Assembly: GCA_010405405.1 (NCBI GenBank)
Contig: MU004231.1
Span: 1,681,784 to 1,745,783 of the forward strand
Direction: 5' to 3'
DNA length: 64,000 nucleotides
From: Microthyrium microscopicum
Taxonomy: Eukaryota
Of the stretch, positions 1-64,000 are shown one piece after another. A program made the translations under genes and the position numbers. Position 1 is the stretch's first letter. Each line of letters opens with the position of its first letter. A model generated the notes under the pieces. That model did not search any database, was not told where the DNA came from, and was given only the letters and a program-made list of their open reading frames with translations.

Positions 1-203
1 TGTCCAGACATATACGGCCGAAGAGAATATCAGTTTCAACCTGCCATATGGATTATTTGTAATGCTTAGGTCCTACTTCGATGGACGATGTCGTTCATTA
101 ATACGTGTATGTACTGAAAATAAATTGCACGCTTGCTTATAAGACTAGATCTCTGCTTCACATCGCAATGATGCAAACTTTCTTCTCCATTTGTCCATTA
201 TCA

Positions 204-1827
204 TTACCCTTGCACTTCTTTCGCTAGATTCTTGCTGTCTGGATCTACCCGAACTTGCTCCACCTCCTCGCTGCTACTGGAATCGCTGAAACTAACGCGT
301 TGTTTCTGTTTGATCTCCCTATCGTGCAGATACTTTGTGAGGAACGCCGTCGCGATCAGCAAAGCCGAGATGAAGGAAATAGTAATGAATCCCTTCTGGT
401 ACTTCGGTGCGTCCACTTGTTGCCAGACGATAAGTGGCAGCCAGGCTTGAAGCACATAAGCCATCTCGTTCATGCTCCCCACAACAATGGCCCGTTCCTC
501 ATTGTCATTTGAGCAGATCTCATTGCCCCATCTAAAACACTATTAGCATCAATTCACATATAAACCAACTGGGTAACAACTTACGCCATAATCAACCCCG
601 AAAGCCCACCACCCATTCCCCCTAAAATATAGCATGCCCAATGCCAACCAGTCGGTATATCCCAATAAGCCAACGAAGCAGCCGTGACAATATTCCAAAC
701 CGCACCCCACACAATCGGCGGCCACCGCGCCCCTCTCAGCACACCATCCGACATCCACGCATAGATCAGCGTCGACACCACCTGCACCGCATTCGTCGTC
801 GTCGGATACGTATTAATCTGGCTCACACTATACTTTGGTTTTTTCGACGCCTTCAACCACTGCGCAAACACCGGTGCCGCGCCCTGTCCGCCATTGTTAA
901 ACGTCACATATAGTAATGTCAACACATAAATATGCCACGAGCTAAAGATTTTGCGGATTTTCGCCCATGTGTATGGTTCACGTCCTTTGCGGCCTTCCAG
1001 CTGGACGCGGCGCTGGGCGAAGGCGATTTCTGGTTTGGTGAGGTAGAAGGCGCGTGTGGTCTCGGGTACGTCGGGTAGTAGGATGAAGCCTAGGAGTGCG
1101 ACGGGTAGGGAGATTGTGCCGTCGACTATGAAGAGCCATTGCCAGCCTTTGAAACCGCCTATGCCGCCGAGGTGGTAGACGCCGGCCATGAGATAGCCGG
1201 AGAACATGGTGGCGAGGGCGCTGGAGGTGTGGAAGATGCATGCTCGTTTGGCGAGCTCGTCTTTTCTATACCAGGAACCTGTGGGAGTTGTTAGCATTTT
1301 GGAGGGCGTTAAGGGGGTTGGGGAGAGTTGCCTATGAGGTATTGCATGCCGGGGTAGAAGGTGCTTTCGGCGAGACCGACGAAGAAGCGGATGATGTATA
1401 TTGTCTTTGCAGAGTCGGCGCGGCATAAGCTGAATGTGAGGACGGCCCATATCACCTCCATGGCAGGAATCCATATGGATGGCCGGACGCGTGTGAGTAC
1501 CATATTGCTTGGTATTTGGCCGATGACATAGCCGACTGTCCAGGCAGTTTGCATGTAGTTGAGCTCGTTGCCATAGAGCCCAAGATCTTCTTTCATACCT
1601 GAGACGAAAGCATTGTTGATGTTGGCCTGGTCAAGGTACTTGATGAAGTAACCAAGCGACGCAAAGGTCAAAATAGCAGCGTCGAGCTTGAACAAGAACT
1701 TTCGCTCTTCTGGAGACTTATCAAAAGTATCCCAGATCAGACCTGTCCATTTTTTAGGAGTTTCCACGGGTACTATCTCTTCAGCATGGTGCTTGACAAC
1801 CTCCTCATCGGGAGCACTTTTTGCCAT
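204..1827 (-). CDS. MFS transporter, Dal5/Liz1 (allantoate/pantothenate/sulfonate, ACS) family; 3 exons
   Basis: Three ORF pieces join across GT-AG introns (~1279-1331, ~532-584). Motifs: KLDAAIL..YLDQANINNAFVSGMKEDL, GLAESTFYPG, WYRKDELAKR, GWQWLFIVDG. Multiple hydrophobic helices. Confidence 0.9.
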
Positions 1828-3080
1828 GGTGTCAGTGACGGGTTGGTATAAATGAGAAGAGGTGCCAGAGTGCCGGAAGGGCAGATGCAAGAGCAGCGTA
1901 TTTGACCATAAGCTTAACCGCTTTATACCAGAAAAGATCGCTGGAACCATTGTACTAATTGGTTTTCAAGTGTGGAGGATCCTGCTCAAGGACGTTTTAG
2001 TGTCCTTGCCAGGCCACGAGTCTTGACTACGAATATCCCACACATGCGTGCTACTTGCATCTATGGTGTTGATCGGCTTGCCGCTTGACAATAACAAGAT
2101 CTATCTCTGTATAGCCAGGATTAAAAGGAACCTGAATGATGCCTTCGTTTGTTGCGATGAGTCTGAAAAAAGCAGAAGCATAAGGCACAACCGTCAGGCC
2201 TAAATTTCTTCACGGAATCAAATCCTCTCCCAATACTTTCAAGAGTTCGTAATAAAAATATGCGAATCTCGGCGTGATTCAGTTCGCAATGCCGAAAGAT
2301 GGCGAAGTGATCATTGGAATAAGGCGTAAGTACAGCCTGACAGGCACGCAATTTGGAAGGATTATCACCAAATGCATGGAGTCAGAACACTGCCATTTCA
2401 CCACATCAACCTAGAATTCAGTGATCTGAAGCTAGCAGTAAAAGATAACACACTTGAGCAAGACTAAGTCAGTTGAAGCGAAAATCGTAATAACAGCTTT
2501 GTATGACTTTTGTGGGGGCATGCATACGGAATGTCCTTGCTTTTGTTGTAAGTTTATGATGGGAGTAATATTGAGGTCGACACAAGCTTTTGTCAAGTCT
2601 TAAATAAGCAATCTATGGCATTTTCTGTGATGTACCAATTAAGATGGTCGTAAGAGCATATAATCCTTATGTTCATTGGTCAATCCTATCAATTCGTGAC
2701 GACGAACTGTTTTGGTTTCTGAAGCTAAAAGCAAAGCTACAAATCCATGTATCTGTAGGCTGTAGCTAGAACGACAGGGATAAGGGAGTTGAATCGCATT
2801 CTAGACCAATCTAGGTATTGGATAAAAGTCGCAAAGTGCCTTTCGTGTTACAAATGTCCTTCTGGTATACTACGGCGGGAATGTAGGGAAGAATTACGGA
2901 AATAACTTCAACATAACTGCACCTTTGAGAACATGGTCGCTTACGAAAACTGAAACGTTGATTGCAATCGTTAAGGGATACTGGCGAGGCTGATACTACG
3001 AGTTTGGTGTTCTCAATTCTTCGACAAGATCAAGCCAACGTTAAGCTCGGGACATTCAGTTCGACGCTGAATTATCAATT

Positions 3081-4744
3081 ATGACCAAAGCGGTAGTGAT
3101 CGGTTCTGGCATTGCAGGTATGGAGTCTATGTATCATATGCCAGGTTGTCGTCTACTGTGCTAAAATACATTAGGTGTTGTTGCAGCAGCGCATCTCCTC
3201 AAGGAAGGTATTGAAGTGACCGTGTTTGAACGTTCTCATGCTGCCGGAGGAGTATGGTAAGTTACCATCAAACATCTGAGTTTCGAAACAAGCTTACTTC
3301 TAGAAGGCTTTTTGACGAGAGAGTCCCCCGAGAGCCAGACTATTCTGCTTCAAAGCCATCTCAGGGCGACAACTTTGTAACAAGCGCATACCTATCCGAC
3401 CAAAATCCGGGCAAGAATATTGATGACATCGACTTACTACATGCTCCACCAGGTCCTTGCTATTTCGGCTTATCGAACAATGTTGGAACAAGACTATTAG
3501 CGACAAAATTGGGACCTTTTCCGGAAGGGACGCCAGATTTCGTCAAACATCATGTTCTTTGCCAATACATTCAGGACACTTCCGAAAAATCAGGCGTCAA
3601 AGCTGTCACACATTTCAGGACTCGAGTTGAGGATGCAAAAAAAGTAGGCCAAACCTGGCACGTAAAGACTTCTACAATTCAAGACCCAAAAGCAGGTCAG
3701 CCATCTTTTGTTGAGGAAGATTGGGAGTTTGATACTGTCATTGTCGCTTCCGGGCACTATCACGCGCCTCAGCTTCCGAACCTACCAGGACTTAATGTTG
3801 CAAAGAATCTCTGGCCAAACAGGATATTTCATTCCAAGCAATATAGACGGCCAGAGGGCTTCAAAGACAAAGTAGGCTACGTCGTTAGTGGTTCGTTCCC
3901 GTACTACCACTAACTTTCCTAGACCGTGTTGCTTGTAGGTGCAGGAGTCTCTGCAAATGACATTGCAAAGGAGATCGGTCCATTTGCAAACAAAATCTAC
4001 CAAACACAGCGCCAGGGCAAGTTTGATTTATCTGCAAGAATGCTACCTGCAAATGCCACACGATTTGGCTCCATTTCGTCGATAAATGTTCCTAAAGGCT
4101 TGGACAAAGATGGACCAGATGTGTCCATATCATCGGAGGATGCATTGCCAGTGAAGATTCAACTAGAGTCAGGGGAAATCCTATGCAACATTGACTATAT
4201 CATTCTCTGCACTGGCTACCTCTTCGCGTTACCCTTCCTGAAGAACCTTCACAATGACGATCTTGCGCCACAAGATGCCGACGACGAGGTTCTAGTCACC
4301 GATGGTCGGCAAATTCACAACCTTCATAAAGATATATTTTACATGCCGGACCCGAGTCTCATCTTCATTGGTATACCTTTCTTTACAGCAACGTTTTCGC
4401 TTTTCGACTTTCAAGCAGTGGCGATTGCGGCGTTCGTAGCTGGAAAAGTTCCATTGCCATCTCAAGATGCGATGAGAGACGAATATCGAAAACGGCTTGA
4501 AGTGAAAGGATATGGAAAGCCCTTCCATTCCTTGAGGGATCAGGAGGAAGAATATGTGATTGAACTTCTGGGGTGGATCAATCCCAGTATCGTAGCTCTT
4601 GGTCAGAGTGCTGTGCAAGGCCATTCGCAAACATGGCTCGAGGGCAAGGCTGAACAACGCGAGAGGATAAAATTGCTCTTGGGTCTTGGAAGTGAAGATG
4701 AAGTGACAGTGGAATCGCCTCGAGTAGTACCCGTATGCAGCTAG
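3081..4744 (+). CDS. Flavin-containing monooxygenase (FMO-like); 4 exons
   Basis: FAD motif VIGSGIAG and ERSHAAGGVW, FMO signature VASGHY..HSKQYR, NADPH motif VGAGVSAND, ILCTGY. Introns 3118-3174, 3257-3306, 3872-3922. Confidence 0.9.
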
Positions 4745-5049
4745 ATAATTTAACTAGACCCTCATTTCGAGCCAAGAAATATTGATACGCAATTACATAA
4801 TTGCTTTGAACCACATCAATGGGAAATTCTCGTTCAGCTACTCACAAGTCAATAGCAGGGTGGTATTTGGTAGTTGTGGTCAGTGGTGGTGGAACACAAA
4901 TGGCATTCCTCAGTGATGAACTCTAGATCCAAACAAAGTCTGCGACTGGATATAAAATTGGTACTCTCTCTAGCATTTCGTTCAATCTATAGACATGAAA
5001 ACAGTCATTTCACATAAGATCGCCTGAACGATATATTTCTTCGGCGGTG

Positions 5050-7634
5050 ATGTATCTTTCCACACTCGTTGCAGCTTTGGTATCGCTCTTCTTCATATCT
5101 TCAGTATCAGCAGCGGCGTGTCCCGTAAATCAGCCTCCCTCTGACCCCGGAAACATCAAAGATTTGTTTTTGAGAAAAATCCTCGACCAATCCATCGAAT
5201 ATGGGAACTTTTCTCACGCACCTAGTCCAGGTCCGCTCAAGGTTGGAATCGTAGGAGCTGGTGTAGCAGGACTATACGCTGGAATACTCCTCGACTCTTT
5301 GAATATCGACTACGACATATTAGAGGCATCTGAGAGGATTGGTGGTCGCATCTTTACGTATAGGTTCGATGAGGCTGCTTGGGATGCGTCAAAGCCTGGT
5401 GAACCAAACTATTATGACTACTATGTATGTTACAAAAAATGCCTTGGAGGTCTCGATACTAAAGGGCTACAGGATGTAGGAGCAATGCGATTTCCAGGAA
5501 TGCCTTGGATGGATCGTGTTATCGGTTCACAGAACACTTCAATCATATCCTATGTCAACTCGAAGATAAAGTCAACGGACCGGATCCAACAGATTCCATA
5601 CATTTTTACTGCAAACAACACATATCGGCTATTCAATGATCAGCTCGTGTATAATCAAGTAAATCCTTCTGCCGCGACGTTCAAAGTCCTCACTTCGGAC
5701 GGTGGTCCAATTCCTAACAATGATCGCATTGCTACACTAAATACAGAGACAGCTCTCACCCAACCACTTCAGTCACTGATTGACGTCTTCACCAAATACG
5801 GATTTGACGCTGGATTCAATAACCTCATGCAGTACGACAACATTAGTCTACGAGAATATCTCCTTCAAAATGGCTATTCCAGTCGAGACGTTGACTGGAT
5901 GGAGACAATCGACGATGCCACCACTCATTTCGATGCGTACTCCCTCTCGCAAGCAGTCTTGGAACAGTGGATTTTCAACAGCGCACCGCTAGATTCCTGG
6001 ACTGCGATTGAAGGCGGCATGGATCGTATCACATATGGCATGACACAAATTCTGAAAAATAAACCACTACTCAATAAATGGCTGTTGCTAGCGAGCGCCA
6101 GCATTTTTGCTACACGGCGCCAGCATTTTTGCTACTCGGCGCCAAAATAATATGGCGCTCTAGGCTATGCCTAAATAGGAAATAAATATAGAAATCTTAG
6201 TGTTAGTCTACTAGTCAAAAAGCAGATTTAAAAGAAGTATAAAATATTAAAGCTTCTTATTTACTATAGATAAAGCCTACGGGACTAGTTTAGTAGATTA
6301 ATTCCTACGATAGTAATTTTACGCCTAAAATACATATCTAAAGAGATCTATCTCTTTCGTATCTTATTATCGTTTTTATGCCCTCCTATAACCATTCCTT
6401 ATCCTATCTCGACCCTATTTTTAGTATATCTTAACCCTGTTTTTAGTATATTTATATTCTTCAACCTGCGTGTTTAAAGGGAGGTTGTTTCTACGACTTC
6501 TTTACGTTTTTAAGCTCTAATTATACTCTATTCTTAGAATCCGTTTTATAATAAGTAGAATATAGTTATTATGGGTTAAAAATATAGTAGAGGTGAAGCT
6601 TAAGTAATCAACGCTAAGGAGTTAACTCTATAAAGATTTAGCTACTTTGGGCTAAATAATAGAGCTAAAGTAATACGTCTTACCTATTTAAGTCTAGAGC
6701 CCTGCAGTATTACCGATTTAGTATAGCTCTGGCGCCGAGTAGCAAATATTCTGGCGCCGAATAGCAAAAATGCTGGCGCTCGCTAGCAACAGCCTCAATA
6801 AATCCGTGTCAAGCTTAGTTGGGCAATCAGACGGTCAAATCAAAACAATCACACGTACCGGCGAAGAACGTACATATGCACACATCATAAACACAGTTCC
6901 ACTCGGTGTAATGCAAAACATGGACATGTCAACATTGAACCTGGACTACAACAAGACATTTGCAATCCGTAAGCTACAATACGATCCAGCAGGTAAAATT
7001 GGCATGTCATTCAAAACACGCTGGTGGGAGAACGATTTCAAAGGTGGTCAGTCCTATTCCGATCTTTCAATTCGACGATGTGTCTATCCGTCATATGGCG
7101 TCAATACAACCAACGCAGCAGGCGCAATGATTGCATCCTACACGTGGGGACAGGACTCATCGCGACTTGGATCGTTCTATAATTCAGATGATGCGCGAGA
7201 TTACATTACAAATGTCACACTTCGCCAACTTGCAGCTATGAACAACGTGACTGTCGAATTTCTACATGCCCAACTCGTGGATACACATCTATGGGATTGG
7301 TATGCACATGAATACGCTGTTGGAGCGTTTGCGATGTTTGGTCCAGCAGAGTTCAGCACGGTCATGCCTAGCCTTATGAAGCCTGCGTTTGAAGGAAAGA
7401 TGCATTTTGCTGGAGAAGCTTTATCCAGCGGCCACGCTTGGATCATTGGTGCAGTCAATTCGGCATATCGAACTGTTATGGAGATATTGGCTGTCGAGAA
7501 GAGAGATGATTTGATCAAGTTGATGGGTAAGTATACCGTCCCTTCGTGATTTGCTAGCATATTGACTACAAACTTTAGTACAAACTTGGGGCATCATTGA
7601 TGAGGTAGATATGGGATGGTATGTGACGAAGTAG
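5050..7634 (+). pseudogene. Secreted flavin amine oxidase / L-amino-acid oxidase, interrupted by a DNA transposon (exons otherwise intact)
   Basis: N-terminal signal peptide; VGIVGAGVAGL..LEASERIGGRI, DVGAMRFP, IEGGMD, HFAGEALS..HAWIIGA motifs. Introns 5425-5472 and ~7527-7578. Removing 6080-6803 rejoins KPLLNK-SVSSLVGQ in frame. Confidence 0.85.
6080..6794. mobile_element. Non-autonomous Mutator-like (MULE/MITE) element, 715 bp, RIP-mutated interior
   Basis: TIRs GGCTGTTGCTAGCGAGCGCCAGCATTTTTGCTA... / ...TAGCAAAAATGCTGGCGCTCGCTAGCAACAGCC with internal ~22-bp subrepeats. Perfect 9-bp direct repeat TCAATAAAT at 6071-6079 and 6795-6803. Interior is AT-rich, TpA-rich and CpA-poor. Confidence 0.93.
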
Positions 7635-7981
7635 TAAACAGTAATCACCCCTTCCGAGTATTTCTTCGAAAAGTTGGCGTTTGGGCGATTTTGTTATTTC
7701 CGTCTCCGCTATAGGAGATCTATGTGTATTACAAAGAACAGGAATGGCAGAAATATTCGCCAGAATGGCGTATTCATCAGTCCGCCTTTAAATCGCTAGT
7801 ATCAGAGTGAACAAATCAATGAGGAAATCCCTACATGTCTAGGAGTAACCAGAACAATGGGACCCCCAAGCTTCGGATACTATGCCGAAGAGTACCTTAG
7901 CTTGCTTCAATGAAGGTTGTCTCTAGATATCAATCATAGTTTCAACTGGTCGAAGCTAAGTTTGCGTAAAAGAGGCACTGG

Positions 7982-7991
7982 ATGGTGCCAT
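7982..7991. promoter_or_regulatory. Candidate CYS3/MetR (sulfur-starvation bZIP) binding site
   Basis: ATGGTGCCAT matches the ATGRYRYCAT consensus, ~195 bp upstream of the TauD ATG. Confidence 0.5.
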
Positions 7992-8186
7992 GAGAAACCC
8001 CTCTCGCGAAACAGGGATGCCAACAGATGATCACAAAGCGATTTGGGGCAATGTTATAACTTCAGAAGTATGGAGAAAGCGTACATATAAATCTTAGAAG
8101 TTCGAGCAATTGCATGGCTAAGAAATAAGTTGGACAAGTTTATAGACAGTTTCAATAACTTCCAGTCATCACTTTCGATCCTAAAA

Positions 8187-9434
8187 ATGGCACCCGCCGC
8201 AATTGAGCCAATTGATTCAAGAATCAAGGATGTTATCGTTCCAGTGAAGAACAACAAAGTTCCCATTCCTGAAACCGCAAGAGCTCGCTTGGAGAAAGCA
8301 GGTATTGACTTGTCGGGTGGCTATCCATACCGTCCAGCTGCACCACTTTATCTCGATGATGCCTATAACGTCCGCAACGACGAGCGCGAGTATAAAGACG
8401 TTGGAGCTCGAGCAGACAAATCCAAGAGTGCTCTCTTCTCTGCCGCGAAGGAAGTGAAGCATCTCACCTCCCATATTGGAACCGAGATCGTTGGTCTTCA
8501 ACTAAAAGATCTGACCGACCAACAAAAGGACGAGCTGGCCCTATTGATTGCAGAAAGAAGTGTCGTTTTCTTTCGAGACCAAGATATCTCTCCTCAGCAA
8601 CAGAAAGCACTTGGTGAATACTATGGCGAGATCGAGATCCATGTTAGTACACTTCTGACCCTCATAGTGTGATTCAAGCTAACCATGGCCAAAGCCGCAA
8701 GTCCCTCAAGTCCCAGGGGTCGCCGGTGTCACAGTCATCTGGCCCGCTCTACAAGCAACTGAAAAAAAAGCCGACTTCCGCAATCCCGGCGGCGCTTCTC
8801 GATGGCACACCGATCTTGTCCATGAGAAGCAGCCCGCAGGTATCACTCACCTCCACAACGACACCATCCCAAGTATCGGCGGAGACACACTCTGGGCCTC
8901 CGGCTACTCAGCTTATGAGAAGCTTTCGCCAGAGTTCCGCAAGATCATTGATGGCAAGAAGGCAATCTATCGATCCGCTCATACCTACTTGGACCGAAAC
9001 GACCCAACTGCTGGACCAAAATTCATCGAAAGAGAGCATACGCTTGTGCGAGTTCATCCAGCAACTGGCTGGAAAGCTCTGTGGGTGAACCGAGCCATGA
9101 CAGTCCGTATTGTTGGTCTTGATAAGGCTGAGAGCGACCTCATCCTCAACTATTTGTATGATGTATATGAGAGAAATGTTGATATTCAAGTCCGTTTCAA
9201 ATGGACCCCTCGAACAAGTGCGCTTTGGGATAACAGGTAAATCCCTCTGTCTTCGATTTGGCCTAATTGTCTAATGTCAATAGAATTACGATACACAACG
9301 CGAGCTGGGATTATGAAGGAAAGGAGCCGCGTCATGGTACTCGGGTTACTTCATTGGCAGAGAAGCCTTTCTTTGATCCAGCTGCACCAACACGGCGTCA
9401 AGCCTTGGGAACAGCAGGAGTGGATGATATTTAG
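8187..9434 (+). CDS. Fe(II)/2-oxoglutarate-dependent sulfonate dioxygenase (TauD/Jlp1 family), 382 aa; 3 exons
   Basis: IGTEIVGLQL, ERSVVFFRDQ, WHTD (HxD), GGDTLWA, HTLVRVHP, WDNRITIH..R motifs. Exons 8187-8642, 8695-9236, 9284-9434. Confidence 0.93.
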
Positions 9435-9720
9435 CCTACAAAAGGGTTAAAGTAGAGGAGACCCGCGTGGAAGTTGGGGTTGTGGAATGTCTTCCTACAA
9501 AGTCAGAACCAGAATGGGCGGTTAGACATAGGTCGTCCTCGGTTTTTAGATATAAGTTGCAGTAAATAACTTTGTCGAAGCTCGATATGCAACCCTTGGC
9601 AACCATTTGTCGGTGAGTGTCGATCGCTCGTCTTCGCCGCCCATTTGCCTTGCTTTGCCTTCCTTTTGACTTCTCCTTCAAAGGCAGCAACGGCGATAAG
9701 CCTTTTCAAATGCGTATCGA

Positions 9721-10422
9721 ATGAATAAGATGGAAGAATCCCTTCGATCCATTCTCTGTAATGGCGGCCACAAACGCTACCTAGGTCAGTGGAAGCACGG
9801 CGATGATGGCATTTTTTGCTTCAAGTCGGATAATACTGGCTTGGTCTGTATTTCCATATCATAAACTAAGCCAATTGCTGATCTTCTCAAGATCATCGCG
9901 CGTGGAGAATGTTACTGGGCCATGCTTGCAGATTTTGATTGGAAAATAACAACCATATCACCTTCGAGTCAAGATCAAAATCAAACATCCGAGGATTCTG
10001 GAAGTCCTCGTCTCATTAGCGAATTCAACATGGAGATCCAAATTACAAAACACTTGGACCCGAAGGAGCCAAAGAGTGAAAAGAAAATGGATCAGATATT
10101 TTTGACAGACGATGCTCTCCAGCCAAGATCATTTAATGTCAGACTTGAAGAAGGCCGTTTTCCGAGCCGTCCACAATCGCTTAATCCCGACTACTTCGCC
10201 AGCGAGGAGACACCGTATACAAAACGCCTGGTATTTGACATCTCGCCTTTTCCGCCAGAGTCCGCATGGACAGAGCTCTTTATGGACTCTTGGAGGGAAT
10301 GCGAGGGAGAGAACTGGTGGGATAACAAAATATTCGTCAATTATGATCCAAGGCATGGCGAGCCTGAGATGCCTGCAAAGATCGAGTGTGATCCGTCCGG
10401 AGTTCCAGATCCAAGAGGGTAA
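9721..10422 (+). CDS. Hypothetical fungal protein (probable short first exon plus a 166-codon ORF)
   Basis: ORF 9922-10422 is preceded by an intron-like acceptor (GCTGAT..CAAG ~9891). Start is uncertain. Confidence 0.45.
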
Positions 10423-10560
10423 GCTAGGCAGCTTTGTGTCTGTAGAGCCTGATCGTTATATTTGAGGCCACGGTGTGATTTATCTGAAAGGGTTATACAG
10501 TCTTGTACATTCGCACCAACATACCTATCTACCAATCATACAACGCTTGAAACTGGATCG

Positions 10561-12372
10561 TTACGCAAATGCTAATGTACAATCATCTCTGAAGGTGCCC
10601 ATGACACCCAAACGCGCACTGCTGTCAACTACACTGGGACCAGTGACTACGATCTGCACACAGTCAGTATGAAATTTCATTAGTGGATCTTTGTCTCTTA
10701 CCTCTCCAGCTATACTATCATTGGTGGTTTTGTGAGAGCCACTGTCCACCAACTTGACTTCCAAACTGCTTACTGGTGGACCAAAATGGCTCCTCGTTGA
10801 TGTGGAATCGTCTACTCTGTAGTCAAACATATTTGTCTGAGCTACAGCGCCAGCCACAGGCGCAGCAGTGAGAGCATAGACAACACGAGCACCAGTGAAA
10901 ATTCGAATGTCATTGAGCTCACGCGCGCTTATTGGTGGACTAGTTGATCCAGCTTCTTCAGAAATGAGCAGTAGACGAAGTGTGCCAGGAGTTGAACCAA
11001 TACTTGCTTTCGTTGCTCCAGAGATATTGCTGAGGAAACTTGCTGCAGGCATCGTACCAGCTGAAAGAGATGAGACTTGCGAGGAGTGAGATAGTTTGGC
11101 TAGACCGGATTGAACAGTTGAGGAGGCGGCCGCGTGAAGCTTGGCTATCGACTCTGAAGACGAGACTACCACGGTCGGTGCGATGTTCTTTGCTGCGAAT
11201 GTCAGGTCAACCTCTGGGCCCGCAACAGAGCTGATGGCAAGACTTGCGCCAGACCACATGGCAGCAAAAGTTTGGCAAAGAGTATATGTGTTTGTCCAGG
11301 CATCGGCAGCGAAGAAAAGATCGGAACCATTGATACGCTCGCGACTCGGAAGCGCAGCGATGAGTGCAGCAATCGCAGCTGCAAAATTTCGGTGGGTAAA
11401 CTCAACAACTGAGCCTGGCTTGAGCGGTTCAGGTTGCCAGATGGTTACGATGGAACCAAGATCTTTGGTCTCTAGGCCAGGGTCGCTTGGCGCATCTCCT
11501 TGATGATCTTGAACTAACTCGTGCCATACTGCTACATCGATACTGCCGCCCAATCCGCTTGGGACGTCTGTCCAGTCCATATGACGGCTGGTCTTCTCCA
11601 CGACCCAGACAACAGCTTTCAAAGCAGGATATTCCTTAGCGAGGGACTCGAGAGGAAGCGAGCCCGCTGCTGCAATTAGCGCATCGGCTTTCGTTTGCTT
11701 TAGAAACTCAATAACTAGTGGTTGGGGTTGGTTGAACGGGATGAGGATCACGGATAGTCCATAGAATGAGCAAGCTGGACAACGTTAGCATTACAGATTG
11801 AGCACCGGAGCCTTTATTGCTGTACCAAAAATACTGCTCAAGAACTCGATAGAATTCGGCAGATAGACTGCAACTCTCTTCCTGCCTTGGTGCGTAAGAT
11901 GATTTCCAAGAACCATGACTTCCTTGTCAGTCTCCTGAATATTGTGGTCCACCAGCTGCTCGCGACCAAGCACTGTTGTGATCTTGCCCGGCTTGAACTC
12001 GGCTTGTGTAGTCGCCCTTGATTTAGGTGGCTGTATTTTTCCTGTTGCAGCCATCCAAATATATCGAAGATCTCCATCACGACCGGCACTGTACGGTTTG
12101 TCCGTTGGGAGGCGAACAGCTAAACCGGTGCGCAGGCTCGTACCATGTGGCGCATCCATCGAGCGGTAGACGGCGGATTCGCCTGGATTTCGCACTCGGT
12201 CTGCATAGGATTGACGGGATAAGATCATGGGGTGGATGTCTGGTTCAGTGGCGGTAAGGAAGGAGTGGGCAACAAAGCCTGTGATGGTGAGCGTGAGGAT
12301 GATGGTGTAGATATCCCATTGCGAAAATAGGGACGCCAGAGCGTCGTCGGCCTGTTCAAAGATATTTGCCAT
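10561..12372 (-). CDS. AMP-binding/acyl-CoA-synthetase-like conserved fungal protein with N-terminal TM helix; 3 exons
   Basis: ORFs 11791-12372 and 10561-11751. EPDIHPMILSRQS..VRNPGESAVYRS, VAVYLPNSIE, FGPPVSSLEVKL motifs. Introns ~11775-11824 and ~10655-10702. Confidence 0.8.
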
Positions 12373-13099
12373 GACTGATTAAGTAGCAGTGGATAAAAAG
12401 CTGGGGGAGCTTGGAGCTGGAAGAAAGACGGGAGGTTGAAACCTGGAGATGGATGTACAGTGCTGTCGGGGACCTGCTTATCCCCCCCCTAAAATCACAG
12501 ATTAGCGGATCATGCCGTAATTAGGTGGATTCCTAGGACGGGATAAACGTTATAGTACAAATTTATAGGGCACTACCTAGTTGCAGCCTATTAGCGGCCC
12601 CTAAAAACCATCCTTCCTAAATACTACATCTTAGGTTGTTTTTAAAGCTATACTAGCGATATAGATAGTAAAATAGTAGTGTTTAATTACTACTTATTCC
12701 TTATTTCAAAATATCTTAAATAGGTAGTATTTTTACTAATTAATAGTATTTAAAGCTCTTTAATAATAATTATATCTTAACGAAGCTAATTAGGCTATAA
12801 TCTTAAGTTAGGTTCCTAAAGATATTAAAGATATTATAGATAGAAAGGTAGTATTCTTACTAGTAGAGTTAAAGATTTAGAGTTAAAGATATTAAATAGT
12901 ATAGGATTATTAGCGCTAAGGGCTATTTTATTAGTAATTAGATCTAATAGTAGTAAAGAAGCTAAAGATCTAGTACTAGCGATGCTAATAGGGTATCATT
13001 TTAAAGTTAATAAAGAAGTAAGAGTAATAACTATAAGATATTTTATTAATTTAGTTTAAAATTATTAAAATATACCTATTTAACGTTATCTTATCTTTA

Positions 13100-15000
13100 A
13101 TAATTTCTTAATATCTTCTATATAACTTCCTACTAGTCTTTTAGTACTAAAATACTTCTTAATACTATAGTTCTTATTTATTAGGTCCTTAGTTCTATCT
13201 AATCTCTAAACTACTATATATTAATGCGTACTATAAGTAAATACTACGTAATAGTACTTAAAAAAGCTACTAGATAGTTATTTAAAATCTTTATAGATAT
13301 AGGCAAAATTCTTTTACTAAAAATGCCTACGCTAGCTCTAAAGGCTTTAGCTATGTCTTCTTATCTTAGGGATCTAATTTCTATATCTTATGCTAAGCCT
13401 ACGCTATTACCTATTCTTTATAGTAGAGTTAATATAAATACTATTATTCTTAACTATTTACTAATATTATTAGCTTCTTAGGTTTAACTAGATAAGTATC
13501 CTTTATAATAGGATAGTAAAACTTAAAATATCTTAGAGTATGCTGCTAATAGATTATAACTTTAAGATATTAATATTACTTAGCCTCTACTAGTTAAAGA
13601 GACCTAAAATATACTTAATACTACTTAGGATATTATTTATAAGCGTTAATATAGCTTAAACTACATTAAAGAGATATATTTACCTAGAATTACTACCTAA
13701 AATGCTATAATAAATAGTACTTAATATTCTAAGATCTTTTTACCTAATTCTAGCGCCCTAGTTCCCTAGATTAATTTTATGCTCTTAACTTTACTAGTAC
13801 CTAAATTCCCTCCTAAAATAACTATTATTACTAAGATTTAGAAGCAAGGAATAGCTATAATTAAGAATAAATTTAATTATTTTCACTAGAGCTTAGTTAA
13901 AGGCTTTAAAAAGACTTAGGACTAGCTAAATCTACGCCTTAAGGAATAAGGAACAATATATAGTTCTTCTATCTTAATATAGATATTTTTAAAGTAAAAG
14001 ATAAAGAAGAAGACTAAAGATCTTTAATATAGCTTTAGCATTAATTTAGGCTTAGGCAATAAGAAGCTTAGTAATATTCTTACTCTAATCTAGTACTAAA
14101 TTACTTACTAGTATAAGTCTAATTTCTATAAGAACTCTTAACGCGTTAGTAATCCAAAATAGGAGATTATATTCAGTATTACTAAGCCTAAACGTCCCCC
14201 TCTAGCGTTAGCGATAGTAATAAAGATATTAAAATAGGCAAATCTATAGGTTAAAGAACATCAACGTCGTCTTAATTCCGCTACAGAATTCATTACATTA
14301 TTAAATAAATAAATATGTCAGAATAGCTATTATCCTAACTACCTAGATAGCGGTTATTACTTTATTAATATACGTCATAAATACCTATTCTTAAACGCTT
14401 CGTTTTTAAATAACTAGGCCTAAAAGATTACATCTAGAGACGCTAATGTTAATAAACTACTACAAGTAATAATGCTCAAGTTACTAGAATGTATAGCTAT
14501 TCAACGCGCTTACTATTATAAAGAGGTACTATTAGCATTAAATTTATAATAGCAACCTATTAATATTAATATCTACTATAATTAAGAGAGCTTAAACTTA
14601 CCTAGTAGAGTCTCTAGTAGGCTATTTAATAGCTAAAGCTAGCGCTTGCGTTTAATATCTCCACTACGCCGTTACAGCGTTCCTATAGCTTTAACACAAT
14701 ATCTTAGTCCTTCATTAGTAACAAAATACTACTTAGAGAAGGAATTTAGTAAATTTAAATAATAGTTCTCTAATAACTTAGAGTTTAGGTAATATTTAGT
14801 ATTTAATCGTATTATAGAAGCCCTTAAAGAGAAGAGATATCGTTTAAGGCAAGTAGTAGAGTATAATTATACCTAGTTTAAGCAACTTCTTAGTAAGGGG
14901 CTATTAACTATAATTAATAATATAATTAAAATTTATAAGGAAATCATTACTAATTTTTATTAGTATTATGCCTATTAGATTAGGCTTCTTAATAATACTA
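13100..15000 (+). pseudogene. RIP-destroyed second ORF of the transposon (unknown protein with a Cys/His cluster)
   Basis: Frame from 14163 reads KPKRPPLALA..EHQRRLNSATEF..ICQNSYYPNYLDSGYYFINIRHKYLFLNASFLNN*A*KITSRDA. Stops are of RIP type (TAG/TAA). Boundaries are approximate. Confidence 0.55.
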
Positions 15001-15119
15001 ATTTTAGAAGCTCTAGATAAGTTTTATAGTAGTAGTAGTTTAATATTAAATTCTTATTATAGTATAAAGAAATTAGAAGTAGAAGTAATAATTAAAGCTA
15101 TTTCCTAGATATTCCTACA

Positions 15120-16300
15120 TAACCCTAAACCCTAAGAGATTATAGCACGTTCTATAACATAATTGCTATATTAAATATATCCTAAAGCTTAATTCCTACC
15201 TACTACTCCCTTACCTAAAACCTTTATTCCTATCCTTAAAAACTACTTAAAAGATATAGAATTCTTATAAGAATATTACTAGACGTTATTTATCTTTAAC
15301 TAAGCTTTTAAATTACTAAAAAATTCCTTAATAGGATTAAAATCTAGACAATAAGGCAATAAGAATTCTAATCGTATCCCTATAGTCCTAAATATCTTAT
15401 AGACCTATTTACTATAATAAAAGGATACATTATCTATAATAATAATACTTCTAGGAAGAGGATATTACTAATATATATTTAGAAGCCTATTCTTATACTA
15501 CTAAGTAAAGCCTTTACTATTACTATTAGCTATATAAATATCTACTAAAAGGATACTATTATACTTATACGCTAGTAGAATATTATACTATTTAATAGCG
15601 TTACTAGTATTCTTTAATTTCTACTTATTAAGCATTAGGAAGCTTTTAATATTAAGCTTAATACCTAATTTACTCTACCCTATTATTCTTAAGACGCTAC
15701 TAATCCTATAGCCTACTTTATTAATAAATATAAGCTATTCTATAGTATATTTTATTATCTATTTATAGTATTTAAGACATACTTTAGTAAAGCGCTAAGT
15801 AGTAATAATCTTTAATTATAAAGGATAAGATTACTACTATTTAACGATCTAAATACAACTAACCTTCTTTTTAGTATAACTATACTTATTTAGGACTTTA
15901 GAGATAGTCGTTTAACTTAATATAATCCTAAATCTATCCTATATAAACTCTAATATCTTAAATTATATCAAATTAGGTTAATAAAGAAGATATTTAAATA
16001 GCGCAATTTAAATCTTACAATCTAGTTATAGTAGAAGTCCTAGTTTAGTATAAATAGGCTTAAACGATCCTCTTATCTTTAATATACAACGCTAGTTCTA
16101 TATAGTAACTATACTATAACTAACTTCTCTTATAATAATAGCTTTAGAGTATTTAAGCGTTATTAGTTCTTATACCTATATTTGCTATATTTTACTAAGA
16201 TATTAACCTAACAATAGGGTTAAAAAAGAAAGAGGGCGTTTAGATAGCATTATAATACTAAAAATTAAGAAATTTAAGGAAGATTTAGCTTTAGAATTAA
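15120..16300 (-). pseudogene. RIP-destroyed DD34E transposase
   Basis: One minus frame gives E*LIFINKVG (QLVFIDE), G*SKLG (GWS), YNILLAY (ILPAY), PRSIIIIDNVSFY (MDNASFH), LLPYCLDFNPIKEFF (LPPYSPDFNPIEE). Exactly 34 residues lie between D (15432-34) and the E position (15327-29). Ends are approximate. Confidence 0.88.
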
Positions 16301-16880
16301 TAATATTATAATTAGGGAAGATAATAGAGTTAGTAAGATTAAACTAAGAGGCTATGCCGCTAAATTTACATACTAACGTACTCTTTAGATCTTCTCGCCC
16401 TTTAATCACACCCTAAAGCGCCATTTTAGCATTTCAGGGGGGGATAAGCAGGTCCCTGACAGCACTGTATGCACCACCACGGAGGCTCTTGTCAAGTTGT
16501 CACGGCTGACGACACGCGACAAATCGGCCTCGTTTCACCATCCATCAGCGCGTAACCTCTTGTCCAACGCAATATTGTACCTCTTTGTTCCTTTGACCTA
16601 TGAATTCACACTGAAAAGAATACGATTTACCTTGACTAGGCACTTTCTCTATTTCTTAGCAATCACTAGAGCTGGCATAACTAGACCGCCCTCATTAGGA
16701 GCAGACGATTCCACGCAGTGTCATCACTTATTCCTTTAGGAGTGGTATCAGTCAACTCTAATTACTCTCGCATCATTCACTAAGAGATAGACTTGTAAAT
16801 CATGATTTGAGATTTCTATCAAACATCGCTGTGAACGCCTCCCAATGCTCGCATATATGGTCCGTGGATATGATACAGCA

Positions 16881-17498
16881 TCAAAGAATGCCTTCCAAGT
16901 TCTCCAACTTGCCCATCATCTCTTCCGTTGACTCTCCTGACCCAGTACTTTTCTTCTGCCCTGCCATCGCTGACGGTATCTCTCCTCGATATATTGCATC
17001 CATGCGCTTCACTCGCTCTCGCGCCTGCTGTAAGCTTAAAGGCGGCTCAAGAAGTCCCACCTGCAACCGTCATCATTAGTATATTCCGCGCATCAGAATG
17101 AAGGATTCGCAATGTATGAACTGTAGTGTATGTTGGAAATCGAGATCAAGGAAGGCGTACTAGGTTAAGAAGTTTCCAGGCAGGCAAAGTTGGTTGCGCG
17201 CCAACACCGAGCCAGTATTTTGCTCTTGAAGTGTCTAGCTTGAAGTCTTTGAAAGGTTTGCCCTCGCCATCGATGGGTGCTTTAGGTATTGGATCGAAGG
17301 TGCCGAGGACCTCAAGAGGTTTAGAGCCGCGGGCTGTTCTGCAAGTGGAAAACAGTTTGTTAGCTAGGTTGTGAATGGGAGGATGTATGGGTCGATCTGC
17401 TATGGCCAATTTAGGACGTACCGCGCATTGGTAACGACGATGTTGTAGAAGGGCTGTCGTTTTTTGCCGAAGCGAGCTAGGCGTATTCGGACGACCAT
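16881..17498 (-). CDS. MRPS16: Mitochondrial small-subunit ribosomal protein S16 (bS16m); 3 exons
   Basis: MVVRIRLARFGKKRQPFYNIVVTNAR / TARGSKPLEVLGTFDPIP..RAKYWLGVGAQPT / VGLLEP. Confidence 0.92.
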
Positions 17499-17778
17499 GG
17501 TGTGTGAATGGGGATTGGTATTATTGTCAATTGAAGTCTTGCTCTCAATTGGTGTTCTAAAAAAGTCGCGAGATGTCGAGGGGCTGTGGCGAGGGGGCTA
17601 CGCTTGGGCAATTACTTCAATAGGTGATCTGACGACTTCGTTTGATCATTCGATTCTGTCGATGAAGTCATTCGTGAAATCTGTTGCTTGCTCTTATTTA
17701 AGTCGTAGTAACTCTGCTTCATATCGCCGAGTGCCTTTTTGTCTAAGACATCCAGTACATCGCTTGAATCTTCACACA

Positions 17779-18863
17779 ATGGCCATTCGAGTGAGCATTT
17801 GCCTCATTCTCAGCCTTATTGTGAGACACAAACTAACAACATATAGACACTCAATGCCAAAACTGCCGGCGAGTTAGACGCTGAGCTTATGGACTCTGGT
17901 GGTTTCTCCCTTGACCAGCTTATGGAACTGGCAGGTCTCAGTGTCTCTCAAGCTGTTTACAAGCTCCATCCCCCCAGTAAAGGAGACCGTGTACTCGTAG
18001 CTTGTGGCCCTGGAAATAATGGTGAGTTGCGAGATACGTCTTAACCATATACGGCTGCTGTCCAACCCAATGACTCGCTTTATGATAGTACTCTGGGATT
18101 CATGTAGTGCAAGTGCTGAGACGTCAAGGAGTCATATATGAACTCGGCGATCGCTAATGTCAGGTAGGCGGTGATGGTCTAGTTGCGGCCAGACATTTAC
18201 ATCACTTTGGCTATACGCCTACCATCTACTACCCGAAGCAAGGAAAAGCTGAACTATACAAAGTATGCTTTAAAAGACCCAATGTCAATCCGACCATAAC
18301 TGACAGACATTTAGCGCTTGGTAACACAACTTCAAAGCCTAGATGTCAAATTCGCAGAAGACTTTCACTCGGCCTTGAAAAACACCGATTATCTAGTTGA
18401 TGCAATCTTCGGTATGTGATATGCCATACTTCCGCGCAATACATGATCGTAACCTCCCCTCTAGGTTTCAGTTTCTCCGGTGAAGTCCGCGAACCATTCC
18501 CATCAGTCATAAAGGCTCTACGCGATACCAAGATACCAGTACTATCTGTTGATGCTCCTTCTTCCTGGCACATCGAGATTGGTCCACCGGAGGAGGGGCC
18601 TGGACAGGGTTTTCAGCCAGAAGCACTGATAAGCTTGACGGCACCTAAGCCGCTCGTCAAACACTTCAAGGGAAGACACTTTCTTGGTGGCAGGTAAGAA
18701 TCCAATCCGATCTTTCCTGATTCTACACTATCAAATCTTAGTCTCTAACGGTGTGTGAAGATTTCTGAGCAAACAAATGGCACAAAAGTATAGCCTAGAC
18801 ATCCCACCATATCCAGGATGCGATCAGATTGTCGAGGTTGATGTTCAAGGTCAGAAGCTATAA
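17779..18863 (+). CDS. NNR1: NAD(P)HX epimerase (YjeF N-terminal domain); multi-exon
   Basis: [68 protein letters not shown] motifs across several GT-AG introns. Confidence 0.9.
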
Positions 18864-21800
18864 CACATGTGCAACTAAGACCTCTCCAATTGAAACAAGC
18901 GTGTTCATGGATAGTTTGAGCTTAATCCATGCCGGACCCGACTACTGAGGAGAATACCAGGATTACTTTCTGAGCTGTTCAACTGTGCAGACCTTGTACT
19001 CTTTAACCCAGTTAGTCAAGACCCTTTTTATTCAGGACATAGCACCGATCTGTTGGACCTTGTTTTTACGCATCATGATGCGGAGTAAATGCACGTCAGC
19101 TGCGGGTTAGAACTGGTTCACGGTACATATGTAGCATGCCGACACTTGTATTGAGTAATCTGAGCTTGAATGCATGTGGTGCTTGAGAGCGGTGGTTCTA
19201 TCATCATATCGCCAGTAACAGGTTTATAGTGCACATTGAAGCATAAGTTACTAAAGTTTCAACGGATACCTATATAGATACAATGTGGAATGGATGGTAT
19301 TCTTCCCTAACGCTCCCTATGCGTGTTTCTATTAGCTTCTGAGCACCAGTTGATTTTACCCACAGTTTCAAAGACAACAGAGCGATCTCAATTGACATCT
19401 CGACATACATCCAATCATTAAAACGAAGACCTCATATATTACCACAAGCTACACGACCTCCTCACCAAACAACAACAATAGCGGATCAGGCATCCGAAAA
19501 GCTAGAAAAGTACCGTCCCACGAGAAGACTTGACCTATATATATATCTCTGGAATGTGTAGTACCTGAGGCCTCACAGACAATGTCACTCGTAACTATCA
19601 CTTCTAGTCCAGATCACAAACACATGGCTCAACAAAACCACGAAACATCACTCACCAACTTTCAACACTGTGTAACCACCCCTAAGCATTAGGAGATAAC
19701 TCCGACGACCCCCTCAACCGCGAGAAAACAATCTTTTCTCCCTTCCCAAAAGCAAGCAACCACCTCCTTGGCGTATCAATACTAGCCAATCTAAATCTAC
19801 TACGCATCTCCTATCTCCTTCGCCCTGAAAACCATCTCAGACCGAGTCCCGAGGCGTCGAGCGAACCGAGTAAAGGGGACCACCAAGACAAATGAGGAGA
19901 AGGGGAGTGATTGGGTACGCGGGGAATCGGAAACAAGTTGCATAAAGTGTGGTTACACAACAACGAAAGGTGTGGATGGGCTACACCAAATATCATCAGC
20001 ACGTATACTGGGGTCCATTGGCATTCTTGACAGCAAAGCCAAGTTTTCCCATGTGGCCCCACGATAGGGACTTGTGAGACATTTAAGCTTCTGGGGGATG
20101 TTTGTGTATGAGGCTGCTTTTGTTTTTTGCCACTTTGGGTCCTGTTCGACGGGAAGACGGGTTGCGGGCCGTGCTGGGTAGTTGCCGCTGTTGGATGAGG
20201 GTGTTATTACGAGGTTGGGTTTGAGACTCGAGGTCTTCATGTCCTTGGTGAGGCTGGGCGGTCATGGCTAGGGAGATTAGGTGTTGGAAATTGTGTTTAT
20301 GGACAAATGTTCCACGAAAGATATATCGATGATTGGGTTGATGGTATGTTGGAGTTATTGAACTTTTTATGAAAATATATTAGTTCTTGATGAAGAAGAG
20401 TTATGTTTTGAGGTAACGAAGCCAGAATGGGATACATGCATGATACGAGCATGATCGGTATACCAACGGTTGTGCCTGGAAGAGGCACGGCAGTCGGCGG
20501 ATGTGATTGCGCAACTCGAACGCTTGTTTCGATCAGGAGTTGCCTTTTGCGGCAAGGTATACAGAAACTGTTCGTAGTTTGGCAAACTTTGGTACGTAAT
20601 TTGGCTACGAATTGAGGTCTCAAGGATCTACAGTGACGAGTCTTTGCGCAATACTTTACAGTTAGTACTCGGCAGCGATACGCAGTACAAAGTCTTCTTG
20701 GAATCCAAGTATTCGGACGTCCATATATTAAAGATAGGCAGCACGAGCTGTACTATAAACGAGTTAGCTTTGAGATGACTATATAGTTTAACAGTTAGAC
20801 ATGGTTCTAACCTCTCTTAATCTTCCGTGCCTCGTGAAAACGTGCGATTGCGCAAGGCTGTCTCGGGCATGTGGTCGCAATTTGTCCTATGCTTGAGCCA
20901 GCCCCGTTGCGAACTATCATCCTCGTGGAGTCAAATTGCCACAAGTATGGAAGCGACACATAATGAACAGAGTTATACGTGGTTCGTCTCCAGAGAATCA
21001 TAAAGACTTCTTGGTCGATGATTGTTAGTGATGGTCTTGCTTTGTAGTAAGTGAAGTATTGGTGCAATACTCATGCCTTTTCAAACACAGAACTACAATA
21101 TGCGCGAGAGCTGGTGCTAGTACAGCATCAAGCAGAGTAATGAGTGAACCAATCGAGAATGAGGAATAAAGAAAGGTTGGCAAACCAATAAGATAATGAG
21201 TTAGTAGTAAGTAGGTCGAGTTTTGCGTTGTGCAAAGCGCTCAATTTGATGCAATGGTGACAAGGATAAGCATTGCGCCCTTGTTATTTCATTACCTCCT
21301 TGCCCCAGACATCAGTATGGATGGCGACGTGGATGAAAGCATATGAGAAAGATAAGTGCAAGGATTGATGGCCAAATTTGAAGGTATCTGAATCAATTAT
21401 CATGGGTCATTATTGCAGCGGTAGGCGAGATTTGTAATGTTCCGTCTACTTTATCCATAATAGGGGTTTTGATAGAGTGCGACACGGAAGACGGAGACCA
21501 GTCATACTGAACATTTTTGAAGAGCCTCAAGCGCGGTTGGGAGCCGTCGTACCTGAATCGAAGTTTTTTATATTGGGTCGGATGAAGTTAGCTGGATAGA
21601 GAATTGGGACAGAAACGATCATCGTAATTGATACTGGTAGAATCCGAAATGTCGGGTTCGTCTGTTACGGAAGGATTGTGCACGGTGATGCGGATTGCTC
21701 ATTGATCAGATGCCAGGACGCAAACTCTCGATGCAGCCGCAGATAAGCTTGGCGATGACTCTCGTCGACTTCAGTGTTCACGAGATGCGGTCCAAGGTTG

Positions 21801-24800
21801 GAGTCAGGCAAGATATCCACAGCTACAGCAGTCCTAGGGATGATGTACATTGGTCAGTTGTTGACCTGCACTAGGGGGTAAGCACAACCTGGCGGAAATA
21901 AACAGTATCCAACAAGGCTGGTTAGGCTGGAAAAGCATCACGAAGAGTTAGTTCAAAGGTCAGCCGGTATGGAGTACCAGTTCAATCAACCCGAACTGTT
22001 GGATCGCCACTAGGCAGTTAGGCCGTCTTGATCGGTGTGCTTGGTCTAATTCTGATAGCCATTGAGGGTGATGGATTGGGCGCTCAAGCGAAAAGATATG
22101 ACAGACAGACTCATGGGCATCAAGCAGGAGGCCGAGGATGAAAGTGATGGCCGCTTGAGAGGTTCAAAGCATAAAGGCCGGAGCGCGGCTGTGGTTGGAC
22201 AGACTGGTTCACCATTGAGGTGATTCACAAGTTGAAGTTGGAGGCAACAGACCAATAACAGCAGCGTAAAAGCGGGTGTGTGGATGGCAAAAGCCGCAAA
22301 AGGACCTTTGATGCATTTGTAGTTGATGGCGATGGCCCGGTCGTGGACCTGGGAGTTTGGACCTCGTCTCCTTCAAATGTTGACCTCTTGTTCTCGACAC
22401 CCCTGCACTCACGTTTGAAGCGCTTCCTCAATGGGGCTTCCCAGGCTCAATTGGGTACATCCATCCTGTTCCTCTTCCCATCTCTCGCACCCACGAGTCT
22501 TGTAAAAGTCCAAAGATGGCAATATGACGGGGTTCTGAAGCACAACGGGTACTGCAATGCTTCGAGAAAGACTAACAAATGGCGATCCCTGGAACCAAAC
22601 TTCGGTGTATCTCATTATCCATGCCAGACTCTTTAATCACCAATTCTAGGGTCGGTTGAGCTCAAGCCATCAGATCCCATGCGCGAAAAGTTGCTCTATA
22701 TTGCTGATGATTGCGCGGCTATATGATAGTTTACCAGTTACCGTGGTTCTGCAATGTCCTACGTATATGATCAAAATGTCGTCGTCGCAGTAGGGTGTAT
22801 TGGAGCAAATGGAGGGGAAAGAGCAACTGGTCATGGTCGCATTATTTTCATGCTGGCCGAGTCAAAATCCCAAGGTTGCGACACCGATAGATATAATTTC
22901 TAGTTTACATTCAAGTTGATGGCGGGACATTCGAGTCTCAGGCTCTCAGGCTGACCCGCATCTGCCGTGTACAACTTACCAATTCCCCCAGATGTATGCT
23001 GCACAGCTGCTATGGCGGTGATGCAAATTGCAATCCAAGCCAGTGATTTGCTGCTCCGTCTACCCAAGATTGGTCAAGATGCAAGTTGGGTCAAATGTAG
23101 AGTCGCCCGTGGCCTCATTAGCCAGTAGCGGCAAAGAGGAGAGAATGAGTCTGCAATCTGCATCAAACTGCTGCAAGACAGCTTTAATCGTCGACTTCCC
23201 GCAGCACCTTTGCATCAGAGGTTCAAGCTTTCATCCCTACTACTCTCAAGTGTGCTTTAAGACAGTCAGACTAGATATTCCTTACTCCGTACCGTCCGTT
23301 CATCCTACAGGGCTAGCCAGCTCTTTAGTGCTGGGTTCACACTGCACAGAGCTGCCAGGTTCCCGTTTTTATCAACGTGTGTCTCTGCCCTGTCAGACGA
23401 GAGCCTTCTCTTCTGTACTGCCGGGGCCCCCGTCCTCTACATTTGAGTGCTACAGCCTTCAATTGACGTCTCGGGACTCCAAGCACCCCAAGCGTTATTC
23501 CTAGTTGCGGTGCGCGATTGCTGCTTTGGCCAAGTCAATCTCCAACCTTGAAGACGCCTCTTGCTCATCGGCTTTTGGGAGAGTGTTGCTGCCCAGCGCG
23601 CAGACTTCCAAAGTATCCATATCATAGTCGAGGATCCCGGGATACGGAGTTGGAGAATGACAGAGTTGACGGAAGTTTAAAAGATACGCCAAGTGTGGTC
23701 AACCAGGCTGAAAGTGCGCCAATCGTGACAGAAAAGCTAGTATTCCTTCCCAATTCCCAACAAACGGTGCGCGCTATTCCAGTTGGAACCTATGCCGTAC
23801 GGAAGTAGACTTTTCTTACCTTAGACTGGCTTGACTGGCTACCGATGAGCAGAGGTCCCAAGGAGAAAAAAGAATTATACCATACCTGTTCTTCTCTCTC
23901 CCCACCACTTTCGTTGAGTCGCAAACCTCCAAAACCTCCGTAGTCAACCCTACCTACACTCTCTCCCCGCTACATCTTTGATGCTTTCCTGACCTCAATA
24001 TCCGTATTTTACTACCTCTTACTCTTCTCTACATAAACCTTCATGTACTTTACCTTGCCTTCCGCCCGCTCTTGGACTCGCACCACTACTGCTGGCTAAG
24101 ACTGGCGTAATCAAGCTTGATCCTTCAACCGGTAATCCACACTAGTTTACTCACAGCAGCAGGCGTGCAGGCGTGCAGGCGTACAGCAAAGGCTTGCTTC
24201 AAAGTAGTTGCAGGCTTAAGCCAGGTCTTGCTTCCAACTTTTCCAAATCCCCCCCAAATTATCCAATCTAGGATTATCTAGCACACGCTTAATCTTTTGG
24301 ACTGAAGCCAAAGCAGCAGCCACCGGGAAGGCATCCAAGCACCATCTCTGCAGTCCGCCTCGTCCGCATAATCCCATTCCCCCCCAGCTAGGGCCACTTG
24401 CTCCCCTACTGTTCACTTTCGAGCACTTTGGCACTACTCTACTCTCAGCCTTCACTGTTCACTGTTCAGGCTCTCAACGTTGAACGCCAGGTCGCTCTTT
24501 CAAAACATCCCAAGCGATCATCCCAATCATCTCCTCCATCTGGTCTTTGCGCGCGCCTGCCCTTCTGCATCCATCTTTCACCCAAACCTCTCTCCAAACT
24601 CATCCACCTGTTCTTCTATCCTAGGTCTGCCTATCGTCGCTTTTTTCCTTCCTCCCAAGTGTCGCCGATCTGTGCCCCGGCTTTCCACGGCTTCAACTTG
24701 CGACCTTTGTTCCTGCAGCCTATCTACTCGCCAAATTTGTAATCTCCTGGCCCCTCTGCCCCCAGTCTGCCACTCCCGCGCCCTATCAGCATTCAACCTC

Positions 24801-24986
24801 CAGAATCCTACTTTTTGCCTCAATTGTCGACCGCGACCTTCCTCTAGTGCGCATATCTATTGAACTTGCCAATTCCATCTAGCTCTCTGCCCGCTGCTCT
24901 TTTCTCGCGTCTTGCGACATTGAGCCGTCTATTGCATTTGCGGCCGCTATCCGTTTTAACGCTCGCGGGGCTGCGTGGACAAAGAA

Positions 24987-26732
24987 ATGGCCGGTGGGCC
25001 GAGTCCGAGCAGTCTAAGTCCCAACAACGGAATAAACTCTTCTTTCATACCGACATCATTCGCATCTTCAACTTCTCCACATCCTCATACTGCATTTGGT
25101 CCCCAAAGGTCCATGGCCGTGGACTCCCTTCCAGGAGTTGGCCCAACTGCGCATCCCTTCTCACTCAACACGATAACAGCGCGCAAACCTATGGAACACG
25201 CGCCAAATACTCTATTCTCCCTTGGACAACTCGAACCATCGCCTACTATCCTAGAAATGGATAACTTGCCCTCCATACTCATTCGCAAACTCCCTCGAAA
25301 CTGTAATTCGGATGTCTTGCGCTCAATGCTACTGTTCGCAAAGGACGTGGCAGATATGAGGTTTGTCGACTTTGACTTTCCTGATGACAAAGGATTTCAA
25401 ACTGCGATCGTACGCTTCAGTTCACTCGCTAGCGCGAACGATGCTAGAGAATTGCTCCATGGAAAGACTATGGGTGCCGATGCGACACCCCTGGTGGTCG
25501 AGGTACACAACGCGCCCGCAGGGCGACGCAATACTGTTGATGGGATTTCGTTGCGACACGGGCCAAACCAAGCTTCCTCAATGGCTCCAACCAACGGATT
25601 AAGACAAAGCTCGCGCTTTAATGGCACCTTTCAAAACTTGGAAAAGCTGTCTCCCCCTAATGGAATGGATACCTTACCTGCGCCCGAATCGAACTCTGCG
25701 AACATTCAAAGTCTGTTTTCTCCACAATCTCCATTGGCAAATTCTACCGTATCCAAGTCCATCATCAACGACGATCCAACGGACGAGACTGGCAAACTTC
25801 TCAATGATGCTGTCACATTCCCAAAAGGAGGGGACTCCACAAACCCAAACATGGGACGCCGACTAACCGCTCAGCACATGCCTATATCTCGATTTGGTAA
25901 TCTCTCGCTATCGACTGCAAATCAAAACGCAGGTCTTACTTCCCCACCCATGTCTGCAATGGTTTCACCTCGATCAATAGTTCCAAGTCAATCGCCAAAT
26001 CCAACAATGTCTCCAAGTGGCATGACTCCTCTCCCAGGACTAGGCCCAAATTCTGCCTACCCAATGCCACCGCAGCATTATCATCGACCAAATTATCCTC
26101 CAGTAAATCCAGCGGACCAAAACCCACCATGCAATACTCTATACGTTGGTAATCTCCCAATGGACACATCTGAAGATGAGCTCAAGGCCATGTTTTCCAA
26201 GCAGCGTGGCTACAAGAGGCTTTGTTTTAGAACCAAGGCCAATGGACCCATGTGCTTCGTTGAGTTTGAAGATACTTCTTTTGCAACGAAGACCCTCAAC
26301 GAGCTGTATGGGCAGCCTCTGCACAACAGTGTCAAAGGTGGCATTCGACTTAGCTTTTCCAAGAATCCTCTAGGCGTCCGCAGCGGACAAAATACCTCCA
26401 ATCATAGCATGATGAACTCGCATGGCTCTATGAGCAACATGGGCACCCATTCTGGACAAGGTGGATTTTCTACCGCTACTGGACCTCCACCTGGTCTATC
26501 AGCTCCACCTGGATTCACTAGCCCCAGCATGCCCAACATGAACGGTATGAACGGCATGAATGGCATAAGCGCTATGAATGGAAGTAACGGGCTCGGTCTC
26601 TACAATACCAATGGCTTCAGCGTCGCGGGGAATGGCTTCGGCGGATCAATGCGCCAGCCGCTTGCCAATGGTGTTCCTTCGTCAATGGCTGGAGGCCAAT
26701 ACTCTAATATGGATTACCACAACTACCGTTAG
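24987..26732 (+). CDS. WHI3: Whi3/Scw1-like RRM RNA-binding protein, intronless, with low-complexity regions
   Basis: Signature [67 protein letters not shown]; degenerate N-terminal RRM; MNG repeats. First in-frame ATG is 24987. Confidence 0.92.
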
Positions 26733-29432
26733 ATGCGACAACGATTTTATCAAGAAGAATATGCGACTCATGATTAGCAAGGCCGCTGACATTCGTTGAA
26801 ACTATCTGGGTGGTATCATAAAGCATCATTATGCATTTTGAACGCAGCATGACGGTTGCTTTTGCATGGCGTCTGCATACATTGGCGCATTTTCTTGCGC
26901 TTACACTTTTCTGCCCATACATCTACAGCATTTTGTTGTTTCTTTCCTTTTTGTCTTATTCTTGATTTCATTGGATACTCGATGCATTGCGAACGGTTCT
27001 GCATAGCTCGGCTTTCCAAATTCCTTTATTATACCACTCATGGATGGAGCACTTTACCGCAGGGTTTTTTAACCATCGGATTCGTCCATTATGCCAAACC
27101 GTGGCATAGACCTCGACTTCGGAAATGGCGTTTTCATACGCCAAGTATGGATTGCATTGGATTTCTTATGTCAACAAATGGTTCGGTAAACCCTGACCTC
27201 AACTTTTAAATCAGGACTATTCTGCGCCTTATTCCAGGAACGCAAACATATACTTCTTCTTTCGACACCGAAATCTGTACATGTATACATCTCATGGCGC
27301 ACCAGCAACACTGTCCCTACCATTATACCATGCATACAACCTTCTGGCATATTCGCGATTTTTCTTGTGTCCTTTCATCATTCTGGTTTTTTTCATTCTT
27401 CTATACCCCATCTTCCCACCATGTTCACTCGGGCATTGTTCAACAACAGCATATGGCGCCTGGCGTGAAGCATGGCATCTTGTTGAGAACGGGCTTCACC
27501 TTTTCTCAATACCCAAACACAATACCCAATGCAATACCCAACATCTATCCCCATTCTCATTTTCGAGACATTCACCATACCCCAACAACATGTTGCCATT
27601 TTTATAGTCGAGCATACGCGGGAAAGAGCGAGGCATGGAGTTTTTCGTTGCAGTAACCACATTGATGACACCATCAGGATAAAAGGAAGCGCAAGGGCGT
27701 TTTGGGAGGCAAAATCGGGACACTTTACAGAGATGTTTATTCATTCATACACCCCATTGTTGCGATGTTATTTTGTGCGGATTATATTCTTGGTTGCTTT
27801 CTCATTTGTATTCGCTGGATTTTGTTTTGCGGCTCGATATCCACCAGTTGTAGTTTTCATTCCAAGGCAATTGTAGTTCGTTACCCCTTTTGAACATTTC
27901 CAGAGCTCGAGTCTCGTGGGTTTCTATTCGTGTTTTTTTGGGATTGTAATCATTGAGCACAGCGGTGAAGGCACATCACGAGGTGTTTTTTGGTTGGGGT
28001 TTGCTGCCGTTGAGGTTCAATGAATGGGCTGGGTTAGAATCTTTAGCTTGGTTTTAGTGCGATATATACGATCGAGATCTTTGGCCTGTGGCTATAGGTC
28101 TGGTTTTTATTTTATTTCATGGTGTGTTGAATGCAACTGTTTTGGATCTCTCGTTTTATTGACTGTGTGCCAAATTGTCTCTCTCGCCAAGTTCTTGGTA
28201 CTCGGTACCTGGCTTATCTGTGACCATTAAGCAGCGACAGGGTGGGTGTTATGGGCGCTGATGGCTGCATCGTGAAGATCAGGGGCACTGGCGAACTGAT
28301 AGTGGGGGGTCACGATGGATTATGGGGCTGGGGTCCTCCTTCGGTACCGTTCGTTCCTGTTGTTCCCGGGCAGGCTGAAACACATAAAAAGAGCCTAAAG
28401 AGGCCGCCGGTCCCTGCCGTTTCCTTTGTTCGCTGCAGAGCCTCATTGTCCGTTTTGGGAAGTTGCGATGCATTTGTGATACTTTCTTAGCTTGAGCTTC
28501 CTTTGTGTTAAATATATCGCTCTGCTTGTGTGTACGTTTTTGATAGGCTTCTGAGTTGCTGTTCTGAAGGAGGATTTGCTGAGCTTGCGGCGTCGAGTCT
28601 CCCATACTACATACCATACTCTCTATAAAACCTGCAGATCACTTCCTACGTCATTCTACTTTTTTGTGCATCCTTACTTCTCCAGTCACAAAGGTCAGTC
28701 TTGGACAGTAATAGTTCGTACACGACGATGATCACTACAGCTATAGAACAAGTACAAGTCTGCGTCCCCTGGAACTGCAAGTAGTTGGTTGAAATAGAAT
28801 CTGGAGTACAGTCTTTAGCGCCCTGCATGGTGAGCCATAACCTGTTTGCTTCAACTTCATTCCTTACAACAGTTTGAGTCTACTTGCAGCCAAGAACTCC
28901 AGAATGAATACAATAGTCCACATGATCATGTTACTTCTCCATGGTCTCGCTACTAGTCGTTTGTGAGCTAAGTATTCCTTGTTTAATTACTCATCCTCCA
29001 GTCCCGTTCTTCTAACAATACATACCAAACATTGTTCCCATGCCCTACCTGTCACTCACTGCACGAATGACATTGACATCTGATATCCAGGAACAATTGG
29101 AAACGTGGAAACCTAAACACCCGTCTTCAAAACGGAGCCCAATTCACTTCATACCTCTCCTCATGAACTCATGACATCCTCAACTGTGACCGAAAATATC
29201 CAACTACGCCGCTTCACTCGTTCACACAAATCACACCCTCAAACGACCATCACCGAACCCTCAAACCCGCCTAAAAGCAAATCGTTCTTTGTAAGTCCCA
29301 TCAGAATCCGTTCAGAAACGACCGTCCATACACCACCTCTACAAACTCTCCCTCCACACAATCCTTCCAAACTCTCAGCATTACATGCCAACAACAACAT
29401 ACACTCTACCAACATTCCAACCAACTAACAGA

Positions 29433-29996
29433 ATGAAGAAGTCAAAGCAAACCCCAGCGCGCCAACGAGCAATGAACTACGTATCCGCCCACAACACCCC
29501 CTCCATCCCCGGCGGTCTCCCCCTAACCTACACCCGACTCCTCCTCCGCCTCTTCCAATTCATCCTCGGCCTCACCGTCTGCGGTCTCTACGGCACCGAC
29601 CTAGACGTCGCGCGCCAAGCGCACTTCCCCGTAGATTCACACTGGGCATATGCCGTCACCATTGGCGGTCTATCCGCCTTTGTAGCCCTGCTCTTCCTCA
29701 TACCGCAGATTCCGTGGGGCGCGGAAGGTGGGGCGGGGAAGGTTTTGTTTGCGATTGATGGGGTGTTGGCTTTGCTGTGGGTGGTGGTGTTTGGGATGTT
29801 TGGGAAGATGTATATTGGTGAGGATCCGGAGGATACGGGGCATGGGGATGGACCGGGGATCGTGAGGATGAAGAATGCGGTTTGGGTGGATTTGACGTGT
29901 GTGGTGCTGTGGATTGCTACGGCTGGGTGGGGGTTGTTTTTGTTTTTGAGGGGGAGGAAGGGGAGGACTTTACATACGGGGCGGGCGGAGGTGTAG
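29433..29996 (+). CDS. MARVEL-domain 4-TM membrane protein
   Basis: LRLFQFILGLTVCGLYG.D, W.YAVTIGGLSA, DGVLALLWVVVFGMFGKMY, RMKNAVWVDL motifs. Probable upstream intron 29291-29431 (GTAAGT..CTAACAG). Confidence 0.85.
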   Translation: MKKSKQTPARQRAMNYVSAHNTPSIPGGLPLTYTRLLLRLFQFILGLTVCGLYGTDLDVARQAHFPVDSHWAYAVTIGGLSAFVALLFLIPQIPWGAEGGAGKVLFAIDGVLALLWVVVFGMFGKMYIGEDPEDTGHGDGPGIVRMKNAVWVDLTCVVLWIATAGWGLFLFLRGRKGRTLHTGRAEV

Positions 29997-30341
29997 AGGG
30001 AAGGGCGATGTGCCGTGGATTGTGTTTGATGGTATGATATGGAAGCATGGAGTTTGGGGATCGATATACCACATGAAAGCGAACCTTTCTATGAAGCGAA
30101 GGTTTTTTGGGGGCTTGATTTCGAACTGTGATGGATTTGGTCAATATGGCTGAGCAGAGGGATTGGCAGGCAATCATTTGGCATGATAACACATTGATGG
30201 AACAGATATCTATCTTACAAACCCCAATGCGACACGTCATATCCCATCCTCTCAAGAACACCTGGCCGACAAAAACCCAACGCCATAGCATCAAAAGATT
30301 TTATAATCAACATCGTCGCCTTTCCCTATTACACCAACTTT

Positions 30342-31843
30342 TTACTGTGTCTTCTTGATGCCCGTTTGCTTTGCTGGAGCGCTCCATAGCCACACCGCAA
30401 CAAACGCCAGCCAGCCAGCAACAGTCACCCAGATTCCAGCAATCCAAGTCCAAGCACCGCTAATGTTCCAGCTACGTGGCCACTCATCGTGAGCAAAGTG
30501 GCGAACTGTTACTTCGCGCTTCTCGTCTACGTTGGACAGGAAGGGGCGCTTGTAGTTGACGCGGAAGTTGAAGATGCCGTGTTGGTCGGGAAGGGTGAAG
30601 GAGGTGGAGAAGAAGGTTGAGTTGGCGGTGGTGCCGGATGGCTCAAGACGGAGGCGGTGGAAGGGTGAGAGCATGCTGAATTCGAGCTGGACGACATCGT
30701 TTGCGTCTGGGGTGAAGGGTATGAGACGATCGTTGGAATATTCGGATAGTTCGATGGTAAATGTCTAATCATCATCAGCTCAAGGTATCTTTGCACCTTT
30801 AGTCAAACTTACCACATCGTTCTTGACTCGGTAGATCTTTGGGTTCAAGTCGCCGGCAGGATATAGGCTCTCGTTCAAAACGCCATCAGAGCCCGACTTC
30901 AAATGATGTTGCACTCGGCCAACCTTGAGCACGCCCACCTCCTTGAAAGTCCACGCGGTAAGCTGCTTAGCAAACTCGCTGTTCTGAGTCTTGCTAGTTC
31001 TACCATTGACTTCCACGACAGCATCAAACCACTTGTCTTCTAAAGCTTCGACTGATCCAAGAACAGTCAAACGAGCAGAGTTCCTGGCTTGAAGCGCAGA
31101 GACTAGAGCAATTTGTTCACCAGACGCATACAAGTCTTCTACAGTCTCTGTTTCCTCCTTGGGATTGTAAACATATGCGTTAGGGGACGCGCGAAGGATA
31201 GGCGCGAGCAGGGGGCTGTCATTGCCCAGGGTCTGGCCAACAGCCCGAGGGAAAGCAATTGGAAGTTTGCCAGCAAAGAAGTTCTTGAGGTCTGTACGCA
31301 GTGATTTTGGCGTAGGTACGACAAGGACGTCATGCTTTTCTGATGCGGAGCTTGAATCGTAGTTAAAGTGATCGACAACTACGGCCTGTCGGTCAGGGGA
31401 AATGTGAATATCGAGTTCGAGAAGGAGGGAGCTGATGGCAGCTGGAGTAGGATGATCTGCGGTCAGACCAAGGAGGATATTTCCTTCACTGTTGATGAAA
31501 TCTAGAAGGATTTTGGGACTGAGCGCAGGGCCGTATGCCTTGCCAGCTGGTGGTAGTAGAATAACGTGGTCGTAAGCTCGTTCTCCAAGACGGAAAAGGG
31601 AGAGTTTATCGCTTTTGGGAGATTCAAAGCTCAAATCATATCCTCTTGCTATCCGCGACTATCAGTATACACTTCTGACATCAATAATAGCGACGTACAT
31701 TTGAGTTGTGCCCATAGACTGGAGTACTGGCTTTGCTTGGATTCCTCTTCGAGAACAACGAGCAGTCTAGTGCCTGTGGAGCTAAGGGCCGTAGCCCAGC
31801 CTGCAAGAGCGGCAGCTATGAGAGGTAAGAAGGACCACCGCAT
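30342..31843 (-). CDS. WBP1: Oligosaccharyltransferase subunit Wbp1/OST48; 3 exons
   Basis: Signal peptide; SLFRLGERAYDH, LQARNSAR, LPDQHGIFNFRVNYKRP, VRHFAHDEWPRSW motifs; C-terminal TM and KKTQ (KKxx). Confidence 0.95.
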
Positions 31844-32100
31844 CTTCAGGAAATAGTGATGGTGGAGAGGAGGGGGACAATGCAAATGGGAGGTTTCGTT
31901 GATTTCATCCTGAACATTGCTTCAAGGCCACAGTAGCTGTTCAACCCAAAAAGGTCTAAGCACGCTAGCAGCAGTCAGCCAATCGGAGATCGTTACATCT
32001 CCCGCCACAACCTCCTACTTCAACAACAAGTGCATCTCCAACTCCAGTCTTCCTTTTCCTCCAAAGGTATGCAACAGGACCTCTGAATCACACAATGACC

Positions 32101-32482
32101 ATGTTCCGGGCTTCGCGCGTCCTCAGGGACTCCACCAGCGCCGCATTGAGTCCGTACTCTTCCCCTTCAAGCTCTGAACGCAGCTAACAACAACCAGGAC
32201 ACGAACAGATATATCCACGATTCTGGTCCCAACCCTTTCGATACATGCGATGGGCCGCACGAGAGAAACCCACCTTCTTTTGGTCCACCATCTTCGGTCT
32301 CGCCGGTCCCGTCATGCTTCTTTTAGCCCCTCCGATCAAGAAATACTACAACATACAAGACAGACCGCAGATACCCATCACATATCCAAGTAGGAATCAC
32401 AGGTCCGGCACAATTATATACCATGCTAACGCAAGTAGTACCCGTGGGCACGCGCAAGATTCCAGAAGGTTTTGATGATTAG
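32101..32482 (+). CDS. Complex I 9.5-kDa accessory subunit (NI9M/NDUFA3-like); 3 exons
   Basis: Spliced product ..PRFWSQPFRYMRWAAREKPTFFWSTIFGLAGP..PITYP/VPVGTRKIPEGFDD*. Confidence 0.85.
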
Positions 32483-32529
32483 ACAGTCTCAAATGAATCG
32501 ATTTACAAATTATCCATGCCTCCATTAAA

Positions 32530-32768
32530 CAACAGTTTCTCCTTGCTTCTGGTCCATATTATTCATGCCCTGGTAAAACACAACGATTTCTCCGTGTTCT
32601 GATCCAAATCATATAAAACATCAAGGTTATAACCATATTGTCTGAATAACGATCTAGCCACACACACTTGCACTTTCATAACACATACAGTCTAACAAAA
32701 ACAACCTGATAACACGTACAGTCCAAAAGAAAACAACCGATTAACACATACAATCTAACAGAAACAGA
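32530..32768. repeat. Degenerate tandem repeats between convergent genes (2 x ~50 bp, then 3 x ~31 bp)
   Basis: ATAACACATACAGTCTAACAAAAACAACCTG-like unit occurs three times at ~32678-32768. ACAAC..TTTCTCC..GTTCTG.TCCA occurs twice. Confidence 0.6.
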
Positions 32769-32867
32769 CTTGGTCCCAAAGCCATCACCAGTCGAGACTA
32801 TCAATCTTCCCTTCCCGGTCCAAGGTCACTTTCCAGTATTCCTTATGATTTTAATACAATGCTGTAG

Positions 32868-34829
32868 CTAAGCTTTGGGAGCAGTGGAAGCACCTACGGT
32901 CTTTGCCTTCTTCGCCAGAATATTTTGCTGCGTGTCGACAGCTTTGCGCTTGTCGCCCGGTGCAGTAGCTGGGCGCAATGCAACCTTCTGGAGAGATTCG
33001 CTGATTTTGGGCTTCTCACCTGGCGCAGAAGATGGGCGTGGCGTGGCCTTTTGCTGAGACTCGCTGGATTGACGCTTCTCGCTCTGTGCAGAAGCTGGAC
33101 GTGGTGTAGCCTTTTGTTGACTGTCACCAGGTTTGCGCTTCTCGACTGTTGTAGGAGTCATCAGCTGAGGTGTAGCCTTCTGGCGCGTCTCATCAGATAT
33201 GCGCTTCTGGCTCGCCTTAGGAGCAGGTTGCGCTGTCGTCTTTCGACGTGCATCGTCCGTCTTACGCTTTCCATCTGTAGCAAGGACTGGCTTGATTGCG
33301 ACCTTTTGGCTAGCGTTGTCTGTGACATGCTTCTCGCAAGTCGAAGAATCTTGGCTTGAAAGCGCCTTCGCTTTGGCTCCATCAGCTTTACGCTTTTCAA
33401 TAGCCGCAGGAACTGGCTGTGCAGAGACTTGGTGGGGAGTGTCCTTACGTCCACGCTTCTCAACGGTAGGAGTAGCAGCTGCAGGTGGGCTTGCAGATCT
33501 GGAATCGCGGACTTGGTGTGCTCCATTTGTTGAAACCTGTGGGTGGTGGTGGCGAGGACGCATGTATTCGACCATTGGCTCAACATTTGGTCGGTTCCAG
33601 TCAAGGGTCTGACTCTCCCCCCAGAGTGCCTTGATCTCAGTACGGCCGACATCAGCGCAAGTCAGATACTTGACTGGAGTCTCTGAGAGATCCAAACTGC
33701 TCTTGTTTTTCAACAATGCATCAACCTTGCCACTAACGGCATTTTTGAAATCGTCGAGATGAGCTTGAAGATTGTTCAGCCCACGTGTGCTCATTGCAAA
33801 GTCTGCGTGCCATTTCTCCATATGCTTGGGAGTGAGATATGCACCAGCCCCATGCTTGATTAGAGAATAGAAAGCGTAGCCTCCATCAGGTGCCAAACGC
33901 CCAAGTCCCTCTGAGAAAGCATACCCCAGGTATTCTTTGAAGATGCTAGCACACATCCAGTCGATCACTTCGTTAGCATAGCTAGAGCGGTTCTGACGAG
34001 CAGGTGAATCGATGCCATCGTACCGCTTGACTCGGGTGGGATAGTAACGCAGGAGATCGGCCTCGACATTTTTCTTGGCATTGGCGAGCTCCTGTACTTT
34101 TTGGGCACACAGATCATGGAGTTTGTTTGGCAAGCACTGCTTCTGATGGTCTGAGAATTGTGCCCATTGGCCGACGAGGTGAATGACCAGCTCTCTCACG
34201 ATAGTAACGCTGCCGATGCGAGTTGCCAAGTCTGACCAAGCCAAAGGATTCATGGCGACGTTGATCCACAAGTCTTGACCATACTCTGTGAGCATGCTTT
34301 CCACTTGACGGCTGACAACATGAATGCAACCTAAGGTCTCTGCCACGTTGACAATATCAGTGACTTCGTTCTTGATCTCGTACACCGTCACTCCTGAGGT
34401 TTTGAGAGGACGGTTGTAGATGGCATCAAATACTTTAGAGTACGTATCGCAGGCGGCTACCTGAGAGGCATCGAAATGGGCATATGATATACCAGGCAAG
34501 CTGATGGGTTTCCCATCAGCATCAAGATCCTACAGTGGTAGTTAGAAAGCAGCGCTAGAGTGCATTTGGGTGCTATTAAAACTTACAGTTTCTGTGAATT
34601 GTGTCTGGCCGTGCCTAAAGATTAGATCAAAGCGCCAGTGAATCGCATTCATAACCTTTCGTGAGCCTTGTTTTGTGATGAGCGGCTTCTGGGTAATTTT
34701 CTTGGAGAAAAACTGGCTATGGCGAGTCAAGATCTCAGAGTGAAGTCGAAAGTGGCGATGAGGTGCCAGGACAATGAGGACATTGCCATCAGTACATTCT
34801 GGATAGCCAGTGAAATCAACCATTTTCAT
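32868..34829 (-). CDS. Fungal hypothetical protein with N-terminal BTB/POZ-like segment and basic C-terminal 21-aa repeats; at least 2 exons
   Basis: DGNVLIVLA..FRLHSEILTRHSQFF, intron ~34531-34586, then a 543-codon ORF containing I.RE.VIHLVGQW. Start is uncertain. Confidence 0.7.
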
Positions 34830-36067
34830 TTGCTGGAGACTCCGCAAAATGAACAGAGATAATTATGGGTGGTTCGAGAAAGAGGCGAGGCTACAAACGC
34901 GACCTGATATTGGTCAAAGAGTCCAATATTAAGGATATGCTGCGAACTGACCCAGAAGCTTGGTCGTATAGGATTGGGTCCGTTAGAAGCTTTTAGCTTG
35001 CTGTTGGAGCTTTCAGTGTTGATGAAGCAGATGTAAGTTGCTCGCCGCCAGCAAAGATGATGATTCAAAGGTGAAGCAAGGATGCAGAAAAAGGTTGTAG
35101 TGAAGGAGAGGAAGAGATGGGGAACTAGGAGGATTGATTTGAAGAAGAGGGATTCTGGCAAACAGCAGGTCGCCTGGACACATGGCGGGTAGTGCTTTCC
35201 TAAGTAGTCTACACCTTGAGCTGCCTTGGCTACCCTTCAAATGGAAGGACCGCAGTGGGTGTGGATCAGCAGACATATAACTGGCAAGTTCGTACTTGCT
35301 AACTTGGGGAGGTAGCAATACTCGAGGCTGTGATGTCGCCTAAATATCATCGCTTATAGCAAGTGATAAGAGTATGAGGTAGTGGTAGCTTGCGGATTGG
35401 GGTACAGTAGCTACAAGGTGTCTGACCTTCATATAAGGTGCTTAGGCACATGGAAGAGAACAACGTAGTCGCTGAGGCAAGAGCACATGATGAATTGGCA
35501 TCAAGTAATCGCAGAAATGAATCACGTTAGGACAGATCATTTCAGGTTTAGACGCATACTCTGGTCTTCATAATATATAAGCAATTTATCTTAAGACTAC
35601 GCTCTTTATGCCTCAAAAGCTACTAAGAACGCGTAAATGGTTCTACTCGAGTCCTTGAAGTTTTGATAGACCTCTTCTGTGATACAATGCGTGTTGTCTG
35701 GGTGAGCTGATTGCAGGAGATGAAATCAATACCCGGCATATAAAGCATACTGTCACCTGCGAGGTGCTAAGTCAGTGACTTCAGCATGCCATGAGTCAAG
35801 TAGGTTTATTCTCCGAAATGCACCTATATGTGTTCGTAAGATCGTCAAATCAATAGCATGCCTGAAGTGCAGCTGAATACAAATTCATCGTCACCTGTTT
35901 CGAATCTGTAACTTCTTAAAGATTCTTTTGTTCGTGCTTTGTTACGTGGAGAATCACAATAACCTCTCCAGGTGGAAGATTTCACATTTTTCATTCTCAA
36001 AACCTGTAAAACTCTGATCTGGGACCTTCCTAATCATGCTCAACATTACAGTCACCGATTCCGTCCA

Positions 36068-36838
36068 TCATAGCTCCCGCCACGGACCGGTGAGATCTCG
36101 CGGTGCAGGCTTATTAGATTCTGACCACAGACGCTCTAGACGCTCTAGACCCTCTCTCAATCGCCTTTCGCTTTCATCCGCAAGCCGTTCCATATTCTCC
36201 CCTTTCTTCCATAGATCATACAGCATCGGGTAATGCACCACCTGATTCACACAATACTGTAGCACTCGGGCATCAAGTGGCCGTTCAATGAATTTACGTG
36301 GATCTTTCCGACTCTCCACAACCTCTCTTGTGTCCCTCCATTCATCCAGTGTTTTTTTGGGTAGTAAGTGTTGCTGACCATCGTTACCAGATTTCCAGAA
36401 GACATCCCTTTGCAAGCGCGTGTTTCCTGGCCCGCCATGACGTTTTGCATTCTCTAGTAGTTGCATGTCCAGGACGCTAGCAATATGGATTCTGTAGACC
36501 GATTTTGAGGCGAATACGGCTTTGGTGACATCCCAAAGACATTTCTGGATGGTGGCATCCGCTAGAATATCTCGAAGGGTTTGGCCGTTGCTTGATGGGG
36601 TGGTAAACGCAAGCTGGCCCAGAATATCGAGGTCAATTACTCGTGTAAGATCGCCGTTTGCTCCTGAACTGATGAGGATGGTGAGTAGATGCAGGGGCTG
36701 GGGGGCTATTAGGCCGATAACTATGCCATGGAAGTCGAGGTAGAGTTTGCTGGATTTAGTGATCGATGACAGGAATGTCTGAAGTTCGGAGACCGTTCTT
36801 ATCAACGCCGAGGCGTTAATGCTGGAGCTGGAAGCCAT
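36068..36838 (-). CDS. Fungal 3'-5' exonuclease (DnaQ/DEDD)-like protein with degenerate catalytic motifs
   Basis: LYLDFHG, IDLDILGQLAF..GQTLRDILAD..K..WDV, VLDMQLLENAKR, F.ERPL....QYCVNQV. Confidence 0.7.
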   Translation of the reverse strand: MASSSSINASALIRTVSELQTFLSSITKSSKLYLDFHGIVIGLIAPQPLHLLTILISSGANGDLTRVIDLDILGQLAFTTPSSNGQTLRDILADATIQKCLWDVTKAVFASKSVYRIHIASVLDMQLLENAKRHGGPGNTRLQRDVFWKSGNDGQQHLLPKKTLDEWRDTREVVESRKDPRKFIERPLDARVLQYCVNQVVHYPMLYDLWKKGENMERLADESERRLREGLERLERLWSESNKPAPRDLTGPWREL

Positions 36839-37730
36839 GGTGAGAATAAATTAGCTTCTGATAATCCGTAATAGCAGTAAAAGAAGATGAAACAGAAACT
36901 GACTGATGTTGGTGTTCTCCCGTACGAGGGATGGCATTGCTTTTATATGTATGTCCTCATCAATGACTGTCATTTGTTCCTGTCTCACATGGCTTTCTCT
37001 TCCATAAAAATTCAAAGAGAAAGTATCAGGCAATGAGTATATCGTATATCGATATCAAATACAATTAGTCCCAACAGATCGTGCGCTTGAAAGATACTGA
37101 GTCTTTGCAGTCAATCACACAAGGAAGGAATTTGTAGCTATTATTTCAATTTGCAACAGAAGACTACTCGTTTTCATTTCGTCTACTGCTGATCAATGTA
37201 CTCGAATTCCACACCAGCCAGGCGATCGAGTCAGTCATCTCGCCCATCTCGCCTTGCTATTCACGTGAAAAGTGGGCACAACCTTACACCACAAGACCTG
37301 ATCAAGCCTCAACGTGGACTCGTTCTGGCTTCGATTGTGTCAGACGCGGTCTAGTCATAGGACATATAACCATTTCAATAGAGCCTGTTGCTGGCGAGTC
37401 CTTGATTATTGCCAAGTGCTCCTTTTTGATAGCGAGGATCTGCTTAGCAATCCTCGGGCCCTTCTGCAACTGAATTTGAATTTCCTCCGGAGTGTCGAGA
37501 GCGGGAGCGCGAAATCTTACTCAGACTCCCAAGAATGCCTACGTGGATATGAGCTAGACGATACGAGATCATCTTTGGTGGTCGCATACATCATTGTTTC
37601 CTTTAGGTATATACGCTTCGCCGAGTTTGATGGAGTTGGTGCCTTCATGGAGTTTATTCTTCATCTTTTGAAGGTAGCATCGATGACCGCTGTTGGTCTA
37701 ATGAATGTGTTGAGGTTGCCTCACTGCAGC

Positions 37731-38312
37731 TCATGAAAGAGAAGCCAAAACTGTCCGTGCTTCGGAGACTGAACCATAATCACTGAGAATGGCTGCTATC
37801 AACGCCGAATCTGTAGCAGGAAATTCATTTTCGAGATGAGCTTGATCTGACATGTCTTCTTTTTTCCCGTCGGTCCCTACTGCCAGTTTTTGATGTGGTG
37901 GAGAGATAGGTACCGAAAACTCGGTTTCCGGAGCACTGGCCGCGTTCTTCTTGTTTTTCTTCTTTTGGTTACGCGATGGTGCTTTGATGTAGTCTGAGAG
38001 ACTGCTGGACGCAGTTGCTGGAGCTTCAGTCTTTCTGAAATCTTCTTGGAATTTGTAAGGACTTGTTAGATTATGGCGCGCATCCAAGCTGTTTTGTACC
38101 AAAACATTAGGATTATCGCCCGTGTTCAGTGACTGCACTCTGCCCACGGCTCCGGTCTGAAGCCTAACCTTTATACCACGAGGGTGGTCGCCTTTGGTCA
38201 AGATGTCTGCAATAACGCCTGTGGTGAGCTTTCCAGTGGGCTGGTCGGCCTTGAGAACGATATTTACAAGCCGGCCGGGGCCTAGAGTAGAGTACTTTGG
38301 AACTGGCGCCAT
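37731..38312 (-). CDS. YwbE/DUF2196-like protein with C-terminal CUE-like helical domain
   Basis: VNIVLKADQPTGKLTTGVIADILT.GDHPRGIKVRL..GAVGRVQ; C-terminal LENEFPATDSALIAAILSDY..AR.VL..LS. Confidence 0.8.
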   Translation of the reverse strand: MAPVPKYSTLGPGRLVNIVLKADQPTGKLTTGVIADILTKGDHPRGIKVRLQTGAVGRVQSLNTGDNPNVLVQNSLDARHNLTSPYKFQEDFRKTEAPATASSSLSDYIKAPSRNQKKKNKKNAASAPETEFSVPISPPHQKLAVGTDGKKEDMSDQAHLENEFPATDSALIAAILSDYGSVSEARTVLASLS

Positions 38313-38723
38313 TGGTTTGTCTAGCTTGGGATGATATTATACGATTGACGTTGTGCTGAAAAGTGTTTTGGAATATGAAGTGGCAGTTTGTGGCGTAGAT
38401 CTCGCGCTAGCATGTGACAGGGATCAAGGTTAGAGTACTTTACCCGTAGTCCATTCTTGATGGACAGCTATATTTCGTCCGAAAATGGCAGTAGAAAAGC
38501 TTCATGTTTCTATACAGGAATCCGGGTCTTTTGATTATTCAACTTAAATGAACCTGTTTTGGGCTCTCAAAGTTTAGTGTGACGAGAATTTGTGCTCTTG
38601 GACGAAAACGTTCAATCATCAAATGATCTTCGCCAAGCCAACACGTGAGATTGGAATATTCGTTAGTCTTGCATCTGGTTGAAAGAACGGCTTGGCGAGC
38701 GTTGAATCTGAGTGGTATGGCCA

Positions 38724-38935
38724 CAACGGCATGGCAAAATGAAGGGCGTGCTCCCATCAACTCTGATGGCGCCCCGAGGCTACGGTCTGTTGTCGAGTGC
38801 TTTATTTGCCATAAAGGGCGTTCGGATTAGGAGTATTTATCAGATACGATGGGAATTAAAGCCCTGTTGGTTAGCAGCGCTGGTGGTAGCCATCAGAGTT
38901 GTTGGGAGTATACCATTTATTTTGCCATGCCGTTG
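38724..38935. repeat. Inverted repeat, 47-bp arms (38724-38770 / 38889-38935), 118-nt loop
   Basis: CAACGGCATGGCAAAATGAAGGGCGTGCTCCCATCAACTCTGATGGC matches the reverse complement of the right arm at 41/47 positions. Confidence 0.9.
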
Positions 38936-39667
38936 GGTCATTAGCCCGTTAACGTGTACCGAGCAGCCTGATACACTAGGATAGCTTTCTGGGTCAACTG
39001 GAACATCATTGAGCCAACACATTTCGCAGACATGCATCATGTGTAGTAAATCCGGTCACTGGCGATCAGGCTGAGAATCTTCCTCCAGGCAAATGGTGGA
39101 TATGTGTAAGTTCTAAACATGGAATGAGAGCCTGCTGTTAGGTTCAGTTTCGATTCGCTCAAGAGCAAGTATATCCCTACCATTGCCATTGACTGCCTCG
39201 TAATATGCGAGCCTAAATTCGGCTTCGTGTCTTGACTGAGCTAATCAACTTCTGTAAAAGTCTGTGTGCCTTGTGTTGTGTACGGGTGTATTCTTTCTGC
39301 AATGAGACTAGATTGGGAATACCATGTCAGCCTTGTGCAGTAGATACTTCACGCAACCGGACCTAAGCTTCAAGCGGCCCACTCGAATACTCAAACCCAA
39401 GAAAAGCACAACTTAGGATTGATTCCGTAGAACTTGGCAACCGTAAGATCAAGTGGATAGTGTCATGATCATACCTAACTCTTGTTTACCCAGAAAATCA
39501 TAGACTAATGAACCCTCTTCAGCGCGGTTGGCCGCAAACTCGGTCGGCCAGCAATATTCAACCATTGCAGTCGCTCGACACTGGTCAACGGAAAACTGCT
39601 CGGTTTCCATTTCTCTCACAACCTTGTCTTCAATCTGGGTTCGATACTACCTTAGACACTACGAAAT

Positions 39668-40967
39668 ATGACAATCACGAATCACCCATCAAGCTACCTA
39701 AGCAATACAGACACCTCGTCCGGAAAGCCAAGCGCTGTTTCACCTGCCATTGGTCCTAACAACGCATCACCATCAAATATGCATCGACAGAGATCAGAGG
39801 ATACTAAGCGTCAACCTCCACCGAAGCCGAGCCTGATTACTGTCATTGACATTCGGAGTTGGCCTGTTACTAAGCTGAAGATAGTTCTGGATGACTTGAA
39901 GCAGCTGGAGCATGCAATCGACCCGGAAGCCACCCCAAGATTAACAGTTAACGAGTACCAAATCAGATCAAACTTGATTTCATTAATGAAAGAGTTTCAA
40001 AATACTGTTTGCGACAACTCCTTCAGTCCCAGGTCCAAAACAGAAAGATTGAAACTATATCAAGAGCTCAGTAGTCAACTCTACACCATTTGGGAGAGAA
40101 ACAACAGAACTGTCTGCCATTCATGTGTTGTCTGTGGGGAGGTTAAGAAGCAGCATCACTTCAACTTGCCACCAACTGAAAGGTGCTCTCATCCAAACCG
40201 ATGCTGCAGGGACTGTTTGTCAAAGTGGTAGGTTTTTGACGTATTCATGGTCTTTTCTAATCTCGAAGTCTTCACTTTGTGCAATCGACTTATTTCTCAT
40301 CTTCGTCGACTTCTGCATTGTTATGAGCTAATCAAGTTCAGGACTACCACTCAGTTCGAATCTCAAGGCTGGGATCATATCAGATGTCCGGAATGCCCTG
40401 AGATTTTGGGGCGATACGATTTCAAAGAAGTGGCGCCAAAGTCAATATATAAGAAGTAAGATTGTGAGAATTTTTCATGGAAATGCGATACTTAAGATCC
40501 TCAGATATAAATCGCTCCGTAATCGATCGATACTTAGCTCCGACCCAGACTGGCACTGGTGTCTATCAAGCAAATGTAATGCAGGTAAAGTGCACTGTCC
40601 ATCGTTACATGGGCCCAAGTACGTATGCGATAAATGCGGGCACAAAGCTTGCATAACACATATGACAAAATGGCACTCGAACGAGGATTGTGTTGAATTC
40701 GATGACCGTGTAACTGGCAAAACAGCCCAGCGAAAGCGTGATGCAGAAAATGCGAGCGAGCGGTGGAAAGGCAAACAGGCCAAATTATGCTATCACTGTG
40801 ATGTTGTTATTCATAAAATAAGTGGCTGTAATGCCATGCATTGTAGGTTCATGTCGAAGGTCGTGAAAATTCCGCTTCGCTAAATGTCACCAGGCACAAA
40901 TTGCAATAAAAGCTTCGATTGGGCAAAAGCTCAAGCGTATAGACCAACATTTGTTGAGACTGCATGA
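39668..40967 (+). CDS. RBR (RING-IBR-RING) E3 ubiquitin ligase; 4 exons
   Basis: RING1 CVVC..CSH..CRDC..CPEC; IBR WCLSSKC..CDKCGHKACITH..WH...C; RING2 CYHC..K.SGCNAMHC.NC...FDW. GT-AG introns. Confidence 0.85.
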
Positions 40968-41288
40968 AAGGCTGCGCCTAAGAACCAGAAGAGTCCAGAG
41001 TAGGCGAGAGTGAGCACATATATGAAGTTCAATTGGGAGTAGCTTCAAGAAATCATGTCATAATCCATCGACTCTGTTTCAGTGTTCGAGAACCGTTTGT
41101 CTGACTGATAATGGATCTGATTGGATGTCTTACAATAAGAATACAATTCTATGTCAACTGAGAAGTATTAAGGTGGTGTATAAAAAAACATGAGAAAGAA
41201 AACATAATCCAGTGCTGACTTCGTAGAACGAATCGACTTGATTCATGAAACCCCTATCCCATTTCCATTAATTACATGCTTGATGGTC

Positions 41289-44200
41289 TTAACGAGTGGA
41301 ACTAGCAGGCTTGGTGGATGTGCTGAAAGTTGTTCTTGTGGAGGAGCTGGTCACTGATGACGAGGCTACCAAAGGAGCATAAGGAGGACAGTAGGTGTCG
41401 GTAGTAGCAGGCTTGGTCGATGTTGTACCCACGCGCACCATGACTTGACCGTTAGTCTTTGGCACAATAGCGAAGCCAGCAGTGCTGTACAGCAAGCATG
41501 CAGTTGCTTGCGTAGTTCCAGTGAAATCGACACCGGCACAGTCAGCAGCAGCAATACAGGCTTGAAGACATGAAGCATCGCTCAAGGAGCTGGACCCAGG
41601 ACCCAATTTGGCTGTTACGGTAGTTGCCGTTAAACCGTAGCCGCAGAAATTCTTGAACCACCTTGTGGTCGAGCCGCTGGTTTGGCTGCCGCATTGTAGG
41701 CTATTGGATGAGGTGCCTGAGCAGCTGACAGTTGTAATTGTTGCACCAGGGCAAGTCGCAGGGCATGCGGAGGCAGATGGTGCTGCGCTGCTGCTGCTGC
41801 TGGATGCGGGTTTAGACGAGGAAGAGGAGATAAGTGAGCTTGACGATGCCTTCGTCGACGATGACGATACAACTGAGCTTGAAGATATCTTGGTCGAAGA
41901 TGAAGACTTGACTGAGCTCGATGAAGTAAAGGAGCTTGAGGTCACACCTGGTGCACTGGTTGAAGGAATCGAGCTCGATGCTGCGGGAGAGGCTGAGGAT
42001 GAAGTGGCAATACTGCTGGTCGCTTGACTGCTAGTAGCAACGACAGAACTCACCGAAGAGCTTGCACTGTCGCTAGAGCTAGCAATAGCACTTGAGGAGC
42101 TGGGGACATCGCTAGAAGAGCTAGGGATATCGCTAGAAGAGCTTGGAACGTCGCTGGAAGAGCTTGGAATGTCGCTGGAAGAACTTGGAACGTCGCTGGA
42201 AGAACTTGGAGAGCTGGAGGAACTGGCAATGTCACTAGAGCTGGAAGAACTTGGAGAGCTGGAAGAACTGGCAATGTCACTAGAGCTGGAAGAACTTGGN
42301 NNNNNNNNNNNNNNNNNNNNNNNNNNNNNNNNNNNNNNNNNNNNNNNNNNNNNNNNNNNNNNNNNNNNNNNNNNNNNNNNNNNNGAACTGGCAATGTCAC
42401 TAGAGCTGGAAGAACTTGGAGAGCTGGAAGAACTGGCAATGTCACTAGAGCTGGAAGAACTTGGCGAGCTGGAGGAACTGGCAATATCGCTGGAGCTGGA
42501 ACCTGAACTTGGAGAGCTGGAGGAACTGGCAATGTCACTAGAGCTGGAAGAACTTGGAGAGCTGGAGGAACTAGCAATATCGCTAGAGCTGGAAGAGCTT
42601 GGGGGGCTGGAGGAACTTGGCACGCTGGAGGAGCTGACAACATCGCTGGAAGAGCTGACGTCGGAGGAAGTTGCCACAGCGCTGGAAGACGCGGGAGAAG
42701 AACTTGAGCTCATGTCAGAAGATGATGCAATGCTACTAGAGCTTGCGACGCTTGATGAGTCCGTGGCTGAAGCTGAAGAAGAGACTACCGAGCTTGAGGT
42801 TGAGGCAAAGCATGCGAGATCATAAAAGTGATAAGGTGACGCTGTGTTGGAGACCCAGTTTCCTGCAACGACAGCTGTGTACAAAAGGCACTCCGTGCCG
42901 CCAAATGTGAGTGACAAGCAGCCAGCCTCTGATTGGCAAAGAGCAGCGCAAGAAGCTACGTCGGCAACATTTCCATCGTATAAGAATGATGCAGGTTTGC
43001 CCTGATCATAACCCGCCAGATTGCAGCTTGAGCTGGACGCGCTTGGGGCGCTGCTTGATGAAGTAATGGTAGCTGAAATGCTGCTAGAACTGTCAACACT
43101 GCTAGTGGAAATTTGCGAGGCAGAGTCAGTTGAGGATGCTGTGGAAGAACCACTAGACATTGACGAAGAGGAAGAAGTCGACGAGAAACATGCGAGGTCG
43201 TAAAAGATGTAAGATGAACTGGGGTTCGAAATGAAGTTTCCAGCAACAACAGCTTGGTATGTAAGACACTCGGTGCCACTGCCGCCGAACGCAAAGGCGA
43301 GGCATGATCCCAAGCCTCTGCATTCCGCAGCGCATGCAGCCACGTCGGCAGTGTTTCCATCGTAAGTGTAGGCCAGAGGGGATTTGTTGTCATAGCCTGC
43401 CATACCACACGATGCAGATACGGATGGAGCAGCAGAGCTTGAAGTGGTCGACGAGATGCTGGAAGATATATCTGAGGAGGAGCTGCTAGAGGCTGCAGTA
43501 CTTGAGCTAGATAGGTCGCTTGAGGAAGAGGACGCACTAGACGAGACCTCGGAGGATGAAGCAGTGCTTGATATAGACGAAGTCTCAGATGACGAGGCTG
43601 TGCTGGACGCAGTTGAAGATACGTCAGAAGAACTTGCTGAGCTTGAAGCAGTTGACGACACTTCAGATGATGAAGCGGTGCTGGAAGCAGTTGAAGATAC
43701 GTCGGAAGAACTCGCTGAGCTTGAAACGGTTGACGACACTTCAGATGATGAAGCGGTGCTGGAAGCAGTTGAAGATACGTCGGAAGAACTCGCTGAGCTT
43801 GAAGCAGTTGACGACAATTCAGATGATGAAGCGGTGCTGGAAGCAGTTGAAGATACGTCGGAAGAACTCGCTGAGCTTGAAACGGTTGACGACACTTCAG
43901 ATGATGAAGCTGTGCTGGAAGCAGTTGAAGATACGTCGGAAGAACTCGCTAAGCTTGAAACGGTTGACGACACTTCAGATGATGAAGCGGTGCTGGAAGC
44001 GGTTGAAGATACATCGGAAGAAGTTGCTGAGCTCGAAACTTTTGACGACACATCAGATGATGATGCTGTGCTGGAAGCAGTTGACGATACTTCGGAAGAG
44101 GAGGCGGTACTTGATGAGCTCTCGGTCGATGATGCAGTGGAAGACACGGTGGAAGACATATCAGATGAAGCCGTGGATGAGACAGTAGAGGAAGAAGCGG

Positions 44201-45835
44201 TTGAGGAAGGTACAGACGAGCTTGTAGAAGAGCTCAAGTCTGAACTGCTTGAAGTAGCCGATGAACTGGCTGAACTTGATTCTGTTGAACTGACATCTGA
44301 GCTTGAGCTAGATGCTGAGCTAGATGCTGAGCTGGATGCCGAGCTGGATGCCGAGCTGGTGGCGGAAGAATCTACAGAAGAAGAGCTGCTAGCTGATGAT
44401 GAGATATCAGAGCTACTGGCGGAGCTTGATGCTGCGGAACTGGTCGCGGAACTTGATACGGCAGAACTAGTTGCGGAGCTTGATACAGTCGAACTGCCGG
44501 CCGAGGAGACATCAGAGCTGGTCGCGGAGCTTGAGGCAGAGCTACTAGCTGCTGATGATGATATATCAGAGCTCGTCGCGGAACTCGATGTAGCAGAGCT
44601 GGTGACCGACGAGGAGACTGCTGAGCTGGAGCTGGAGCTGGACACGGCAGAGCTAATCGCAGATGAGGAAGCAGAACTTGATACTACAGAGCTGCTGCTG
44701 GCCGATGAAGAAATGGCGGAACTGCTGGCCGACGACGAAATGGAGGAACTAGTAGCCGGAGCGCTCGATGAACTGCTCGCGACAACGAAGCACGAAATGT
44801 CGTAAAACTTGTATGGTGAGGCTGTGTTGGTGTTTAGGTTTCCAGTCACTGCACCCTTGTACAAGAGACACGTATTTGAGCCAACGGCGAAGGACAAGCA
44901 GCCGGTGTTGGCTTTGCAATACGCTGTACATCCCGCAAGCGTTATCTGCGCCGCCGTGGTACTAACAAGGTAGGCTGGAAATCTGTTAGCATAAGAGTAC
45001 GACCAAAATTATCGACTTGAAAAGACCATTTGGTCATTTCGCGAGAAACCGCAAAACATGCAAACACCCATCTCATTCGGTGGGAGCCATAGCTCTCGAT
45101 AGAAGTGCATTGCACGGTGCCCATCAAATGCGATGTGAGATGTCATGTCCTTGGTCTTATCGTATGTCATCAAGATGTGTGATGAGAAACCAGGGCTATC
45201 TTACCGGCCGGCTTTTGGTTGTCATATCCGGCGGTTCCACAAATTCCTGATCCCAGTGGAGCTGGCGCGCTTGATGTTGATGACTTGATGCTCGAACTTG
45301 AGGAAGGCTTGACACTGGACGTTGACGATGGCTTGACGGAAGAGGAGCTCGAAGGTTTGACACTCGAAGTAGAAGCAGGTTTGCTAGAGCTGGATGGCTT
45401 GATACTAGAAGTTGAGGATGACTTGACTGAAGAGCTCGAGGCTTTGACGCTTGAAGATGACGCTGGCTTGGAAGAAGTCGACGTTGGCTTGATAGAAGAT
45501 GTTGTTGCTACACATGAGCGGTCATAGAAGGCATAGGGAGAGGCCGTGTTTGCCATGAAATTATTGGTACTAGTCAAGGTAAGCATTAAATCATATCATT
45601 CGTGATGTAGAGACCCATACGTAGGGACTGTATAAAGAAGGCAAGTGGCAGATCCAAACGCGAAGGATTGGCAAGTTGTATCTGCTAAACATTTTGTCCC
45701 ACAGGCAGTATATGTTGCTGCTGCTGACACAGAATACGCGAAGGTGCCGCCATCATATCCTTTGGCTCCACAAGCAGCAGACTGCGCGGTGGCAGCAAGT
45801 GCTGCGACGAGCCCGACTGACAGAAACGAAGGCAT
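41289..45835 (-). CDS. Secreted Ser-rich mucin/adhesin-like protein with four related 6-Cys PAN/Apple-like modules plus a distinct C-terminal Cys domain; 3 exons; spans an assembly gap
   Basis: Signal peptide MPSFLSVGLVAALAATAQS. Repeated C...GYD..C...C...C.SF.FG...CL.Y...N...SPY.FYD..C. Introns 45570-45620 and 44975-45204. Confidence 0.85.
42090..42620 (-). repeat. Coding tandem repeats (45-bp SSSSDIASSSSSPSS and 21-bp units)
   Basis: Unit GAACTGGCAATGTCACTAGAGCTGGAAGAACTTGGAGAGCTGGAA is repeated on both sides of the N gap. Confidence 0.9.
42300..42384. other. Assembly gap (85 N) inside the tandem repeat
   Basis: Run of N. Confidence 1.
43560..44110 (-). repeat. Coding 78-bp (26-aa) tandem repeat SSSDVSSTASSTASSSEVSSTVSSSA, ~7 copies
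   Basis: Near-identical units at 78-bp period (e.g. 43645, 43723, 43801). Confidence 0.9.
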
Positions 45836-48506
45836 TACTATAAAACGAATGTTAAAAGAAAGACAATCAAGAGCAATAACGAGTGTACTCCGAAGGGAAG
45901 AAAGTGACGAGAAGAGGAAACAGAGAAGGAGTAATATTTCTACAAGATTAGAAAAACAACACTACGGCCATCTCCATGCTTAGACAGAGCAACTACCAAA
46001 TCAAGCACTCCTTTCTTGTTAGCATTTGGTGCAATCGATGCCAAGTCCAAAGCAAAAGAACTGAAGCTGTCGCGACTCTGGAAATGCGCCATGGGCGGCG
46101 CCACATGTTGGTCTAGATTGGTCGAAGAAATCGATTTGCAGTAAATCCAAGGTCCTTGTGAAGGGTGGATCTAGAATCCTAGATCAATTCATAGTGGCTC
46201 GCGTGTCTCGCGTGCGTAGCAGCGGGACCCCCGTCTTTCTTCAAGCCACTATTGACTCCAAACTGTTGGGCTGTAGTGCGACTTCACTTTTTACAGTTCC
46301 AGCCTCAAGTCGCAATCGACTAGCATCATAGAAGAAAGTCGGTAATGGATCATGCAGGAGCGCCTAAGGTCATGAAGGCTTGAGAGATTATCAAAGTCGC
46401 ATTAAAGGTTCATGGTGATTGATATGGTTGAGATGTTGAAAAGAGCCGCAAAGTGCAGGTAAGGAGTAATGAGATTGAGGAAGTTAAAATCTGGCGCTAG
46501 TCTCTTTACAGCCGAGCATTCGCCGCTTTCCCCCTTTTTGGCTGTTGCTTCCAAGATCCTGCAACTTTTGATTTTCCAAGTTCCGTTCCTGGGGACCTGT
46601 GGACGGCCAGACGGAATCAGCGGCTATATTTTTGTACCTGCAGCAGTGCATGATCCAATCATCCAACCAGAGAACCATGTGGGGGTGAAACCTGATTCTC
46701 ATGGCCTTTCAAGGCTCCAAGGTCATTGATTGATCGTTCTGACGCTATCAGTATCGCGAGTTCTTGCAGCTGCCTCATCACATTCACAATTCACAACTCC
46801 GCACGCCGTGCAGCTCATTGAAGAGAAAAAGCCGACAGAGCTGCCAGCTGTATGCATTGTGAATCTGCGACTGACCAAGAGATAACAATCAGTACTAAAC
46901 TTCGACTTACTTGACTCAGATCGCTACGCCTTGATAGCGAACTCCCGTTTCTTTGAAGTTACCGACATGTCTGAAAACTGAACGCGACGCGTTCGTTGAT
47001 ACTCTCTTCAATGCTCGCCGCCGCCGCTCGGCGTATTACCGACACTCGGCCTGGCAGCCCTGGCTTGGTTTGTCGCCATTGAGTTCTCGACTAAAACCGA
47101 TGCGTCTTTACTTATCTAGGTCGATGGGTAAACTTTTCCATGAGTTTGATCCCTATCAATCTGTTGGATGTCCTTCACGACACATTCGATGTACAAACCT
47201 TAGTAGACTCGACCTTGCTTTAGCCAAATACCCTCTTAACTATCAAAATGCTCTTTTATTTTGCCGCTAATCTTATCGACCTTGGCTCTTCTTGGATTCA
47301 AGGCCTCAGTTCGACCGAAATGGGCACGGACCTACTACTTGCTTTTCGAGCTGCACCGAGCTGAAATCAGACAGACATAACAGGTTTACTTTTTAGGTTG
47401 GCTTTTAAAAGCCATATGCTCGTCGTACAAAAGAAACGAGGTGAACACTGAAGCCAACTCAGGTTGAGATTCGACTTGAGGCAGCTTCATGACTTATTCC
47501 GCGCAAATGCTTCCCAAGTCCCATCAGGCAAATACTCATCTCCTGAACGCTCATGCGTTGTGAGAGGGAAGCTTCACAGCCGGCGCCCTTTTCGCGGTGA
47601 AGTCAGCCATAGTCAATAATACTGACAGACATCGGGCACACTGCTCTATAAGAGGTTGCCAAAGAAAAACACGATCAGCAACTTGAAAGACAATTCGTGT
47701 TGACTGCAAGATTGTTCCATATTGTCAATTCCCAAGTTTTGGTGGCAAAACAACATAGATTGAGATGCGCGAACTGGCAGCGCGACATTGCCTGGGCAGA
47801 AAAACACGATGTATTGAAATTGGCGAACAATCCAGGAAGTAGTGTCAAGAACGGAGCCATTCTCTGTTTATAGAATAACCAAGCTTGTTCTTATTGAGTT
47901 GGCTTGGGAGAAACCTGGGTGGATCATATGAGCACCTTTTTTGGATCACTCTAAATTGATTTAGATGAAGGCCTGGGTCATGTTGCGCTCGAATTGACTG
48001 CGATGGCAAGCCGTTGGTTCTAAGAGTTATGCTGGAAGGTATCGACTTTCCTGCAAAGTACTTGGAGAAGGAACTCCTTTTGTTGGTGAATTTTTCCCTT
48101 TGATACTTTACACCGCAATTCTCACGAATACCAATTAACTCGATTGTGATAGGACGAAAACAACCTTGTATAGGGTCCAGTCGCAAGTGGTCGATGCCAA
48201 AGATTCTAGGTTACGATGTTAAAGGTTTTAGGTTATACCTTTCATGCACAATCTAACCATGTCGGTTAATCTATTAATGATCTCGGAGCCTACCTGATCG
48301 GCAAAATTCAACCCGGCAAAGAAACTTCTCCAGATATATAGATGGGCTTCTATTCGACTCACATCCTTCGCATGAGCTAAAAGGGGACACGACACGACAA
48401 GACAGCAACCGGTCCCGTTGAAGGTCGCTAAAGGGATATGTTAGGGTTTTGCACGATTGAGGTCTAAATTTCACCTTGGTTCTGTATCAATCATTGTGAC
48501 AGAATC

Positions 48507-51500
48507 ATGATATTCACCACACTCCTTTTCGCGGTTTCGCTCCTGTGCCAGCTTGTCTCTGGTGCTGTTGATCAACATCCCACGAGGGCTGCTGAGAAGG
48601 AATCGGCACAGAAATTGGTAACCTGGGACAAAGATTCATTTTTCATTCGTGGAGAGAGGCTCTTTATATATTCTGGAGAGTTTCACGCCTTCCGCCTCCC
48701 GGTTCCCGGATTATGGCTCGATATTTTTCAAAAGATCAAGGCACTAGGATTCAATGCGGTCTCATTCTACATCTACTGGGGTTTACATGAAGGCAAATCT
48801 GGAAGGTTCATTGACGACGGTATCTGGAGTTACGATGAGTTCTTTCGTGCTGCAAAAGAAACTGGTCTTTATTTGATTGCTCGACCTGGCCCCTATATTA
48901 ATGCCGAGACATCAGCTGGCGGTCTACCCGGCTGGACTTTACAAATACCAGTCACTCAACGCTCTGATAACCCAGTCTGGTATAATACAACAGTAAACTA
49001 CCTCGACAATATTCTCGGAATCATTGCAGATCAGCAAATTACTAGAGGCGGACCAGTCATCATGGTACAATCAGAAAACGAGTACACTGGATGGCCAGGT
49101 CTCACCAAGACGGAATTTCCCAACATGGAGAATAAAAAGTACATGCAAGGAGTCAAGCAGATGTTTTTGGATCGAGGGATTGTTGTACCTTTGTACGTTA
49201 ATGATAATACTGTCAGTGGTTATTTTGCGCCTGGAACGGGAGTTGGAGAGCTGGATCTTTATGGAATCGATGCCTATCCACTACGTTACGACTGTTGGAA
49301 TCCAAGCGTATGGCCTATCATAAGGTTCCCGGAGAATTGGCACAAGCTCCACCTCAAACAAAGCCCCAATGCTCCTCTTGCAGTCACAGAGCTTCAAGGC
49401 GGATCCAGCGCTAATTGGGGAGGCGTTGATCAAGATCAATGCGGTGCTCTTGTCAACGAAGAATCAATTAGAGTCTTGCACAAACAACAGTACAGCTTTG
49501 GAACCAGACTGCTGAACATTTACATGGCTTATGGAGGAACAAACTGGGGAAACCTGGGCTATCACGGAGGCGATACATCTTACGACTATGGTGCTTTTAT
49601 TGGCGAGACTCGTCATGTTCGACGTGAGAAATACAGTGAAGTCAAAATCCAAGCCAACTTCCTAAAGGTTACGCCAGCTTACCTGCGAGCTACTCCTGGA
49701 GATGTCTCAAATGGATCGTTTGTGGGCACTGACAAGCTCGCAGTCACTCAAGTCAATGCGACTGACAGTGATACCAAATTCTACATTGTCCGACACGCCG
49801 ACTTTCAATCTCGAGAGATCACAAATTATCGATTAAACGTGTTTTGTAGTCTGGGGAATGTTAGCATTCCTCAAATGGCAGGACAGTTGACGTTGTTTGG
49901 ACGAGACTCGAAGATTCATGTCACCGATTATGATGTTGGCGATATCCTCTTACGATACTCCACAGCTGAAATCTTCACCTGGGCCACGAACCGCGCTGGA
50001 AAGACTATCTTGATTCTCTATGGTGGGGAAGGTGAATGGCATGAATTTGCTGTCGACCAGTCACTTGGAAAACCTGATATTCCGTTAGACGATCCACTCA
50101 TCCAGTTGGGTAATGTACCTCCGGTGTGGCTCGTCAAGTGGAAGGTCACCAAATCACGACGAATCCTGAGATTTGAAGAGGCAGATCTTGAGGTTCATCT
50201 TATCTGGCGTAATCATGCTTACAGCCACTGGACTTTGGAGCTCCCTGCACCGATGCCAATAGGAAACTACTCGTCTCCTTCCAAATCCAGTGTCGTCATT
50301 GCTGGAGGTTATTTGATGCGATCTGCCAGCGTTTCTGGGAACGAGCTTCATCTAACTGGAGATGTGAATGCGACCACTGATATCGAGCTTCTTCACGAAC
50401 CCACAGGCAAAGTCATGCAGATATTCTTCAATGGACATGATTTGAATGCTGCACAATCTCCTGAAGGCCTTCTCAAAGCTACCATTCCATGGAAGGCTCC
50501 TTCATATACTTTGCCAGACTTCTCAGCTACCAAGTGGAAATACATCGATTCTCTACCAGAGCTCTCAGACACATACGATGACTCTAAGTGGACGGCGTGT
50601 GATCGTGCGACTACACCAAATCCTCACAAGCTCCAAACACCTCGTTCACTATATGCAAGTGATTATGGATATCATACAGGGTCCATGATATACCGCGGCT
50701 CTTTCAAAGCGAACGGTAACGAAACTTCGCTATACCTTTTAACAGCCGGCGGCTACGGATTCGGACAAACTATATTCTTAAACGGTACCTATGTCGGGAT
50801 GTGGCCAGGTTCGAACACAAACATGTCCTACGAAGCAACTTACAGTCTCCCTCGGAATCTAAAGCGCAGTGAAAACTACATGTTGACTATCCTCATCGAG
50901 CATTTTGGATTCATCGAGTCCGCTCCTGGCAACGACGAGATCAAGGCGCCGATGGGTATCCGAAACTATAAACTCGATGGACACCCGCAATCCGACATTA
51001 CATGGAAGATGACAGGTAACTTCGGGGGAGAAGACTATGCTGATCTGGTTCGTGGACCAAAAAACGAGGGAGCAATGTTCGCGGAAAGACAAGGTTATCA
51101 CCAGCCCAAGCCGCCCAGTGCAACTTGGAAATCTGTCGATCCTATATCAGAGGGCATTTCTGGCGCTGGTGTTGGATTTTTTACAACAGAGTTTGAATTG
51201 AAAGTGCCTGCGGGATATGATGTGCCAATGTTTGTTCGGTTGGGCAATGATACATTCAACAGAGACGACAAGACATCACCTAGTTGGAGAGCGCAGATAT
51301 ACGTCAATGGATACCAGTTTGGAAAGCACGGTAAGTGAGCCTACTCTCAAGTTCTCGCTCAATTTAACGTCTAGTAGTTTCCAATCTGGGCCCGCAGTAT
51401 AAATATCCTGTCCCTGAGGGTATTCTGAATCACAACGGCATCAATACTCTGGCTATCACTATTTGGTCACTGCGGCCAGAAGGAGCGAGCCTAGGGAAAT

Positions 51501-51595
51501 TAGAGTTGATTCCTGACCCTGCTATATTAAGCTCCTACAGCAAACCAGAGCTGGTCTCGATGCCAGCCTGGAAGCTGCGACCTGGTAGTTACTGA
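48507..51595 (+). CDS. Secreted beta-galactosidase, glycoside hydrolase family 35 (LacA/BgaA-type); 2 exons
   Basis: Signal peptide; [77 protein letters not shown]. Intron from ~51331. Confidence 0.95.
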
Positions 51596-52238
51596 GCAAA
51601 ATCAACAAAATCATGTGTTTTCTCTGTTTAATGGGTCAGGCATAACATCTAATTTATATCAACTGACCAAGCTGTGGAACAACGCCGTCTTGTTCTAGAA
51701 GTCTAGTACTTGCGTTCTGCAAAGATCGTCGTTTCCATTGCCGTCCCTTCATACAATGTAAGACTAAATTCAGTGCCATCACATACAGACTGTAGGATAG
51801 CCTATGTGTTCCTTAGAAAGACGATAGCTTCAGCACCATGTACGAAAGTGCCGGGACTTCCCAAGCGACTTCTAACAATCAATTCGTTGCTGCGTAGTGT
51901 ACATTAATAGGCAAGAACGAAGATCCGGCGGCAATTGTACCTTTCTTTTGAGACGTTGCCAGCTAAGAGTCGACGCATAGGCGAATCATCAATCGATTAG
52001 CAATTGGCCAGACTCTTTGGACCTTATGTGTGGTACGAGGTTTCTAATTTTAGTCAGATTGTCACTTTCGATGCTGCCTTTGGCGGTCAGTCTCACCAGC
52101 CTTTTGGGCTTTTTGGTCACTGTATAATGTCGTCATCTTATTCATACTCAAATCATTATCTGCCGAAGAGGAGCATGATTATACGCTTGATACTTTCCAG
52201 GCCTCTGGAAAATAGCCTTTTTCAAAAACATTCGAACA

Positions 52239-53096
52239 ATGAAGCAGTCTATTGTTTTCGTTGTGGTACAGTTTCTTACCCTTGCGATGACCACGCAGTC
52301 GAAACAGAACTTGACAGATTATCTTGTCGAAAAGTACTCAAAGACATATCAGAGCACAATCAAGGATCCTGTCTTCTTTCACGAAGTTTTGAATGGGACT
52401 GTGGATGTTGAAAAAGTGGCCTACTTCTTCGAACAGGTAAAATTGACCTGTTGATTCATGGACGCCGCGATTAACTGTTCAAAAGGACACACAATATGGC
52501 CGTGGGTTTACGACACTTTGCGGCAACACTTTGAACCTACTGGCTGGAGATTTGATGAAACCTACATCAAATTTGACCCTTTCAGCTATAAACAATTTAG
52601 GCCAGACTGCATCAGGATTGGCTGACGAAGACGGTCGATTGACAACTTTACGAAATGAGCTTCTACCAGGCTCTAGTGCAAAGCCTCTCTCGCCTTCACC
52701 AGGCACGCTAAGCTACGTTAAATATATGAAGAATGTGTCTAGTGCCCCTCATGATCCGTTTGAGGCTTTAGTATGCTCGTGGACTATGGGAAAGGTTTGT
52801 GAATTATTTTCGCTCCGAGCCAAGCTTGGTGGCTAAAACGTATTCTTTAGGCTTTTGTGGATGTCTGGACTAACATCAAAAAGAATCAGGTCAACAAGCC
52901 AAATAAGATTCCCCAGCTTCAAACCATTATTGACTATTGGGCCGATCCCAGTTATGTTGCTGCTATCGATGCGACAGGTGCTCTCATCAACAATTGGTAC
53001 GACATGTCATGGCCAAAGAACACAGATAGCGTGTTCTTAGATACTCTGCAACATGAGATCAATTTCTGGGTCAGTGTTGACGAAATGGGCAAATGA
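52239..53096 (+). CDS. TenA/THI-4/PqqC (heme-oxygenase-like fold) protein with predicted signal peptide; 3 exons
   Basis: PVFFHEVLNGTV....AYFFEQ/DTQY, YVKYM, IIDYWADP.Y, HEINFW motifs; hydrophobic N-terminus MKQSIVFVVVQFLTLAMTTQS. Introns ~52437-52485 and ~52795-52850. Confidence 0.7.
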
Positions 53097-53857
53097 GAGT
53101 CCAGTGACTCAGAAAAGGAGGCAACCAAGTACAATTTTGGTAGATAATTTTCAAAGTCAAGATCACCTCCTTGCAGCAATGTGACTTAGGTTACAGGTCA
53201 TCTTATAGATAACAGACCGAAATGATTGTACTCCCAGAAGTATAACTATTTTATTTTAGTCTAGAACTTTCACAATGTCCAGAAGCTAGTTCAACTGAAT
53301 TACATATCTTGAAGTATGAAGGGTCTTGAAAGGAACCATCTTCACACTCAACGGATGTATTTCTTCAGCAATGATGTTACTTATTGCTACTATCGTGTTT
53401 ACCATACATTATGCTTTACTATTAACTAATGCGTACCTTAGTATCGTACCTGAAATTCTACAAATTAGGTAGGTACCAGGTAGGTATTCACGCTGCCAAC
53501 AAAATGATATATAGTATTTATGGAATGTGACAGTGACCATGTTAACTCTGAAATTCAAAGGTGTGCTGCATGATTATGCCGAATTAAACACTGCTCTCGA
53601 TGCTCATAGACTTTAAAGATGTTTGAGATAATTGGTAAGAGGCGAAGTTGAGACCCGAGCGATCCCCGAATGTTGTGGATTTGTCACAACTTTATGACGA
53701 ATTTACTTTACTTTCTGGACATATGCCGGCCAGGCTAAAGTCACAGCTCCTTATTCTATAACAAGTACAAAGCAGGTATCAATCCAATCACTATATAAGC
53801 TACTACAAAACCCGGCGCTCGTTCAGCTCCTCTGTTCGTATAGGTAGTCATCCAGCG

Positions 53858-55021
53858 ATGACGAAAACAAAACTCTTCATGTATGCCTCACCTTTCCTTC
53901 GATACACCTATCGAAAGTTAATACCCTCATAGAACGGGTGCCACCGGCTTCATCGGTGGAAGTGTTCTGAACAAGTTAGTTGTTACACATCCAGAGTTGC
54001 AAATCACTGCCCTCTTACGCTCTCCCTCGTCCGAATTTGCCGACAAGTATCCAGACGTCATAGTGATCAAAGGCACTTTTGATGACTCTGATACGATTGA
54101 ATCCGCAGCTCGCGAGTCAGACATTGTCCTACGTATGGTGAAATGTCTTTCAACTCTCCCACTATTACTGATTTGATATAGACTGCGGAGATACCGATCA
54201 TGTTACCTCTGTTGAAGCTATCTTGGCAGGGCTTCAATCCAGAAAAGAAAAGAGTTATTTGATCCACCTTACTGGGACTGGATGTATCTCGGACGTAGCA
54301 GAAGAGGAGTGGCTCGGCAAAACAAATCCGCATATCTGGAACGACGTTGATGGCATTGACGAAATCTATAACTTACCAGAGAAAGCTATGCACAGGACCG
54401 TGGACAAGTGGATTCAAGATGCTAGCAATGAAACTCTAAAGACCGTTTGTGTTTGTCCTCCTGACATATATGGGCAATCTAGGGGCATTGGCAACAGAGC
54501 GACTTTCATGGTTCCAAATTACGTTGAAGCACTATTTCAGTTCCAAGAAGCCTTCTATCTAGGAGAGGGACAGAATTATAGAGCTGTCACTCATATCAAC
54601 GATGTGGTAGATATCTTCATTCTTCTAATTGAACAAGCACTACAGGGAGGAGGAAATGCAAGCTGGGGCCGAGAAGTAAGTTGATCAGCCTTGACAGAGT
54701 TTACTCGCTCTAATATGTGTCGAGGGATTCTATTTTGCAGTTTCAGATGAAGTCAAATGGAAGGACGCAGCAGTGGCTATCAACAAGCTTGCCCAGGAGA
54801 ACGGCTGGTTGCCACGAGGCACAGAAACTGTTTCCTGGGATAAGAAGACGCTGTTGTCCAACTTCCCAGACGCACCTGAAAGAGCTCAATATATCTGGGG
54901 ATCAAACAGTCGAGCCAAATCTGCTAGAGCTGCTCAATTGGGCTGGACTCCTCGTGGACCTTCCTTCTGGGCAGCTTTGGCTGAAGATGTCAGTATTGCA
55001 GCTAAGAACCATGCCAAATAA
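53858..55021 (+). CDS. Atypical/extended SDR, NAD(P)-dependent epimerase/dehydratase-like; 4 exons
   Basis: KLFITGATGFIGGSVL, LIHLTGTG, CPPDIYG, HINDVV, WGSNSR....A..LGW.P. Confidence 0.88.
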
Positions 55022-57555
55022 ACCGTTTTGCTGTATTTCTGGAGCTCTTTGCATGCTATATCACCGCTTGCTTTTACGTATTCTACCATCAGATTCGCAC
55101 CCCAGCTAGACAACACCTTTTCAAGATTGCCGCGCGGGTGTTCTCATTTAGCTTTGAGCAATAGAGTTCTCCGTGATATGAAATTTTCAAAGCAGAATAG
55201 ACAAGTTCCAAGGTTTCATGCTTTTTGCAGGTGTTGTTTTCTCCGTGGATCTGTTGTGTGGAGTGGTGGAACTGGTTCAAAAACTTGGAGCAGCGAATCA
55301 CCATGCCAATGTACTTGAAAAGAAGCTTTGGCTCCTCTGAGATCAAACAAATGCGCATATCTTTGAGGATTTGAAGTGAAGTCAACAGTTTTGCGCTTGT
55401 GGGGTTGTCTTGCAACAGAATAGGACTCAATATCTCGGCAGTATCTCCTCCTATGGTGAGCTTTTGCTGCTGCTTGGGTTTGGCACTCGAGTAATGATTC
55501 AAAGCATCTACAGCAGCAGCATTGTATGGCATCTTAGCATCATTCACAATGTCCTCTTGGCAGGCCAAAGCAAATGGTGTTGTGGATTGTACCATACGTG
55601 TTCCACGTTTTGAACATCGAGAAATACCCTTTCGAGCGTTTTTTGCCGTGGTAGCCAAAGACATGCCATAGAACAATTGAAGCTTATGGATGCATTCTTT
55701 CAAGCCTTGGGGTCGGCCGTCCATGAATATGTTTTCCTCGTCATGCAGTTTCAAGAATTCTTCTAGGTCTGCCCAATCGACAAATGATGTCGCGGTAGTC
55801 GTCTTCATTATAGAATAGAGATAGAGGGTTGGAAACACGGTGGCCCACCAAGCGCACGAAGTCCATGATGCTGCAACATCTGTTGCATGCGGTACATGGT
55901 AAGGCCTGCAACAATTGGGTTCCCCTTGTACAGATAGAAGTTCTCGAGGCTAAGCCGCTCCATCATGTCGTCTTTGTCGTCAAGGATCGTCTCTAGTATG
56001 AACTTCCTAATCTTTGTAGAACCATTGTTCAAGTAGTCACGGGTGATTTTCGTGCAATAGACTTTGGGTCGCCTCTCGATCAAGATCTGTCCACACTGGA
56101 ACTGGAACTTCTATCTCAAACTTCGCGAGTGCAGTAAGCTCGTTTTTTGCCTTTTGGGCTGCTACTTGAAAATTCTCAAACGGGTTGTGCGGACTGCTGG
56201 CTAGGATGTCGCGAACATAAAATATGATCTGGGCGCAGAAGGCATGCCAGATGGTCACCTTTTTGGTTGTGTAAGCTTCGAAAATGCTCGCTTCGGCCTC
56301 GCTCATCACTATCGAATGAACTTCCGTCCTGAACCAAAGGGTAGCCTCGAACGAGTAGTCGTACAGAGCATTCTCTTTCTGTATCATCTGTGATTCCCAG
56401 GAAAGTGTCCTATGTGGTGCTTTTAGGTGTTTGTTGGTGTCTTCGCGCCAGTCAGCAAATAGAGGCAAATTATCGTTTGCCGTTAGCTCCTTTATAACAT
56501 TGCGGACACAAGCATTAGTGCGATACAACGGAATTTCTCGCGAGCATTCCTGTTCAAGACTGAAGACATCTTCAAGATGATGTTGTCGCCAAAAGTCGAT
56601 GCCTTTGGTAAAAAACGTGTCCGTAGACACCGAATTCGCCAGATGGTCCCAGTCCGCAAGCAAACGAACGTCTAGTGCGATGACCTCTTGAATCAGCTCC
56701 CGCGCTATAATCAAGGCCGAATTTGAAGTAACGCTTTCAGCCATAGCATCCAACTGACCAGCAGCATAGTCCTCCCAAGTACCCTTGATAAACTCCCGGA
56801 GGTTTCTCAAATCAACAAACAAGCAGTAAGCGATGAGATTCTCCTCTGCAAACTGTTGATCATGATCAATCTCAACCTGAAGATTCTTGCTCTGTTGCTG
56901 GAATTGTTTGCTCCCCAAGATAGGCCTTTTGTCAAAATCGGACCTTGTAATAGCCTCAGTATGTTCGCGTTCGTTATGGTTGATAGCAAGGGTTGCGAAA
57001 CGATTGGAGACCGGAAGCACAAGTTCCTCTTTTGTTTTTGGAGGTTCAGTTGTTGATATCTCATGACCATGCTGAGAGTATTCGTGGGCTTCGCGTGTAT
57101 CATTGGAGAACGAGAGGAGTTCGACAGTACTCTAAGACTTCTGTCAGCAGCTTGAAACCCTGTCATGGAAGGCATCGCGGAAGAAGCTCATGCGATAGGA
57201 CAGGGAGAGGATCAAGACAGTACCTACCTTCAGAACTGAGATGAAATGATCATGACCAGAATTCGATTTAGTATCATTGCTAGCTTTCTAAAAAAAACTT
57301 GGCACATTGGACTCGCAAAGCTATGGCATTAGCCACAGCTGTTTTGATTGACGATGGAAGGGGAATCCTCGCTCGAGCGATAGTCTGGGCTAGAACTTGG
57401 TAGTCGCGAGGGCGGATGTTGGTGGATTGGCCTGGCCGGTCTTTCACTTCGATGACCGTGCCACAAACCGCTGCCTTCGCTACTAACCAAGTGTTGAAAC
57501 GATTGGTATCTGCCTTGTGACGATCGTAACTGCCAGCGAGATTGTCCGGCAGCAT
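54934..57555 (-). pseudogene. DUF6604-like gene, copy A; at least 4 frameshifts
   Basis: N-terminal SYDRHKADTNRFNTWL..AIALR. Homology to copies B and C continues across frame breaks at ~57290 (A8 run), ~56050, ~55845 and ~55115. GDIACKEL lies in a separate frame. Confidence 0.85.
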
Positions 57556-57665
57556 TTTGCGTCGTAAAATCTGGTGGTCTACTTGGTGGAAATGGTGCTT
57601 AGTGCGGTATAGAGTGTGTCTACCTAGGTACCTAAGTTACACAGGCAAAGCAATTTCGGGCTAAC

Positions 57666-57706
57666 AAGGCTGAAGTATTGACCAATCAGCTGGGCAGCCT
57701 TATGGC
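57666..57706. promoter_or_regulatory. Upstream element shared by copies A and B (AAGGCTG..CCAAT..CAGCCTT)
   Basis: AAGGCTGAAGTATTGACCAATCAGCTGGGCAGCCTTATGGC, 111 bp upstream of the copy A ATG. Confidence 0.6.
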
Positions 57707-58230
57707 GAGCATCGTGGTAGAATGTGGGGGTACCTCGCGCCAAGATAGGCGCGATCGTGATTCGTGTAAAGTTACCCTCGTGTCATACCTGTGTGCTGTA
57801 TGTACCAGAGGCCTGAGAATAATCCAATGGGCAGCTCACTGGAGTCCCTTTCATGGACAAAATTGCCGGCGCGCTCTCATCAAGTTAGATCCATGTCATC
57901 GCCCTGTATGGCGAAAAGATGCTTCGAATTTCAGCGGGTTGGAGGCGGAGTGAAGGGTCCTGCGCATTCAATGTTGAAGTTTATCAGATTGTTGACATCG
58001 TCTTTGTAGGCAGAATGGGCCGAATCATTAACCTCGCACTCGATTGATCCTGCCGTGGACTTTGTCGACCAGAAGTAACTCAGTGAGCTGTACCAGTTTG
58101 CCAAACTTTGAATGATCTCCATCAAGTACAACCATTATGAAGGAAGCAGCTTCAGTCCATGAGAATCTGTTGCAAGATGATAAGCTTTCTTTAATGTACA
58201 ATGATTTTGGTCTCCTGATACACATGGAGT

Positions 58231-60726
58231 CTAAGAGCTATTCGATCTTCCCTTTTTGCCAAAAGCACGGAGTTCCTTACACGCAATGTCCCCTTTTGAT
58301 TCAATGTAGCTGTTCATGGTCTCCGTCGCTGTCCTCAGCAGATGTTGCTCTGTACCCATCATGGCCAGGGTTCCGACAAGACCTCGCGGCTGCTTTTGAC
58401 AAGCGGATATGGCTCTCAAGGCCCGGAACGCGTCTAACGGGTGTTCATATTCAGTCATTGCAAGACTCAGTCCGAATTGCTCTATAAAAACCTCGCTTAG
58501 ACCATCATGGATTTGACGCAGGAACGTGAAGCAGCGGATTGTCAATCCGAAGTAGTTGAAAAGCAATTTGGGCTCTTCACAAGCTAAGCGTTCTCGCATT
58601 TCCGTCAAAATTTGTATTGGCTGGCGATAAGTGTCGTGTCTAGTGTATAGCTTCGCCACACTGCCCTGACGGTGAGGCACTGTCTCGACTTTGCTGAACG
58701 TAACATTTGTCAAGAAAGGACTACTCGGAGACTGAGAGAACTCTTTGATAGTGGCAGCCAAAAGAGAGTTGGGAAGATCGTCGAACAGAGCTTCCAGTGA
58801 AGCAACAGCCAATGGCGTCAGGCTTTTCACTCTATGCGGCTCTTCAGGTAGATTCGAGCTGACCGTCGGCGCAGTGCTATCGTTCCGGCGATAGAACTGG
58901 TCCAGCTTATCCACACATTCTTCTAGATTTTGAGGGCTTTTGCCCATGAAAAGGTTATCCCTGTCGTGATGTTTCATGAACTCCTCGAGATCTGGCCAGC
59001 TAATGTTCGCTCTCCGGGTATCAACTTTGAGCAAAAAGTAGAGATACATGGTTGGAACAACAGCAGACCATCTGTCCAACGCTATCAGCCCAAATTTTTG
59101 TGCTCGAAGATTCATGGAGTACAGTATAAGACCTGCATCAATGGGATTGGTTTCGAACTTGTGAAAGTGCTTGTAAGCGTTTGGTCTCTTGGTGTCCATG
59201 ATAGTGTAATGTTCCATGTCGTTGAGAAGGCCTTGAATAACCTCATCGGCTTCTTTTGGCCAGGAAAGACTGCAAGTTTTCGAGGTGAAGTCAAGAAAAG
59301 TGGCATAATTCTTTTTTGTTCTGAAAGCCGTCATTTTGAGGTCGATGAAAGGGCTTTTCTGAGTGCCTGATAACGTGCTGTGGATATCAATTAAGATTTG
59401 GACACTAAACACGTGCTTCAGTTTGAACTCTTTTGTTTCCATCACTTCTAAAAGGCTGGCCTCAAGCTCATTTCTTACGGACGATGGGACGCGCAGAACA
59501 TGTCGAAGCCGGATTTCATCAAGAGCATCCCATAAGACACGCTGCTGATAGGCATACTGCTCGTCGGGGTTTCGCTTTGTGTCTGCGACCTTTGAGAGAG
59601 CAAGAACAATCTCACGCAGCTCATGATTCGGGAAGACGTCGGGATTAGCCGTCACTGCACGCACATATCCTCCAAGATGTAGACGCGCAGTCATCAACGT
59701 GCGGTCTGCAATATCGCGGACTTGACTAGCAAATGGGTGCTGAGAAAATTTTGGCTTTTTCTCCCAGGCATTATGGCCACCCTGGGCACATAGCATACAA
59801 TAGAGAGCTCTTGGTAGATCCGCACAATCTGAGAATGACTTGTGCTTTTCTCCCAAAAACGCTTCTATGCGCTGCTGGCCTAGAGTTAAGGACGAGTTTG
59901 AGATGAGGCTTGCGGATGCAGCATCGATCTTGTCGTCAATATATTCTTTCCAAGTCTCTTTCACAAATTGGCGTAGTTTGTTCAGATCGATCATAAGACA
60001 GTAGAGGGCCATGGCCCCGTCCAGATATTTCTCATCAGAATCCTCCTCAATCTCAAAGGGCAAGGTTGTTTGCGGTTCAACTTTGGCGGTCTCATGATCT
60101 GACTTGATCATCTGGGCGGTGGTGTCAGGATCAAAACTCTCGACGTTGGTATCATCAATGGCCAGCCGTTCAAAATAACTAGGCTCAGGAACCGAAGAAT
60201 CGTTCTTTGTAGGCGAAAGTGGTGCGACTGGCTGGCCAACTTGGGGATCCGTCTCAGCATTGTTGGGGGCCTTGTTAGAGCTCAAGTCTCTGAGAGCGTC
60301 CTATAAGGATATTAGTCAAACTTTTCGCAGATGCCAATTGACACCATCTCTTCATTCAGCCATTATTCGGAAGAAGTGAGTACGACTTACTTCTAGAACA
60401 GTGATGAAGTGAGCATGATTAGAATTTGATGACTTGTCCTGTGATGTAAATCGGAAAGCCTTCGCACAGCGTGCCCGCAACTTTATTGCTCGTTCCAAGA
60501 CAGCTTGGATAGAAGAGGGGAATGGAACACCAGCATCGACAACCGCTCTGACTAGAAGTGGATAGTCACGAAGCAGGATTGTTTGCCGCTTGCCGGAGTG
60601 TTTTTTGGAGGATTTCTTGTTCAGGGTAGTGCCGCAGCTGGCTGCCGTGTCAATTAACCAGCGGGTGAAAGCAGCAGTGTCTGCCTTGTACTGGTTATAA
60701 GAGCCGATGAGCGATATTGGAGGCAT
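58231..60726 (-). CDS. DUF6604-like protein, copy B (~800 aa, intact); 2 exons
   Basis: GSYNQYKADTAAFTRWL..RAIKLR..N..HAHFITVLE. Intron 60301-60390 (GTAAGT..TAG) joins in frame to the 684-aa ORF. Confidence 0.88.
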
Positions 60727-60820
60727 CTTGACGCTCCAAAATTGGTAATTTTCATGGGTGAGGGTGTGAAAGTGCGACAAAACTAAACTTTGTAGGCAGT
60801 GACGAACAAGTCGAAATTGT

Positions 60821-60860
60821 AAGGCTGAAAATTTACCAATCAGCTATGCAGCCTTATGGC
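60821..60860. promoter_or_regulatory. Upstream element shared by copies A and B
   Basis: AAGGCTGAAAATTTACCAATCAGCTATGCAGCCTTATGGC, 95 bp upstream of the copy B ATG. Confidence 0.6.
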
Positions 60861-61083
60861 CACAGGTAGGCAACACCCCGCTCACACGCACGCGCTGCAT
60901 CTGATGTGAATCGAATGTGCATGTAGGGCATGTCCCACTAATATCAAAATTACTCGTGGTCATGGTTCTGTTTATCATTTACCGGTCTTGTTGCTACAGA
61001 AGGCTCAAAGTAGCACCAGTTGCGATGCGATTAGAACGAGAGGGGTAGTTTTCTTTCGAAAACTTCTTGATTTCTACCTGATT

Positions 61084-63808
61084 CTATTCCTTGGAACTTT
61101 CGACACCACCCAACTTCGCTTTTCTGCTAAAAGCTCGTAATTCTTTACAGGCCTTATTCCCGTTATCCTTCGCATGTTTTGCCATGATCTTGGCGGCTCG
61201 CCGTAGATACTCCGTGTCCGTCAAGCTACCGCGCATACGCAGGGACTGGGATAACGTTTCGGACTCTACAACTGCAGCCAAGGCGTAGATGAGAACCACC
61301 AATGGTCTATACCCACTGCTTGGAATAGACACATGTGGCGTGTACTGCTCAACCACGCGACACCCGGGTTCAATGAGTTCTTCCAAGAAAGCAGCGCAAT
61401 GAAGACTCAATCCGTAGTAGTTGAAAATGAGGTCCGGCTCCTCTGTCATCATTTGATTACGCATTTTGGTGAGAAGCTCCATCGCCGTGATGTATTTGTC
61501 GCTGTTCTCCGAGCTACTCTGTTTTCTATTTCTTAACGGTTTAGACGGAGCTTCTTCTGCTTGATCATCTTGGCTGGTGTTTGGAATAGAGCGCAGGCAA
61601 TGGAAAACCTTCTCAATCATGTCCACTGAGTAATCCACTGCCAGACCACTTGTTCCCATTGCTTTTAGGAATGTTAAGGCCATATGAGCTGATGATTTAA
61701 CCATCATACAGCGTTGCTTGAGTGATCGTTTGACTACACCCGGTCGAGCGTCCTTTGCCCATGAGCTAGCTTTGGCTCCATGAAATATCTGAAGCTTCTT
61801 GAAGCATTCTTGGAGGTTAGCTGGCTGGCCGCCAATGAAGATGAAGTCCTCGTTATGTAATCTTAGGAATTCTTCAAGATCTGGCCAATGCACCTGAGCC
61901 GTGTTGGGAGTAATCTGGAGAAGACGATAGACATAAAGGGCAGGAACAACCGCCCCTAGCCCTGCGAGGTAGGCCATGCCATCCCTATGAACACTTAGGC
62001 TAATGTCGTACATGGTGAGGCATGCATCAATTGGATTGGCTTTGAAATGATAGAAGTCTTCGTGAGGGCCGACTTTATCGCAGTGCCGCCATTGAGCAGC
62101 AATTGGATCGTTGATGTAGAGGTTCAAACTGTTGAGAAAAGCTCGACAATGATCTTCGTGGCCTTTTGACCAACTCGGATTGGAACGAACTGAGGAGAAC
62201 TTGAAATAAGCACCGATATTTTTTTTCGCTCTCAAGACGGTCATTCGTAGATCGTTGTAGGGACTGTGTGGGCATCCTGCGATAGTGCTGCGTATGTCTA
62301 GAAAAACCTGGGCGTTGAAGGCATGCCATATTGAGACTTTTTGTGTTCTCAGCATGTCACGCATACTGAGTTCAATTTCACTCTTGTTCTGTATCCCAGA
62401 AGAGTAATCGCAAAACATCCCGAATTTCGATTCCTGAAGTACGTCGAAAAGCACCATCCAAGAAAACTCCCACTTGTCTCTTGCAGATCGGGCCTGGTAT
62501 TCGATGCTTGAGGTTGCAACTGTTGCTTTACGTGCCTCATCGAAGTCATATAGTATTGCATCTTGACGATTGTCGAGCTCAAGTAGACACCTATTGAGAA
62601 GCATGGTGGTATGCCTAAACGTCCTCTCGGCTATACTGAGAACTTGGTAGTTAAACCAGTCTCCGGCTTGCTCTGGTTTGTAAGCGTCGTATCCATCATA
62701 CAAAGAGATCGCTGTAAAGAGGATATGCGAAAGGTTATCCCAGCTTCTAAAGCAACGATAGTTGGCTGCGATCAATTCTCGCATAAAAGTTCGTCCTAGT
62801 ACCTGAGTTTAGTTAGTAAGAAATCTCCAAAACACAATACGATTATTGTCAAGGTCAGTTGGAATACAACTCAACCAATTTGGCAAAGACTCCAACGTTG
62901 ATTGGAGAATGATCCGAGACAAAGAGAACTTACCAATGCTGCATTTGTAGTGACGCCTGCAGTGATGGCATCAATACTACCATCGACATATCCTAGCCAG
63001 GTTTCTTTCACAAATCCTCGGAGATTGTTCAAGTCGTATAACAGACACCAAACCTGGAGGAGGTCTTCAGTAGCTTCGTCCTCACCGAGACTTGCGCTGA
63101 ACTCTGGAGGATTCTTCCCGGTACTAGTGTTATGAGATTTCTTCTGGCTGACTGGGATGCTTGCATGGACGTTTTCGCGCTGATCCTGTTCATTGTGATC
63201 TCCGTGCTCAACCGACAGGGCTTCAAAACGGTTGACCATTGAAGGCACTTTGTGATTCTTGACGGAGAGGTCGGGCTTGCCCTGATATATCTGATTCCTG
63301 AAGGAATCTTGGAGCATGCTCGTGTTTATACTGGAAGGCTTGAGATGCTCGAGTGTGTTCTATAAAGTTCATCAGTCAATGAAAAGTGTGCGATATATAG
63401 GACTTAAAGAAGCGGGATACGATAACAAAAATAAATTAATGGCATAGGGAAGACAGATTCAGAAGGGATATTTACCTTTAGAACAATTATAAAGTGATCA
63501 TGCCCGTTGTTTGATGTTATGTCGTCAGAATGGGCTCGAAAAGCATTTGCGCATTGCTCTCGAAGGGATATAGCTCGTTTTACGGCAGCCTCGATTGATG
63601 TTGGGAGCGGGATATTTGCCTTAGCAATTGCTTGCGCAAGAATGGGATACTGGCTAATTGGAAGGATGTGAGGTGGAGTTAATTGGTTTCCAACCGGAAT
63701 GCTGAGAGTTGTGCCGCAACTCGCGGCGGTTTCAACTAACCAGGTAGTAAAATGGTTGGTATCAGCCTTGTAACGACAGTAGCTCCCAGTAAGATCTTCT
63801 GGAAGCAT
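61084..63808 (-). CDS. DUF6604-like protein, copy C (intact); 3 exons
   Basis: GSYCRYKADTNHFTTWL..RAISLR..NNGHDHFIIVLK. Introns 63360-63475 and 62803-62933 join in frame. Shares NRFE.L, DL..LR.FVK.TW..Y, NPIDA, WPDLEEF, EEP.L.FNY.GL and ACKELRAF with its paralogs. Confidence 0.88.
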
Positions 63809-64000
63809 GATGCCTTGCAGGGCAGGATACCGAGTTAGTGGAAAGCGTGATTGGAGTTTGTTATGGAGTTTGATATTGAGTTTGATATGAAGTTTAATGT
63901 AGGTTTTTGGGAGGAGTCTGGTGCCAAATGACTGGACTGGGTAAGAGGTGGATATTCGGTGGGAAGTAGGTCTTTGGGGGAAACATGTTGTAGTCGGGCA

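Follow-up and report, generated by a model that had tools for sequence, protein, structure and literature searches.

Control of an mRNA by the RNA-binding protein that it encodes is a common principle, and U1A, for instance, autoregulates via its own 3' UTR. Filamentous ascomycetes, like Ashbya, grow as multinucleate hyphae. When the described systems are considered, the closest one is Whi3 of Ashbya gossypii, which, according to a preprint, binds and regulates its own mRNA (10.1101/2021.04.25.441362). There, removal of the five UGCAU words of that mRNA halves the amount of Whi3 protein, i.e. the sites have a positive effect, and since the words were removed by silent mutations, they would lie in the coding region. 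The RNA motif of Ashbya Whi3 was determined by bind-n-seq (PMC13537349) and the GCAU motif of yeast Whi3 by SELEX (PMC3045596), and condensates in Ashbya can repress or host translation (PMC12992109). Work on Saccharomyces cerevisiae reports that Whi3 lowers mRNAs in proportion to their GCAU density, with Ccr4-Not recruitment through 3' sites proposed by its authors (PMC3875557), and that GCAU and UGCAU are enriched and conserved in the 3' UTRs of Whi3/Whi4 targets, a Pcl cyclin included (PMC3875557, PMC3045596). Scw1 of Schizosaccharomyces pombe, which has the same type of RRM as the protein considered here, likewise destabilises the mRNAs it binds, and scw1 mRNA itself is present in the Scw1 RIP list (PMC4222612 and its supplement), although this hit could be a nascent-chain artefact. 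As to budding yeast, the Whi3-TAP RIP data show no enrichment of WHI3 mRNA (rank 2947), which speaks against a universal loop; the strain used was WHI3-TAP-KanMX4, a C-terminal tag cassette, and its control lacks the RRM alone. Insertion of such a cassette normally costs the gene its native 3' UTR.

The window analysed here, i.e. the whole 64,000-nt stretch of DNA from the filamentous ascomycete Microthyrium microscopicum, includes an RRM gene of the Whi3/Scw1 family (24987-26732), whose transcript and protein are organised as follows.

23235..24986, plus strand: 5' leader of up to 1.75 kb, from the start of the RNA contig at 23235
24987..26732, plus strand: single-exon coding sequence, 581 aa, for a Whi3/Scw1-family RNA-binding protein, from homologs and an RNA contig without internal splice joint
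25263..25511, plus strand: RRM-like domain at the N-terminus, its RNP motifs degenerate, from a second RRM_1 stretch and a weak PDB match (E 0.36)
26094..26384, plus strand: C-terminal Whi3-type RRM, from conservation, structure superposition and PDB sequence match
26385..26732, plus strand: low-complexity tail rich in G, S, N and M, without polyQ
26733..28062, plus strand: 3' UTR, whose longest isoform measures 1330 nt or more, from the RNA contig

The label "Whi3-like", given to this gene when the cluster downstream of it was first noticed, is correct at the level of the family: the C-terminal RRM superposes with a TM of 0.92 over 99 residues on a yeast cluster carrying Pfam Whi3-like_N, several homologs are named "cell cycle RNA binding protein whi3" or "similar to scw1" by their sources, and one copy of a Whi3-type RRM was found in the genome. 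Matches to atlas features were all under 0.9. The nearest named homologs come from Dothideomycetes (50-58% identity), and among 266 homologs, these being close RRM relatives from a representative search that ended short of the yeasts, the RNP2/RNP1 aromatics Y386, F424 and F427 and the C-terminal SKNPLGVR stretch are 99-100% conserved. The N-terminal RRM-like domain, with its degenerate motifs, is probably not the main RNA binder. The nearest solved RRMs by sequence are those of MEC-8, of couch potato and of RBPMS, the best PDB match being an 88-residue MEC-8 RRM chain (6dg0). This likeness serves as an analogy only: MEC-8 RRM1/RBPMS dimers recognise pairs of short motifs separated by more than 6 nt, and they prefer GCAC, GCAU being a poor ligand for MEC-8 RRM1 (PMC5311487), and the helix-1 dimer residues of MEC-8 RRM1 are not evident in the RRM found here when an RBPMS alignment is inspected by eye. 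Ashbya and Microthyrium share a Whi3-family RRM protein and a cognate mRNA with (U)GCAU, but differ in that the former combines a polyQ protein, condensates and five UGCAU words, whereas the latter has two RRM-like domains, a 3' UTR with 19 GCAU and no polyQ; its 581 residues hold 3.3% Q, with a longest run of 1 and at most 3 Q per 40 residues. The coding sequence of this gene contains a single TGCAT.

Transcription of the locus is documented by a single RNA contig of 4828 nt that spans 23235-28062, at a depth of 460 versus 2-20 just upstream in the one run concerned. This run was taken as RNA by guess; three introns are skipped in neighbouring genes, with GT..AG or CT..AC ends, which speaks for its spliced nature, and its contigs give neither strand, poly(A) site nor shorter isoforms. 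Because the contig covers 26823-27636, the GCAU cluster sits in a transcribed 3' region, as the original prediction had supposed. Directly at the contig end lies a TATATA, which we take to be a candidate efficiency element of the 3' end. In the leader, five upstream ATGs with short upstream ORFs occur at 23657-24043, the last 940 nt being ATG-free, and ortholog leaders are ATG-poor on the sense strand (2-5/kb vs about 19 on the antisense strand, last 750 nt). Three short ORFs within the 3' region (27281-27607, 27294-27656 and 27529-27876) were rejected as genes, showing no Pfam match over cut-off and no splice joints. Further downstream, at 28828-29439, two plus-strand spliced joints skip 261 and 148 nt; the second crosses the ATG of a MARVEL-domain ORF (29385-29996), so that the real start of this ORF must lie further upstream. 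The elements of the 3' region are given below.

26823..27636, plus strand: GCAU cluster of 19 sites, 7 of them UGCAU, from counts, shuffles and genome control
26823..26890, plus strand: densest part of the cluster, 6 sites spaced 10-17 nt
26984..27005, plus strand: site equivalent to ortholog GAUUCCCC, with the GCAU/GCGA flanks only, inferred from position and flanks
27403..27582, plus strand: five ATACCC (Ustilago Khd4 motif), from a motif count; three stem from a 12-nt tandem repeat
28063..28068, plus strand: TATATA adjoining the RNA contig end, candidate 3'-end element

The GCAT cluster is a genuine and conserved feature. The hand count on which it was proposed is exact (19 sense GCAT, 7 as TGCAT, with 9 of the 19 inside 26823-27004), and the opposite strand is indeed far poorer, with 5 GCAT, 4 of them as TGCAT. 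The expectation of about 3 set against this count agrees with shuffling of single bases (mean 2.85, with none of 3000 shuffles of the stretch reaching 19), but it overstates the excess: the mean rises to 7.8 when dinucleotides are preserved (again 0/3000) and to 14.4 with trinucleotides, where 66 of 3000 shuffles reach 19. Most of the count is therefore explained by the fact that the tract is rich in CAT as such (46 vs 14 expected); even so, GCAU is the dominant NCAT word, with 19 copies vs 8-10 for each of the other three, while TGCAT alone is modestly enriched with dinucleotides preserved (50/3000 shuffles). The boundaries of the cluster were originally set on the motifs themselves; when a span of fixed length, 1 kb from the stop onwards, is taken instead, it still holds 19 GCAT, a number reached by 1/3000 dinucleotide and 273/3000 trinucleotide shuffles. 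This density of 19/kb stands against an average of 3.6 GCAU/kb (vs 3.1) for yeast targets (PMC3875557, PMC3045596). Elsewhere in the same genome, a sample of 80 pieces of 10 kb each, which amounts to 800 kb or 2% of the genome and was read on both strands, has a maximum of 12 GCAT per 814 nt. At 112 further gene ends, which come from an ORF and hexamer filter rather than from annotation, the first kb after the stop averages 4.7 GCAT, with maxima of 11 for GCAT and 4 for TGCAT. Thus, a sense-strand (U)GCAU cluster inside the transcript, as expected of a Whi3 target, is present at this locus.

Within the window, the GCAT peak ranks 35th among all 256 4-mers, many of the higher-ranking peaks falling in an AT-rich relic and in a repeat-coding gene. 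The former is a very AT-rich block at 13000-16000 (GC 0.23-0.28), presumably a repeat relic mutated by RIP; the latter is a large Ser/Thr-rich repeat-coding region at 41289-44805, with units of 21, 45 and 78 nt, whose minus strand matches a PAN domain and which is overlapped by long plus-strand ORFs. Three different 22-nt tandem duplications occur at 6095-6144, 6405-6451 and 6728-6779, in the interval that separates the two halves of a gene for a flavin amine oxidase. No tandem repeat was found that could account for the GCAT cluster itself, and this origin was rejected, as was a structured RNA at the cluster, given a fold z of -0.66 vs shuffles and no credible Rfam match. Predicted pairing counts against ready binding, in that the unpaired probability is below 0.15 at 16 of the 19 GCAT sites, which are no more accessible (0.11) than comparable words. 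The five ATACCC at 27403-27582, out of 12 plus-strand copies in the window, correspond to AUACCC, the decay motif of Ustilago Khd4 (PMC10450656); they are lineage-specific rather than conserved, with 5 copies here vs 0-2 per group among 19 groups of orthologs, and no ortholog of Khd4 was identified.

A total of 80 ortholog loci were collected from metagenome contigs. The stop is included in 78 of these, and in 65 the sequence runs on for 750 nt or more beyond it; these form 19 groups when 3' regions sharing fewer than 150 aligned bases are kept apart, or 14 if any BLASTN hit links two of them. The UTR of the window aligns to none of these groups, so conservation is measured on the ortholog sites and not on the individual sites of the window. 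When each group is represented by a single locus, GCAT is commoner on the sense than on the antisense strand in 19/19 groups (5-16 vs 0-7 per kb; about 11/kb vs about 4 after the stop, Wilcoxon p 1.3e-4), and its density falls with distance, from 10-12/kb in the first 750 nt to 6-7/kb up to 1250 nt and about 4/kb, i.e. background, beyond. Neighbouring gene ends in the same contigs are unbiased (5.4 vs 5.6, n=19, one of 20 having been excluded for overlapping the UTR). TGCAT reaches 3.2-3.6/kb in the ortholog 3' regions vs 0.0-0.4/kb in the coding sequences; a raised GCAT level over the final 450 nt of the latter was left uncounted, because it is frame-bound (64/83 in one frame). Among all 256 4-mers of the ortholog UTRs, GCAT ranks 2nd against dinucleotide shuffles, behind AAAA, and 10th against trinucleotide shuffles, so the enrichment anticipated for orthologs is observed. 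The first 750 nt of these regions also contain GGCGT at 3-4/kb and GGAGTT at 1-2/kb, both with about 0 on the antisense strand.

Retention of single sites requires more caution. In plain pairwise alignments GCAT is the best-kept 4-mer (0.70 vs 0.36; 87 pairs, 10 groups), yet it also comes first with block-permuted (0.28 vs 0.14) and foreign partners (0.20 vs 0.08), which shows that plain-alignment retention is inflated in part by aligner bias; these ranks were dropped and a masked test was used instead, in which each of the 110 commonest 4-mers was masked before aligning one pair per group. Here, GCAT is kept in 65/103 cases (0.63) vs 0.32 pooled, the highest rank of 110, and flank-anchored alignments keep 53/60 vs 0.61 pooled (rank 2). 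Masked retention is 0.36 for TCAT, 0.26 for CCAT, 0.28 for ACAT and 0.30 for GCAC. GCAT sites are thus kept above background in orthologs, as expected of Whi3 targets. The base 5' of the sites varies (T 60, G 62, A 36, C 32), which indicates from the alignments that the unit under selection is GCAU with a loose 5' base; GGCAT being as enriched as TGCAT (62 vs 60) counts against a Whi3 reader of the yeast or Ashbya type, which prefers UGCAU, and so does the enrichment of GCGT in the same regions.

A second element accompanies the GCAT words in most orthologs. In 67/78 loci, GATTCCCC is present no more than 700 nt from the stop, mostly 150-350 nt past it (4 of the 11 loci without it have less than 400 nt of sequence), as a single copy per locus (e.g. 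L002:3123-3130), often with GCAT just 5' and GCGT or GCAT just 3'. Its background is low: 1.6 Mb of the own genome contain it 4 times, and the remaining 787 kb of the ortholog loci 14 times. The window is without the GAUUCCCC core, but similar flanks stand equally far from the stop (26984-27005). A scan of the genome with the full GAUUCCCC pattern gives 9 matches vs 1 for a reversed control; the 9 are coding, intergenic or on the opposite strand and show no GCAT excess, and no GAUUCCCC regulon emerges from them. A stem around GAUUCCCC is likewise unsupported (48% paired vs 45% shuffled, no covarying stem), and a literature search on the word returned nothing relevant.

If Whi3 reads GCAU in this lineage, other mRNAs might be expected to carry such words, and the homologs of known targets offer a suggestive picture, which is not proof. 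Formin and Spa2, Whi3 targets in Ashbya, have homologs here that are GCAT-high within 300 nt of the stop (formin, L170, GCAT after 2241; Spa2, L197, after 2798): the first 300 nt hold 5 GCAT in formin, 5 in Spa2 and 6 in a Pcl-type cyclin against a background mean of 1.5, counts reached by 2, 2 and 1 of the 112 background ends, respectively, in a window picked after the profiles had been seen. Over the first kb, the three genes hold 8, 10 and 14, numbers that 15, 3 and 0 of the 112 ends reach. The G1-cyclin-like gene, which stands for the classic target, shows no excess (1 GCAT in 300 nt, 2 in 1 kb, the latter reached by 104 of 112), and this counts against Whi3 binding. The subtype labels of both cyclins are our assumption, Pfam giving cyclin families alone. 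Among 13 cyclin-family loci the Pcl-type gene (match 2317837-2318148, minus strand) is the only one with a cluster, its first kb holding 14 GCAT, 8 as TGCAT, vs 1 antisense, and it appears from these counts to be the best candidate Whi3 target found. GH72 genes are induced in the scw1 deletion of S. pombe (PMC4222612), whereas 0/10 GH72 loci here have a GCAU cluster; nor was anything comparable to the cluster seen at 4 KH and 7 RRM loci.

Taken together, the sites are transcribed, strand-specific, recurrent in orthologs and kept while the surrounding UTR turns over. We regard it as probable that the GCAU words have been selected as sites to which the gene's own product binds, with negative feedback as the likelier outcome. 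The C-terminal RRM would read GCAU in the manner of yeast and Ashbya Whi3, several Whi3 molecules would load on their own 3' UTR, and the result would be faster deadenylation and decay, or translational damping, keeping Whi3 dosage steady. The alternative sign would be stabilisation, as in Ashbya; decay is given a modest preference, because yeast Whi3 and S. pombe Scw1 destabilise the mRNAs they bind. A search of the open literature yielded neither binding data for Whi3 of filamentous ascomycetes nor any work on the protein or its UTR in these fungi.

It is nevertheless important to stress that conservation demonstrates selection and not the identity of the reader. The words could be real cis-elements read by another RNA-binding protein, alone or together with whatever reads GAUUCCCC, so that their likeness to the Whi3 motif would be incidental; we consider this unlikely, although it draws some strength from the 86 RRM and 19 KH matches in the genome, from a 5' base that is not the yeast-preferred U, and from GCGT/GGCGT, GGAGTT and GAUUCCCC being likewise enriched or conserved. 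The obvious substitutes fare poorly: an Rbfox reader would prefer GCAUG, and no such preference is seen (48 GCATG vs 57 GCATT); UCAU/YCAY, the KH-type motif, is not kept above background; and neither is GCAC, the word of MEC-8/RBPMS (PMC5311487). Moreover, the strongest cluster sampled in the genome belongs to a gene whose family binds GCAU. A purely compositional origin, i.e. a long CAU-rich UTR without any specific reader, would fit the 14.4 of 19 words produced by trinucleotide shuffles and the preference of plain alignments for GCAT even with permuted or foreign partners. This origin is already disfavoured by the masked alignments (0.63 vs 0.32, and 53/60 vs 0.61 when anchored), in which GCAT ranks first or second with the other NCAT words at background, and the ends of other genes differ little between the strands (4.9 sense vs 4.2 antisense GCAT); it now seems very improbable.

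The remaining possibility follows the proposal made for Ashbya, and was part of the original prediction: self-binding would seed a WHI3-specific condensate in which the mRNA is stabilised or locally translated, giving positive feedback. In Ashbya, WHI3 mRNA with its five UGCAU phase-separates with Whi3, and the halving of protein upon site mutation accords with such a role (10.1101/2021.04.25.441362); the many sites and the long low-complexity linker and tail of the present protein would suit it as well. Condensate seeding is nevertheless unsupported here and rather doubtful, since Ashbya condensates are tied to a large Q-rich region, which the present protein lacks and which is rare in its relatives (at least 16 Q in 40 residues in only 8/266 homologs); no sequence feature demonstrates condensation, and the yeast and S. 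pombe orthologs destabilise their targets.

Returning to self-regulation through the 3' UTR, a joint reading of all these elements can be put forward tentatively, as a possibility that we rate as less likely than not. An old, polyQ-independent Whi3 circuit of filamentous ascomycetes may combine dispersed GCAU words in a long 3' UTR with, in the majority of lineages, one composite site (GCAU, GAUUCCCC, GCGU/GCAU) for a second factor; its regulon may have kept formin, Spa2 and a Pcl cyclin, and not the G1 cyclin, and C-terminal tagging may have hidden the circuit.

Since self-regulation of Whi3 has already been shown in Ashbya, albeit in a preprint, the idea is not new in kind. What is new here is the position of the sites in the 3' UTR, the absence of polyQ and the conservation among filamentous ascomycetes: unlike in the Ashbya comparison, the sites recur across many of these fungi, their effect being predicted from sequence. 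Whi3 of filamentous ascomycetes mostly lacks polyQ, unlike that of Ashbya, and a conserved self-binding UTR would provide a handle on the ancestral job of Whi3, namely dosage-controlled mRNA decay versus condensate patterning. It also predicts a Whi3 binding motif for the whole subphylum and names candidate targets, and carries the warning that C-terminal tags remove the 3'-UTR element.
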